Source: Mobula hypostoma
Taxonomy: Eukaryota
DNA: 64,000 nt
Reading direction: 5' to 3'
NCBI RefSeq assembly: GCF_963921235.1
Contig: NC_086129.1
Location: forward strand, 31,868,001 to 31,932,000
The notes beneath the pieces are model-generated. The model saw only the letters and a list, made by a program, of their open reading frames with translations. It was not told the origin of the DNA and did not search any database. Positions 1 to 64,000 of this stretch are shown in pieces. Both the position numbers and the translations under genes were made by a program. Position 1 is the stretch's first letter. Every line of letters begins with the position of its first letter.

Positions 1-2585
1 TGTGAAGGAGCCTACAAGGCAGGAAATCCAGGACATCATCCGGAAAGCTAAAGCATCAGCTGCCCCAGGCCCAAGCAGCATATCTTAGAAGGTGTATAAG
101 AAATGCCCAAAGCTTCTTCAGAGACTGTGGAAGGTCATGAGAAAGATCTGGGCCAAAGGTACTATTCCACCAAGTTGGAAATTGGCAGAGGGATGCTTTA
201 TTCCAAAGGAAGAGGTTTCTTCCACAATTGCCCAGTTTAGGACAATTTCTCTCCTGGATGTGGAATGTAAGATTTTCTTTTCTGTGCTCGCAAGAAGGCT
301 GACTTCTTACATGACACAGAGCCACTATATCAACACATCCATCCAGAAAGGTGGTATTCCAGGCTTTTCGGGGTGTCTGGAACACACCTCAATGATTGGC
401 CATTTGATCCGTGAAGCAAAGCAGAAAAAAGGCGACCTAACAGTTGTCTGGTTAGACCTCGCGAACGCCTAGGGGTCTATTCCACATGACCTCATTCTAG
501 AAGGACTCGACCACTACTACATCCCAGTGGCTATTCGAGACATGATCACCAGCTACCTAGGAGGATTCAAACTCAGATTTACATCGGCCCACTTCACAAC
601 TAGTTGGCAGGATCTCCAGAAGGGGATTCCAGCAGGGTGCACCATCTCCCCCACCCTATTTAATATGGGAATGAACCTCCTACTATCAACAGCAGAAGAT
701 ATAACCCATGGCCCGACGCTGGAGTCGGGTATTGTTCAGCCGGCTCTACGAGGGTTCATGGACAACATCACTATAACAACTGTGTCACATGTCCAAGCAA
801 GATGGGTATTGGACACCCTGGGTAATGTAGCCACTTGGGCGAGGATGTCCTTCAATGCCAAGAAGTCCAGGTGCATGGTGATCAGAAAGGGCAAAGTTTA
901 GCCTCCAAGTTCAGGGTGAGGTCATCCCTTCCATTGAAGATAACCCAATAAAATGCTTGGGGAAGTGGTTTAATGTGTCACTGACAGACGGGGCCAATGT
1001 CACCAATGCTGTGAAGCAGACAGACGAATGGCTGAAGAAGATCGACAAATCTGGACTTCCCGGTAAATTCAAGACCTTGCTTTACCAATACGGCATTCTG
1101 CCCAGACTTCTCTGGCTCTTCACACTTTATGAGTTCCCCATGACTGCCGTAGAGTGCATTGAGAGGAGAACCAACAAGCACCTGGGGAGATGGTTGGGAG
1201 TTCCCCCAAGCTTCTCTTCAGTGGACCTCTACATTTGTTCTGGGCAACCGCAGCTTCCCCCGTCATCTGTTGTGGAGGAACTCAAGGTGGCAAAATGCAG
1301 AGCCATATTAAGCTTGAGAGATTCCATTGATGTCTTGGTAAAGCAAGCAGGCGTTACAACCAGATCTGGGCGCAAGTGGGCAGCCAACGCAGCTGTGGAG
1401 GAGGCAGTGTGTTCTCTGAAGCTGCGAGATATCATCGGCAACCCCTGCATTGGGCGGCAAGGCCTCACCTCAGTTCACATCCGGCAGTGGGGAAATGCAA
1501 GCAAAAGGAACAGGCTAGATGTGATACAGGCAGAAGTACGGATCTGTGAGGAAGAGAAGCGGATGTCAAAGGCAGAGGAACAAGGGTCCCAGGGTGCCTG
1601 GACAAAATGGGATCTGCCTAAGCGCAAGATCTCATGGGCAGAGTTATGGAGACTGGAGCCCTTCCGTATTTCCTTCCTCTTGTGATCCGTGTATGACACC
1701 CTTCCTTCACCATTACATCTGTACACATGGGGGATGACAGAGGACCCGAACTGTAAGCTCTGTGGTCAAAAGGGGACAATGGCTCATATACTCTCCAGGT
1801 GTAAAACAGCTCTAACTCAAGGACGGTGTAGGTGGCGCCATGATAAGGTGCTTCTGGCTCTTGCTGACACACTGGAGTGGGAGAGATGCAAGGAGAGGAT
1901 GACTGGCACAGATTTGAGGAAGGCTATCAGCTTCATCAAAGAGGGAGCTAGGCCATTCGTAACCAAACAACCAAAGCCCAATCTGCTGCTAACAGCCAGG
2001 TCCTGGGAGAAGGGGGCTGATGTGGGAAGGAGGTTGCAGTTTCCAGATGTGGTGCACACAACCCTACGCCCAGACATTGTACTGTGGTCAACCGAAGACG
2101 AGAAAATAATTCTGGTTGAGCTGACTGTGCTGTGGGAGGAGGGATGGGAAGAGGCCCGAGACAGAAAGGACTTGAAGTACCAGCCCTTAGTGCAGGAGTG
2201 TAGACAAGGGATGGCAGGCATGGTTGTTCCCTGTGGAGATCGGCTGCAGAGGTTTCCCAGCCAAATCAGCATGGCGGTTGTTGTCAGATCTGGGCCTGGA
2301 CGAAAGGAGCGAAAAACAAGCAGCTGGTAGGATGGGGGAAGAGGCAGAACGAGCCTCTTGTTGGATTTGGAGTAGGCGAGAGGAGGGAAACTGGAAGACA
2401 GGAGCAGATGGGCAGTGATTTGGCCACTACTGCCAGCCCACCAACTGGAGAGTGTCGTGGTTAAGGGTCGAAACACTCGGTGAAGGTTGGGAACCACCTG
2501 ATGACATCTGCTCCTGGCTGAAGGCTACAGTTACCTTATAAGGTATCTGGAGAATGCACCCTAATAGGTGTATGTAACAAGTTCC
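1..2585 (+). mobile_element. HERO-like (R2-superfamily, restriction-like endonuclease) non-LTR retrotransposon; 5' part outside the window; disabled ORF
   Basis: ORF pieces 92..472, 527..901, 957..1685 and 1689..2330 give RT motifs (WLDLANA*GS, QKGIPAGCTISP, FMDN), a CCHC knuckle (CKLCGQKGTMAHILSRC) and a REL motif (RPDIVLWS..IILVELTV..K..KY). There are two in-frame stops (470-472, 1683-1685) and at least two frameshifts. Confidence 0.85.
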
Positions 2586-2589
2586 TAAT

Positions 2590-2960
2590 CACCCTATCAA
2601 CTTGTGCGAATGCTTTGAGGGCTCTGTGGACGTGGAACTCAGATCCCTCTGTTTCTCCATGCTGTTAAGAACTCTGCTATTGGCCTTGCACTCTGCCTTC
2701 AAGTTCAATCTTCCGAGGAGTATCACCTTATGCTTTTCCAGATTGAACTCCATTTGCCACTGCTCTGCTCAACTCTGCATCCTGTGAATATCCTGTTGTA
2801 ATCTACAATAACCACCTACACTATCCACATTGCCTCCAACCTTCATGTCATCTACAAACTTACTAACCCAGCCCTACACATCCTCATCTAAGTAATCACT
2901 GAACAGGAGCACCAAAATTGATCCTTGCAGAACACAAGTCACCAACTGCCAGGCAGAACA
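2590..2960 (-). mobile_element. CR1 LINE RT fragment
   Basis: The reverse complement resembles the post-RT segment of the CR1 copies elsewhere in the window (aaggcagagtgcaaggccaatagcagagttc...agggatctgag). Confidence 0.65.
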
Positions 2961-3149
2961 GTATCCATCTACTGCAGTCATGTGCCTTCTAATTTACATC
3001 AAGCTAATTTACATCAAAAACTTTACAACTTGAAATTGTTCACTATAACATCAAACCTACTTGTAACAGGAGTTGCACTTTTCTCAGGTTCTGAATCCCC
3101 CTGAAGTTAATTAAATGCAAAGGAGAGGGTGTAAAACAGATCAAAAATT

Positions 3150-4185
3150 AGTGGGAAGTTAGAGGATTAGGAAGCTGTAAAAAAAAACCAACAGAAGGCA
3201 ACTAAAAAAGCCACAAGGAAAGAAAAGATGAAGTATGAAGCTAAGCTAGCCAATAATTTCAAAGAGGATACCAAAAGTGTTTTCAAATATATAAAAAGTA
3301 AAGTAAAGGTGAGGATAGATGTGGGACTTCTGGAAAATGATGCTGGATTGGTAGCAGTAAGGGATAAAGAAATGGTGAGAAAATTTAATAAGTATTTAGC
3401 GTCAATTTTCACAATGGAAGACACTAGCAGTGTGCTGGAAATTTGAGTGTCGGGGGCAGAAATGAGTGTAGTTGCTATTGCTAAAGAGAGGGTGCTTTGG
3501 AAGCTGCAAGATCTGAAGGGAAAGAAATCACCTGGACCAGATGTATCATACCCCATGGTTCTGAAGAGATCGTGGAGGCACTGGTTATGACCTTTCAAGA
3601 ATCACTAGGTTCTGGAATAGTTCTGGAGCACTGGAAAAATGAAAATGTCACTCCAATCTTTAAGTAGGGAGAGAGGTAGAAGAAAAGAAATTATAGGCCA
3701 GTTAGCTTGATTTCAATGGCTGGGAAGATATTGGAGTCAATTATTAAGGATAATATTTCAGGGTACTTGGAGGCACATGATAAATTAGGCCAAAGTCAGC
3801 ATGGTTTCCTTCAGGGGAAATCTTGCCTGACAAATCTGTTGGAATTCTTTGGGGTAATAACAAACACGATAGACAAAGGAGAGTCAGTGGATGTTGTTTA
3901 CTTGGATTTTCCAAAGGCCTTTGACAAGGTGCCACACATGAAGCTGCTTAGCAAGATAAGAGTACATGATATCACAGGAAAGATGCTAGCATGGATAGAA
4001 GGTTTCTGACTAGCAGGAGGCAAAGAGTGGGAATGCACTTTGGTAGGAGGGATAAAGGTGTAGCTGATTTTCTGAATTGGGAGAAAATTCAAAAATCAGA
4101 GGTACAGAGGGATTTGGAGTACTCCCTAAAGGTAAAGTAAGTAAATGCCATGTTAACATTCATTTCAAGATGACTAGAATACAAG
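3150..4185 (+). mobile_element. CR1 LINE ORF2 fragment (decayed)
   Basis: Peptides YEAKLANNFKEDTKSVFKYIKSK and SQHGFLQGKSCLTNLLEFF...DVVYLDFPKAFDKVPH. Confidence 0.85.
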
Positions 4186-4299
4186 TCATCCTGCTCCCAA
4201 ATACTTTGAGTCGATGGCAAAGAGCTGTAGATGTGCAGGTGCAAGGTAGCTAAGGTTCACGGTTGAACTTTCAAGGGTAATTGACATTCCAGAATGATA

Positions 4300-6762
4300 G
4301 ATTGAGAGGAAAGCGAGGTGGAGAATATCTGTTAATAAAGGGCAAATTACTGTACAGATGAAACATAATCTTGGCTCAATGGTTCGATATGTGTTTGGGT
4401 GGTCATAAGAAGTAACAGGGAATAGCAAACCCGAGCTATCATTACACTGTACAACAGAGTATAATGAACTGGAATTGATTAGTGAACTTAAAGTAAAAGA
4501 ACACTTAGAGAAAGTCATCATAATATGATCAAATTCACCCCAAAATCTGAGAAGGAGAAGCAAACATCAGATCTATCAGGGAATTACAGAGGTGTGAAAG
4601 AGGAGTTGGCCAGAATTGGTCGAATACAACACTGGCAGCACAGTAGCAATGTCTGGAATTCCTGGAAGCAATTTGGAAGGCACAAGGATGTATACATCCC
4701 AAAGAGGAAGAGGCATTCAAAAGACAAGATGATTCAACCATGGCTAACGAGAGAAGTCAAAGCCCACATAAAAGCCAAAGAGAAGGTATATAATAGAGCA
4801 AAAATTAGTGGGAAGTTAGAGGATTGGGAAGTTTTTAAAAACCAACAGAAGGAAACTTAAAAAATCATTAAGGTAAAGATGGAATACAAATGAAAGCTAG
4901 CCAATAATATTAAATATTGCCAAAAGTTTCTTCAGATACATGAAGTGTAAAAGTGAGGTGAAAGTGGATATCAGACCGATGGAAAATGATGCTGGAGGGA
5001 TAGTGATGGGGGACAAAGAAATGGCGGATGAATTGAATAGGCATTTTGCATCACTGTTCACTGTGGAAGACACTAGCAATATGCTGGATGTTCCAGGTGT
5101 CAGGGGTCATGAAGTGTGTGACCGAGAGAGATTGACAGAGAGAAGTTCCTTGGGAAACTGAAATGTCTGAAGGTAGATAAGTCACGTGGACCAGATGGTG
5201 TACACCCCAGGGTTCTGAAAGAGGTGGCTGAAGGGATTGTGAAGACATTAGTAATGATCTTTCAAGAATCACTTAGATACTGGAATGGTTCTGGAAGACT
5301 GGAAAATTGTAAATGTCTCTCCACTCTTCAAGAAGGGAAAGAGGCAGAAGGAAGGATACTATGGGCCAGTTACTCTGACCTTAGTGTTTGGGAAGATGTT
5401 GGAGTCATTTGTTAAGGATGTGGTTTTAAGGTACTTGGAGGCACATGATAAAATAGGCCGTAGTCAGCATGGTTTCTTCAAGGTAAAATCTTGCCTGACA
5501 AATCTGTTGGAATTCTTTGAAGAAATAATGAGCAGGGTAGACAAAGGAACTTGGATTCTCAGAAGGCCTTTAACAAAGTAACACATGAGGCTGCTTAACA
5601 AGCTACGGGCCCATGGTAGTACAGGAAATATTCTAGCATGGATAACTCAGCAGCTGATTGGCAGGAGGCAAAGAGTGGGAATAAAGGGAGCCTTTTCTGG
5701 TTGGCTGCCGGTGACTAGTGGTGGTCCACAGGCGTCTGTGTTGGGACCGATTCTTTTTATGTTATATGTCAATGATTTGGATGATGGAATTGATGGATTT
5801 GTTGCAAAGTTTGCAGAAAATTCAAAGATAGGTGGAGGGGCAGGTAGTTTTGAGGAAGTAGAGAGGCTACATAAATTCTTAGATGGTTTGGGAGAATGGG
5901 CAAAGAAGTTGCAGATAAAATACAGTGTCAGGAAGTGTATGGTCACGCACTTTAGTAGAAGAAATTAAAGGGTTGGACTATTTTCTAAATGGAGAGAAAA
6001 TTCAAAAAACTGAGGTGCAAAGGGACTTGGGAGTACTTGTGCAGGATACCCTAAAGGTATATTACAGGTTGAATCTGTGATGAGGAAGGTAAATGCAATG
6101 TTAACATTCATTTCAAGAGCAGTAGAATATAAAAGCAATGATGTAATTTTGAGACTTTATAAAGCACTGGTGAGGCTTCAATTGGAGTATTGTGTGCAAT
6201 TTTGGGCCTCTCATCTTAGAAAGGATGAGCTGAAACTGGAGAAGGTTCAAAGGAGTTTCACAAAAATGATTCCAGGATTAAATGTCTTGTCATACGAAGA
6301 GCATTTGATGGCTCTGTGACTGTATTCACTAGAATTCAGAAGAATGGGGGTGGGGGTGCCCTCTTTGAAACCTATTGAATGGTGAAAGGCCTTGATACAG
6401 TGGATGTGGAGAGGATGTTTCCTATGGTGGGAGAGTCTAAGACCAGAGGACTCAGCCTCAGAATAGAGGGGCGTCCTTTCAGAATGGAGATGAGGAGGAA
6501 TTTCTTTAGCCAGAAAGTGGTGAATCTATGGATTGTTTTGCCACAGGAAGCTGTGGAGGCCAAGTATTTATGTATATTTAGGGCAGAGGTTGATATATTC
6601 TTGATTGGACATGGCATGAAGGGATTCGGAGGTGGGGGGTGGGGAGGCAGAAGATTGTGGCTGAGAGGAAAAATGGATCAGACATGATGAAATTGCTGAA
6701 AAGACTTGATGCGCCAAATGGCCTAATTCTGCTCCTATATCTTACGGTCTTACGGTCTTATC
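4300..6762 (+). mobile_element. CR1 LINE, endonuclease C-terminus to 3' end (decayed)
   Basis: Endonuclease tail (ELISELKVKEHL..HNMIKF), RT motifs (SQHGFFKVKSCLTNLLEFF, SGGPQASVLGP, AKFAENSKIGG) and a 3' tail tcttacggtcttacggtctta. Confidence 0.85.
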
Positions 6763-9494
6763 ATCAAGTAACGGTGGGGATTGTCAAAAAGAAAATGCAA
6801 CAATTGGAGATAATTTGGGATGAAGACGCACATTACTGGCCCGAGCAATTTTGCAATTTTGCTTCTCAGAATGCTTCTGACTCTTTGGCATTTTTGCCCT
6901 CAAGAGCTGTGGAGGTAAAGTAGTAGAATACATTAAAAGTGGAGATTGACAGACATTTGAAATACAATGGAACCAAGGCGTGTGGGGAGATTGTGAAAAG
7001 TGATATTAAGGCTAACAGTGGTTCAGCCATGATCTAATTGTATGACCAACTGGGCTTGACCCTGACTCATCCTCATCCCAAAAGCCGAAGACAAACTCCT
7101 CCCACACTGATATGCAGAGATCCTGATCTTTTTCCTGAATAGATAGTGTCTTTCTCCACAATTCTCAGGTGCCTCACCACCCACGAACTCGGCTGCTGAC
7201 CTTCATACGTACACAGTTTACAGAAAAAATGACTCCTCAGTGCTTTAAGCCCAGGCATTCATGTCATATAGAACTTAGGGGAACTCACACAAAACAATAC
7301 CGGCCATTCCAATCTGTCCCAAGTCCTCTCGTCCCAGCAACATTCTTGTGAATCTATTCTGCACCCTCTTTATTTTGGAACAATTATGCTGATCTACTTG
7401 TTTTGCATTTGGAGGATCTTTTGGAGGAGAATGGCTTCAGATGCAAAAGTATTTTTAAGATGAGCTTACATTTATGACCTTTTCAGGTGTCTCTCTCCCT
7501 CTCTTTCTCGCACACATGCAGTCACATTTTCCGAAGATAGAGGAACACTGAGTAACTTTATTTCTTTCAACATTGTGAATGAGTCATATTCTCACCTCAG
7601 TAGTATGTTTGAGAGGAAAATGCCAACATGGTTTTGCAATTTTAAGGAAATTGACATCATTGACATCCGATTTCCTCCTTATACATCATCTTGAATTCAA
7701 ACCCGATGAAGTTGGTCTTTAACAGCGATCCTCACAATGGTCTCTTCCTCCTTCTACTTAGCAATCTATTTGCTGTTGTTTGCTCGGAGGTCCATACCAT
7801 TAATCTTGCTAAAAAATGCTATAAATTGCTAGAAAATCTCAGTAGATCAGTTCACTATGATTCACTTCAACCTATAGTACGTGGCTTGGGCCAGTATTGA
7901 GACTTTCACTACCTAGAACCATCTCTGTAGGGCCCCCTTTATCTCCCTACCAAATGCTTGTCCCTCGATCTCTCTACTGTACTACAGAACCAAGAATTCA
8001 CTATTCCCTATCGTGAATTTACTATCCCCTACTACCTAACAGAACATAGCCCTTCTATTTAATGTCAATCTGACCCTTTTAGCCACTGATGCCACTATTA
8101 TCTTGGTATCTTTTGCTCTGTTGAAATAGAATCATGGTAACTTACAAGCCTTCTGATAGACATGGCTACATCTAACCACTTCCTTGCTCTTTACTCAAAA
8201 CTGCAATTTCCTTTTAAAATTTACTGTAGAACCTTCTTCTATTGCCCTTTCATCTATTCGAGAATACGTTCTGTAATATTCAGCTCCCTCTACACAGCTC
8301 CAGTGACTTGGGTTCAGTCCCATCCTCTGATGCTGTCTCAACAACTAGCATTGCAGTTTGCTCCCTCATTTCAAAATAAAACACATGGGTTGGAAGATGG
8401 AAATAAAACAAATGTGCAAATTCTAGAAATCCGAAATGAAAGCAGAATATGCTGGAAGAACGCCAGGCAGCATTGATGGAAAGAGAAACCATCTACGTTT
8501 AATCACAACCTCTTTCCCACCTCTCCTGAAGAGTTACAGACCTCATCCTGCTGAGCTTTTCGAACGTATTGTTTTTGTATTTGTGTGAATTGGTTGGTTG
8601 TAGAGTGACTTTAAATTTCTCCGGTGTACAGATGAGTGGTAGAATCAGGGAATGGAGAACAATAAGTTAATGTGAAGGAAAAAGATGATTACATTAAGAT
8701 CAGAGTAATAATACGTACTTGAATGTCAGTGTGGACTTGAGGAATGAAGAGCCAGTTTCTACGCTATATCACTCAAGCCAGTAAAATCCTCATTCAGTCA
8801 TACTCTGACTTTAGTCAATTCTCTGAAATTTCTTCCTCTCAGTTCAGGAAAAGCAACCTTCTCTCCTTACTTATTGAGGTAACATCTATTAACACCTTTC
8901 ATACTTTTGACAACTCAGCTCAATCATGCTTCAACTTTCTCCACACTAACCTCGATCTATCTAGTTTATCCAAGTGAATAAAATCCCACTTCTGAAGTTT
9001 TACAGATTTCAAAATTGAGCACTGCGTCCATTCCTCTATTACACGTCACAACCTTGGGGCGTCGGCAGAGTATTCTGCAGGCTCTGAATTTTTTGCATTT
9101 TTTTGTATTTTCTGAGTTTTATTAATTATAATATGTCATGCTTCAGATTTTTTTTTTAATGTGTTACAGTTAGGTCTTCTCTAGTTTACATTTCAGTTGC
9201 AATTGTCCTTGAATACTTCCATTAATTTTCCTTGAGACTTTGCAAGTGTCCAATTAAGTATCCTTGGACTTTTTTCTCTTATCAGAATAGTTACTTCTAA
9301 GCTCGTCAAAAGTCTGGAGTTTAAATTAGCTGGGCATGGATTCCTTTGTGCACTGGAGTGTATTTTAAAGGACGGTGTTAACCCCTCATTTGCTTGGTCG
9401 TCCTGCTCCTTGGCAAGTGAAGTTCTGGCAGAGTTATCCAAAATCTTTTAAGGGCTACTGTTTTGGCTCTTTTATTAATAAAATTCATTGTTTT

Positions 9495-9544
9495 GTGAGA
9501 GTGAGAGAGTGAGAGAGTGAGAGAGTGAGAGAGTGAGAGAGTGA

Positions 9545-9584
<40 letters not shown>

Positions 9585-9666
9585 GAGAGTGAGAGAGTGA
9601 GAGAGTGAGAGAGTGAGAGAGTGAGAGAGTGAGAGAGTGAGAGAGTGAGAGAGTGAGAGAGAGAGA
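9495..9666. repeat. Compound microsatellite (GTGAGAGA)~6-(GA)15-(GTGAGAGA)~10
   Basis: Read directly from the sequence. It explains the repetitive ORFs 9378..9710 and 9485..9697. Confidence 0.98.
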
Positions 9667-9679
9667 ATGGGTTGAATGG

Positions 9680-10990
9680 AGAAGCCCTCATTGCCATGTT
9701 CTACAGACATCTAAATGAAAAGCTCAAGGACGAACTGGCAGCCCATGAACCGGTACAGGACCTTGATGGACTGATTGACTTAACTATCCGACATGACAAT
9801 TGGATGTCCAGGCATCAGAGGAAGCACTGCAGTGAGTTCCCTGGACTTGGTTCCTTCTATCCCCATTCTTCACCCACATTTTCTACTCGTCCAAGTACCT
9901 TACCTGCAATCACACAGCTGGGCAGGACCCGTCTCTCCCCAGTGCAGTGGGACAGGAGATTGAGAGAGCTAGACTGTGCCTTTATTGCAGAGAAACAAGG
10001 CGCTTTGACGTACTTGTCCAGAGCTGTTGGGAAACTCAAAGGGCCGTCTAGTAGAGGGAGGTCTGTGCTGGTCCTGATCTTATGACCTCTGAGGTATATA
10101 TGCCCTCTTTATTGGCCTGGGGTGACAAGGAACATTTATAGACTCTGGCTCCGCAAGTAACTCTTTAAAATCTGCGGGTGTCCAGACAGATGAGTCCCAA
10201 TTGCTAAGCTAAATCATCCCTTAATGCCACGTCTCTTGATGGGTGAACACTTGAGCCAGGAAAGGTGTGTTATGTTTCAGAGCCCCTGCGCTTCCAGGTA
10301 GGGGACCATTCTGAAATGCTTAGATTCCCCCTGGGATCCTTCTCATTTTAGGATGGCCCCGTTATAGACTGGTCTAATGGCAGTGTCCTGGGCTGGGCTT
10401 ACAGCTGTCATAAGGTCTGCCTCCCAGAAGCTTCCTGAGTTCCTGAGACTGCCTCTGACATTCTCAAGTTTGCGACTTTTGATCTCAAGAGTTCCCCTTG
10501 AGTTTTCAGACATCCTTGAGGTTTTCAGTAAATAGATGGCAATCGCATTACTGCCCCTTTGGCGCTAAGATTGTGTCATAGAGTTTCTTGCCAGGGACCT
10601 GTCCACCACGAGGAAGACTCTTTTCCATATCAGGACTGGAAAGGCTAGCCGTTGGGCATACATATTCAAGAGGTATTCAGTGAAAGGTTTATCAGACCCT
10701 CCACTTCTCCAGTGGGAGTGGGGTGCTTTTTTGTAACCAAAAAGATGGGAGCTTAAGACCTTGCATAGATTATAGGGACCTAAACAAAACAACAATTAAG
10801 AATTGCTCCCCCACCCTCTTGCGCCTAATTAACACAGCATTTGAATTGTTGCAAGAGGCAACTATTTTCACAAAACTGGACCGGAGGGCTTAACTTAATT
10901 CGTATTTGTGAAGGGGATGAGTGGAAGACAACTTTTAATACCCCAACAGGTCATTATGAATACTTAGCAATGGCCTTTTGGGTGACAGCT
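9680..10990 (+). mobile_element. Gypsy (Sushi-like) LTR retrotransposon internal remnant: gag, protease and RT
   Basis: Gag-like [35 protein letters not shown], plus RT pieces [20 protein letters not shown] and [19 protein letters not shown]. Many frameshifts. Confidence 0.85.
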
Positions 10991-11065
10991 TTGAGCGTCC
11001 TATCGACAAGGACCCAAGATCTCTCTGATCTTTCACATTGCCAAGAATCTTACCATTGATACTAT

Positions 11066-11480
11066 ATTCTGTCTTCAAATAGGCCCCACCTCCCCCTCGT
11101 ACCCCATCTGTTACTCTTTTTTATGCACACATTCTTTCTCTCACTCTCCTTTTTCTCCCTCTGTCCCTCTGAATATACCTCTTGCCCATCCTCTGGGTCA
11201 CCCCCCCCCCCCGTCTTTCTTCCTGGACCTCCTGTCCCATGATCCTCTCGTATCCCCTTCTGCCTATCACCTGTCCAGCTCTCGGCTCTATCCCTCCCCC
11301 TCCTGTCTTCTCCTATCATTTTGGATCTCCCCCTCCCCCTCCAGCTTTCAAATCCCTTACTCACTCTTCCTTCAGTTAGTCCTGACGAAGGGTCTCGGCC
11401 TGAAACGTCGACTGCGCCTCTTCCTATAGATGCTGCCTGACCTGCTGCGTTCACCAGCAACTTTGATGTGTGTTGCTATC
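11066..11480 (+). mobile_element. Penelope-like element 3' end / pseudo-LTR
   Basis: A pyrimidine-rich tract is followed by agtcctgacgaagggtctcggcctgaaacgtcgact...gatgctgcctgacctgctg...tgtgtgttgct. The same terminus follows the Penelope ORFs at 23905..25320 and 34491..35285. Confidence 0.85.
11378..11413 (+). ncRNA. Minimal type I hammerhead ribozyme motif in a Penelope pseudo-LTR
   Basis: Stem I AGUC (11378-81)/GACU (11410-13); core CUGACGA (11382-88); 3-4 bp stem II; GAAA (11402-05); palindromic ACGU stem III; GUC cleavage triplet (11407-09). Confidence 0.75.
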
Positions 11481-11482
11481 TC

Positions 11483-12345
11483 ACACTTATTTGGGTTGAA
11501 CTCCATCTGCCACTTCTCAGCCCAGTTCTGCATCCTATCGTTGTCCCGTTGTAATCTCTGACAACCCTCCAGACTATCCACAACACCGCCCCCCCCTCCG
11601 CAAGCTTTGTGTCATCAGCAAACTTACTAACCCACCATTCTACTTCTTCATCTGGGTCATTTATAAAAGTCACAAAGAGGAGGGGTCCCAGAACAGATCC
11701 CTGCTGAACACCACTTGTCACCGACCTTCATGTACAATATGAACCATCTACAACCACCTTTTACATGCTGTGGGCAAGCCAATTCTGGATCCATAAACAA
11801 GGTCTCCTTGGATCCCATGTCTGCTTACTTTCTGAATGAGCCTTGCATGGGGAACCTTATCAAATGCCTTACTGAAATCCATATACACTACATCCACTGC
11901 CCTACCTTCATTAATGTGTTTTGTTATATCCTCAAAGAATTCAATCAGGCTTGTAAGGCACAACCTGCCCTTGACAAGGCTATGCTGACTATCTCTAATC
12001 AGATTATGTCTCTCCAAATGCCTCTCTTCTCCAACCACTTGCCCACTACTGAAGTCAGACTCACTGGTCTATAATTTCCTGGGTTAGCTCCACTCCCTTT
12101 CTTGAACAAGGGAACAACATTTGCAACCCTCCAATCCTCTGGTACTTCTCCTGTCCCTTTTGATGATGTAAAAATCATCGCCAGAGGCTCAACAGTTTCC
12201 TCCCTCGGTTCCTACAGCAGCCTGGGGTACATCTCGTCCGGTCCGGGCGACATGTCTAACTTAATGCATTTCAAAAGCTCCAGCACAACCTCTTTCTTAA
12301 TGTCTATATGCTCAAGCACTTCAGTCCGCTGTAAGTCATCCCCAC
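11483..12345 (-). mobile_element. CR1 LINE RT fragment
   Basis: Peptides IRDSQHSLVKGRLCLTSLIEFF...YMDFSKAFDKVPH and [11 protein letters not shown]...KFADDTK. Confidence 0.88.
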
Positions 12346-14039
12346 AATTGCCACAAAATGCAGCGTGACAATTACCTAGCTACAACTACTACCAGTACAG
12401 AGCTGTTCAGTAAGCAATTTGCCATGCATGAAGGTTCTGCTGTCCATCTCATCAGCTCGCATCTGCCCATTTGTTACTAACTTGCGGTATGTAAGTAAAA
12501 ATAGCAATATGAGAACTGGTGTAAAGTAAGAAAATATGCAAGTCATTCTATTATAACTCAGACACTTCACATTGTAATTCTTTCTGGCAACTGCACACCA
12601 AACATACAAAATGGTAACAATGTACAAAAGCACATGAGGAACTCAGCAAGTCAGGCAGGATCTATGGAGGGAAATAGACAATATCCTTTTTCTCCCCCCA
12701 CTGTTCTGCTGTGATGTTTCAGCTGAGATAGAGCCAAACTGCTCAGATCCCTGGACTGAGTTCTGAGCTGCTTGTCACTGTTAACTTTTGTAAATTTCTC
12801 CACAAACTAATCCAGTTGTCTGACTCTTAACACTTTGATTTATGACAAACAGTGAAGGATCAAATACATTCATCAAGACACTAACCTGTTGGACATCTCT
12901 GCTCCTGTAAGAACACTATCAACTGTAATAATGTGCTTGTTGTCAACATCCCTTTAATTTGGTCCATCTTCTTTCTATCTTTACAGAAATATTGGTACAC
13001 AATACTCCCTCATGAACAACTGCTTCAGAGTGGGCGCAATTGGTTGAACTGACACATCTGACCTTTGCTGCAATTCAGAGGAAGGAAGTGATGGTACTTG
13101 GGTCTGTTCCTTGGTGTGGTAGCAATGCTTAAGGAAATTTTCTCCCACAAAGATCAATTGTAATGTCCATTAAAACAGTGAGCATTTAGGATATATACTG
13201 GTGAATTGTATTTTATAACAAAAAAAATCATATTTACTTTAATCAATTTCATTGCAATGCAGTGGTTGTGGAAAAATTCTTCTTGACTTTGCATGATTTT
13301 GTTCATCAATAATTAACCACATCAACAACCACACAGGAAATGTTTTGTGAGAAGAGACTAAGGTCCACTTGGTTTGGCTTCTCCACTCCTGACCATGTAA
13401 TATAATAGAAATGGTTCCATAGTCACTGCTTTGTCCTGTTCTCCACAGAGTTCTGTGCTGCCATCCACATGGACAGAAGTACGATTGCGATTGAAAGAAT
13501 TGGGAAGATGTGACCATTTCATAGAGCTTGTTGAGAGTGACCATAAGAGAAAGACATTACATTATACGAGCAAGATTTTGAGCTGCGATACCAACCATCA
13601 CTCTGCCACCACAGATGCTGCCTGTTCCGCTGAGTTCCTCCAGCAGAGTATTGAATTTGCAGCCTGTTGTGTCTCTCATTTAATATTACATGAGTATGGA
13701 TGTGAGCATCAGTGTTGGGAGGAAATATTGTGATTTAGAAAATATGCAAAGAAAGATTGTTGTCCCACAAGATTAAAGTGGAGTGCTGGAATAGGCTTTA
13801 AAAGGCACAGAGAGGATGTAAGGTTTCCTTATGTCATTGAATCTCTTCTTGAACTGGATTCAGTTGTGTGTACTCTGAGATAAAAAGTCAGAGCTCCTCT
13901 CAACATGTTGACAAAATAATGCAACCACCATCTGGTTGATTTTATGATGATCTTAGAATTGAGAAATGAAGAGCCTGAGATAACTCCCATATTTCATAAA
14001 CATTTTGTTCATTGAGATATACGCCTTTCTGGCCCTTCA

Positions 14040-14277
14040 AACCACGCCGTCCAGCAATATGCTGAATTAAGCCCTAAACTAAACAAGGGACAATTTACAA
14101 TGACCAATTAGCCTGCCAACTGGTACGTCTTTGGACTGTGTGAGGAAACCAGAGTACCCAGAGGAGGTCTACATGGTCACGGGGAAAATGGACAAACTCC
14201 TTCCAGGCAGCAGCAAGAAATGAACCCAGATCGCTGGTACTATAAGCACGGTGCTAACCACTATGCTACTGTGCCAT
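14040..14277 (-). mobile_element. tRNA-derived SINE (V-SINE/HE1-like)
   Basis: The reverse complement starts with an A-box-like tggcacagtagcatagtgg and a B-box-like gggttca, then the conserved ggtttcctcacacagtccaaagac core. Confidence 0.75.
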
Positions 14278-15194
14278 CCATTGCAGCAATGCCTGTAGGA
14301 TGAGTGTACATGCATTAATGAAGGTGGACAACAACATTAGAAATTGACCGAAAATATAGCATTCCTTCATTGCCTGAGAGAACCAAAGTTCTTCGTATGT
14401 ATAAGATGTTAAGAGGACTGACAGGAGAAGCTGGTGGGGGTGTGGCTTGGGTTTGGGGGGAGATATATTTATCCTCCTGTGGATTTGTTCCAAAATTTCT
14501 GAAATTATCCATACGTTACATTACTTGACTATACTGACTACTACATTTGGGGTCCTGCTGTTATGCCCCTTTTCCTATCTCCTTAAAATCTGCTTGCAGG
14601 ATCTCATCTGTTTGTCTCTGTTGTTGGTCCTGAAGTGGACCACAACTTCCAATTGTTCACCCTTCCTCTTCAGGATACTTGTCCTGTGACATCCATGATT
14701 TAGGCACCAGGAAGTCAACACACCATCTTAAAGTCAGGTCAATGGCCACATGAACAATTGTTTGTCACCATCAGTTGAGTGCCTTACTCTAAATGCTCTC
14801 TCATTTTTCTTCCTTGCTGTCTATGCAGCTGAGTCACATGCTGTGCCGTGATCCTGGTTTTTGTAGTCCTCTGTGGAACTACCATCCTCACTTGTACACA
14901 AAAGGGAATAACTCTTAGTCCTGATACAAAGTTTTGAATCAAAACACCAACAATTCCTTCCACCAAACCCTTCCCCTACAGATGCTTCTCGACACAATTA
15001 GTTCCTTCAGCAGATTGCTTGTTGCCCCAGATTCCCACAATTACAGTGTATTATGTCTACAAAAGGGAATGCCCTGCAAGGACAAGAAGAACTCTATAGA
15101 CATGCTTGGGAGGACACAATATAAGAGCAAAACTGTGGGAAATGTAGCCAGTGAGGTTGAGAACTTTGTCAGCTAAAGTGAAGAAGAGAGACCA

Positions 15195-17600
15195 TAAGAC
15201 CGCAAGACATAGGAGCAGAATTAGGCCATTCAGCCCATTGAGACCACTCTGCCATTCCATCATGGCCGATTTATTATCCTTCTCAACCTCAATTTCCTGC
15301 TTTCTCTCTATGACCTTTGACGCCCAGATTAATCAAGAACCTATCAACTTCTGCTTTAAACATACCCAGTGACTTGGCCTGCACAGCTGTCTGTGGCAAT
15401 GAATTGCACAGATTCACCACCCTCTAGCTAAAGCAATTTTCCCTCATCTCCTTTCTAAATGGGCATCCCTCAATTCTGAGGTTGTGCCCCCTGGTCCTAG
15501 AGTCTCCACGATAGGAAACATCCTCTCCACGGGCTACGGTAGGAAACATAGTCACATGGTGTGAGCAGAATTATCTGCAGCTTAATGTGAAAAAGACTAA
15601 GGAGCTGGTGGTAGACCTGAGGAGAACTAAGGTACCGGTGACCCCTGTTTCCATCCAGGGGGTCAGTGTGGACATGGTGGAGGATTACAAATACCTGGGA
15701 ATACAAATTGACAATAAACTGGACTAGTCTAAGAACACTGAGGCTGTCTACAAGAAGGGTCAGAGCCATCTCTATTTCCTGAGGAGACTGAGGTCCTTTA
15801 ACATCTGCCGGACGATGCTGAGGATGTTCTACGAGTCTGTGGTGGCCAGTGCTATCATGTTTGCTGTTGTGTGCTGGGGCAGCAGGCTGAGGGTAGCAGA
15901 CACCAACAGAATCAACAAACTCATTCGTAAGGCCAGTGATGTTGTAGGGATGGAACTGGACTCTCTGACGGTGGTGTCTGAAAAGAGGATGCTGTCCAAG
16001 TTGCATGCCATCTTGGTCAATATCTCCCATCCACTACATAATGTACTGGGTGGACACAGGAGTACATTCAGCCAAAGACTCATTCCTCCGAGATGCAGCA
16101 CAGAGCGTCATAGGAAGTCATTCCTGCCTGTGGCCATCAAACTTTACAACTCCTCCCTTGGAGGGTCAGACACCCTGAGCCGATAGGCTGGTCCTGGACT
16201 TATTTCATAATTTACTGGCATAATTTACATATTACTATTTAACTATTTATGGTTCTATTACTATTTATTATTTATGGTGCAACTGTAACGAAAACCAATT
16301 TCCCCTGGGATCAATAAAGTATGACTATGACTATTTATCTAGGTCTTTCAATATTGAATAGTTTTCAATGAGATCCCCTCTCATTTTTCTAAACGCCAAT
16401 GAGTACAAGCCCAGAACCATCAAATGCGCCTCATATTAACCCCTACGTTCCTGGGTCATTCTTGTGAATCTCCTCTGGACCATTTTCATTGACTCTTTTC
16501 TTAGATGAGGGACCAAAAACTACTCACAATATTCCAAGTGTGGTCTGATCAATGCCTTATAAAGCATAAAGGCTCAGCCTTACATCGTTGCTTTTGTAGT
16601 CTAGTCATCTCAAAATGAATGCTAACATTGCCTTCCTTATCACCGACTCAACCTGCAAGTTAACCTTTGTGGAATCTAGCACAAGGATTCCCAGGACCCT
16701 TTGCACCTCTGATTTTTCAATTTTCTCCCCATTTGGAAAATAGTCCAATGCCTTTATTCCTTCTGCCAAAGTGCATGACCATGCATTTTCCTGCATTATA
16801 TTCCACCTGCCACTCTTTGCCCATTGCTCCTTGCTCCAATCTAAGTCCTTCTGCTGACAGCCTGCTTCTTCAACACTACCTGCCCCTCCACCTTTGTATT
16901 GTCCCCAGACTTGGCCACAAGGGCATTAATTTTTTTAACCAAATCATTGACATTTAGCGTGAAAAGAAGTGGTTCCAATACTGATATCTGTGGCTCACCA
17001 CTAGTCACTGGCAGCCAACCAGAAAAGGTCTCCTTTATTCCCACTGTTTGCTTCCTGCTAGTCAGCCAATCTTCTCTCTGTTCTAGTGCCTTTTCTGTAA
17101 TACCATCTTATCTTGTTAAGCAGCCTCATGTGCAATGCCTTGTCAAAAGCCTTCTGAAAATCCAAATAAACTATTTCCACTGACTCTCCTTTGTCCATCC
17201 TGACTGTTAGTTCCTCAAAGAATTCCACCAAATTTGTCAGGCAAGATTTCCCCTTTCGAAAACCATGCTGACTTTGGCCTATTTTATCATGGACACTAAG
17301 TACGCAGAAACTTCATCCTTAATAACAGACACCAACATCTTTCCAACCACTGAAGTCAAATTATCTGGTCTATAATTTCCTTACTTCTGTCTCCCTCCCT
17401 TCTTAAAGAGTGGAGTGACATTTGCAATTTCCCTGTCCTCCAGAACCATTCCAGAATCTAGTGATTCTCAAAAGACCATTACTAATTCCTCCACAATCTC
17501 TTCAGCTACTTCTTTCAGAACCCTAAGGTGTAGTCCATCTGGCCCAGGTGACTTATCTACCTTCAGAATTTTCAGCTTCCCAAGTACCTTCTCCTTAGTA
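15195..17600 (-). mobile_element. CR1 LINE 3' half, split by a Rex1 insertion
   Basis: The 3' tail begins at ~15195. CR1 sequence stops at ~15531 and resumes at ~16335. RT peptides are seen in the minus-strand ORFs 16605..16796 and 16841..17044. Confidence 0.85.
15535..16334 (+). mobile_element. Rex1/Babar LINE, 5'-truncated and relatively well preserved
   Basis: Open C-terminal ORF LRMFYESVVASAIMFAVVCWG...HPLH...RKSFLPVAIKLYN, followed by AATAAA and an (ATGACT)n tail. Confidence 0.85.
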
Positions 17601-17812
17601 ATAGTGTAGGATTTTGTGAATAAAACATGTAAAAGTCATTTTATGTGCTTAACAAAAGCCGCAGCCCTCACTTCCATTACAAGCAAACCAAAAACAGTCA
17701 CTGACATCATTATATCAGATACCGTCTCTTAAAGTGAACACAACAGTCAGTGACAGTGTTTGTGAATTATGTACATCAGGTTCTATTACAAACAATATGT
17801 GCCATCTGTCAC

Positions 17813-18245
17813 CCAGAAAGGTTGAACAAGTTAGGTCTTTATTCTTTGGAGTGTAGAAGGTTGAGAGGGGACTTGATTGAGGTGTTTAAAATTATGAGGG
17901 GAATTGATAAGAGTTGACATGGATAAGCTTTTTCCATTGAGAATGGGGGAGATTCAAACAAAAGGACATGAGTTGAGAGTTAAAGGGCAAAAGTTTAGGG
18001 GTAACATGAGGGGGAACTTCTTTACTCAGAGAGTGGTAGCTGTGTGGAACAAACTTCCAGCAGAAGTGGTTGAGGCAGGTTCGATGTTGTCGTTTAAAGT
18101 TAAATTGGATAGATATATGGACAGGAAGGGAATGGGGGGTTATGGACCGAGTACAGGTCAGTGGGACTAGGTGAGAGTAGGAGTTCGACACGGACTAGAA
18201 GGGCCGAGATGGCCTGTTTCCGTGCTGTAATTGTTATATGGTTAT
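17813..18245 (+). mobile_element. CR1 LINE 3' end (young subfamily)
   Basis: Highly similar to 44130..44570 and 45375..45805; ends gtgctgtaattgttatatggttat. Confidence 0.88.
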
Positions 18246-18589
18246 CCAGTTATTATATTATCTTACACAGCCCCCACCCCCTTCCAGAATTCACTAAAAC
18301 TAACATTGTGAGTCTGTCTGGAATTTTATGAGCCACTTGGCATGGATCATATGTGCCTTGGTTGAAGTAACAGCAGGTGCCTCTGGTTTGCCCAGGGGTG
18401 TACTGACATGCACATGGTCATGTCATGATGCAGGGGATATGATAGTGGAACCATCCAGGTCTTGGTGGGTCATTTTAAGATGATCTACAAAAATACCCTT
18501 CTTAGCTACAATAAAAGTCTTTTTGCTCTGCTCCAAAACACAGAACGGGGTTGTTGATGTGCATCATGCAGACAAAAATGAAAGTGGTA

Positions 18590-21430
18590 CAGTGCCTATA
18601 AAAAGTATTCACCTACCTTGGAAGTTTTCTAGTTTGATTATTTTACAACATTGAATCACAGTGGATTTAATTTGGCTTATTTTGACACTGATCAACAGAA
18701 AAAGACTCTTCTGTGTCAAGGTGAAAACAGATCTCTACAAAATGATCTAAATTAATTACAAATATAAAACACAAAATAATTGATTGTATAAGTATTCACC
18801 TCCTTTAATATGACACACCAAATCATCACTGGTGCAGCTAATTGGTTTTAGAAGTCACATAATTAGTTAAATGGAGATCACCTGTGTGCAGTCAAAGTGT
18901 TTCAGTTGATTGTAGTAAAAATACTCCTGTATCTGGAGGGTCCAACTGCTGGTGAGGGATTCAATCACAGCCGTCCATCAAAGTGTCTTTTGCAGAGGAA
19001 GTCAGAGCGCCAAAGTAAAATTAAAAGATACCCATTTTTAGATTTGGTTAATAACTGGGCTGTGAAATTGAACCTGACTGAGGAAGACATAGTTGACCAA
19101 ATTTGCTTGCCACCCGTCCCTTTTTGGCTCTTTCCAGAACCAGAAGTAGACCTATTCCACCTTTTTCAGCTTAAAGGAAGCAGTGCAATTTCATCAGTGT
19201 TGATCACAATTGAATATTTAAATAATAAATGGTGGTCTTTTCTGAAGATTTTTACTGATGGCTCAGTGGACCCAGAGAGCAGTAGGGCAGGATTTGGGAT
19301 ATATGTGTCTCAACTTGGAGTTAAGATTGGTCACTGGGTTTCAGATGGTGTTTCTGTCTTTGTAACAGAATTATTAGCAATACTCTGGGCCTTATGGTGG
19401 ATAGAAGACTCTCGACCACGTGGGGTTATCATCTGTTCAGATTCTGCTTAGAGGCTATAAAGGGGAGTAAGTCAAAAGCTCGTCCTGACATTGAGATTCT
19501 CTTAGTGTTGTTTAGAGTAGGGAAGATGGGTTGTGCAGTTAGATTTTCATGGATACCTGGGCATGCTGGGGTGGAGGGAAATGAAATTGTGGATGGCATT
19601 GCAAAGTCTTCCTTACAGAGCAGGCAAGTAGAAATTAGAGTTCCCCTAGGCAGAGCAGAATTGAAAAGTAGGATTAAAAAAGGTATAGAGAAGTGGCAGG
19701 AGGATTGGAAAAATGAATTTAAGGGGCAGGCATTATTTTTCTAGTCACCCACCAGTTAAAAAGGTCTCAGACTGTTCCCTTTTAAGTCGTAGAGATATGG
19801 TGAAATTTACAAGACTTAGGTTGGGGCATTGTGGGCTAAACTATTATTTAAAGATAATAGGAAAACATCCTACTGGATTATGTGACTGTGGTAGTCCAGA
19901 GACAATCCAGCATGTTTTGCTGAGCTGTAATCGATACAAAATTGAAAGAAGCATGTTGTTCAAGAGGCTATCTGGCTTAAATTTATTCTGGCTTTCTATT
20001 AAATCTTTGTTTGGCCATCAAGAGAATCAACATCTGATTGAAGAGTCTATTATTCAGTTTATACATGAGACTAGGTTGTATTCAAGAATTTGAGTTCCTT
20101 GAAGTTCTATAGTTAATTATACATCCTGCGGAGGGCTGTAATATGCCTAGATGCGTCCAAACAGCCGGAAATAGAAGAAGAAGAAGAAGGACTGCTGGTG
20201 AGTCAGTATCCTGGCAAAAACTACACCATGAAGACAAAAGAACACTCCAAGCAACTCTGTGAAAAGGATATTGAAAAACACAAGTCAGGGGATGGATACA
20301 AGAAATTTTCCAAGTCACTGCATATCTCTTGGATATTCAAGAAATGGAAAGAATATGGTACAGCTGTAAATCTGAGTGACTGTGCAAGAAGGGGACTAAT
20401 AAGGGAGACCACCAAGAGACCAATGACAGCTCTGGAGGAATTACAAGCTTCAGTGGCTGAGATGGGAGAGATTGCACATGCAACAACTGTTGATCAGATG
20501 CTTCATTAGTTGCTGCTTTATGGGAGAGTGGTAAAGAGAAATGCACTGTTGAAAAAAAACTTGCATGAAATCTCAGCTAAAGTTTGCCGAAAGGCATATG
20601 GGAGACTGAAGCTGGCTGGAAAAAGGTTCTATGGTCTGATGAAACCAATATTGAGCTTTTTTGGCCATCAGACTAAATGCTGTGTTTGGCCTAAACCAAA
20701 CACGGCACATCATCAAAACACCTGATCACTACTGTGAAGCATGGTGGTGGCTGTGTCGTGCAGTGGGGTTGCTTCACTGCAGCAGGCCCTGGAAGGCTTG
20801 TGAAGGTAGAGGGTAAAATGAATGCAGCAAAATACAGGGAAATCCTGGAGAAAAACCTGATGCAGTCTGCAAGAGAACTGTGACTTGGGAGAAAACTTGT
20901 TTTCAAGCAAGACAATGACCCTAAGCATAAAGCCAAAGCTACACAGGAGTGGCTCAAAAAGAACAAAGTTAATGTCCTGGAGTGGCTAAGTCAAAGTCCA
21001 GACCTCAATCCAATTGAGAATTTGTGGCTGGACTTGAAAAGAGCTGTTCACTCACGATCCCCATGCAATCTGACAAGAGCTTGAGCAGATTCGTAAAGAA
21101 GAATGGGGAAAATTTGCAGTGTCCAGATGGGCAAAGCTGATAGAGACCTATCCACACAGACTCAAGGCTGTAATTGCTGCCAAATGTGCATCTACTAAAT
21201 ACTAACTTGAAGGGGGTGAAGACTTATGCAGTTAATTATTTTATGTTTCATATTTAGAATTAATTTAGATCACTTTGTAGAGACCTGTTCTAACTTTGAC
21301 ACAAAAGAGTCTTTTTCTGTTGATCAGGGTAAAAAAGAAAAGCCAAATTAAATCCACAGTGATTCAATGTTGTAAAACAATAAAACATGAAAACTTTCAA
21401 GGGGCGGTTGAATACTTTTTATAGGCACTA
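18590..21430 (+). mobile_element. Tc1 DNA transposon, both TIRs present, transposase pseudogene at ~20228..21205
   Basis: TA|CAGTGCCTATAAAAAGTATTCACC at the left end and its inverse GAATACTTTTTATAGGCACTA|TA at the right. DD-E region motifs KHGGG..V..WGCF, QDNDPKH and [11 protein letters not shown]. Confidence 0.92.
18957..20190 (+). mobile_element. Nimb/I-group LINE 3' fragment (RNase H plus CCHC finger) nested in the Tc1
   Basis: RNase H motifs FTDGS, ELLAIL.AL, IICSDS and WIPGHAGVEGNE; finger RLRLGHCGLN..CDCGSPETIQHVLLSC; (GAA)n tail; 12-bp TSD ACTGCTGGTGAG at 18945..18956 and 20191..20202. Confidence 0.85.
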
Positions 21431-21434
21431 TAGA

Positions 21435-22527
21435 GAGGGAGGTAGGAATAGGTGTAAAAGAACTGAGTTTACTGCGGAGCTCTGCTGAGATACCAACCAG
21501 ATGTTGTGGAGCAGAAATAAAATCACCTGGCACCTGTAACAGCTGCTCATATACCAACTCCACTGCGGAAGACTGCATGTCCTCTTCTGAGCTCCAGCAG
21601 GATCCAAGCAGGATGATTGTGCCAAAACTCCTCCATCAAGCAGGCCCTTGGAGCAGCCTTTAAGGAATGATGAAACCACTCACACAGCCCACTGGATTGT
21701 GGACGATATGCTGTGGTGTGATGCAATTTAATGCTGAGGTTCTGGAGGTCTGACATGATTTGGGGACATGGTCGGAAGAACTGCCTGATCCCGGTGTTGA
21801 TGAACACCCGAGCCACATCCACAGCCACTGTCAATGCTAGAAGGGCAACCTCTGGCCAATTTTTGATGCGCTCTACCATGGTAAGTAGATCAGCGAATCT
21901 TCGGGAGGGGAAAGGGGACCAACCAGGTCCACGTTAAAGTGGTCAAACCATCGCTCAGGCACCTCAAAAGATGCCGATGGTGCCCGAAGGTGATGGTTAA
22001 TTTTCCCTCACTGACACACAACACAGGTTGCACTCCATTCTCGCATGGCCTCTCTAAGGCCATGCCACACAAACCTTAAAGCAACCATTTTCTGTGAAGC
22101 CTTCCCACCTGGATGCGAGAGGCCATAAATGGAGTTACAAACAATACATCTGCAGTTTGCAGGCACTATGGGGCAAAGGTGACATGTTGAGACATTGCAC
22201 AAGAGAGTAACTCCTGCATCCCAGAACTTGACATCAGCCAACTGCAAGCCCATGACTGCTGCCTTGTAAGCCTGGACCTCTGGCTTGGCAACTCGGTCGG
22301 CTGCCATGTCGGCATTGTCAACACTGATGTGTATGGCATCAATGGTGGGCCACAGGTGGCAATCAGCCACGGCATTAGTTTTCCCTTGGATGTGCTGTAT
22401 GGCAGTCATGAATTTCGAAATGTTAGCCAGGTAGAGTTGCTGGCGTGCAGTCCAAGAGACGGGATACTTTGTGCGTGGGGGTTTTATAGTCAACAAACGA
22501 CGTGAAATGCCGACCCTCCAGTAGAAA
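21435..22527 (-). mobile_element. Gypsy pol remnant (RNase H end, integrase zinc-binding region and core)
   Basis: TARQQLYLANISKF.TAIQHIQGKTNAVAD, HPGGKASQKMVALRFVWHGLR...CVVCQ, and the integrase core around ERIKNWPEV. Confidence 0.85.
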
Positions 22528-23904
22528 ATGAAAATGGCAGATGGTCAGAGAGAGACCAAGAAGCTCATGGTCAGACGTACTGTACTTCCTCTTGTAGGGG
22601 AGGTGGGTTGGGGTTTGGGGGTGGAGCTGCCGGCTGAAGAAGTTGGTTGGAGGCTGTCATGTCTGCTGACCACTCAAGCATATAATTGGGGCAATGCCTT
22701 TAAGGGCACTCTACAAGGGGAGCATAAATTCAGCAGCTTGCGGAAAGAAACAGTGATAAAAATTCACCATACTTCAAAAAAAAATCTGGCAGTGCTTTGG
22801 TTGTGCAGGGCAGTGGAAAATCCTTAATAGCGGTGACTTTTGATGGCAGGGGTTTTGCACCTTCTGCAGAGATGCATTGGCCAAGAAATTCAACGGCAGA
22901 CAACCTGAACTGTCATCTGTCCCCCATTATATTACCCTACAATGGCAACGACACTCACTTTTGCCCCCTGACATTTTTGCATTTCTGGTATTGTTCTTGT
23001 CTTCCACAGTGAAGAATGACGCAAAATACTTATTAATGAAAGTTGAAGATATCCCAAAAACAATTATTGCTAATGTGCAAAGAGTTTTCAGGTGACTTTG
23101 TTTGAATTCAATTGCAACTTAATTTGTGTTGACCCATGTCACTATTTAGAGTACAAGTATTCTTTTCCCTAAGATAGTAGGATTGCAGAAGGAAGCCATC
23201 TAACCAAAGAATTGCTATGTGTTTAAAAATAATAGTGATGTGAAAGATATGATATAAATTCTACTCAGGCCATCAAAGATAACTGTGTCTTGTGCTACTG
23301 AATAGAAAGTTTTTAAGGTTTTTTTGCACAAGGAAATGTAATTGAAATTATTGGGATCACATTGTATTTGCTTTGTGGCTTGTTTGCAGAACTGTGACAG
23401 AAAATTAAAACTTGCTCTGAGATCACTTGGTCTAGGCTGTTTAAGTGGAATATCTGCTTGCTTCCTTAAGGCAAATTGTGGCCACAATGCATCCAACTCC
23501 TTATATAGTTTGCTTTTGACATGGTTACTGTGGTGAAAACAACAAAACAAATATCCAATGGTCTGGCAGAGGAAATGATGCTGAACAGTGCAAAATACAG
23601 TTTTCATAGTATTAAGTTGTCTTGGGACTTCTTGGTGTCACTCAAAAAATATTTCATTATTCTGTTTATTTTGAGGAGGAGAAAAATTCTCGCGTGTTAC
23701 TATTCTGACAGGATTGGCCTGAAATCAGCAGACTTTAAAGATTAACTTGATTGGACTCTGAAGCAGAATATAAGGACTATAAGACAAAGGAGCAGAATTT
23801 GACCCACTGAGTCTGATCCACCATTCAACTGTTACTGTTTTCTCTACCTCTCAAACTTATTCTCCCTCCTTTTCCCCATAATCTTTACAGAGAAGAAAAT
23901 TGTA

Positions 23905-25320
23905 AATATGAGAGGTTTTGCAGATGCTGGAAATCCAAACCAACACACACAAAATGCTGGAGGAACTCAGCAGGTCAGGCAACATCTATGAAAATGAATA
24001 AAGAATAGATGTTTCAGGTCAAGACCCTTTTTCTAGACTGGAAAGGAAGGGGGAAAATGCCAGAATTTAAAAATGGGGGAGGGGAAGGATGATGGCTAGA
24101 AGGTGATAGGTGAAGCCAGGTGGGTGAGAAAGGTAAAGGGCCAGAGAGGAAGGAAGGGGGATAGGAGGGGAGAGTGGACCATAGGAGAAAGGGAAGGGGG
24201 AGGGGTCCCACAGGGAGGTGATAGGCAGGTGAGAAGAGGTAAGAGGTCAGAGTTGGGAATAGAAGTTTATAGGGACTGAACATCCATGGTGAAAATGAGG
24301 TGGTCAGGGCCAGGGAATTGAAAGCTGCTGAGGAGATTGAGACCATGAGAAGTGTTGCTGATGTAGGTGGGAAGGGACTAAATCAAGGGGGATAGAATGG
24401 AGTCAAGATATGAGGACACAAGTTCAGTGGGGACGGAACAGGCAAAGACAGTGAGCCAACTTGGACAGTCCGATGTGTGGATCTTGGGTAAGAGGTAGGA
24501 ACGAGCAGTGCAGGGTAAGGGAACTATGAGATTGGTGGCAGTAGATGGGAGTTCTCTAGAGTTGATGAGGTCAGCGATGGTGTCGGAGACAGGTTTCTGA
24601 TGGCCTGGAGTGGGATCCTATTCAAGGGGTAGTTATGAGGAGTTGTCTGAGAGTTGCGTCACATGACAACAGCACCCACTTTGTCTGCGAAGTTGATGGT
24701 GAGGTTGGGATTGGTGCGGAGAGAGTGGAGGGCAGTGCATTCATAAGGGGTAAGATTCAAGGAGGAGAGGGAAGTGCTGAAGTCAAGGCAGTTGAGGTCT
24801 CGTCGGCAATTCGAGATGAAAAGATCTAGAGCAGGCAGAGAACTAGAGCGGGGTGTCCAAGAAGAAGAGGAGGGTTGGAGACAGGAGAAACGGTCATCAA
24901 TGTGGAGTGTTGAATTCTTGCCAAAAAAGTAGGCTTGAAGGCAGAGGCGACGGAAGAAGAGCTGGGTGTCATGGCGAGCATGGAACTCAGTGAGGTGTTG
25001 GCGAAGGGGAGCAAAGGTAAGGCCCTTTGAACATTTCCTCAAGCTCTGAGGCAATGGTGAAGGCATAGTAAGAGAGTTGGTGGCACCAGAGGAGAGGGGA
25101 GGGTTGGGGTGTTCAGGGAAGGAGGGGTGGGATGTAGATGGAGGCTCTGAGGACCCTTGAGGTGACAGTGGAGCCCGAGAGACCCTGGGCTGGAGAGTGA
25201 TGGTGGGGAAAGTGGAGTCCGGGGGCCTGGCGGTAGCGAGGAAAATCTTGTTCAGGAGGTGCTGGCGGCTGAGGTCCAGACTGGAGCCAGAATTAGAGGC
25301 CGCGCATTACGGAGAAGATG
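23905..25320 (-). mobile_element. Penelope-like element with internal deletions (RT N-terminus plus 3' pseudo-LTR)
   Basis: SKGLTFAP...FFRRLCLQAYFF...WTP...LDLFISNC...NPNLTINFADKVGAVV, followed by a pseudo-LTR with a mutated hammerhead core. Confidence 0.85.
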
Positions 25321-26189
25321 TGTCATTTTTAGCTAGCTTTGACTAGTTGAGGAAAACATTGTAGATTGAAAGAAAATATGCTTGACTGCAGCGTGGGAGA
25401 AGGTGGCAAATTATTTGAGTAGACCTCCAAGGATTGCCCTAATAACACTGATAATACTGCACAATGGGGCCTCACTGTCCCACACGGATTCAAGAGCACA
25501 CTTCCTATTTCTGACAATTGTCATTCTATTCTAGGAGTTGTACTTGAAGCCATGCATGTTTGCCTGAAGTTGAGTCTACAAGCTGTAACAATGCAAGATC
25601 AGCTTTGTACGCCTTTGAGAAATATATTCTGATCAGTTTATATTGTGAGTTGTGGAAGTGGTATTTGGAGTATGTGACCTGATAAGCCCTTGAGGGTAGC
25701 GCATCTGAAATGCTCTTGGGAGTGTTGCAGGACTGTTTTAAATGTTTATCTGTCAACTTGAAAAATCTTCTCTGAGCAAGCACCCTCCATAAAGACAGTC
25801 AACACAGTTGTTGAAACTTACTGCCTTTTGACATGAAAGCTTTCAGTGGTACATAATTCCATGGTAGCTTCAACAACCTCTATTCTTAATTTAATGACTA
25901 GAACTGCTAAGTATTGTGGACCAGTCTCCATTAGGACTGCCAACTCTCTAAGACTGGCCTGTGGTCACTAACAATTAAAGACTAACCTCTTGGGTGCTGC
26001 TGTAAATGACCTAGAAGAAATTTGTACTGAAATCCCAAAAGACTTCACTTTCTTTGAAAGCTTTTGGTAGTTATTTCTAAATTGGAGATGGAATGAATAT
26101 CTGTTTGACCATCTTAGCAGGTCAAAACTTGGAAAGTTGCAAATGGAACATAGAATAAATATATGGGTTGTTTTCTATCAACAGAGTCT

Positions 26190-26485
26190 GACAGGAAACC
26201 TTATGGAAGTTTGTAAGGTTATGAGAGATATAGAAAAGTAGACAGCGAGTATATTTTCCCAGGGTCTAAATGTACATATAATAGTAAAGAACATGCATTA
26301 AGGTGAGAGGTGGTAAGTTTTTTATCCACAGTAAGTGATGGCTGCCTAAAATGTCCTTCTAGGAGTGGTATCAGAGGTAAATCCTTAGAGGTGTTTACGA
26401 GGCACATGGAAATGTAATGAAGGTAGGATATAGACATCGTGTAGGCAGAAGGGATTTGTTTAGTCAGGTGTTGAACTACTGTTCT
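26190..26485 (+). mobile_element. CR1 3' fragment (old)
   Basis: Degenerate match to the CR1 3' ends in this window (gaagtttgtaaggttatgagagatatagaaaagtagac...). Confidence 0.6.
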
Positions 26486-27264
26486 ATGTTCTATAGAAGT
26501 AAAATTTAGGCCAATTTCAGATCATTCATGTCATTATTGTATGACAAAACAGGAAGGACAGGCTGAGTAGCGTACGCCTGTTCCCGTTCCCCTCTTCAGG
26601 ATTTTACCTAACAGGATTTGGCTGTAACCTCACCTGTACAAACCTGAGTAGCAAGTTCATGCAAAATATTGAGAATGGAATGACTCTGGAAAGTGAATAC
26701 ACTGCATTCAATAACCTGACTATAAACCGATAACGCTGGGAATTCCCAGCAAATCAGGCAGCACTGCTGGAGAAAAACAGATTTAACATTTCACATTCTC
26801 AGCGTTAGTTTATTTTTGTACAGGAACTGCCTCACAGCAGCTATATAATAAAGCAAGGGATGATTAAAGTACATTATAAATAAATGAAATGTGAGACAGG
26901 TATTAATTGCTGCTCTTAAACAAAATGTAAAAGTGACATTGATTTTTTTTGCATTGTTCTAGGTTGTGGATAGCTGTGACAAAACATAAAACAGTAAAGG
27001 TTAGAAATAGGCCCTTCAGCCCACTATGTCTATACCTACTATAATGTCACATTCAATGAATCCCATTTGCCTGCATATGATCCATAACCCCACATTTCCT
27101 CATGTTCATGTGCTTGTCTAAATGCTTCCTACCTATCACTTAAATCTGCCTCCTCCAACCCCTGGCAGAGAACTCCAGGCCCTTATCAGCAATATAAATT
27201 AATTGAATAATAATATTAAATATCATACTAACAATCTCAATAAAACCAGGACAAGGCCCACAAG

Positions 27265-27380
27265 GCCCAGTAACATAGTGGTTATTGCAGCAACTGTAAG
27301 ATCAGAGTTCAATTCTCGTCACTGTCTATAAGGAATTTGTATGTTCTATCTGTGACAGCTTGGTTTTCCTCTGTGTTGCA
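27265..27380 (+). mobile_element. tRNA-derived SINE 5' fragment
   Basis: A-box-like ggcccagtaacatagtgg and B-box-like gagttcaattc; similar to the SINE at 14040..14277. Confidence 0.6.
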
Positions 27381-27419
27381 ATGTTCTATAGAAGTAAAAT
27401 TTAGGCCAAGTTCAGATCA

Positions 27420-28030
27420 GTTATGCCTTTACTTCCTGAGAAAACTAAAGAAATTTGGCCTGTCCCCTAAAACTCTCACTAAATATAGATGCACCGTAGA
27501 AAGCATTCTTCTAGGGTGCATCACAACCTGGTATGGAAGTTGTCCTGTCCAAGACTGGAAGAAGCTGCAGAAGATCGTGAACACAGTGCAGCACATCACA
27601 CAAACCAATCTTCCGTCGTTGGACTCACTTTACACCGCACGCTGTCGGAGCAGTGCTGCCAGGATAATCAAGGACACGACCCACCCAGCCAACACACTTT
27701 TTGTCCCTCTTCCCTCCGGGAGAAGGCTCAGGAGCTTGAAGACTCGTACGGCCAGATTTGGGAACAGCTTCTTTCCAACTGTGATAAGACTGCTGAACGG
27801 ATCCTGACACGGATCTGGGCCGTACCCTCCAAATATCTGGACCTGCATCTCAGTTTTTTTGCACTACCTTACTTCCCATTTTTATATTTTCTATTTATGA
27901 TTTATAATTTAAATTTTTAATATTTACTATTGATTTGTAATCCAGGGAGCAGGAAGCGCAGAATCAAATATCACTATGATGATTGTACGTTCTAGTATCA
28001 ATTGTTTGGTGACAATAAAGTATAAAAGTA
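27420..28030 (+). mobile_element. Rex1/Babar LINE 3' end
   Basis: YFLRKLKKFG...YRCTVESIL.GCITTWYG...HPANTLFVPLPSGRR...NSFFPTVIRLLN, then AATAAA and an (AAGTAT)-like tail. Confidence 0.85.
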
Positions 28031-28994
28031 TAAGTATGTCCTACATTCCAGAAAAATTCAGTTAGGATTAGTTAGTTGTTGATATGTTATGTTGGAGCAG
28101 GAAGCGTGGCGATACTTGTGGGCAGCCTCCAGCACAATCCTCACTGATTTTATTTGATCCAAAGTAACACATTTCACTGTATACTTCGTACATGTGACAA
28201 ATATTCTTCAAGTTGAACTAGTCTTGTGCCATCCCCAATATGTCAGTGGGAGCTAGTTGCCCAACTCATTGTAAACCAAAATTTCCTTGGTTTAAAAACT
28301 GGTTAATTTGAAAAGTCTCTTTTGTTTCCTTTTTCAATATCCCTGTTTTATCTTCTCCTTTGAAAATTACATTTAATCTTAGATCACAAACAGTTCTGAG
28401 AAATAATTGAATGGCAGATATTTGCTTGAATTGACGCCAAGTGCGCAACTGCAATATTTGTCTGTTGATTTAGCCTTAATGTATTGATTTAAGAAAATGA
28501 GTGGGAAAATGCACATCCTGCTGATGTGTACGGAAGTGAATGAGCATGGAAGTTAAGACTTCTGCTCTAACACCAATTTTCTGATAACTTTTGTGTGATG
28601 CCACAATAATCACACCGCACGCATTTTGCACAATGTTCAGGGGCTGCATGCACCTAATAATAATGCTGTCACAGCACATTAGGAGCTATCTATTCTCTGC
28701 ACATAGTATTTGAATGTGATGTTTGAGAGAAGCATAAGTTGAGGGAATTTCTGAGATTTTATTGAAAGCAGAAGTTACAGCTCATTTTCTGCAAAGTAAT
28801 ACCTAGCGTATGATTTAAATAAAGCTATGTTGTTACCTAATTCCAGCCAGGGAGCTGGCTGGAACATTTGGACTGAAGGAACTGTGTGAACACTTGAGCA
28901 CCTTGCAGTAATCTCCAGGTCTGACTGACAAGGAGCTAAACTCAAGGCTATGTCTGTATTCTCCAGCACTAACCACCTGCCTGCGGCTTTTAAC

Positions 28995-29380
28995 AACATA
29001 AGAAATAGGAACAGAGGTAGGCTCCATCCACCATTCAATAAGATCATGGTTGATCTGACTATGGACTCATCTCCACCTATCTGCCTTTTCGCCGTAACGC
29101 TTAATTCCCCTACTATGCAAGAACCTATCCAACCTTGTCTTAAATATAATTACTGAGGTAGCCTCCACTGCTTCATTGGGCAGAGAATTTCACAGATTCA
29201 CCACCCTCTGGGAAAAGCAGTTCCTCCTCATCTCCGTCCTAAATCTACTCCCCTGAATCATGAGACTATGTCCCCGAATTCTATTCTCACTTACCAGTGG
29301 AAGCGACTTCCCTGCCTCTATTCCTTTCTTAATTTTATGTTTCTATAAGATCTCCCCCTGCCCCCATCCTTCTGAATTCA
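28995..29380 (-). mobile_element. CR1 LINE 3' end
   Basis: Inverse of a CR1 3' UTR (aacataagaaatagg...); similar to 49692..50100. Confidence 0.8.
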
Positions 29381-29871
29381 TATTCAGGAGTATACTGTTC
29401 TTCACAAGTGGTGCTGTTGCTGTGATGCACGGTAAGCCAGTGTAAACAAAAATGAACTTTGGAAGTAATAAATTAGCTCAGTTTTGAAGCTACTCATTTG
29501 GTAGCTATTTTAACAACAGATGGCCAGCTGCAGAAACTAGTTTACTTTACAGAGCTAGCAAATGTTGATAAGATAAAGATATGGATTTAAGTGATCAATT
29601 GAAGGAAACATTTTTTACTTGATTTTTTTCCCTCTTAGAGTAATTTTAATGTATGTTATTATGGATCTGAAGCTTTTTGGAGTGGAGAAACAGAAAGTCT
29701 CCTGATTGGACTTAACCGGAACTCATTCACAATATGTTGTTAAACAACGCTGATCTGCTAGTTAACGTGGGTGTGGTCACATACAGTACAATATGACTTA
29801 ATAGCCATTTGAATGCTGATAATTGTTGTGACGTTGACTGAATCGCATGGAAACCAGAACTAGAGATGTAC

Positions 29872-30100
29872 CAGACACAAAATGCTGGAGGAACTTAGCA
29901 GGTCAGGCAGCATCTACGGAAAAAAGTGCAGTCAATATTTTGGGCCGAGATCCTTCAGCAGGACTTGGCAGGAGACTGAAAGGTCTGGGCCCGAAACATT
30001 AACTGTACTTTTTTTCTCATAAATGCTGCCTGGCCTGCTGAGTTCCTCCAGCATTTTGTGTGTGTTGCTCAGATTTCGGGCATCTGCAGATTTTCTCTTG
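29872..30100. mobile_element. Fold-back (inverted) pair of Penelope pseudo-LTR ends
   Basis: cacaaaatgctggaggaac.tagcaggtcaggcagcat is inverted as atgctgcctggcctgctgagttcctccagcattttgtg. The pair is flanked by the 12-bp direct repeat CTAGAGATGTAC (29860..29871, 30101..30112). Confidence 0.8.
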
Positions 30101-30114
30101 CTAGAGATGTACTA

Positions 30115-30766
30115 TGTTTTGGACGTGTCCAAGTCTTGGAAAATATTGGAAGGAAGTATTCCAACCTTTTTCTGTACTCTTTAAAGTAAATTTTAAGCCT
30201 AATCCTTTGACTGCCCTATTTGGTATTGCTGGAAGGAGAAATATCATCTTGAAGACATCTGATTTGCACATTCTGGCTTTTATCTCTCTTACGGCCAGGA
30301 GGGCGCCTTTGTTTAAATGGAAGGATGCTGTTCCGCCTAATCATGCTTAGTGGTTACGGGATGTTATGGCATGCCTAAATTTAGAAAAGATTCGTTGTTC
30401 AATTTCTGAATCTAACCAAGATTTTCAAAATTTGTGGGGGCAGTTCTTAAACTATTTTCGTAATCTTTGACTTTTTGTTAAAGTACAGAAGTTGGTTAAT
30501 AGTATATTTTATTATCTGATAAGTTTCTTTTTTCTTTTTTTCCCCAAACAGCTTCGACTTGGGTAGTGGGTGTAGATCTTTTTTAAAATAAAATTGTTTA
30601 TATTCTAATATACGAATTAATCTAATCCATATGAATATCGAGTAAGAAATTCGTTAATATGATTCAATATACTGTATCTGGTATTATTATTTTTTGTCTT
30701 TTGGTTTTATAATATGTATTCTCTTGAACTCTTCTGTATAGAAATCAATAAAAATATTGAAAAAGA
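30115..30766 (+). mobile_element. L1-type LINE 3' end
   Basis: MFWTCPSLGKYW...ARRAPLFKWKD..P, then a T-rich UTR, AATAAA and an A-rich tail. Flanked by AGAGATGTACTA at 30103..30114 and 30767..30778. Confidence 0.82.
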
Positions 30767-30883
30767 AGAGATGTACTAGCACTGTTTCCTTTTATTTCAA
30801 AAGGAAAATTTATTCATAAAATATAAATATAGGAAATACAAAGCTATCAGTAAATTAATCAAATTAATATATTAATAATGCCA

Positions 30884-31050
30884 CACACATAAAATGCTGG
30901 TGGAACGCAGCAGGCCAAACAGCAACACTAGGAAGAAGTACAGTTAACGTTTCAGGCTGAGACCTGCCTGGCCTGCTGCGTTCCACCAGCATTTTGTGTG
31001 TGTTGCTTGAATTTCCAGCAACTGCAGACTTTCTCATGTTTGCTTTATTT
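30884..31050. mobile_element. Second fold-back Penelope pseudo-LTR mini-element
   Basis: acacacataaaatgctggtggaacgcagcaggcca is inverted as tggcctgctgcgttccaccagcattttgtgtgtgt. Flanking ATAATGCCA at 30875..30883 and 31051..31059. Confidence 0.8.
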
Positions 31051-31099
31051 ATAATGCCATTCAGTTAATAAATATTGCCAACAAAGCATCAACGGCATT

Positions 31100-31510
31100 T
31101 ACATGGCCTCTGTGAACGATATACTCTTTATTTATGGGGCTGTTACACAGGACCCAGTATCTCAGCACCCAGTGGTGGCAGGACCTCAAAGTTCAGATCT
31201 TCACCATAAAGCCTTTGTGTTGACTGCATCAAGCTTCAGGGTGTCCCTTTGCACATCTTCCTGCATCCAAGAATGTGTCAATATTCAGCACTCACTCACA
31301 GACACCTCATTGTACTGGAAGACCAACAAGTTTCAGGCAGACAAAAGGGTGTCTTTCACCATGCTGACGGTGCTCAGTAACTTGATGTTTGTCTTAGGAT
31401 GCCTCCCTGAAAACCGCTCATTGGTCACAGTCCTGTTACACAGCTGCTCGGGACAAACCACAACAAGGATCCCTGCATTCCAGAAGAGGGCAACACCAGT
31501 GAATAACACA
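31100..31510 (-). mobile_element. Tx1-clade LINE ORF2 C-terminus (decayed)
   Basis: Minus-strand translation VKDTLLSA*NLLVFQ...RDTLKLDAVNTKALW, typical of Tx1 3' ends. Confidence 0.7.
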
Positions 31511-31559
31511 GCATCCTTCTGTGTTCATGAAACTACTTCTTTTCTTTTTTTCTTTCAAG

Positions 31560-32360
31560 TGTGGTTCCGCTACTGTTGGAGCTGTTGATCTACATTTTGG
31601 TTGTGTGTTTTCAGGCTGTTTGAGCGATCTGGCGCTTTGCTGTCTCCGAGGGCATTTGGTGAGGTTTCAAGTGAAAGTAGCAGCCTGGAGTCCAAGAAGC
31701 CTGGGGATGGGGTACACGCCCACAATCAACTCCATTTCTCGCTGATTAAAGCGTTGAGGAAGATTGTAATCAACGAGGACGTGAGCGGAAGGCAGGTGGA
31801 TGTTCAGTGCCGTCTACCTGTGTGTGACCGCTCTGTTTCCCTCTTGCCCACTGCTCCCTGAGGAATGTGCCTGCGTACGAATGGTCTCTCTCTTCCTCAC
31901 GCTCGATGGTTCCGGAGTTCTAGGTCTTGGGCAAGGTTTAATCAATACGGCTTGTGGTTTGGACTCTGTAGTTCACGTTATGATCTGTTTCTGGCTTCTG
32001 GTTGCTCCTTTATTTTTGTTGTTATTTTATGCATTTTTGATCGGGGTGAACTGTCTCTGTGGCCTGCAGGCAATGAACAACACAGCACTAGATGGAACTG
32101 AACTGAGCGGAACTGAATATGCCTGGACTCTTTTGATGACTTTGTGGTTTGGTGGTTTATATTCTGTGTTTCTCACTCATTTTTTTTGCCATTGTGCAAT
32201 TGGTTCCTTTTTTGTGCGTTGAGGTTTTGATATTTTTCTTTGAGTGGGTTCCATGGTGTTTCTTTGTTTTGTGGCTGCTTGTGGAAAGAGAAATATCTGA
32301 GTTGTATACTGCATACATACTTTGATAATAAATGTACTTTGAATGCTTGAATCTTTAAAT
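31560..32360 (+). mobile_element. Probable Rex1-type LINE 3' UTR
   Basis: Ends ...gttgtatactgcatacatactttgataataaatgtactttgaatgcttga, like the Rex1 end at ~36780..36830. Confidence 0.55.
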
Positions 32361-32559
32361 CTCTTTCGAGATGTTCTTTGCAAATGTATAGTCCACAATA
32401 GATGACTCTCTCGTCCCTACTGCAGCCATCTCGAGGATCCATCAGGTCTTCTACTTCAGGATGTTTCATACTGCCCACTGCTTACTGGAACTGTGGCCAA
32501 AGTTGTTTCACCACAATAAACTCCAGAGAATTGGCAGTGGAGCAAAATCCAACTGAGTA

Positions 32560-33040
32560 GAACATTGCAGAACAACACTACTCAGCACGTAGAAACAGTG
32601 AATTCTCCTGATGGTGGCATTTAGGATGAGAGTATGCTTACTCTTTCCCCAGTCTTTGGAACTTGGGCATTGCAGTTCATTAGATGTGCTCCATCTTGGA
32701 GCTCTAGGTGAATTGGAAAGTGGCTCAAGTAACTCCACTCCATCGGAGCGAGATGAGAGCCAAATATGACAATACTGAGAACCTCACACCTGATGATATG
32801 CTTTTTCTCACCATCAAGAGGAAGCACCCTTCCTATCCGAACCAGTTTTGGTTTGGCTTTGCTTCCCTGCTCCAGCCAATTCTTGCCGAGAGCCCTGTCT
32901 TCTCTCAATCAGCATGGCATCACTTTTCCTGCAGATGACTCACACAACATGGTGCTAGTTAATCTGCAAACCACCTGTGGATCTAAGCAGAAGACAATGA
33001 TATCTTCTGTGGACAGAGAAGCTTTGATGTGCATGGCCTC
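32560..33040 (-). mobile_element. Tx1-clade LINE RT remnant
   Basis: Minus-strand KASLSTEDIIVFCLDP, a decayed Tx1-type (Y)MDD motif; probably the same copy as 31100..31510. Confidence 0.55.
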
Positions 33041-33254
33041 ACTGGTTGGCATCATACTACCCCCAACCTGCTCCACCCACTTTATGCTCCCTTCCTTTCC
33101 TTGTTCCCGGTTCCTGGCACCTATTACCTACCAGCCTTTGTCTTACTCCTCCCTCTCTGTTTCCCCACCTGGCTCCATCTGCTCATCATCCCTCCCTTAT
33201 CTGGCTCTACCCATCACCTATGAGCCTCTTGCCTCAATCCACCCACTTTCATAA

Positions 33255-33665
33255 ACTGACTCTGATGAAATTACGACACATCTGGATAGCAGTAACAGGA
33301 TCGGTCCGAGTCAGCATGGATTTACAAAGGGGAAATCATGCTTGACTAATCTTCTGGAATTTTTTGAGGATGTAACTATGAAAATGGACAAGGGAGAGCC
33401 AGTGGATGTAGTGTACCTGGACTTTCAGAAAGCCTGTGATAAAGTCCCACATAGGAGATTAGTGGGCAAAATTAGGGCACATGGTATTGGGGGCAGAGTA
33501 CTGACATGGATTGAAAATTGGCTGGCTGACAGAAAACAAAGAGTAGCGATTAACGGGTCCCTTTCGATGGCAGGCGGTGACCAGTGGGGTACCACAGGGT
33601 TCAGTGCTGGGACCGCAGCTGTTTACAATATATATTAATGATTTAGATGAGGGAATTAAAAGCAT
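33255..33665 (+). mobile_element. CR1 RT fragment
   Basis: SQHGFTKGKSCLTNLLEFFEDV...YLDFQKACDKVPH. Confidence 0.88.
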
Positions 33666-34490
33666 CAGAGGTTCTCGCACCTCTTGTGCGTGCCAGTAAG
33701 TCAGTCAGTCAATCTACCCATCATTAGCTGAAGCATTTTAACAGAGCAACAAAGACAAAGGTGGAATTCAACTCTCAATGCTTTGGATAAATTGCTCAAG
33801 TCTGACATTATTAACAAAGCATTTTGTCACTGTAAAGTAAAAGTGGGAGGCAGAGGAGTGACTACAGTGGACTTGGCTGTATTCAAGGACTCACCTGTGT
33901 ATCTGAATGAATACACTATGGTTGTAATGGACTTTATTAAAACAGTTGTGGATGAGTGTCTCCCAACAAAATCATTCAGTGTCTTCCCCAATCAGAAGCC
34001 CTGGATGAACCATGAAATCCACAATTTGCTAAGGGCCAGATCAGAGGCATTTAAGTCTGGTGACCAAGAAAGTTACAAGAGGACCAGGTATGACCTCCAG
34101 AAAACCACCTCACAGGCAAAGTGGCATCAATCTTAACAGTTGTGCCACATGCCCACATCCCCCGATGACTCTATGATTTCAGTCTCTGAAGCTGTGAGGG
34201 TGAACCCGCGAGAAACATCCAGCCCAGATGGTGCACCTGGCCAAGTACTGAGGACTGCTAATCAACTGGCTGGAGTGTTCACTGAGATCTTTAACCTCTC
34301 GCTTCAGCTGTCTGAGGTACCCAACTGCTTCAAGCAGGCTTCAATTATACCGGTGCCTGAGAATAATGTGGTAGCCTGCCTCAGTGATCATCACCCAGTA
34401 GCACTTACATCCACAGTGAAGAAGTGTTTTGAGAGGTTAGTGTGGAAATATATCAACCCTTGCCTAAGAAACAACTTGGAAATGCCTTAA

Positions 34491-35285
34491 GCAACACATG
34501 CAAAATGCTGGAAGAACTCAGTAGGCCAGGCAGCATCTATGGGGAAAAAAGCACAGTCGACATTTCAGGCTGAAACCCTTTGGCAGGACTGAAGAAAAAA
34601 AGATGAGGAGTAGGTTTAAAAGGTGGGGGAGGGGAGAGAGAAACACAAGGTGATAGGTGAAACTGGAAGTGGGAGGGATGAGGTAAAGAGCTGAGAAGTT
34701 GACTGGTGAAAGAGATACAGGGCTGGAGAAGGGAGAGTCTGATAGGAGAGGACAGAAGGCCGTGGGACAAAGGGAAGGGGAGGAGCACTAGAGGGAGGTG
34801 ATGGGCAGGCAAGGAGATAAGGTGAGAGAGGGAAAAGGGGATGGGGAATTGTGAAGGGGAGGGGCATTACAGGAAGTTCGAGAAATCAATGTTCATGCCA
34901 TCAGATTGGAGGCTACCCAGATGGAATATAAGGTGTTGTTCCTCCAACTTGAGTGTGGCATCATCGTGACAGTAGAGGAGGCCATAGATTCACATATCGG
35001 AACGGGAATGAGAAAAGGAATTAAAATGAGTGGCCACAGGGAGGTCCCGCTTCTTCTGGCGGACAGAGCGTAAGTGCTTGACGAAGCGGTCTCCCAATCT
35101 ACGTCGGGTCTCACCGATATATAGGAAGCCACAGCAGGAGAACCGGTCACAGTATATGACCACAACAGACTCACAGGTGAAGAGTCGCCTCACCTGGAAG
35201 GACTGGTCGGGGCCCTGAATGGTAGCGAGGGATGAGGTATAGGGGCAGGTGTGGTCCTTGCACTCCAATTTGCCTGCAGGAGCAA
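34491..35285 (-). mobile_element. Penelope-like element 3' part with GIY-YIG endonuclease
   Basis: VIYCDRFSCCGFLYIGETRRRLGDRFVKH...PVATHFN, followed by a pseudo-LTR. Confidence 0.88.
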
Positions 35286-36284
35286 CAGGTCCACAGCAGA
35301 TGCCATCTCATTGGCTCTTTACTCAACCCTGGAATATCTGGACAGCAAAGATGCATAAATTAGGATGCTCTTTATCGATTACAGCTCAGCATTCAATCCC
35401 ATCATCCCCTCAAAACTAATCAAAAAGCTTCAAGGCTTTGGCCTCAATACTTAGTTGGGCAATTGAATCCTGGATTGGCACCAACATCTCCTCCATGATC
35501 TCCAGCAGAACAGGTGCACCACAAGGTTGTATGCTTAGCCCTCTGCACTTTCACTGTGTGGTTAAGTGCAGCTCCAATGCCATATTCAAGTTTGCTGATG
35601 ACACTGCTGTCATTGGCTGAATCAAATGGTGATGAATCAGCATGTAGGAGGGAGACTGAAAATCTGGCTGAGTAGTGCTATAACATCAGCCTCTCACTCA
35701 ACGTCAGCAAGATTAAGGAGCTGATTATTGACTTCAGGAGAAGGAGACCAGAGGTCTACGAGCCAGTCCTCATCAGAGGATCAGACGTGGAGAGGGTCAG
35801 CAGCTTTAAATTCTTCGGTGTTATTATTTCGGAGGAGCTGTCCTGAGCCTAGCACATCGGTGCAATTACAGAGAACGCACAGCAGCACCTCTATTTCCTT
35901 AAGAATTTGCAGAGATTTGGCATGACATCTAAACCTTTGACCAACTTTGATAGATGTGTAGTGGAGAGTATATTGGCTGGCTGTATCGCAGCCTGGTATG
36001 GAAACACCAATATCCCTGAATGGAAAATCCTGCAAAAAGTAGTGGATACAGCCCAGTCCATCACGGGTAAAGCCCTCCCCGCCATTGAGCACATCCGCAC
36101 AAAACACTGTCGCTGGAAAGCATCATCTATCATCAGGGATCCCCACCACCCAGGCCATGCTCTCTTCTCGCTGCTGCCATCTGGACTCTCACCATCACGT
36201 TCAGGAACAATTATTCCCCCTGGACCATCAGGTTCTTGAACCAAAGGGGTAACTTTACTCAACTTCACTTGCCCCATCATTGAA

Positions 36285-36575
36285 ATAGAAACATAGAAAA
36301 CCTACAGCACAATACAGGCCCTTCGGCCCACAATGCTGTGCCAAACATGTACTTACTTTAGAAATTACCTCGGGTTACCCATAGCCCTCTATTTTTCTAA
36401 GCTCCATGTACCTATCTAAGAGTCTCTTAAAAGACCCTATCGTATTCGTATCCGCCTCCACCACCGTTGCCGGCAGCCCATTCCATACACTCACCACTCT
36501 CTGTGTGGGGGAGAAAACAACAACTTACCCCTGATGTTTCCTCGGTACCTACTTCCAAGCACTTTAAAACTGTGC
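36285..36575 (-). mobile_element. CR1 3' end
   Basis: Inverse tail agaaacatagaaaacctacagcacaatacaggcccttcggccc. Confidence 0.78.
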
Positions 36576-37189
36576 CCTCTGTTCTCACAACTAATGGACT
36601 CACTTTCAAGGACTCACGTTCTCAATATTTATTTATTATTATTATTTCTTTCTTTTTCTTTTTGCACAGTTTTTGTCTTTTGCACACTGGTTGAATGCCC
36701 AAGTTGGGCAGTCTTTCATTAATTCTGTTAAGGTTATTAATCTATAGTTTTATTGAGCATGCACACAAGGATCTCAGGGTTGTATATGGTGACATACATG
36801 TACTTCGATAATAAATTTACTTTGAACTTCAGGAGAATTCTGTTCTGGTTAATGCTGCATTTGACCAACAGGTGGTGCATAAACTACACTAGGATTTAGT
36901 AAATGAATGGAAATACTGATATCTGCAGAACTGTACCAACGGTGTCAGAGAAAGTAGAAACAGCTTGAAGTTAGGATAAAAGTCCAATAATCCAATGCAG
37001 CGGGGTATTTGATAGTGGGGTCTGGCAGATTCACAAAACTTTGTTCTTTGAATATTGATGAGATGAAATGTGGGATTGGCACACATCTGTAATTGTGACA
37101 AGTGGGACTTGGATCCCAAGAGGAGGAGTTTAATATGTGAAAATTAGTTCCAGTACTCCTTTTGATGGTGATGTATGACATAGGGTCAC

Positions 37190-37905
37190 AGAATTATAGA
37201 AGAGTACAGCACAGAAACAGGCCCTTCAGCCCATCTAGTCTGTGCCAAACCGTTTGAACTGCCTACTCCCATCGACGTGCACCGGGACCGTAGACCTCAA
37301 TACCCCTATCATTCATGTACCTATCCGAACTTCTCAAATGTTGAAATTGAACTTTCTTGTACCATTTGCACTGGCAGCTTGTTCCAAACTCTCACGGCCC
37401 TTTGAGTGAAAATGTTTCCCCTCATGTTCCTCTTATACCTTTCATCCTCAACCTATGACCTCTAGTTGTAGTCCCAATCAACCTCAGAGGTAAAAGCTTG
37501 CTTGTATTTACCCGATCTATACTCCTCATAATTCTGTATACCTCTATCAAATCTCCCCTCAACCTTCTGGATTCCAAGGAATAAAGTCCCAACCTATTCA
37601 ATGTCAGGTCCTCCATTTCCAGCAGTATCCTTGTAAATTTTCTCTGTACTCTTTCAACCTGATTTACATTTTTCTTGTAGGTAGGTGACCAAAATTGCAC
37701 CCAATACTCCAAATTAGGCCTCAACAATGTCTTATACAACTTCAATATAACATCACATCTCCCGTACACAATACTTTGATTTATGCAGACTGATGTGCCA
37801 AAAAACTTTCTTTATGACCCTATCTACCTGTGCTGCCACTTTCAATGAATCTTGGACCTGTATTCCCAGATCTCTTTGTTCTATAGCATTGCTCAATGAC
37901 CTAGC
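37190..37905 (-). mobile_element. CR1 3' region
   Basis: LYKTLLRPNLEYWVQFWSP...LESRRLRGDLIEVY. Confidence 0.85.
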
Positions 37906-38289
37906 TTTCACATCAGTAAGTGTTATGGAGTGATTTTGTATTTAATGAGAGTCTGTGTGTGGTATTAGTCTACAATATCCAGGTGGTAGTGATCGGGGGG
38001 AGGACGGAGGAGGAGTGTTAATACTATTTCAGCTTCCCTTCCCTACACTGACTGCAGGGATGTTCTCTGCCATCTCCACTACCAAGGTGAACATAAACAC
38101 AGACTTTTATCAACATCACCTTTGACCTCACCTGGGTAATCCACAATCCAATAGTATGAACAGTGAATTTGTTACACTTTAGGTAGCCAAAATTCCTGTG
38201 CTCTTCTCTCCTTCCTTCTGCTCTACACAGGTTCTCCCAACTGCTCCCTCTCCTCTACAGTTGTCACCTGATTTTTCCCTACTATCACC

Positions 38290-39640
38290 CGCAGTTGGGA
38301 AGATGTTGGAGCGGATTATTAAGAATGTGGTTTTGTGGTATTTGGAGGCACATGATAAAATAGGCAGTAGTCAGCATGGTTTCCTGAAGGAAAAATCTTG
38401 CTTGAACAATCTGTTGGAATTATTTGAAGAAATAACAAGCAGGAGAGACAAAGGAGAATCGGGGGATGTTGTGTACTTGGATTTTCAAAAGGCCTTTTGA
38501 TAAGGTGCCACATGTGAGGCTGCTTAACAAGATAAAAACATATGGTATTACAGGAAAGACAGCAGCATGGTCAGAGCATTGGCTGGTTGGAGGAAGGAAA
38601 CAAAGAGTGGGAATAAAGAGAGCCTTTTCTGATTGGCTGTCGGTGATTACTGGTGTTCCCCAAGGTTTTGTGTTGGGATTGCTTCATTTTTATATTATTT
38701 GTCAATGATTTGGATGAAGGAATTGATGGCTTTGCAGCCAAGTTTGTAGATGACACAAAGATAGGTGGAGGTCAGGTAGTGTTGAGGAGGCAGTGGGGCT
38801 ACAGAAGAACTTGGACAGACTAGGAGAATGGGCAAAAAAGTGGCAGATGGAATACAGTGTCGGGAAGTGTATGATCGTGTATTTTGGTAGAATAAATAAA
38901 AGCATAGACTAATTTCTAAATGGAGAGAAAATACAAAAATCTGAGGTGCAAAGGGACTTGGGAATCCTTGTGCAGGATTCACCGAGGTTAATTTGCGGGT
39001 TGAGTCGGTGGTGAGGAAGGCAAATGCAATGTTAGCATTCATTTCAAGAGGACTAGAATATAAAAGCAAGGATATAATATTGATACTTTATAAAGCACTG
39101 GTGAGACCTCACTTGGAGTATTGTCAGCAGTTTTGGGCCCTTATCTTAGAAAGGATGTGCTGAATCTGGAGATGGTTCAAAGGAAGTTCATGTAAATGAT
39201 TCCAGGATTAAAGGAGTATTTGATGGCTCTGGGTCTGTGCTCACTAGTATTCAGAAGGATGAGAGGGGATCTCATTGAAAGGCCTCGATAGAGTAGATTT
39301 GGAGATGATGTTTCCTATGGTGGATGGCTCAAAGATCAGAGGACACAGCCTCACAATAGAGAGACATCCACTTAGAATGGAGATGAGAAGGAATTCCTTT
39401 AGCCAGAGAGTGCTGAATCTATGGAATTCATTGCCACAGGCAGCTGTAGAGGCCAGGTCATTGGGTATATTTAAGGCAGAGGCTGATGGACTCTTGATTA
39501 GTCAGGGCATGAAGGGATACAGTGAGAAGGCAGGAGATTGGGGCTGAGAGGGAATTGGGTCAACCATGATGAAATGTAGAGCAGACTCAAGAGGCCAAAT
39601 GGCCTAATTCTGCTCCTATGTCTTTTGGTCGTTTGGTCTT
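38290..39640 (+). mobile_element. CR1 RT to 3' end (decayed)
   Basis: SQHGFLKEKSCLNNLLELFEE...; tail ggcctaattctgctcctatgtcttttggtcgtttggtctta. Confidence 0.85.
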
Positions 39641-39776
39641 ATACCCCAAGTTACTACAAAAAATGAAGGAAGAGATTGCTGTGCCTTTGGCAATGAACTT
39701 TGGCCATAAGAGTAGTACCAGAAGATTGGAGTTTGTCAAATTTATTTGTTTATTTGTTGGTTTATTGAGATGCAAT

Positions 39777-40025
39777 GCAGAATAGGCCCTTCTGGCCCCT
39801 CGAGCCACGCCCTATTTAATCCTTGCCTAATCACAGGACAATTTACAATGATCAATTCACCTACCGACCGGTGCGCCTTTGGACTGTGGGTGAAAACTGA
39901 AGTACCCAGAGGAAACCCACGTTGTCACATGGAGAACATACAAACTGCTTACAGGCAGCAATAGGAATTGAACCCAGATCTCTGGTACTCTAATGCTTGT
40001 GCTAGCCACTACACTACTGTGGCAT
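39777..40025 (-). mobile_element. tRNA-derived SINE
   Basis: Similar to 14040..14277 (tRNA-like head and ttttcacccacagtccaaagg core). Confidence 0.75.
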
Positions 40026-40049
40026 CCATATGTAATTCCTTTGTTCAAT

Positions 40050-40745
40050 AAAGGTAATAGGGAATTATAAACCAGTGAGTCTTATGTTAGAGATGCTGCC
40101 TGGCCTGCTGTGTTCACCAGCAACTTTTATGTGTGTTGCTTGTAATTCCAGCATCTGCAGATTTTCTTGTGTTTGAAAGTTACGTTGGTGATGGGCAAAC
40201 TATTGGAGAGAATTCTTGGAGACTGGATTAGGGATAAATAGCATGGCTTTGTGGGTTGCAGGTCATGCCTCAAAAGCCTGAATGAATTCTTTGAGGATGT
40301 GACAAAACACATTGATAAAGGTACAGTAGTGTATGTGGTGTAAATGGATATTAGTAAGGCACTTGATAAGGTCCCCCATGCAAGTCTCAGAAAGTCAGGA
40401 GGTTTGGGATCTAGAGAAACTTGGCTGTGTGGATTCAGAATTGGCTTGCTCATATAAAGTAGAGCATGGTAGGAGATGGAGCATATTTTGCCTGGTGGTT
40501 GATGACTGTGGTGTTCCTCAGAGATCTGTTCTTTATGATTTTTATAAATAACTTGGTTGAGGTGGTGGAAGGGATGGGTTAGTACGTTTCCAGATGACAT
40601 GGAGGTTGGTGGAGTTGTGGATAGTGTGCAGAGTTAAAACGGGACAGTGATAGGATACCGAGCAGGGCAGAGAAGCGGCAGATTGAGTTCAATCCAGAGT
40701 GAAGTGATTCACTTAGGAAGGTCAAACCTGAAGGCAGAATAGGGC
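40050..40745 (+). mobile_element. CR1 RT fragments with a short Penelope end inserted at ~40088..40175
   Basis: CR1 RT-like DNA (gataaggtcccccatgcaag) interrupted by gatgctgcctggcctgctg...ccagcatctgcag. Confidence 0.7.
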
Positions 40746-41099
40746 AGCTTATGAATATGTAAACAGTATTGTTTATGCAGCTAATTCATAAATTTTATTC
40801 ATAAGGACCACAGAAAGGTTAAGTAAGGTTAAAAAAACACTATTTACACTGATTTTGCTAGTGGAATTGCAGGAAATGAGAGGTAAATTTTGTGAGAGAT
40901 TTTCAAAGGTGAATAAAAACAATTTGATGCAAAACAATAATCCATCGGAACTGACAATAAAGGTCATTGAAATGATACTGACGGAGCAGAAGTTACCTTA
41001 GATGTTGTGACTGGATTCGGTTCCATTTTCCCACACTTCATTTACGTAGCATCTCACTGTTGATTGAACTAAGCAGAACATTTAAGAGGGGGGGGGGGA

Positions 41100-41301
41100 G
41101 AGCGAAAAGCTTCACCTCGAACGTAACTTCCTCCGTTCAGCACATTCTCTGGCATTTCTCAGTCTCTGCTGATCTCCGCCTGGAACATATAAATTACTTA
41201 CGGGCAAAACATCCACATCCTTTACTGCAGCCCGAACACTTCGAGCTGGTTAAGGGGGCCGAGAGTTTAAACTGTATAGGGACCGCTGGAATCAGAGAAA
41301 G
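41100..41301 (+). promoter_or_regulatory. Putative promoter / 5' region of the IgSF gene
   Basis: Unique, locally CpG-containing DNA with an ETS-like ACTTCCT (41126..41132) and TATAAA (41188..41193) about 110 bp upstream of the ATG. Function is inferred only. Confidence 0.4.
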
Positions 41302-41350
41302 ATGCAATTATTCCTGAAACTTCTTTTCCTCTTACAGGCACTAGTCCGAG
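41302..41350 (+). CDS. IgSF receptor exon 1: signal peptide MQLFLKLLFLLQALVR(G)
   Basis: ATG at 41302, a hydrophobic leader and a consensus donor CGAG|GTAAGT. Phase 1 joins in frame to exon 2. Confidence 0.85.
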
Positions 41351-41788
41351 GTAAGTTACTTTGAGCTGACGATGTATGCACTAACAAAAACCTGTGATGA
41401 GGATCATAATTTTACCCATTTCTGCATTTAAATGTCATTACGGAACGAGTCTATTATTGAGATAGCTAATCGATTAAAATTTCTACTCAGAGGTCTAGAA
41501 CACCTTCATAAGGTTTCGCCTCAATTAAATCTATATTTATTTGGGTTGAAATATGTTTTGCGTATTCGTTGAATGCGAATCCAGACGCTGATTCGATAAT
41601 TTAAAATTGTATTTGAGGTAACATTTGGTTAGTATAGCACCATCATTGAACTTGAATCAAAGTTAATCGTGGCTACACCGCTCTGCAACCGCTCAGTGCA
41701 TTTAAACCAAGCTCAGGCAGAATGTTGGATCCCAAATTAACATATAATTTAGGACCAAATCTGACAAGCTTTATTTCTTTCCCATCAG

Positions 41789-42136
41789 GGGTTCCAGTGG
41801 TCTTGGAGGTGAACCAGCCGCGTCTCGTCAGTGTCTGGAGAGGGGAGTCAGTCACGTTAAACTGCAGCTTTACTCATAATGCAACTGAGGATGGCTGGGT
41901 CATCATTTCCTGGCACAGGACATCACCAAGGGCTGGAGATGTTCCTTACAAAGTGAATAATCTGCATTGTGTCCCTGACGCCTGTCTGCATGGATTGAAA
42001 CGCTGTAATGCATCACTGAGGGTTGAACATGTCTCCTTTGATCACTCTGGTAATCGCTACACCTGTATCCTGAGGATACCCAGTGTCTACCCACCATTAG
42101 AGGCAAGAGGCCAAGGAACACTGCTGCAGGTTTATG
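41789..42136 (+). CDS. IgSF receptor exon 2: V-set (VJ-type) Ig domain
   Basis: Acceptor tttctttcccatcag and donor G|gtaaac. Motifs GESVTLNC, ISW, SLRV, RYTC and J-like ARGQGTLLQV. Confidence 0.92.
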
Positions 42137-42634
42137 GTAAACTTTTTTTTGTCATTCTACAAGTATAGTTTCTGCAATGTGTATCAGTATCAGAATCAGG
42201 TTTATTATCACTGACATGTGTAGTGAAATTTGTTGTGCTGTGGCAGCAGCCATTATTCATAACAGGCCAAGAAACACTGCTGTAGGTTTATGATTAAACA
42301 TTTGTATCATTCTGCAAATATGCAATTTTTGCACTGAACATTTATTTGATACAATAATGTTAAAACATGGTGACATTTGTACCAAGCCATATACTGAAAC
42401 ATTAATATACATGACAACAAGCACAACCAACGAGAAAGCTTAAGAAATGGGCATTAGGTTTCAACCACAGCAAATAGGGGTAAATCGGTGCTGGTGTTTT
42501 GAGTGAATTTTGCCAGATCTGATAGGTTATATGTGGTTTCATTTTAATAGAGGATCATAAATCAGTTATGAAGATCATATCTGAAATTGATATTGTATTT
42601 CTTCTTTTGCTATCTACAATAAATATAGGTAGCT

Positions 42635-44570
42635 TGGAGTAAATGAGGTGCTCGAGGAATATAAAGATTGTGAAAAGAATCTTAAGAAAGAAATTAGAAA
42701 AGCTAAAAGAAGATATGAGGTTACTTTGGCAAGTAAGGTGAAAATAAATCCAAAGGGTTTCTACAGTTATATTAATAGCAAAAGGATAGTGAGGGATAAA
42801 ATTGGTCCCTTAGAGAATCAGAGTGGACGGCTATGTGTGGAGCCAAAAGAGATGGCGGAGATTTTGAACAATTTCTTTTCTTCAGTATTCACTAAGGAGA
42901 AGGATATTGAATTGTGTAAGGTAAGGGAAACAAGTAGGGTAGTTATGGAAACTATGATGATTAAAGAACCATGGCACTTTTAAGGAATATAGAAGTGGAT
43001 AAGTCTCCGGGTCCTGACAGGATATTCCCTAGGACCTTGAGGGAAGTTAGTGTGGAAATAGCAGGGGCTCTGACAGAAATATTTCAAATGTCATTAGAAA
43101 CATGGATGGTGCTGGAGGATTGGCGTATTGCTCATGTTGCTCCATTGTTTAAAAAGGGTTCTAAGAGTAAACCTAGCAATTATCGGCCTGTGAGTGGTTG
43201 GTACATTGATGGAAAGTACTCTTAGAGATGGTATATATAATTATTTGGATAGACAGGGTCTGGTTAGGAACAGTCAACGTGGATTTGTGTGTGGAAGGTC
43301 ATGTTTGACAAAACTTATTGAATTTTTTGAAGAGGTTACTAGGAAAGTAGATGAGGGTAAAGCAGTAGATGTTGTCTATATGGACTTCAGTAAGGCCTTT
43401 GACAAGGTTCCATATGGAAGGTTAGTTAGGAAGGTTCAATCTTTAGGTCTTAATATTGAAGTAGTAAAATGGATTCAGCAGTGGCTGGATGGGAGACGCC
43501 AGAGAGTAGTGGTGGATAACTGTTTGTCAGGTTGGAGGCCGGTGCCTAGTGGTGTGTCCCAAGGATCTGTACTGGGTCTAATGTTGTTTGTCATATATAT
43601 TAAAGATCTGGATAATGGGGTGGTAAATTGGATTAGTAAGTATGCAGATGATACTAAGGTGGGTGGAGTTGTGGATAATGAAGTAGGTTTTCAAAGCTTG
43701 CAGAGAGATTTAGGCCAGTTAGAAGAGTGGGCTGAAAGAAGGCAGATGGAGTTTAATGCTGATAAATGTGAGGTGCTACATTTTGGTAGGACTAATCAAA
43801 ATAGGACATACATGGTAAATGGTAGGGCATTGAAGAATGCAGTGGAACAGAGGGATCTAGGAATAATGGTGCATAGTTCCCTGAAGGTGGAGTCTCATGT
43901 GGATAGGGTGGTGAAGAAAGCTTTTGGTATGCTGGCCTTTATAAATCAGAGCATTGAGTATAGGAGTTGGGATGTAATGTTGAAATTGTACAAGGCATTG
44001 GTAAGGCCAAATTTGGAGTATTGTGTACAGTTCTGGTCACCTAATTATAGGACAGATGTCAACAAAATTGAGAGAGTATAGAGAAGATTTACTAGAATGT
44101 TACCTGGGTTTCATGTCCTAAGTTAAAGAGAAAGGTTGAACAAGTTGGGTCTTTATTCTTTGGAGCATAGAAGGTTGAGGGGGGACTTGATAGAGGCATT
44201 TAAAATTATGAGGGGGATAGATAGAGTTGACGTGGATAGGCTTTTTTTCCATTGAGAGTGGGGGAGATTCAAACAAGAGGACATGAGTTGAGAGTTAAAG
44301 GGCAAAAGTTTAGGGGTAACATGAGGGGGAACTTCTTTACTCAGAGAGTGGTAGCTGTGTGGAACGAGCTTCCAGCAGAAGTGGTTGAGGCAGGTTCAAT
44401 GTTGTCATTTAAAGTAAAATTGGATAGCTATATGGCCAGGAAAGGAATGGAGGGTTAAGGGCTGAGTGCAGGTCGGTGGGACTAGGTGAGAGTAAGAGTT
44501 CGGCACGGACTAGAAGCGCTGAGATAGCTTGTTTCCGTGCTGTAATTGTTAAATATAATATGGTTATATA
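42635..44570 (+). mobile_element. CR1 LINE 3' half in intron 2 (young; 295-aa RT ORF at 43194..44081)
   Basis: YMDFSKAFDKVP, SGVSQGSVLG, KYADDTK and LYKALVRPNLEYCVQFWSP, plus a CR1 3' UTR. Confidence 0.92.
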
Positions 44571-45329
44571 ATTGTTCATGTGACTTTTACATTCATTTAC
44601 CTTTTTAAGAATAATTAAAAAGTGCCAATGCCAATCACTCTATTTAATATTCCAAATAGCCAACAGTTGTTTCATTTCCAATATATTAACAATCCAATGA
44701 AATAAAAATAATTATTATAAATAGACACCAGGCAATGGTAAAGAAATATCTATTGTACACAGTTTGGAGCTTAATGGGGATGTAGTATAAAGAGTATAAA
44801 CTTATGAGTTTCTGCAACAAGGAAAACAGCAAGGATCTAGTTATCCCAGCAGAAATGTAAGTAACTTGGGAGCCAAAAAGAATTAAGTAAGTGTTGATAA
44901 AAGATGACTATGTGGCAGAGTCTGGAGCTCACCAGCTGAATGGGTGATCAGAGGTGAAATTCTCAACATGTTTCATAAGTACCTGTAGGGCTTTGAACCT
45001 GGGAAATTAGATTAAAATCTATTTTGGCTCCTATGTACGGCAGCGGTCTCCATCCATGCCATGATTTTTTGATTGCATTAACACTTACAGCTAGAATAAT
45101 TCAGAAGCCCACCAATTTCCCACTGAATTGACTTACTGTGCATTAAGATTATCTTGTAATTAATACAGACCGTGGGGCTGCTGCATGTGAGTTTGATCCA
45201 ACAATTGCTCTTGCGATATTTTATTATATAATCCAATTTAAGCATAAACATGGAGTAATATTATACTTCTCCAACATATGTTTGTTCCTTGATGCTTCTC
45301 ACCTAAAGAATAGGCTGTTTTACTTGAAG

Positions 45330-45805
45330 ATTTACTAGAATGTTACCTGGGTTTCATCACCTAAGATACAGAGAAAGGTTGAACAAGTTGGGTCTTTATT
45401 CTTTGGAACGTAGAAGGCTGAGGGGGGACTTGATTGAGGTGTTTAAAATTATGAGGGGGATAGACAGAGTTGATGTGGATAGGCTTTTTCCATTGAGAGT
45501 GGGGGAGATTCAAACAAGAGGACATGAGTTGTGAGTTAAAGGGCAAAAGTTTAGGGGTAACATGAGGGGGAACTTCTTTACTCAGAGAGTGGTAGCTGTG
45601 TGGAACGAGCTTCCAGCAGAAGCGGCTGAGGCAGGTTCGATGTTGTCGTTTAAAGTTAAATTGGACAGCTATATGGACAGGAAAGGAATGGAGGGTTATG
45701 GGCTGTGCAGGTCGGTGGGACTAGGTGAGAGTAAGAGTTCAGCACGGACTAGAAGGGCCGAGATGGCCTGTTTCCGTGCTGTAATTGTTATATGGTTATA
45801 TGGTA
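45330..45805 (+). mobile_element. CR1 3' end in intron 2 (same subfamily as 44080..44570)
   Basis: Near-identical to 44082..44560 by eye. Confidence 0.9.
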
Positions 45806-45973
45806 ATCATTTGATATAACTCTTTTAAATTAATATATTCTGTATCAAGCTAAAGCAAATTTACTCTGTGAGTAAGCTTCACTAACATAAAAATACATTA
45901 GTGAAGTTTGTTGACAGAGTAAGATACAGTCAATATAGTTTAATACAGTATATTGTGCTTTGTTCTCTTTTAG

Positions 45974-46276
45974 AACCTCCTGAAATTTCTGTTCTGGATG
46001 GTCCTTTGGTTGCTGATAATGAATCCGTCCTCAACTGCTCAGGCAACGGGTTGTTAGCTGAGGATATCTCCTTTACATGGGCATGCTCAGGAACAAACAA
46101 TTTTACGGAAGTTGCTGGACCAACTCTGTGGAAGAATAATAATGGCACTTCTGTTGTCACCAGCCAGCTTAAGCTTGTCCCAAGAGTGGAAGACCATGGG
46201 TCTGTTTGCAGCTGTCAGATTGATCATGCCACCTTCAGACAACCAATTAAAATCCATATCAAGCTAAATGTTATGT
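45974..46276 (+). CDS. IgSF receptor exon 3: C1/C2-like (nectin/CD80-type) Ig domain
   Basis: Acceptor ttctcttttag and donor T|gtaagt, phase 1-1. PPEISV..LNC.G...DISFTW...GTSVVTSQLKLVP..EDHG..C.CQIDH.TF. Confidence 0.92.
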
Positions 46277-47972
46277 GTAAGTATAATCTTCATTGTGTAT
46301 GCTAATCTTCAAACTTTTATTATATCGACATTATTCCCTGTTATAACTGAGATGTATATTGCTGTCTGTGATAGTGCAACTGAATTCCCTACGTGTGCTT
46401 TTGATGCTTGTGGACCCAATTCCACTACTTTGATCACTCATCCACTTTTCACAACACTTTTTCCTTTTGCACCTTTCCTTGTTGTATACTTCAGAGCTCT
46501 CCATTAAATTTCCCAATCTCTAGGACACAAAGTTGATCCTTTCTGTGACTCTTGACCCACTCATTACTACCTCTTTTATGAAGGGTCAATTCCAACATTG
46601 CAATACATTCTAGTGAGTGTGGCTGTCTCTACATGGTTCCACTTTGATCCATTAAGTTTTAACCACAGATCAACTTACTCCACCCCCACCCCCCACACCG
46701 TCATGTATCATTACATGACCCCTTCCTGTTTTTCACCTAACCTCCCCTATTGCTTACATTATCCAAAAAATATAAAGCTTCAGACGTGGGTACTTACTTC
46801 ACCACCACCTTGTACAATTTCTCCATTACGTCTTTGCTCAGAGACTGCCTGTCCGAGATTCAACCCTGGAAGATTTGCAATAGTTAAACCTTGGGAAAAC
46901 GTTGTCTTTGACTGCTGCTAAAGTTCAGTGCCCTTCATCTTATCCTAGTGACAAAGAGTCATTGAATCCATACAGCACAGAAAAGGCCATTTGGCCAATC
47001 TGGTCCATGTTTCCCATCTAAGCTTGCCCCATACTCCCATGTTTCCCCTACATCCCTTCAAGTCTTTCTTATCCATGTACCTGCCCAAGTACTTTTATAA
47101 TATTATTAATGTACACTGCCTCACGCAGCTAATTCAATGTACTGACCAGTCTTTTGACTCTTCGATGTAATTTCAATCACATCATCACAGAGACTCCCTA
47201 TATCCACTCTTTATTTCCTCTCTCCACCTTTACTTTGACTCAACTGCTAATCTATCATCCAGTCTTTTATTGCATGCAGACTTGATTTTCTGCCAACTGT
47301 TCTGGCTAGCTTGTATTAGATTAAAGAAAGATTCTCACATGTACTTTAAAATATACAGTGAAATGGATCATTTGCGGTCGACATGAAAACGTACAAACTC
47401 CTTACAAACAGTGGTGGGAATTGAACCCCAATCAGTAATCACCGGCATTGTAAAGTGATTGCATTAACTTTTATGCTACTGTAAATAAAGGAATATCCAA
47501 ATCTCTTTCATTATGTAATGACACAACAGATTTCACTCTTACACTTCTTCTGTAATTAAAACTTTTATTGTTTCCAAATCAACGATTTATTACTTTTGAA
47601 CTATTAACTTCTGGGCAGATTCCTCCATGACCTACCCTCATGGTAAACCCCTCACAGCCTATAACCCCCCCAAGAACTCTACATTTTTCCAGCTGTAACC
47701 TTGCGGAATCTCAACTTCTTTCATGTGATTAGTGTGCTAAGCTCCTGAATTCACTCACCGTCCATCTGTACATCCATAGGCAAGAAAATTATCTTTGTCT
47801 AAACCTTAGTTACAAAACTTTGTTTTGGTAGTAGTTTGATCTTCAACACATAGATCCCTTGGAACTGCTGACCTTTCAGAAGTGCTCAGTCTGCTTTTAT
47901 TGTCTACTCATGCATCAATTGTATCTATATTGCTGCGGTCTACAATAACGTATGTATTGCTTTTATTGTTAG

Positions 47973-48302
47973 ATGGACCACATGATTCAATAATAACATA
48001 CAAGTTGAATACCATGGGTAATTATCTTCCTATCAACCATAGTGAAATCATTGCTGTTGTCGGTTCATCCTTGGCACTGAATTGCTGTATGACGAGTAAC
48101 CCCGCTTCCACTGTGATGTGGACAAAGGTCAGGGAGAGTCCAAATGGAACATTACAAACTAATATTGGATTAAACTGCACAGAAGTACAGATACATGTTC
48201 AATCTGAAGATGAGGGAATCTATTGGTGCATGGCATACAACGACTACGGCAGCAGAAACACAAGCATTTGGATTAAAGCAAATCATGAAACCAATTATAA
48301 CT
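47973..48302 (+). CDS. IgSF receptor exon 4: C2/I-set Ig domain
   Basis: Acceptor cttttattgttag and donor T|gtaagt. The junction creates the typical V(M)YGP motif. GSSLALNC..SNP..VMWTK...EDEGIYWCMAYNDYG. Confidence 0.92.
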
Positions 48303-48709
48303 GTAAGTATGCATGCATGTGTGTACATTACAGTACTTATTGAGTTTGACTCAATCTCAGGAAATGAAAGCTCAGAATAATTAATTCTGTATCTTCTTTC
48401 TTGGTCTTAGTAGTTGATGATTGTTATATTTGTTTGCATTTTAAAATACACATTCAGTGCTATAAGCATCAAGTGCTTACAATGCTTTTACACTGTAGGG
48501 CAAATAACTTCTAAAAATTAAAATGCTGCAATTTTGTTTATTAATGAATGTGTACATCCTCTAGAACTGTTGGAAATATTTAACCTGCTTTCAAATTGAA
48601 TAAAGCAACTGCATTTGTATTATTTTATTTTTATGTCTCCAAACATTTTATTTTGTGAAAATGTTGACATCTTGAATTTTTATTCTGTTATTTATTATAT
48701 TTTTCACAG

Positions 48710-48799
48710 ATTATCAACTTTATGCTGTGCTCCCCATAACTACAGTCATCATTATGACAATAATGTTTTCTTGGCTGATCTGCAAGAGGCAACGGAAAG
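48710..48799 (+). CDS. IgSF receptor exon 5: transmembrane segment plus basic stop-transfer
   Basis: Acceptor tatttttcacag and donor G|gtaaat, phase 1-1. YYQLYAVLPITTVIIMTIMFSWLIC-KRQRK. Confidence 0.85.
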
Positions 48800-49234
48800 G
48801 TAAATCTTAAAATAAATCATTGGTTGTAGGTGTTAACCTTACTATTGACATCAATAGTGAGCTGAAAACGATGTGGTTTTCAACAGACTGCATGATTATA
48901 CATTGCTTTTCAATTTTGTGTGTTCAATTTTTGGGTTATTTGCATGACCTAACCTCCCTCTGTTAAATAAGCAAATCATTTGAAGTTAGAGGATTGTGGA
49001 AGAGCTTGTTCAATGTTTGAAATTTTATTACTTGTACTCTTGATGTCATCGTAAAATTTATGCTAAAATGAGTAACATTTTCCTTGATAAAGATAAAAAC
49101 TGTTATTTTAGACTTCACAGAAATTATGCTCTCATTTTCTGTTAGATACTAAATGTTTAAAAGTCCTAATTGGATTAAGTTGAAGGAAGTGAATGAAAGG
49201 TGATATAAATTTTGATTTCTGTAATATTGTTCAG

Positions 49235-49251
49235 CATTTGACTGGAAATGA
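49235..49251 (+). CDS. Candidate terminal coding exon (AFDWK*)
   Basis: Acceptor tttctgtaatattgttcag, phase 1. Nearby alternative acceptors (~49110, ~49145) would give other short tails, so the true last exon is uncertain. Confidence 0.4.
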
Positions 49252-49691
49252 TACTGAAGAGCTGATTCAGCAAGTCAGAGGGAAATGAAGGTTTATAAAT
49301 GATAAAACAGGCTGTGACCATTATTTTCCAGAAGTCTTTGGTAAAGAAACATGCTAGATGATGAAATTTGCAAAACTGATTTTCTGCAAAAAAGAAGATA
49401 AACTAGATTTCAATTTAATTTGGTTCTGATGTTAGCATAAAATTTGGAATGAAATTACCAACAGGAATTAGTAAGATTTACTATTTTCAAAGGCAAGTTG
49501 AGCAGGTTACAGTATTTTTTTACACCAGAGAGAAGCTGCAGTGATTGTAAGTTTAAATATGTTTTTGGGAAAAGATTTTTAAGTTGGAGCTTTATGGTAA
49601 ACAGATAGCACACGTCTTTGGCAACAGAGCATAAATAAGGTATAATATTAAAATGTAATTTCTTCAGAGTGAAATGGCTCAGTGACTAATG

Positions 49692-50510
49692 TGAACATAA
49701 GAAATAGGAGCAGGAGATGGTTATCTGGCCCATTGAGCCTGCTCCGCCATTCAATCAGATCATAACTGCTCTGGCCATAAACTCATCTCTACCTACCCGC
49801 CTTTTCTGCATACCCCTTAATTCCCCTACTATGCAAAAATCTATCCAACCTTGTCTTAAATATATTTACTGCGTTAGCCTCTACTACATCATTGGGCAGA
49901 GAATTCCACAGATTCACCATGTTTTGGGAAAAGCAGTTCCTCCTCATCTCCGTCCTAAATTTAGTCCCCCGAATCTTGAGGCTATGTTCCCTAGCTCTAG
50001 TTTCACCTACCAGTAGAAACAACTTTCCTGCCTCTAACTTATCTATCCCTTTCATAATTTCATACATTTCTATAAGATCTCCTCTCATTCTTCTGAATTC
50101 CAGCGAGTACCATACCAGGCAACTCAATCTCTGCTCATAGTCTAACGCCTTCATCTCCGGAATCAACCCGGTAAACCTCCTCTGCACCGCCTCCAAAGCC
50201 AGTGTATCCTTCCTCAAGTAAGGAAACCAGAACTGCACACAGTACTCCAGGTGCGGCCTCACCAGTACCCTGTATAGTTGCAGCATAACCTCCCTGCCCT
50301 TAAATTCAATCCTCTAGCAATGAAAACCAACTTTCCATTTGCCTTCTTGATAGCCTGCTGCACCTGTAAACCAACCCTCTGCGATTCATGCACAGGCACT
50401 CCCAAGTCCCTCTGCACAGCAGCATGTTGCAATCTTTTATTTAAATAATAATCTGATCTTCCATTTTGACTTCTAAAGTGGATGACTTCTCATTTACCAA
50501 TATTGTACTA
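49692..50510 (-). mobile_element. CR1 3' region
   Basis: MLQLYRVLVRPHLEYCVQFW...RRMRGDLIEMY (ORF 49789..50286). Confidence 0.9.
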
Positions 50511-51439
50511 ATACAATGCTCCTATTTGTATTGGGTAATTTTATTTACTCTTTATTGATAAATAGTAAGATTGGAATGCTACCATCTACTGGTTCATCTC
50601 CAAGTCACACACCATCCTGGAAGTATATAGTCAGACCTTTATTATCACTACATCTAACTAGTGGAACTCGCTAGCTAACAACACTGTGTGAATACCCTCT
50701 AAGAAGAACTGCTGTGGCTCATCACCTTCTCCAGGACAGCTTGGAAAGGGCAATAAATGCAGACTTAAATAAAGCATTTGGCAATTCATGAAATAATATA
50801 AAAATGGCTAACCATATGGAATTGGAAGATTTGCAAAATTGGAATCAGGATCTACATTATGAGGGCATAAGAAATAATATGACTAGCAACGTGGAAAATT
50901 CTAAGAAATTTTTCAAACTTTGGAAAATAAAAGGAAGACATTTTATGGGAAATGTTTAGATTGGGTGGCTTTAATCTGTAGTTTAATCCATGAGTAAATT
51001 AGGCCAAAGGATGGAACTCTTCAGTATTGCCTGTGGAGACATAAATGTTTTTCATTAATTCACATGATGTAGGAGCCCCTGACACTTGTTGACCTTTGTA
51101 AAAGAAAAGGGAATGATTTTGAACTTATTTTACTTGCTGAAGTTAGAGCATTATATGCAGAGGAAATTCAGTAATGGAAAATTGCAACATGGATTCTCCA
51201 GAAGGCTATCAGGATGTGGAGTTACTCATTAAGAGGATTAAAAGAAAATGGGTTTTATTTAGTTCTGCTGCAGAGGTCAAAAGTTGTCTAACAGGATTTA
51301 TGGGCAATATGACTAATGAGAAATTACTACAATCTCTCACGAAGTTTTTGAAATGAAAATAATTTGAAGCAAACTTCGGAAAAAAACTATGATTCTCAGG
51401 TTGATGTTAGAATAGTTTATGTTATCTTTGAGAAATAAT

Positions 51440-54400
51440 TAGCTGTTTGAAGAAGTGAAGCCTTAAAATACAGGTCGGCTGGTGAGAACAGTGGGAAGAG
51501 TTTTAAAGCGGGCAGAGTTGAAAAGGTGACGGTTATTTCTTCAGCAGTTTGAAGGGGCACGACTGCGCAAGTGCACGGAGGTCAGCCAGTGAGAACAGAG
51601 GGAAGAGTTTGAATAGAAGACAGCTTTACAGAGCGGCTGATAGAGTAGAGGGAGACAGAGAAGGAAGGCTATGGCTCCATGGGGCTTCAGCGATAAAGGG
51701 TCGAGGCGAGGTGGGTTATCTGATTAGAATACAGACAGAAAGAATGTGTGTGAGGCCAGTTTTCTGTGCTCGGTGTCAGTTGTGGGAGGTCCTGAAGACT
51801 CCCAGCCTCCCGGACGGCCACATCTGCAGCAGGTGCGTCGAGCTGCAGCTCTTTAGGGACTGCCTCAGGGAACTGGAGATGCAGCTTGATGACCTTCGTC
51901 TGGTCAGGGAGAGTGAGGAAGTGATAGAGAGGAGCTATAGGCTGGTAGTCACTTCGGGAACTGGGGAGACAGATAAGTAGATAACAGTCAGGAGAGGGAA
52001 GGACAAGAAGCAGGTGCTAGAGAGTACCCCTGTGGCTGTTCCCCTTAACAATAAGTACTCCTGCTTGAGTACTGTTAGGGGAGACGGCCTACCTGGGGGA
52101 AGCAACAGTGGTCGTGCCTCTGGCACAGAGTCGGGCCCTGTGGCTCAGAAGGTTAGGAAAAGGAAGAGGATAGCAGCAGTGATAGGGGACTCTATAGTTA
52201 AGGAGTCAGAGATGCGATTCTGTGGGCGCAGGAAAGAAACGTGGATGGTAGTTTGCCTCCCAGGTGCCAGGGTCCAGGATGTTTCTAATCGCGTCCACGA
52301 TATTTTGAAGTGGGAAGGAGAACAGCCAGAGGTTGTGGAACATATTGGTACCAACGATATAGGTAGGAAAAGGGAGGAAAACAAAGCACAGGGAGTTAGG
52401 AAGGAAGATGAGAAGCAGGACCTTACAGGTAGTAATCTTGGGATTACTGCTTGTGCCACAGGACAGTGAGTATAGGAATAGAATGAGGTGGAGGATGAAT
52501 GCGTGGCTGAGGGATTGGAGCACAGGGCAGGGATTCAGATTTCTGGATCATTGAGAACTCTTTTGGGGCAGGAATTGTCTTTACTCGATCGGACCCGATG
52601 CAATAACAATTGTACAACAAATACACTGACATACGTAATTTTTTTCAAACCTTTATTCTCTACTCATAGCATGCTATGGGGGAAGTTACAGACTGATCTC
52701 CCAAAGGAGCCAGTCCGGAGACTGCCCCCGAATTACACGGTTCTCCACAATTTATAACATTGATCATGTAGCAGGAAATCTTACGATTACAAGTTTAGAT
52801 AATGTTAGAATCATTTCAGTCACATGCTAAGATACAATTAGATGTAAAATAGTCATTGGTCAGTTAGTTATAATTATTTTAAGCCAAAGCTATCCCATCA
52901 GTTCCTCATTCGGACCCTTCCCCTTTTCTCCAGAACATTCTAGCCCCTACACTATACTCCCCATATTTAGCTATATCTTGAGCTGCTTCTGCAAGATCAG
53001 ATAGTTCCTTATTTGAGTCTTTGCCTGTCTTTAGAGAACAATGACTAGTATGTCACCGGTTGCAGAGTGAAACTTCTTTTTGACTGTCCAAACTTGTCCA
53101 AAGCGGTAAGCTAAGGTGCTTGCAATGTGATTGATTATAAGTTAATCATTGTCCACTGTTTTTCCCCCTATTTACCTATCCCTTCATTCCATCAGAATGA
53201 CCTGTAGAAAAAGGACTTGAATCCCAGGGGGACCAATATCCTGGCGGGGATGTTTGCTCAGGCTATTGGGGAGAGTTTAAACTGGAATTGCTGGGGGGCG
53301 GGAACAAAACTGAAGTGACAGAGGAAAAGGGAGGTTGGCTCACAAATAGAGAAAGCTTGGAGACAGGGCGAAAGGGAGCATAGGCAGGTGATAGAGAAGG
53401 GAGGCGCTCAGACCGATGGTTTGAGATGTGTCTATTTTAATGCAAGGAGTATTATGAACAAAGTGGACGAGCATAGAGTGTGGATCAGCACTTGGAGCTA
53501 TAATGTTGTGGCCATTACAGAGAATTGGATGGTGCAGGGGCAGGAATGGCTACTTCAAGTGCCTGGCTTTAGGTGTTTCAGAACGGGCAGGGAAGGAGGG
53601 AAGAGGTGGGGGCATGGCACTGTTGCTCAGGGATAGTGTCACAGCTGCAGAAAAGGAGGAGGTCATGGAGGGGTTGTCTACTGAGTCTCTGTGGGTGGAA
53701 GTTAGGAACAGGAAGGGGTCAATAACTCTACTGGATGTTTTTTATAGAACACCCAATAGTAACAGGGACATCGAAGAGCAGATAGGGAGGCAGATTCTGG
53801 AAAGGAGTAATAATAACAGGGTTGTTGTGGTGGGAGATTTTAATTTCCCAAATATTGATTGGCATCTCCATAGAGTGAGGGGTTTAGATGGAGTGGAGTT
53901 TGTTAGGTGTGTTCAGGAAGGTTTCTTGACACAATATGTAGATAAGCCTACAAGAGGAAAGGCTCTACTTGATCTGCTACTGGGAAATGAACCTGGTCAG
54001 GGTCAGGTCTCTCAGTGGGAGAGCATTTTGGAGATAATGATCACAATTCTATCTCCTTTACCATAGCATTGGAGAGGGATAGCAAAAGACAAGTTTGGGA
54101 AACGCTTAATTGGAGTAAGGGGAAATATGAAGCCATCAGGCAGGAACTTGGAAGCATAAATTGGAAACAGATGTTCTCAGGGAAACGTACGGAAGAAATG
54201 CGGCAAATGTTCAGGAGATATTTGCGTGGGGTTCTGCGTAGGTATGTTCCAATGAGACAGGGAAAGGATGGTAGGGTACAGGAATCGTGGTGTACAAAGG
54301 CTGTTGTAAATCTAGTCAAGAAGAAAAGAAGAGCTTACGAAAGGTTCAAAAAACTAGGTAATGATAGAGATCTAGAAGACTATAAGGCTAGCAGGAAGGA

Positions 54401-56280
54401 GCATAAGAATGAAATTAGGAGAGCCAGAAGTGGCCACGAGAAGACCTTGGCGGACAGGATTAAGGAAAGCCCCAAGGTATTCTACAAGTATGTGAAGAGC
54501 AAGAGGATAGGATGTGAGAGAATAGGACCAATCAAGTGTGATAGTGGAAAAGTGTGTATTCAACTGGAGGAGATAGCAGAGGTACTTAATGAATACTTTG
54601 CTTCATATTCACTACGGATAAGGATCTTGGTGATCGTAGAGATGACTTACAGCGGACTGAAAAGCTTGAGCATGTAGATATTAAGAAAGAAGATGTGCAG
54701 AAGCTTTTGGAAAGCATCAAGCTGGATAAGTCACTGGGACCAGACGGGATGTACTCCAGGCTACTGTGGGAAGCAAGGGAGGAGATTGCTGAGCCTCTGG
54801 CGATGATCTTTGCATCATCGATGGGGATGGGAGAGGTTCCAGAGGATTGGAGGGTTGCAGATGTTGTTCCTTTATTCAAGAAAGGGAGTAAGGATAGCCC
54901 AGGAAATTATAGACCAGTGAGGCTTACTTCAGTGGTTGGTAAGTTGATGGAGAAGATCATGAGATGCAGGATTTATGAACATTTGGAGAGGCATAATATG
55001 ATTAGGAATGGTCAGCATGGCTTTGTCAAAGGCAGTTCGTGCCTTACAAGCCTAATTGAATTTTGTGAGGATGTGACTAAACACAATGATGAAGGTAGAG
55101 CTGTTGACGTAGTGTATATGGATTTTAGCAAGGCATTTGGTAAAGTACCACATGCAAGGCTTATTGAGAAAGTAAGGAGGGATGGGATCCAAGGGGACAT
55201 TGCTTTGAGAATCCAGAACTGGCTTGCCCACAGAAGGCAAAGAGTGGTTGTAGATGGGTCATATTCTGCATGGAGGCCAGTGACCAGTGGTGTGCCTCAG
55301 GGATCTGTTCTGGGACCCCTACTCTTTGTTTGTGATTTTTATAAAGGACCTGCATGAGGAAGTGGTGGAATGGGTTAGTAAGTTTGTTGGTAACACAAAG
55401 GTTGGGGGTGTTGTGGATAGTGTGGAGGGCTGTCAGAGGTTACAGCGGGACATCTATAGGATGTAAAACTGGGCTGAAAAGTGACAGATGGAGTTCAACC
55501 CAGATAAGTGTGAGGTGGTTTATTTTGGTGGGTCAAATATGATGGCAGAATATAGCATTAATGGTAAGATTCTTGGCAGTGTGGAGGATCAGAGAGATCT
55601 TGGGGTCTGAGTCCATAGAACACTCAAAGCTGCCAAGCAGGTTGACTCTGTGGTTAAGAAGGCATACAGTGCATTGGCCTTCATCAATTGTAGGATTGAG
55701 TTTAAGAGCTGAGAGGTAATGTTGCAGCTATGTAGGACCCTGGTCAGACCGCACTTGGAGTATTGTGTTCAATTCTATTCGCCTCACTACAGGAAGGCTG
55801 CGGAAACCATAGAAAGGGTTCAGAGGAGATTTACAAGGATGTTGCCTGGATTGGGGAGCATGCCCTATAGATTGATGAACTTGGCCTTTTCTCCTTGGAG
55901 CGACGGAGGATGAGAGGTGACCTGATAGAGGTGTACAAGATAATGAGAGGCATTGATCGTATGGATAGTCAGAGGCTTTTCCCCGGGGCTGAAATGGCTT
56001 GCACAAGAGGGCATAGTTTTAAAGTGCTTGGAAGTAGATACAGAGGAGATGTCAGGGGTAAGTTTTTTATAGAGAGTGGTGAGTGCATGGAATGGGCTGC
56101 CATTGGCGGTGATGGAGGAAGAAACGATAGGGTCTTTTAAGAGACTCCTGGATGGATACGTGGAGCTTAAAAAAATAGAGGGCTATGGGTAAGCCTATGT
56201 ATTTCTAAGGTAAGGACATGGTTGGCACAGCTTTGTGGGCTGAAGGGCCGGTATTGTGCTGTAGGTTTTCTATGTTTCTG
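51440..56280 (+). mobile_element. Near full-length CR1 LINE: ORF1 (zinc finger plus SGNH esterase) and ORF2 (APE plus RT), disabled and interrupted by a solo LTR
   Basis: ORF1 C..C..W...HIC..C and IGDS...CLPGA...HIGTND. ORF2 VYFNARS, VAITENW, VVGDFNFPNIDW, DHNSISF, YMDFSKAFGKVPH. Tail gtgctgtaggttttctatgtttct. Confidence 0.92.
52576..53194 (-). mobile_element. Solo LTR (619 bp), probably ERV1-like or Gypsy
   Basis: TG...CA termini and a 4-bp TSD GAAT (52572..52575, 53195..53198). Minus-strand TATA-like TTATAAA (52751..52757) and AATAAA (52652..52657). Removing it restores CR1 ORF1 continuity. Confidence 0.82.
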
Positions 56281-59274
56281 CAGCAGAGTAGGAGCAGATT
56301 AGATGGAGGAACACCACAGACTTTTCTAAATAGTAATATTATTATTCTTGATATAGAAGAACATACTGAGTGTCACTCAGAATGTTATATCTATATGTGA
56401 AATTCAAGCTTAAGTTAACTAGATGACATTGGTGTATTTTTCCACTGTGCATAGAGAGTGATTTAAATTTATGTTCTCATAATGACTAATGTTTCATCAT
56501 CAGCGTGCTGAATTTTCTCCCCTTGCTCCTCTTGGGCCCCAGGTCCCCCATCACCCATGTATTTCCTGTTCTAAGCTCTAAGGGTGCAATGAGATCACCA
56601 AAAATCCTCATGACGGAGGAAACATTTTCCTCCCTCTGCAATGCAGATTGAGTGCAGTTTACAGGATTTTGTAACCAAAGCGTGATGTGATCTGACCACT
56701 AGTTTTTGGGTTTCTCATCGTCACCTATGGTCTTTTCAAAATTAATATACAGCATTTTCTCAACTCAGGTATGGTGCTATCTCAGCATCTAAAATTTAAA
56801 TGCATTTAAATACATTTCATAAATTTGGGCCATAGACAAAGTGAATGCATACAGTCTTTAGTTGGACATTTTGGTTGGAGCGGTTTGGCTGGTAGGCCAG
56901 TTTCCATGATGTACTACTCTTTGCCATGGATTTCTTAAAGAAAGATATCCTGCTCTGTGTCTTGTATAAGCAGGACCAAGGTTAGAGGAAATTTATCTGA
57001 ATTACATCTACGGTGGTGTTAATCCATTAGAAACATTGTGCAGCCCATGAGAAGATATTTAGAACGTATGCTGGGAATATATATCTTTATATATAAAGAT
57101 GTCTAATAGATACAGCTTACTCAATTGTAGTGTTTCCATTTTATACTAATATTGCCATACACATCCCTACCAAAAGAGAATAGAAATTAATTTTAATAAA
57201 TGTTTTAAGCAAAATCAGAGGATATCCTGCATCTAAGTGGCCTTTCTCTGGTTTCCTGGACTGAATTTGAAACAGATTTCTTCTCCACTCTTTGGCAGGA
57301 TATTCCAAAATTTGGGTTTTCAAGGTTCTCTCTGAAAATTGTGTTGCTTTCTTGACTCCGGTTTATATCTTTCTGCTGTGAATTCCATACTGGATGAGTC
57401 CCCTGACACTACATTAGGATTTGGTGACAAGTTGTATTCTATGCCAAAGGGTTGTCCTTTCCATTTTGCATGGCTTGTCTTATAGTTTATTTGGGGGCTG
57501 GTAGACTGCTGGTCAGTGGCCACAACAGGTTTTAAGGCACGACTTAATGAAAAGGTAGAAATTTACATGCAGCAGCGACAGTAAATGACAACCAATATGA
57601 CAGACACACATGGACGGAATATTGACTAGGATTATCTTGGTCAGAAATGAAGACATTCCACCCATTTTTCACTGGAAGACAAGAAGAATATCTGCTCCAA
57701 TGATTATCATACTCAGGGAAGATAAGCTAAGTATTATTATCCTACATGTAACAAGGCCAAATTAAAATTGAAGAAAATTATGTAACAATTAAAAATGAAT
57801 CAAACAACTTACATATTTGATTACTCTTCTAAATTAACAAAATACACCTACAAAGTAACTGATTAATTTATCATCAGAGTAATCATCCTAACTTAGATTC
57901 AGGATAATGGACACTGAACGCCAGAAATGTTTTCCCCTTCATTGTTAATTACTGAAGCAAATGAAGTAGGCTTTTTAATCTTAATAGTAATGTATCCAGC
58001 CCCTTGATACAGTCTTTTCCGCTTAAAGAGTTTTGATGGGATAATAGGACAGTATTTGAAAAGATCTGGTGTTCTATACGTTAAATCGCCCTTGTGAAAG
58101 AACAGTAGAGATAAGAAGTCCATAGTACAATCGCAGCCTTCATATATTAAATCACATTTTGCTCCTGTTACAAGAAACCATAGAAAAAAACCTTGCAATA
58201 ACTGGAAAGGGTGGTAGCTTTGCATTTGCATTTCTGCTTGCTCTGGTTTGGAGCCACAGTTCTATGACTTTAAGAAGTGTGGTTAACTGCAGCAATTGTA
58301 AGTGAGAACAGTGTGTGGTATGCAGCTGGATATGCCTTTAGCATAGGCTTTGGTGACCGCAGTAGAAAATAGTACATCGCTATCAATTAATTGTCAAGCT
58401 GTCAATTGCTACGCTTCGGAGCCACAAGAGACTGCAGATGTTGGAATATGGAACAAAAATCAATCTGCTGGAGGAACTCACTGGGTCAAGCAACATCTGT
58501 GCAATGAAAGTTTGTCAAATTATCACATTTTTATTATTTTTATTTTGATTACAAATAGAGGTTAACAAAAGTTCACCAAGCCTGTAAATGTGAAGATTAG
58601 AGGAATGTCTGGCTTGAGATCTACAATCGTAGAAATTGATAGCATATAGTGTGCAAGTTATGTTTTTAATTAAGATAGCTTGGGAGGTAATATTCCATTC
58701 CAAAAATTCCTTTGTTTATCGCAACATGTCACCTATTATTACAGATCAGTAATATCTAAGAAATGCATCGTTACAAAAATCAGTTTATAATCAATCAAAC
58801 CATATTATTAAAAAATCTTTAATTAAACTGGGAAAGATAAGATGTTACAATGAAGATGTTATCTGTTCCAGTCTTTGCAAAGATTATTTTTGGTTGGTTC
58901 AGGTTATGGTCCAGTTCAAGTAGTCACAAATCTGATTGACTGTATGAAGGCTGCTGGTATTGTGCAATTTTTATTGTCGCTATTTGAAAACAAGGACAAT
59001 TTACTGTGTGCAATATCACAAATTTTCAAGTACATTTTTAATGGAAATGGTGAATTTATAGCGGTGGCTTTAGGAACTAAAAATTATTAGTGCATATATA
59101 ATTTCACAGTCCTCAAGCCGGTTATGTAAATAACTGAATTTGTTGAGATTGTTGAATTTTTGTCAACAATCATACTCTTTCCAAAACAGGAATGAGGACA
59201 CATAGGAAATAACTGATATTGGATCCTGTGCAGTGCCATTTTTGAAATGTGGATTGTGTATGCTTATAAATTGT

Positions 59275-59420
59275 AGGATGGCAGTGTAATGATTACCGTA
59301 GTGCTTTATACCTCCACCTTCAAGATTGGGGTTTAAGGAGTTTGCATGTTCTGCCTGTGACTGCATAGGTTTCCTCCAGCAGCTCTGGTTTCCTTCCACA
59401 TTCCAAAGATGTATGGCTTG
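59275..59420 (+). mobile_element. tRNA-derived SINE (old)
   Basis: ggagtttgcatgttct...ggtttccttccacattccaaagat core. Confidence 0.6.
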
Positions 59421-59756
59421 TGGTTACTAAGTTATGCTATGGCCATGCGATATTAGTCTTGGAAGGATGGCAACACCAGTGGGCTGCCCCCAGCACGTCT
59501 TATGACCCTGTTGGTCATTGATGCAAAAGATGCATTTCACTGTATGTTTCGATGCTTCAATGTTCATGTGACAAATAAATCTAATCTTTAATCTTTATCT
59601 CTTTAAATTGCTTGACTCCAATGAGTTTCACAAGGAAGTCATCTCCTAAACTGGCCCAGCTCCATTGTATGTGTCCTACCAAAAGCGCCCCTTAGAGAAA
59701 TTGTCCTATTTCATTAAATATATTTTCCCTTCCTTCCATCTCAAAAAAAATTGAGA

Positions 59757-59855
59757 TCTGATGAAGGTTCTTGGCCTGAAATATTGACTATACTCCTTTC
59801 CATAGATGTTGCCTGACCTGCTGAGTTCCTCCAACATTTTGTGTGTGTTGCTCAA
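59757..59855 (+). mobile_element. Penelope pseudo-LTR end fragment
   Basis: ctgatgaaggttcttggcctgaaa...gatgttgcctgacctgctgagttcctccaacattttgtgtgtgttgc. Confidence 0.75.
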
Positions 59856-60199
59856 AAATATTTCTGTTCATTAACCTGAATAATCATATATTAGGAATGT
59901 TGCCAAATGTGTCAACATATCAATCTGAACATATTAAACAGTTCCATCCCCAGCCTATACTGACTAAGATTTCTAATCATAACATCAAGGTCTAATGTTT
60001 TCTTAAATTTTAGTTCGTAATGTCCAATGTTTTTATTTGATGTTCACTCTTAAATCCTTGGTTTTTGAAATAATTTCTTAATTCTTACTTAATTTATTTC
60101 TGTTCTCTGATATTTTAATGCTCTATTTAAAGCTTTTGTAGTTCCTCCTACCCCAATTTATTACTTAATCTTCCAATTGAAAGTTCATTTTCTAAACAC

Positions 60200-60330
60200 A
60201 AGAGATTCTGCAGATGCTAGAAATCATGAGCAACACACGCAAAGTGCTGGAGGAACTCAACAGGTCAGGAAGCAAAAATAGAGCAAAATATACCGCTGAT
60301 GTATTGGCTCAAGATCTTTCATCAGACTAC
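60200..60330 (-). mobile_element. Penelope pseudo-LTR end fragment
   Basis: Inverse of the same terminus (tctgcagatgctagaaat...gtgctggaggaactc). Confidence 0.7.
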
Positions 60331-61262
60331 ATCAGACAGACTTTCTAACCCTTATCTGATAATATTTTATTGTTGTCTATCATTTCTAACATTAGATTTT
60401 GTGAAACCACTTTAAATAAATATAGTTGTGTGAACATGTGTTTTCCCCATCTCCCCTCCGTGGAATCCTGAAAGCACATACCACCAAGCTCAAGGACAGC
60501 TTCTATCCCACTATTGATCTATTGAATGGATCCTTATTTCAACAAGATGGATTCTTGACCTCATAATCTACCTCTTTATGATCTTGTACCTTATTGCCTA
60601 CCTGTGCTGCACTTTCTCTGTAATTGTAATACACTATTCTGCATTGTGTTACCTTGTCCTACCTTAATGCACTGTTGCAATAATTTCATCCGAGTGAATG
60701 TACGAAAGACCAATTTTTTACTGTATCTCAGTACATGAGACAATAATAAACCCATCAACAATTGATTATTGTGATCAATTCATAAATGGACATATTCACG
60801 TTTTAATATATTAATGTAATTATTGTCAATTAACTGACCAAAAGCACTTTCTATTTAAATTGGTAAACTACGCTGCTGATCTCATTATGAATGCATGATT
60901 TTGGATTATGTAGTAAAAAATATGACAGTATATGTATTATTTCTGCTGATAACTTAACGGTTCTTTATCTTTATCTGTTCGAGCCATTATGCACGTATTC
61001 CTCATGCTTAGCCTTAACAAAAAAGCCTTTTCATTTGCAGATTTGCAGATTTTATTTATTCGTTTCTTGAAGAAGTTAGTTGTTTTTAAATATTTCCCTT
61101 AGAGAAAATATCCATTTCATGTGCTTAATTTTGATTGTGTTCTTATTATCAGTATGGCCACATTGCCACTTTCAAACATCTACACTATTACGTTCTTAAC
61201 ACTTAAAAGAACACATTTTCTTTATGTGTGCTCATCATGATTCTTACCAATGTTGATTTATA

Positions 61263-61395
61263 CGAGGGGTGATTGATAAGTTCGTGGCCTAGGGCAGAAG
61301 GAGTCAATTTTAGAAAATCTAGCACAGTTATTTTTCCTACATTTACACACTTAGTCCAGCGGTTGTGGAGCATACGGATCCCTTTTTTAAAAAAG
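61263..61395 (-). mobile_element. Mariner 3' end (transposase C-terminus plus TIR)
   Basis: TA|CGAGGGGTGATTGATAAGTT terminal repeat. Minus-strand FFKKGIRMLHNRWTKCVNVG resembles the mariner transposase C-terminus. Confidence 0.75.
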
Positions 61396-62379
61396 TTAAA
61401 GTTTGCATTAAATGAATGCAGAATATCTTTCATATAAAGATTACTATAAACCGTACTATGAAACATTTCATTTGACCATTTAATCAATTGTCAATGTTTG
61501 GAAGATATAAATGAAATTTATAGCAGATATAAATGTACCCTGGTGCATTTGCAGTAAATCGACATCCTGAACTGAGTAACAATCACAAATTGAGCAAATC
61601 CTTTGTTACACAGGGACATGCTTTTGTCCATTTCTTCAAATTTTTGAGTGACACTCCAAATGCTTGGTGCTTTATGTGATGTAATGCATTGCTCAACATT
61701 TGTCCAAAAGCTGATGAATTTAGAGCACGTAAATTTCAGTAAATTCATCATAAGGCATAAGTTTAATAAATCATTAAAAGAAGCACAAAATTAAAGAGGT
61801 ACAATTGTCACTTGTACCCAGTGAAAGAAATAAATAACTTGTCCAAGAGTTGTGATCTAAACTTGAGCAAAAGTTGGGTTGTGGGCTATCTTTCTAACTG
61901 AGGTACTTTAGTTGTATTTTCTAAGAACCGAAAGGAGCCATTTCAGCCATTTTCTGCTAGATTGATAAAAGCATAGCACTGGCTCTGGAAAATAACCTTG
62001 TAGTGAGTAACAAACAACTCATTTTCAAATCAAAAACTTAAGTATCAATCAGAATCATTTATCAGTAATTATTTAAGTCAGATATCAGTGAGCTCAAAAC
62101 ACTTCAGGCAAGCACTTAAAAAGCCCTCATGGCATTCTCAGAATATTTCGCAGCATTTTACAATGGGTATTTTTCCCCATATATACTGTTACACTTATTC
62201 ACCATGGAAATAGGACAGATAATTAGCATTTAGCAAGATAGTCAACTAAAGAATGACTGCATTATCTGATTTTGCTCATGATGATTGAATGAGGAAACTT
62301 TGGCTACAACCATTGTAAAATACCTTTCTGTTAGCTCAGTGGTACCACATAATTTTCTGTGGTTATCACAACAGGAAGA

Positions 62380-62605
62380 TGTCATGTTGTGTAATCCACC
62401 CACCTGGCTTCTCCTGTCACCTCCTTTCCCTACCCCCGCATCTTTTTATTCTGGGATCTTCCCCTTCATTTTCAGTCCTGAAGAAGGGTCTCGGTCTGAA
62501 AGGTTGACTGTTTATTCATTTCTATAGGTGCTGAGTTCCTCCAGCATTTTGCGTGTGTTGCTTTGGATTTCCAGCATCTGCAGAATCTTTTGTATTTGTG
62601 ATCAT
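62380..62605 (+). mobile_element. Penelope pseudo-LTR
   Basis: agtcctgaagaagggtctcggtctgaaaggttgact...ccagcatctgcagaatc. Confidence 0.8.
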
Positions 62606-62614
62606 GTAATGCTT

Positions 62615-63490
62615 CCTGTACTTCAGCATCAGATTCAGGTTTCTTATCACTGACACGTGTAATTTTTGTGGCAGCAGTACAGTGCAAAGCTTTAAATTAC
62701 TATCAATTAAAAAAAAGTAAGAAAAAGGAAGTAATTAAGTAACGCTCATGGACTATTTAGAAATCTGAGTGGAAGGGGCAGAAGCTGTTCCTAATTCTTG
62801 GTTGTGGATCTTCAGGCTGTTTCCTCCATCCTGATGGTAGAAACAAGATGAGGACATGTCCCAAATGTTGAAGGTCCTTAATGATGGATTCAGCCTCTTG
62901 AGGTACTGCCTCTTGAAGGTCTCCACGATGGTGGGGGAGGTTCTGCCCGTGATATACCCCTCTTGCAATCCTGTGCATTGGTGTTTCTGTACCAAGCTGT
63001 GATACAACCAGTCAGAATGCTCTCCACTGTATATCTTTAGTAATTTGTAAAAGTCTTCAATGATATACAAAATCTATGAGGTAAAGCCATTGGTGTGCCT
63101 TGTCCATGATTGCCTGAATGTGCTGAGCCCAGGATAGATTCTTGGAGATGTTGACACCCAGGAACTTGTAGCTGCTCATCCTTCCCAGCACTGACCCCTC
63201 AATGAGGACTGGTGTGTGTTCTTCTAACTGACCCTTACTGAGGTCCACAATCAATTTTTTGGTCTTTCTGTTGTTGAGTGAGAAGTTGTTGTTCCAACAT
63301 CATTCAACCAGCTGATCTATTCAACCAGAGAGATCTCTTCTATACAATTTTTCATCATGAACTGAGATTCCACCCATAATGGTGGTGCCATCAGCAAATT
63401 TGTAGGTGGTACTTGAACTGTCCTTAGCCCCACAGTCATGAGTGTAGAGAGTAGAGCAGTGGGCTAAGCACACATCCATGAGGCAACAAA
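62615..63490 (-). mobile_element. Rex1/Babar LINE 3' fragments (decayed)
   Basis: KFADGTTI, FLGVNISKNLSWAQHI and other Rex1-like peptides on the minus strand. Confidence 0.72.
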
Positions 63491-63594
63491 GCAGCACACA
63501 CAGAATGACATTGAAGTATAAGCCATGGATATTTGGAGACTTTTTCAAAAATTCAGCAAGATGGAGAAAATGTGTCTCTGGGTAACGAAACATT

Positions 63595-64000
63595 TGTTGT
63601 AGCAAAACACACAAACTGCTGGAGGAACTCAGCAGGCCAGGCAGCATCTATAGAAAAAAGTACAGTTGACGCTTTGGACCGAAACCCTTCGGCAGGACTG
63701 GAGAAAAAAAAAGATGAGTAGTTTTAAAAGGTGGGGGGATGGGAGAGAGAAATGCCAGGTGATAGGTGAAACCTGGATTGGGGTGGGGTGGAATGAAGTA
63801 AAGAGCTGGGAAGTTGATTGGTGAGATGAGGTGAGATAGGGAAAAAAGGGATGGAAAATGGAGTATATACCCAAACGGAATATAAGGTGTTGTTCCACCA
63901 AGATGTTATATACCCAAACAGAATATAAGGTGTTGTTCCACCAACCTATATTTAGCTTCATCACACAAAATAATCTGCAGATGCTGGGGTCAAAGCAACA
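63595..64000 (-). mobile_element. Penelope pseudo-LTR/3' end; a second terminus starts at ~63960
   Basis: Inverse of the 11066..11480 type of terminus, with a mutated hammerhead core. Confidence 0.78.

Follow-up and report, generated by a model that had tools for sequence, protein, structure and literature searches.

Organization of the locus

The stretch of Mobula hypostoma DNA analyzed here, a window of 64 kb, contains exons 1-5 of a surface immune receptor gene at positions 41302-48799 of the forward strand, roughly the front two-thirds of the gene. The features are, in order:

41096..41301, + strand: promoter and 5' UTR region, within a block (41096-41645) conserved in both skate gene copies
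41302..41350, + strand: exon 1, start codon (ATG at 41302) and leader peptide, donor GT at 41351, ending in phase 1
41789..42136, + strand: exon 2, single-exon V domain (Pfam V-set)
42648..44554, + strand: LINE fragment of intron 2, decayed and 5'-truncated (RVT_1 at 43194-44078, E 4e-21)
45326..45793, + strand: second copy of the LINE 3' end in intron 2 (direct repeats D1-D3)
45974..46276, + strand: exon 3, C1-set domain (Pfam C1-set 7e-7, C2-set_2 6e-6)
47973..48302, + strand: exon 4, I-set/C2-type domain (Pfam Ig_3 2e-8, I-set 6e-8)
48710..48799, + strand: exon 5, end of the stalk, uncharged transmembrane (TM) helix and KRQRK stop-transfer sequence, ending in phase 1
48800..48882, + strand: non-coding element that opens intron 5, recognized as conserved by cross-species identity

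A preliminary description of this DNA, made from its letters only, had proposed that five exons with canonical borders splice into a single frame and encode a V domain, a C1(-like) domain, a C2/I-set domain and a TM segment. Our analysis bears this out, since AG/GT is present at all borders, all of which are in phase 1, and the Pfam calls made exon by exon return the same layout. The VxYxP-type junction between domains 2 and 3 is present as LNVMYGP and the J-like end of the V domain as GQGTLLQV, which closes exon 2. The product of exons 1-5 is identical in 373 of 373 residues to residues 1-373 of XP_062894477.1 (P0059; 495 aa), the identity including the start of that protein encoded by exon 1. 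RefSeq has given this M. hypostoma protein the automatic name "sialic acid-binding Ig-like lectin 14". Hence the gene, which had been described as unassigned, already carries a name, though a doubtful one. Nor does it lie in a desert of transposable elements as had been thought. Intron 2 holds a 1.9-kb LINE fragment with broken ORFs and a second, 470-nt copy of the LINE 3' end, the repeats of which are 93-96% identical to 44083-44554. High-copy repeats are also found at about 47200-47600 and 49600-50600.

The receptor gene is real and expressed. The junction of exons 3 and 4 (46276>47973) was found in contigs of four RNA runs, in three of them without mismatch, and that of exons 4 and 5 (48295/48302>48710) in one 1359-nt contig from a related species (X2). 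Spliced RNA, on which the preliminary description depended, is thus seen. The X2 contig reaches 506 nt 5' of exon 3, of which exon 2 accounts for 348 nt, exon 1 for 49 nt and 5' UTR for the remaining ~109 nt. RNA runs from the same organism contained a fraction of 0.36-0.41 of the words sampled from 41250-42200, which matches the expectation if only exons 1 and 2 and the 5' UTR are transcribed.

The 3' end of the gene and the cytoplasmic tail

The gene had been regarded as intact, with a last exon at 49235-49251 (+). When this sixth piece is included, the reported 1137 nt, 378 aa and 11 N-x-S/T sequons are indeed reproduced. However, the piece is missing from XP_062894477.1 and from all orthologues, leaving the 378-aa product unsupported, and a 48799>49235 joint was not seen among the RNA joints listed. 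As an exon it is not supported. The gene is incomplete in the window and its annotated end is not AFDWK but an ITSM/ITIM tail: beyond residue 373, XP_062894477.1 continues with DPVNVS... into a tail of 122 aa, encoded outside the window, with one ITSM-type motif (TVYAVV) and two ITIM-type motifs (VSYADI and SEYSAV). Almost every long-tailed orthologue keeps these three tyrosine motifs. As annotated, the gene is 51.3 kb long, and no tail exons were found anywhere within the 64-kb window. We infer that they lie past its end, because in related species the tail is divided among about five small exons far downstream of the TM exon, the distance to the first of them being 31 kb in whale shark and 9 kb in skate. 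Colinearity between the window and skate copy 2 extends to 62298, a point at which the first tail exon of skate has not yet been reached.

The exon 5 donor is kept in five elasmobranchs. Directly behind it, the element at 48800..48882 carries an in-frame stop (48808-48810) and an AATAAA (48811-48816). It is 81-85% identical to its counterparts in whale shark, Heptranchias and Narcine and 79% identical to that of skate copy 2; the indels between species are not multiples of three, and an RNA structure in the element found no covariation support. Judged by its sequence, this conserved pair of signals could give rise to a tail-less isoform. A further-reaching alternative is that the locus mainly makes a tail-less receptor, ending either in AFDWK or, if the exon 5 donor is read through, in GKS and a stop, with polyadenylation in intron 5. 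The conservation of the stop and AATAAA within an 83-nt element in five elasmobranchs would fit this alternative, as would the short tail annotated for the skate relative P0001 and slight unexplained RNA coverage at 49200-49399 in one run. However, the segment 48800-48999 was devoid of RNA contigs in four runs, and AATAAA is absent from the whale shark element. Moreover, the RefSeq models of both Mobula species connect exon 5 to a long tail, and the X2 contig departs from the window exactly at 48799 and proceeds for another 132 nt that have no match in the window. The contig thereby indirectly supports splicing of exon 5 to tail exons; contigs from M. hypostoma itself are too short to display this joint. 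We consider a mainly tail-less product improbable.

Properties of the three Ig domains

The V domain and its J-like GxGTxLxV strand share a single exon, and this motif is found in 19 of 20 family members. Besides the canonical cysteines of the B and F strands, the domain has additional cysteines, and its FG loop contains a YPP motif. The B-strand Cys, the C-strand Trp and the F-strand Cys of the YxC motif are invariant in 14-17 members. A search with the V domain found only six close clusters among 1.84 billion representatives. Between M. hypostoma and Mobula birostris, identity amounts to 86% for the V domain, 99% for the C1 domain and 94.5% for the third domain; by this comparison the V domain appears to be changing much faster than the C1 domain.

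Domain 2 matched Pfam C1-set in all 14 family members tested. Published hallmarks of the C1 set are 13 residues from the B-strand Cys to the C-strand Trp, xVxH after the F-strand Cys and a BC loop that begins with (F/Y)(F/Y/H)P (PMC2785349). The spacing of 13 residues occurs in 20 of 20 members including M. hypostoma, and a CxVxH-type F strand in 19 of 20 (CQIDH in M. hypostoma). The BC-loop motif is lacking in M. hypostoma, which has LLA, and in most elasmobranch orthologues, which have LYS, LYD or WYS; FYP or FFP is present only in P0006 and in paddlefish, sturgeon and bowfin. Among solved structures, exon 3 best matched the C domain of B7-H6 (NCR3LG1; E 1.8e-7, single-sequence search), followed by IgE, IgA and SIRP-alpha. 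The likeness to B7-H6 ends there: the V domain and the remainder of the devil-ray protein have no match in B7-H6, which has two Ig domains. For exon 4 the solved matches were contactins, DCC, MAG and CADM4.

Profile searches with the V-C1 part placed UrIg2 among the best matches (E 1e-30). UrIg and UrIg2 are non-rearranging, antigen-receptor-like shark genes with many C1 domains that form antibody-like dimers (PMC12227049). They share with the devil-ray gene a single-exon VJ domain followed by C1, whereas the latter has one C1 and one I-set domain and an inhibitory tail.

Distribution of the receptor family

Orthologues of the gene are present across sharks, skates and rays in a 1:1 relationship, with one gene per species. 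In a tree of 18 members the branching mirrors that of the species, M. hypostoma pairing with M. birostris at 93% identity. The idea of a lineage restricted to cartilaginous fishes had to be abandoned, as relatives, short-tailed ones, also occur in paddlefish, sturgeon, bowfin and gar. The paddlefish relative has 29% identity over 313 aa (E 1e-43). Those of gar, paddlefish and sturgeon have the same three-domain ectodomain with the extra V cysteines, and the bowfin entry is a fragment beginning at the end of the V domain. Some sharks and non-teleost ray-finned fishes have relatives with a short tail and an arginine located at or within the membrane helix (P0043, P0044, P0006, P0046, P0055, P0056 and P0058). 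Together, the long- and short-tailed forms look like a paired family of inhibitory and activating receptors. In gar and sturgeon, the family gene resides just upstream of an SPA17-like (RIIa+IQ) gene, whereas no neighbouring gene is contained in the devil-ray window. Human SPA17 is located at 11q24, near NECTIN1, CADM1 and CRTAM.

None of our searches returned a mammalian orthologue, in agreement with the earlier statement that the combination matched no mammalian gene that was recognized. We found no paper describing the receptor family in the literature. In public databases its members carry five conflicting names: Siglec-8/12/13/14, MAG-like, sialoadhesin-like, SIRP-alpha-like and HMCN2.

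Comparison with Siglecs, SIRPs and nectins

If the RefSeq name were taken at its word, the gene would encode a true Siglec, a sialic-acid-binding lectin of CD33/MAG type with an inhibitory tail. When the three-domain model was compared by fold, the best matches were indeed MAG Ig1-3 (E 6.5e-18), CD22 d1-d3 and Siglec-13, -8, -6, -14 and -12, and domains 2-3 align with those of MAG (52.7 bits), the LxVxYxP junction included. The tail, too, combines an ITIM with a membrane-distal SEYSxV motif, as do the tails of CD33-type Siglecs. The binding domain tells a different story. Siglec V domains are not known to have an F-strand cysteine or a C-strand Trp; they have a YFFR-type F-strand arginine, a disulfide that links strands B and E, and a further cysteine that bonds with domain 2. 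The devil-ray V domain retains the canonical YxC cysteine and the C-strand Trp and, by its sequence, does not have the Siglec cysteine pattern. The residue after the F-strand cysteine is I, E, V or A instead of the YFFR arginine, and a K/R three residues further on is not conserved (N in Heterodontus); this is a motif reading, as HMMER could not align this part of the V domain to MAG. Pfam Ig_CD22 (PF24518), the family given in the atlas for V-domain clusters of CD22-like and CD33-like kind, was matched neither by the V exon at E <= 1 nor by 14 members at E <= 0.01. MAG domain 1 aligned over 41 residues only (12 bits), domain 2 scores as C1-set in all members tested, and the best 30-60 matches found with the V-C1 part included no Siglec. 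The label is thus unsupported by the binding domain, in which no Siglec V-domain hallmark is present, and a true Siglec is very unlikely.

An orthologue of SIRP-alpha in cartilaginous fishes was considered as well. Like the SIRP family, the devil-ray gene has a non-rearranging V domain with a J-like end, followed by a C1-set domain, and short-tailed forms exist in both families. The V-C1 part is colinear with d1-d2 of SIRP-alpha (E 5e-23 and 8.5e-25); SIRP-alpha and SIRP-beta were among its top fold matches and had the highest identities (20-23%), and RefSeq calls the paddlefish and sturgeon relatives SIRP-alpha-like. The inhibitory tail of XP_062894477.1 has ITIM-type tyrosines as in SIRPs, in YADI and EYSxV motifs, the residues being encoded outside the window. 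In contrast to the V-C1-C1 arrangement of SIRPs, the third domain is of Ig_3/I-set type with contactin/DCC-type matches. Pairwise similarity to hamster SIRP was limited to the V domain at 27%. V identity to the SIRP family is only about 20-27%, and the gar and sturgeon copies adjoin the SPA17-like gene and not a neighbourhood of SIRP type as known from the human map. The probability that the gene is a SIRP-alpha orthologue is therefore slight indeed.

The layout had originally been compared with nectins, CADMs and CD155, and this comparison held for the ectodomain. According to Pfam and fold matches, both have V, C1-like and C2/I-set domains and the LxVxYxP junction. Nectin-1, -3 and -4, CADM1-4 and CD155 were among the best fold matches and had the highest TM-scores (0.57-0.63), a nectin-2 cluster appeared among the atlas features, and the SPA17-like neighbour in gar and sturgeon would fit the human region of NECTIN1, CADM1 and CRTAM. 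At the level of V-C1 sequence, Ig chains, UrIg2 and SIRP-alpha were the nearer matches. The best 60 V, C1 and V-C1 sequence or profile matches included no chain of a nectin, CADM or PVR, nectins and Necls being absent from the best 60 in all five such searches (V, C1, V-C1 and whole protein/ectodomain), and CADM4 was matched for domain 3 only. Nectin and Necl tails end in afadin- or 4.1/PDZ-binding motifs. The devil-ray tail, with its ITSM/ITIM motifs, ends in QDLITA (QDLRTV/A in others), which is of neither kind. The J-like V end and the FYP/FFP C1 motifs of basal members likewise argue against a member of the nectin/Necl/PVR family that acts chiefly in cell adhesion or as a PVR-like ligand-receptor molecule. 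We regard such a molecule as unlikely.

Discussion

Taken together, the locus in all likelihood contains the gene for a non-rearranging type I membrane receptor of V-C1-I-set architecture with an inhibitory tail, conserved 1:1 across elasmobranchs. The gene itself is no discovery because RefSeq already predicts it. Its tail motifs suggest that the product is most likely an inhibitory receptor that recruits SHP. The fast-evolving V domain would bind a ligand, upon which the tail tyrosines would become phosphorylated. The phosphorylated tail would then recruit phosphatases of the SHP-1/SHP-2 type and the receptor-bearing cell would be damped, a course of events predicted from the motifs.

Few non-rearranging genes combine a J-like V domain with a true C1 domain, namely SIRP, tapasin, PVR-type genes, UrIg and PRARP. 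It is conceivable, if rather doubtful, that the receptor family represents an independent surviving VJ-C1 lineage apart from SIRP, UrIg, NKp30 and PRARP, a living intermediate that was lost in teleosts and tetrapods. On such a reading, a third domain of nectin/Siglec type and an inhibitory tail may have been joined to a V-C1 core of antigen-receptor type, and the SPA17-like neighbourhood of ray-finned fishes may correspond to the human 11q24 region with nectin, CADM and CRTAM genes. If true, the family would bridge three-Ig receptors of the adhesion type and the antigen-receptor V-C1 unit; connecting it with how antigen receptors arose is speculation. Genes of this V-C1 type are the main material in debates on the origins of antibodies and T-cell receptors. 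The receptor family described here adds to the few that are available, occurring 1:1 in elasmobranchs and also in basal ray-finned fishes, and the correction of its label matters wherever Siglecs or SIRPs are counted in fishes.

Gene structure and expression

We re-read positions 41000-49600 and spliced the pieces proposed in the preliminary description, which reproduced its exon and splice figures. Exons 1-5 all have AG acceptors and GT donors and, together with the proposed sixth piece (49235-49251), give 1137 nt or 378 aa with 11 N-x-S/T sequons. A promoter scan of the window used bacterial consensus patterns and was uninformative here.

Exons of the receptor gene in the window (all phase 1)
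41302-41350, + strand: exon 1
41789-42136, + strand: exon 2, Pfam V-set
45974-46276, + strand: exon 3, Pfam C1-set (7e-7), C2-set_2 next (6e-6)
47973-48302, + strand: exon 4, Pfam Ig_3/I-set
48710-48799, + strand: exon 5, uncharged hydrophobic helix with KRQRK at its end

Exonic words of the locus were present in four RNA runs. When contigs were mapped on 45800-51799, the GT..AG joint 46276>47973 was found in all four runs and was free of mismatches in three, all from the window's own species (organism A). A contig of 1359 nt from X2, a run of a related organism, splices exons 3, 4 and 5, with a 3-nt deletion, relative to the window, where exon 4 ends. The contig reaches 506 nt upstream of exon 3, corresponding to exon 2, exon 1 and about 109 nt of 5' UTR, and continues past exon 5 for 132 nt that have no match in the window. 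In the organism-A runs, 0.36-0.41 of the words of 41250-42200 were recovered, a share that matches exons 1-2 and the UTR. The receptor gene whose exons 1-5 lie at 41302-48799 is real and expressed.

At about 47200-47600 and about 49600-50600, all four runs gave RNA-contig depths in the hundreds to thousands and 5-10% mismatch; these stretches are high-copy interspersed repeats, transcribed somewhere in the genome. The gene had been placed in a desert of transposable elements, a view that does not hold: intron 2 carries a decayed LINE (RVT_1, 4e-21), whose 3' end occurs there a second time, and the flanks contain LINE, RNase H and integrase fragments. In X2 alone, word depth averages 5.7 in the bin 49200-49399, which overlaps the proposed sixth exon, and no listed piece or joint accounts for this depth.

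Identity of the gene and its 3' end

A search of the full library with the V exon retrieved only six close clusters, at 44-51% identity, after which the E-value falls sixteen orders of magnitude. Word-index searches located family members in skates, rays and sharks, automatically named Siglec-8, -12, -13, -14, MAG-like and sialoadhesin-like. P0036, a protein of Mobula birostris, is 86% identical to the window in V, 99% in C1 and 94.5% in the third domain. The second member of its 90% cluster is P0059 (XP_062894477.1), a RefSeq model of 495 aa titled 'sialic acid-binding Ig-like lectin 14 [Mobula hypostoma]'. Spliced exons 1-5 are fully identical to this model over all 373 residues, so public annotation already has a prediction of this gene. 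After KRQRK the model continues with DPVNVS... and a 122-aa tail that contains TVYAVV, VSYADI and SEYSAV.

Using tblastn at very loose settings with three orthologue tails and the DPVNVS micro-exon, we obtained only noise in the window. A likeness of intron 5 to the DPVNVS exon was discarded as chance at the protein level, since the DNA alignment places this intron sequence after the donor in whale shark and skate as well. The annotated length of the gene is 51.3 kb in M. hypostoma and 41-68 kb in orthologues. The whale-shark tail is encoded by small exons, the first of them 31 kb past the TM exon, and in skate the tail exons begin 9 kb past it. The skate locus (L002, Leucoraja erinacea) holds tandem copies.

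Skate tandem copies (V, C1, third-domain and TM exons)
L002 9802-16498: copy 1
L002 29296-36664: copy 2

Colinearity of the window with skate copy 2 extends to 62298, a point before the first skate tail exon. We infer that the tail exons of the M. hypostoma gene sit beyond the end of the window. The sixth exon formerly placed at 49235-49251 is absent from every model and every listed joint; the 3' end had been misread, and the public name is doubtful as well. The RefSeq skate protein P0034 combines Ig exons from copy 1 with TM and tail from copy 2 and may be a chimeric model.

A conserved element at the start of intron 5

Directly behind exon 5 lies a stretch that is conserved more strongly than the coding exons.

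Conserved element
48800-48882 (~83 nt), + strand: non-coding, 79-85% between the ray and skate, electric ray, whale shark and Heptranchias

Its indels are not multiples of three, and it holds an in-frame stop and an AATAAA (4/5 species), followed by GT-rich runs. The element, which precedes a very long intron, may control intronic polyadenylation or splicing. A conserved RNA structure in it was rejected: the covariation term was positive and only 1 of 38 pairs was compensatory. Skate copy 1 has no such element after its TM exon.

Placement among known receptor families

Criteria for C1-set domains were taken from Hatherley et al. (PMC2785349). In domain 2, the distance from the B-strand Cys to the C-strand Trp is exactly 13 residues in all 20 members examined, and 19 of these are of the CxVxH type; FYP/FFP is restricted to the basal ones. 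Pfam C1-set matched in 14/14 members. A profile search with V-C1 matched Ig heavy and light chains, UrIg2 and SIRP-alpha/gamma, with no nectin and no Siglec among the best 60. Identity with UrIg/UrIg2 was rejected because these carry many C1 domains. The V-C1 model (pLDDT 85) matched the folds of lambda chains, SIRP-alpha and nectin-3/4 D1-D2 and, among Swiss-Prot models, those of tapasin, SIRP-alpha/beta, nectins and CADMs.

The model of the window's own whole ectodomain (pLDDT 83) matched MAG Ig1-3, nectin-1/3, CD22, Necl-4 and CD33-type Siglecs, with SIRP ranking lower. In the profile alignment to MAG, domains 2-3 scored 52.7 bits with their MAG counterparts, and MAG domain 1 only 12 bits. 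The Siglec V hallmarks (the cysteine pattern, the F-strand arginine as judged by motif reading, and the Ig_CD22 profile) are missing, and because of this the gene is not assigned to the Siglecs; neither is it assigned to SIRP or nectin. The V-C1 part resembles antigen receptors and SIRP, and the third domain and overall shape resemble nectins and Siglecs. The receptor is a mosaic of an antigen-receptor/SIRP-type V-C1, a nectin/Siglec-like third domain and shape, and an ITSM/ITIM tail. Atlas feature searches returned Ig clusters that did not discriminate.

Family members, tails and neighbours

In an alignment of 14 members, four V cysteines are invariant, YPP in the FG loop is nearly so, and the three tail motifs are present. 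A maximum-likelihood tree built from 18 members, with rows trimmed to the ectodomain and the partial or duplicated proteins P0035, P0044, P0054 and P0056 omitted, tracks the species tree (batoids, lamniforms, catsharks, carpet sharks). In this tree the window is sister to M. birostris, Pristiophorus holds an older paralogue, and the sister clade consists of paddlefish, sturgeon and gar. Alignment of the paddlefish protein covers the entire ectodomain (29% identity, E 1e-43), and a search with this protein recovered bowfin and gar relatives. P0035 of Hemiscyllium ocellatum is annotated with two near-identical V domains in tandem, hence the family shows duplication of the V exon.

Short tails together with an arginine at or inside the membrane helix mark the members from ray-finned fishes and some of the shark paralogues; proteins of this form are P0043, P0044, P0006, P0046, P0055, P0056 and P0058. 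The helix of ITIM-bearing members is uncharged. The two forms suggest a paired receptor system, with activating and inhibitory members.

In gar and sturgeon, a gene that encodes RIIa and IQ domains and whose exons read like SPA17 lies 2.7-3.8 kb downstream of the family gene, in the same orientation.

Family gene followed by the RIIa + IQ gene
Gar, L001 16305-23615
Sturgeon, L003 16666-17152

Human SPA17 lies at 11q24. SPA17-like exons were found neither in the window nor in the skate or whale-shark loci. Two more Ig-domain genes lie upstream of the family gene in sturgeon (L003 1-7519), one with a weak Pfam V-set_CD47 match.

Among the nearest non-fish V matches are the turtle V-C1-TM proteins P0018, P0025 and P0047, automatically named 'tapasin-related protein-like', together with proteins of gecko, caecilian and hamster (31% identity, J-like GNGTQLRV). 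The turtle proteins may correspond to the PRARP genes that PMC10751288 mentions.

Change in the V domain and proposed function

V has changed faster than C1: the two Mobula species differ at 16/116 residues in V and at 1/101 in C1, and 4/5 nucleotide differences in exon 3 are silent. This suggests diversifying selection on the V domain (41789-42136). In the mechanism that we propose, the V domain would bind a ligand, binding would lead to phosphorylation of the ITSM and ITIMs of the tail, and the phosphorylated tail would recruit SHP-type phosphatases and so bring about inhibition. A literature search found no paper describing the receptor family. The gene belongs to a VJ-C1 inhibitory receptor family that is apparently undescribed, and is of moderate interest for comparative immunologists.
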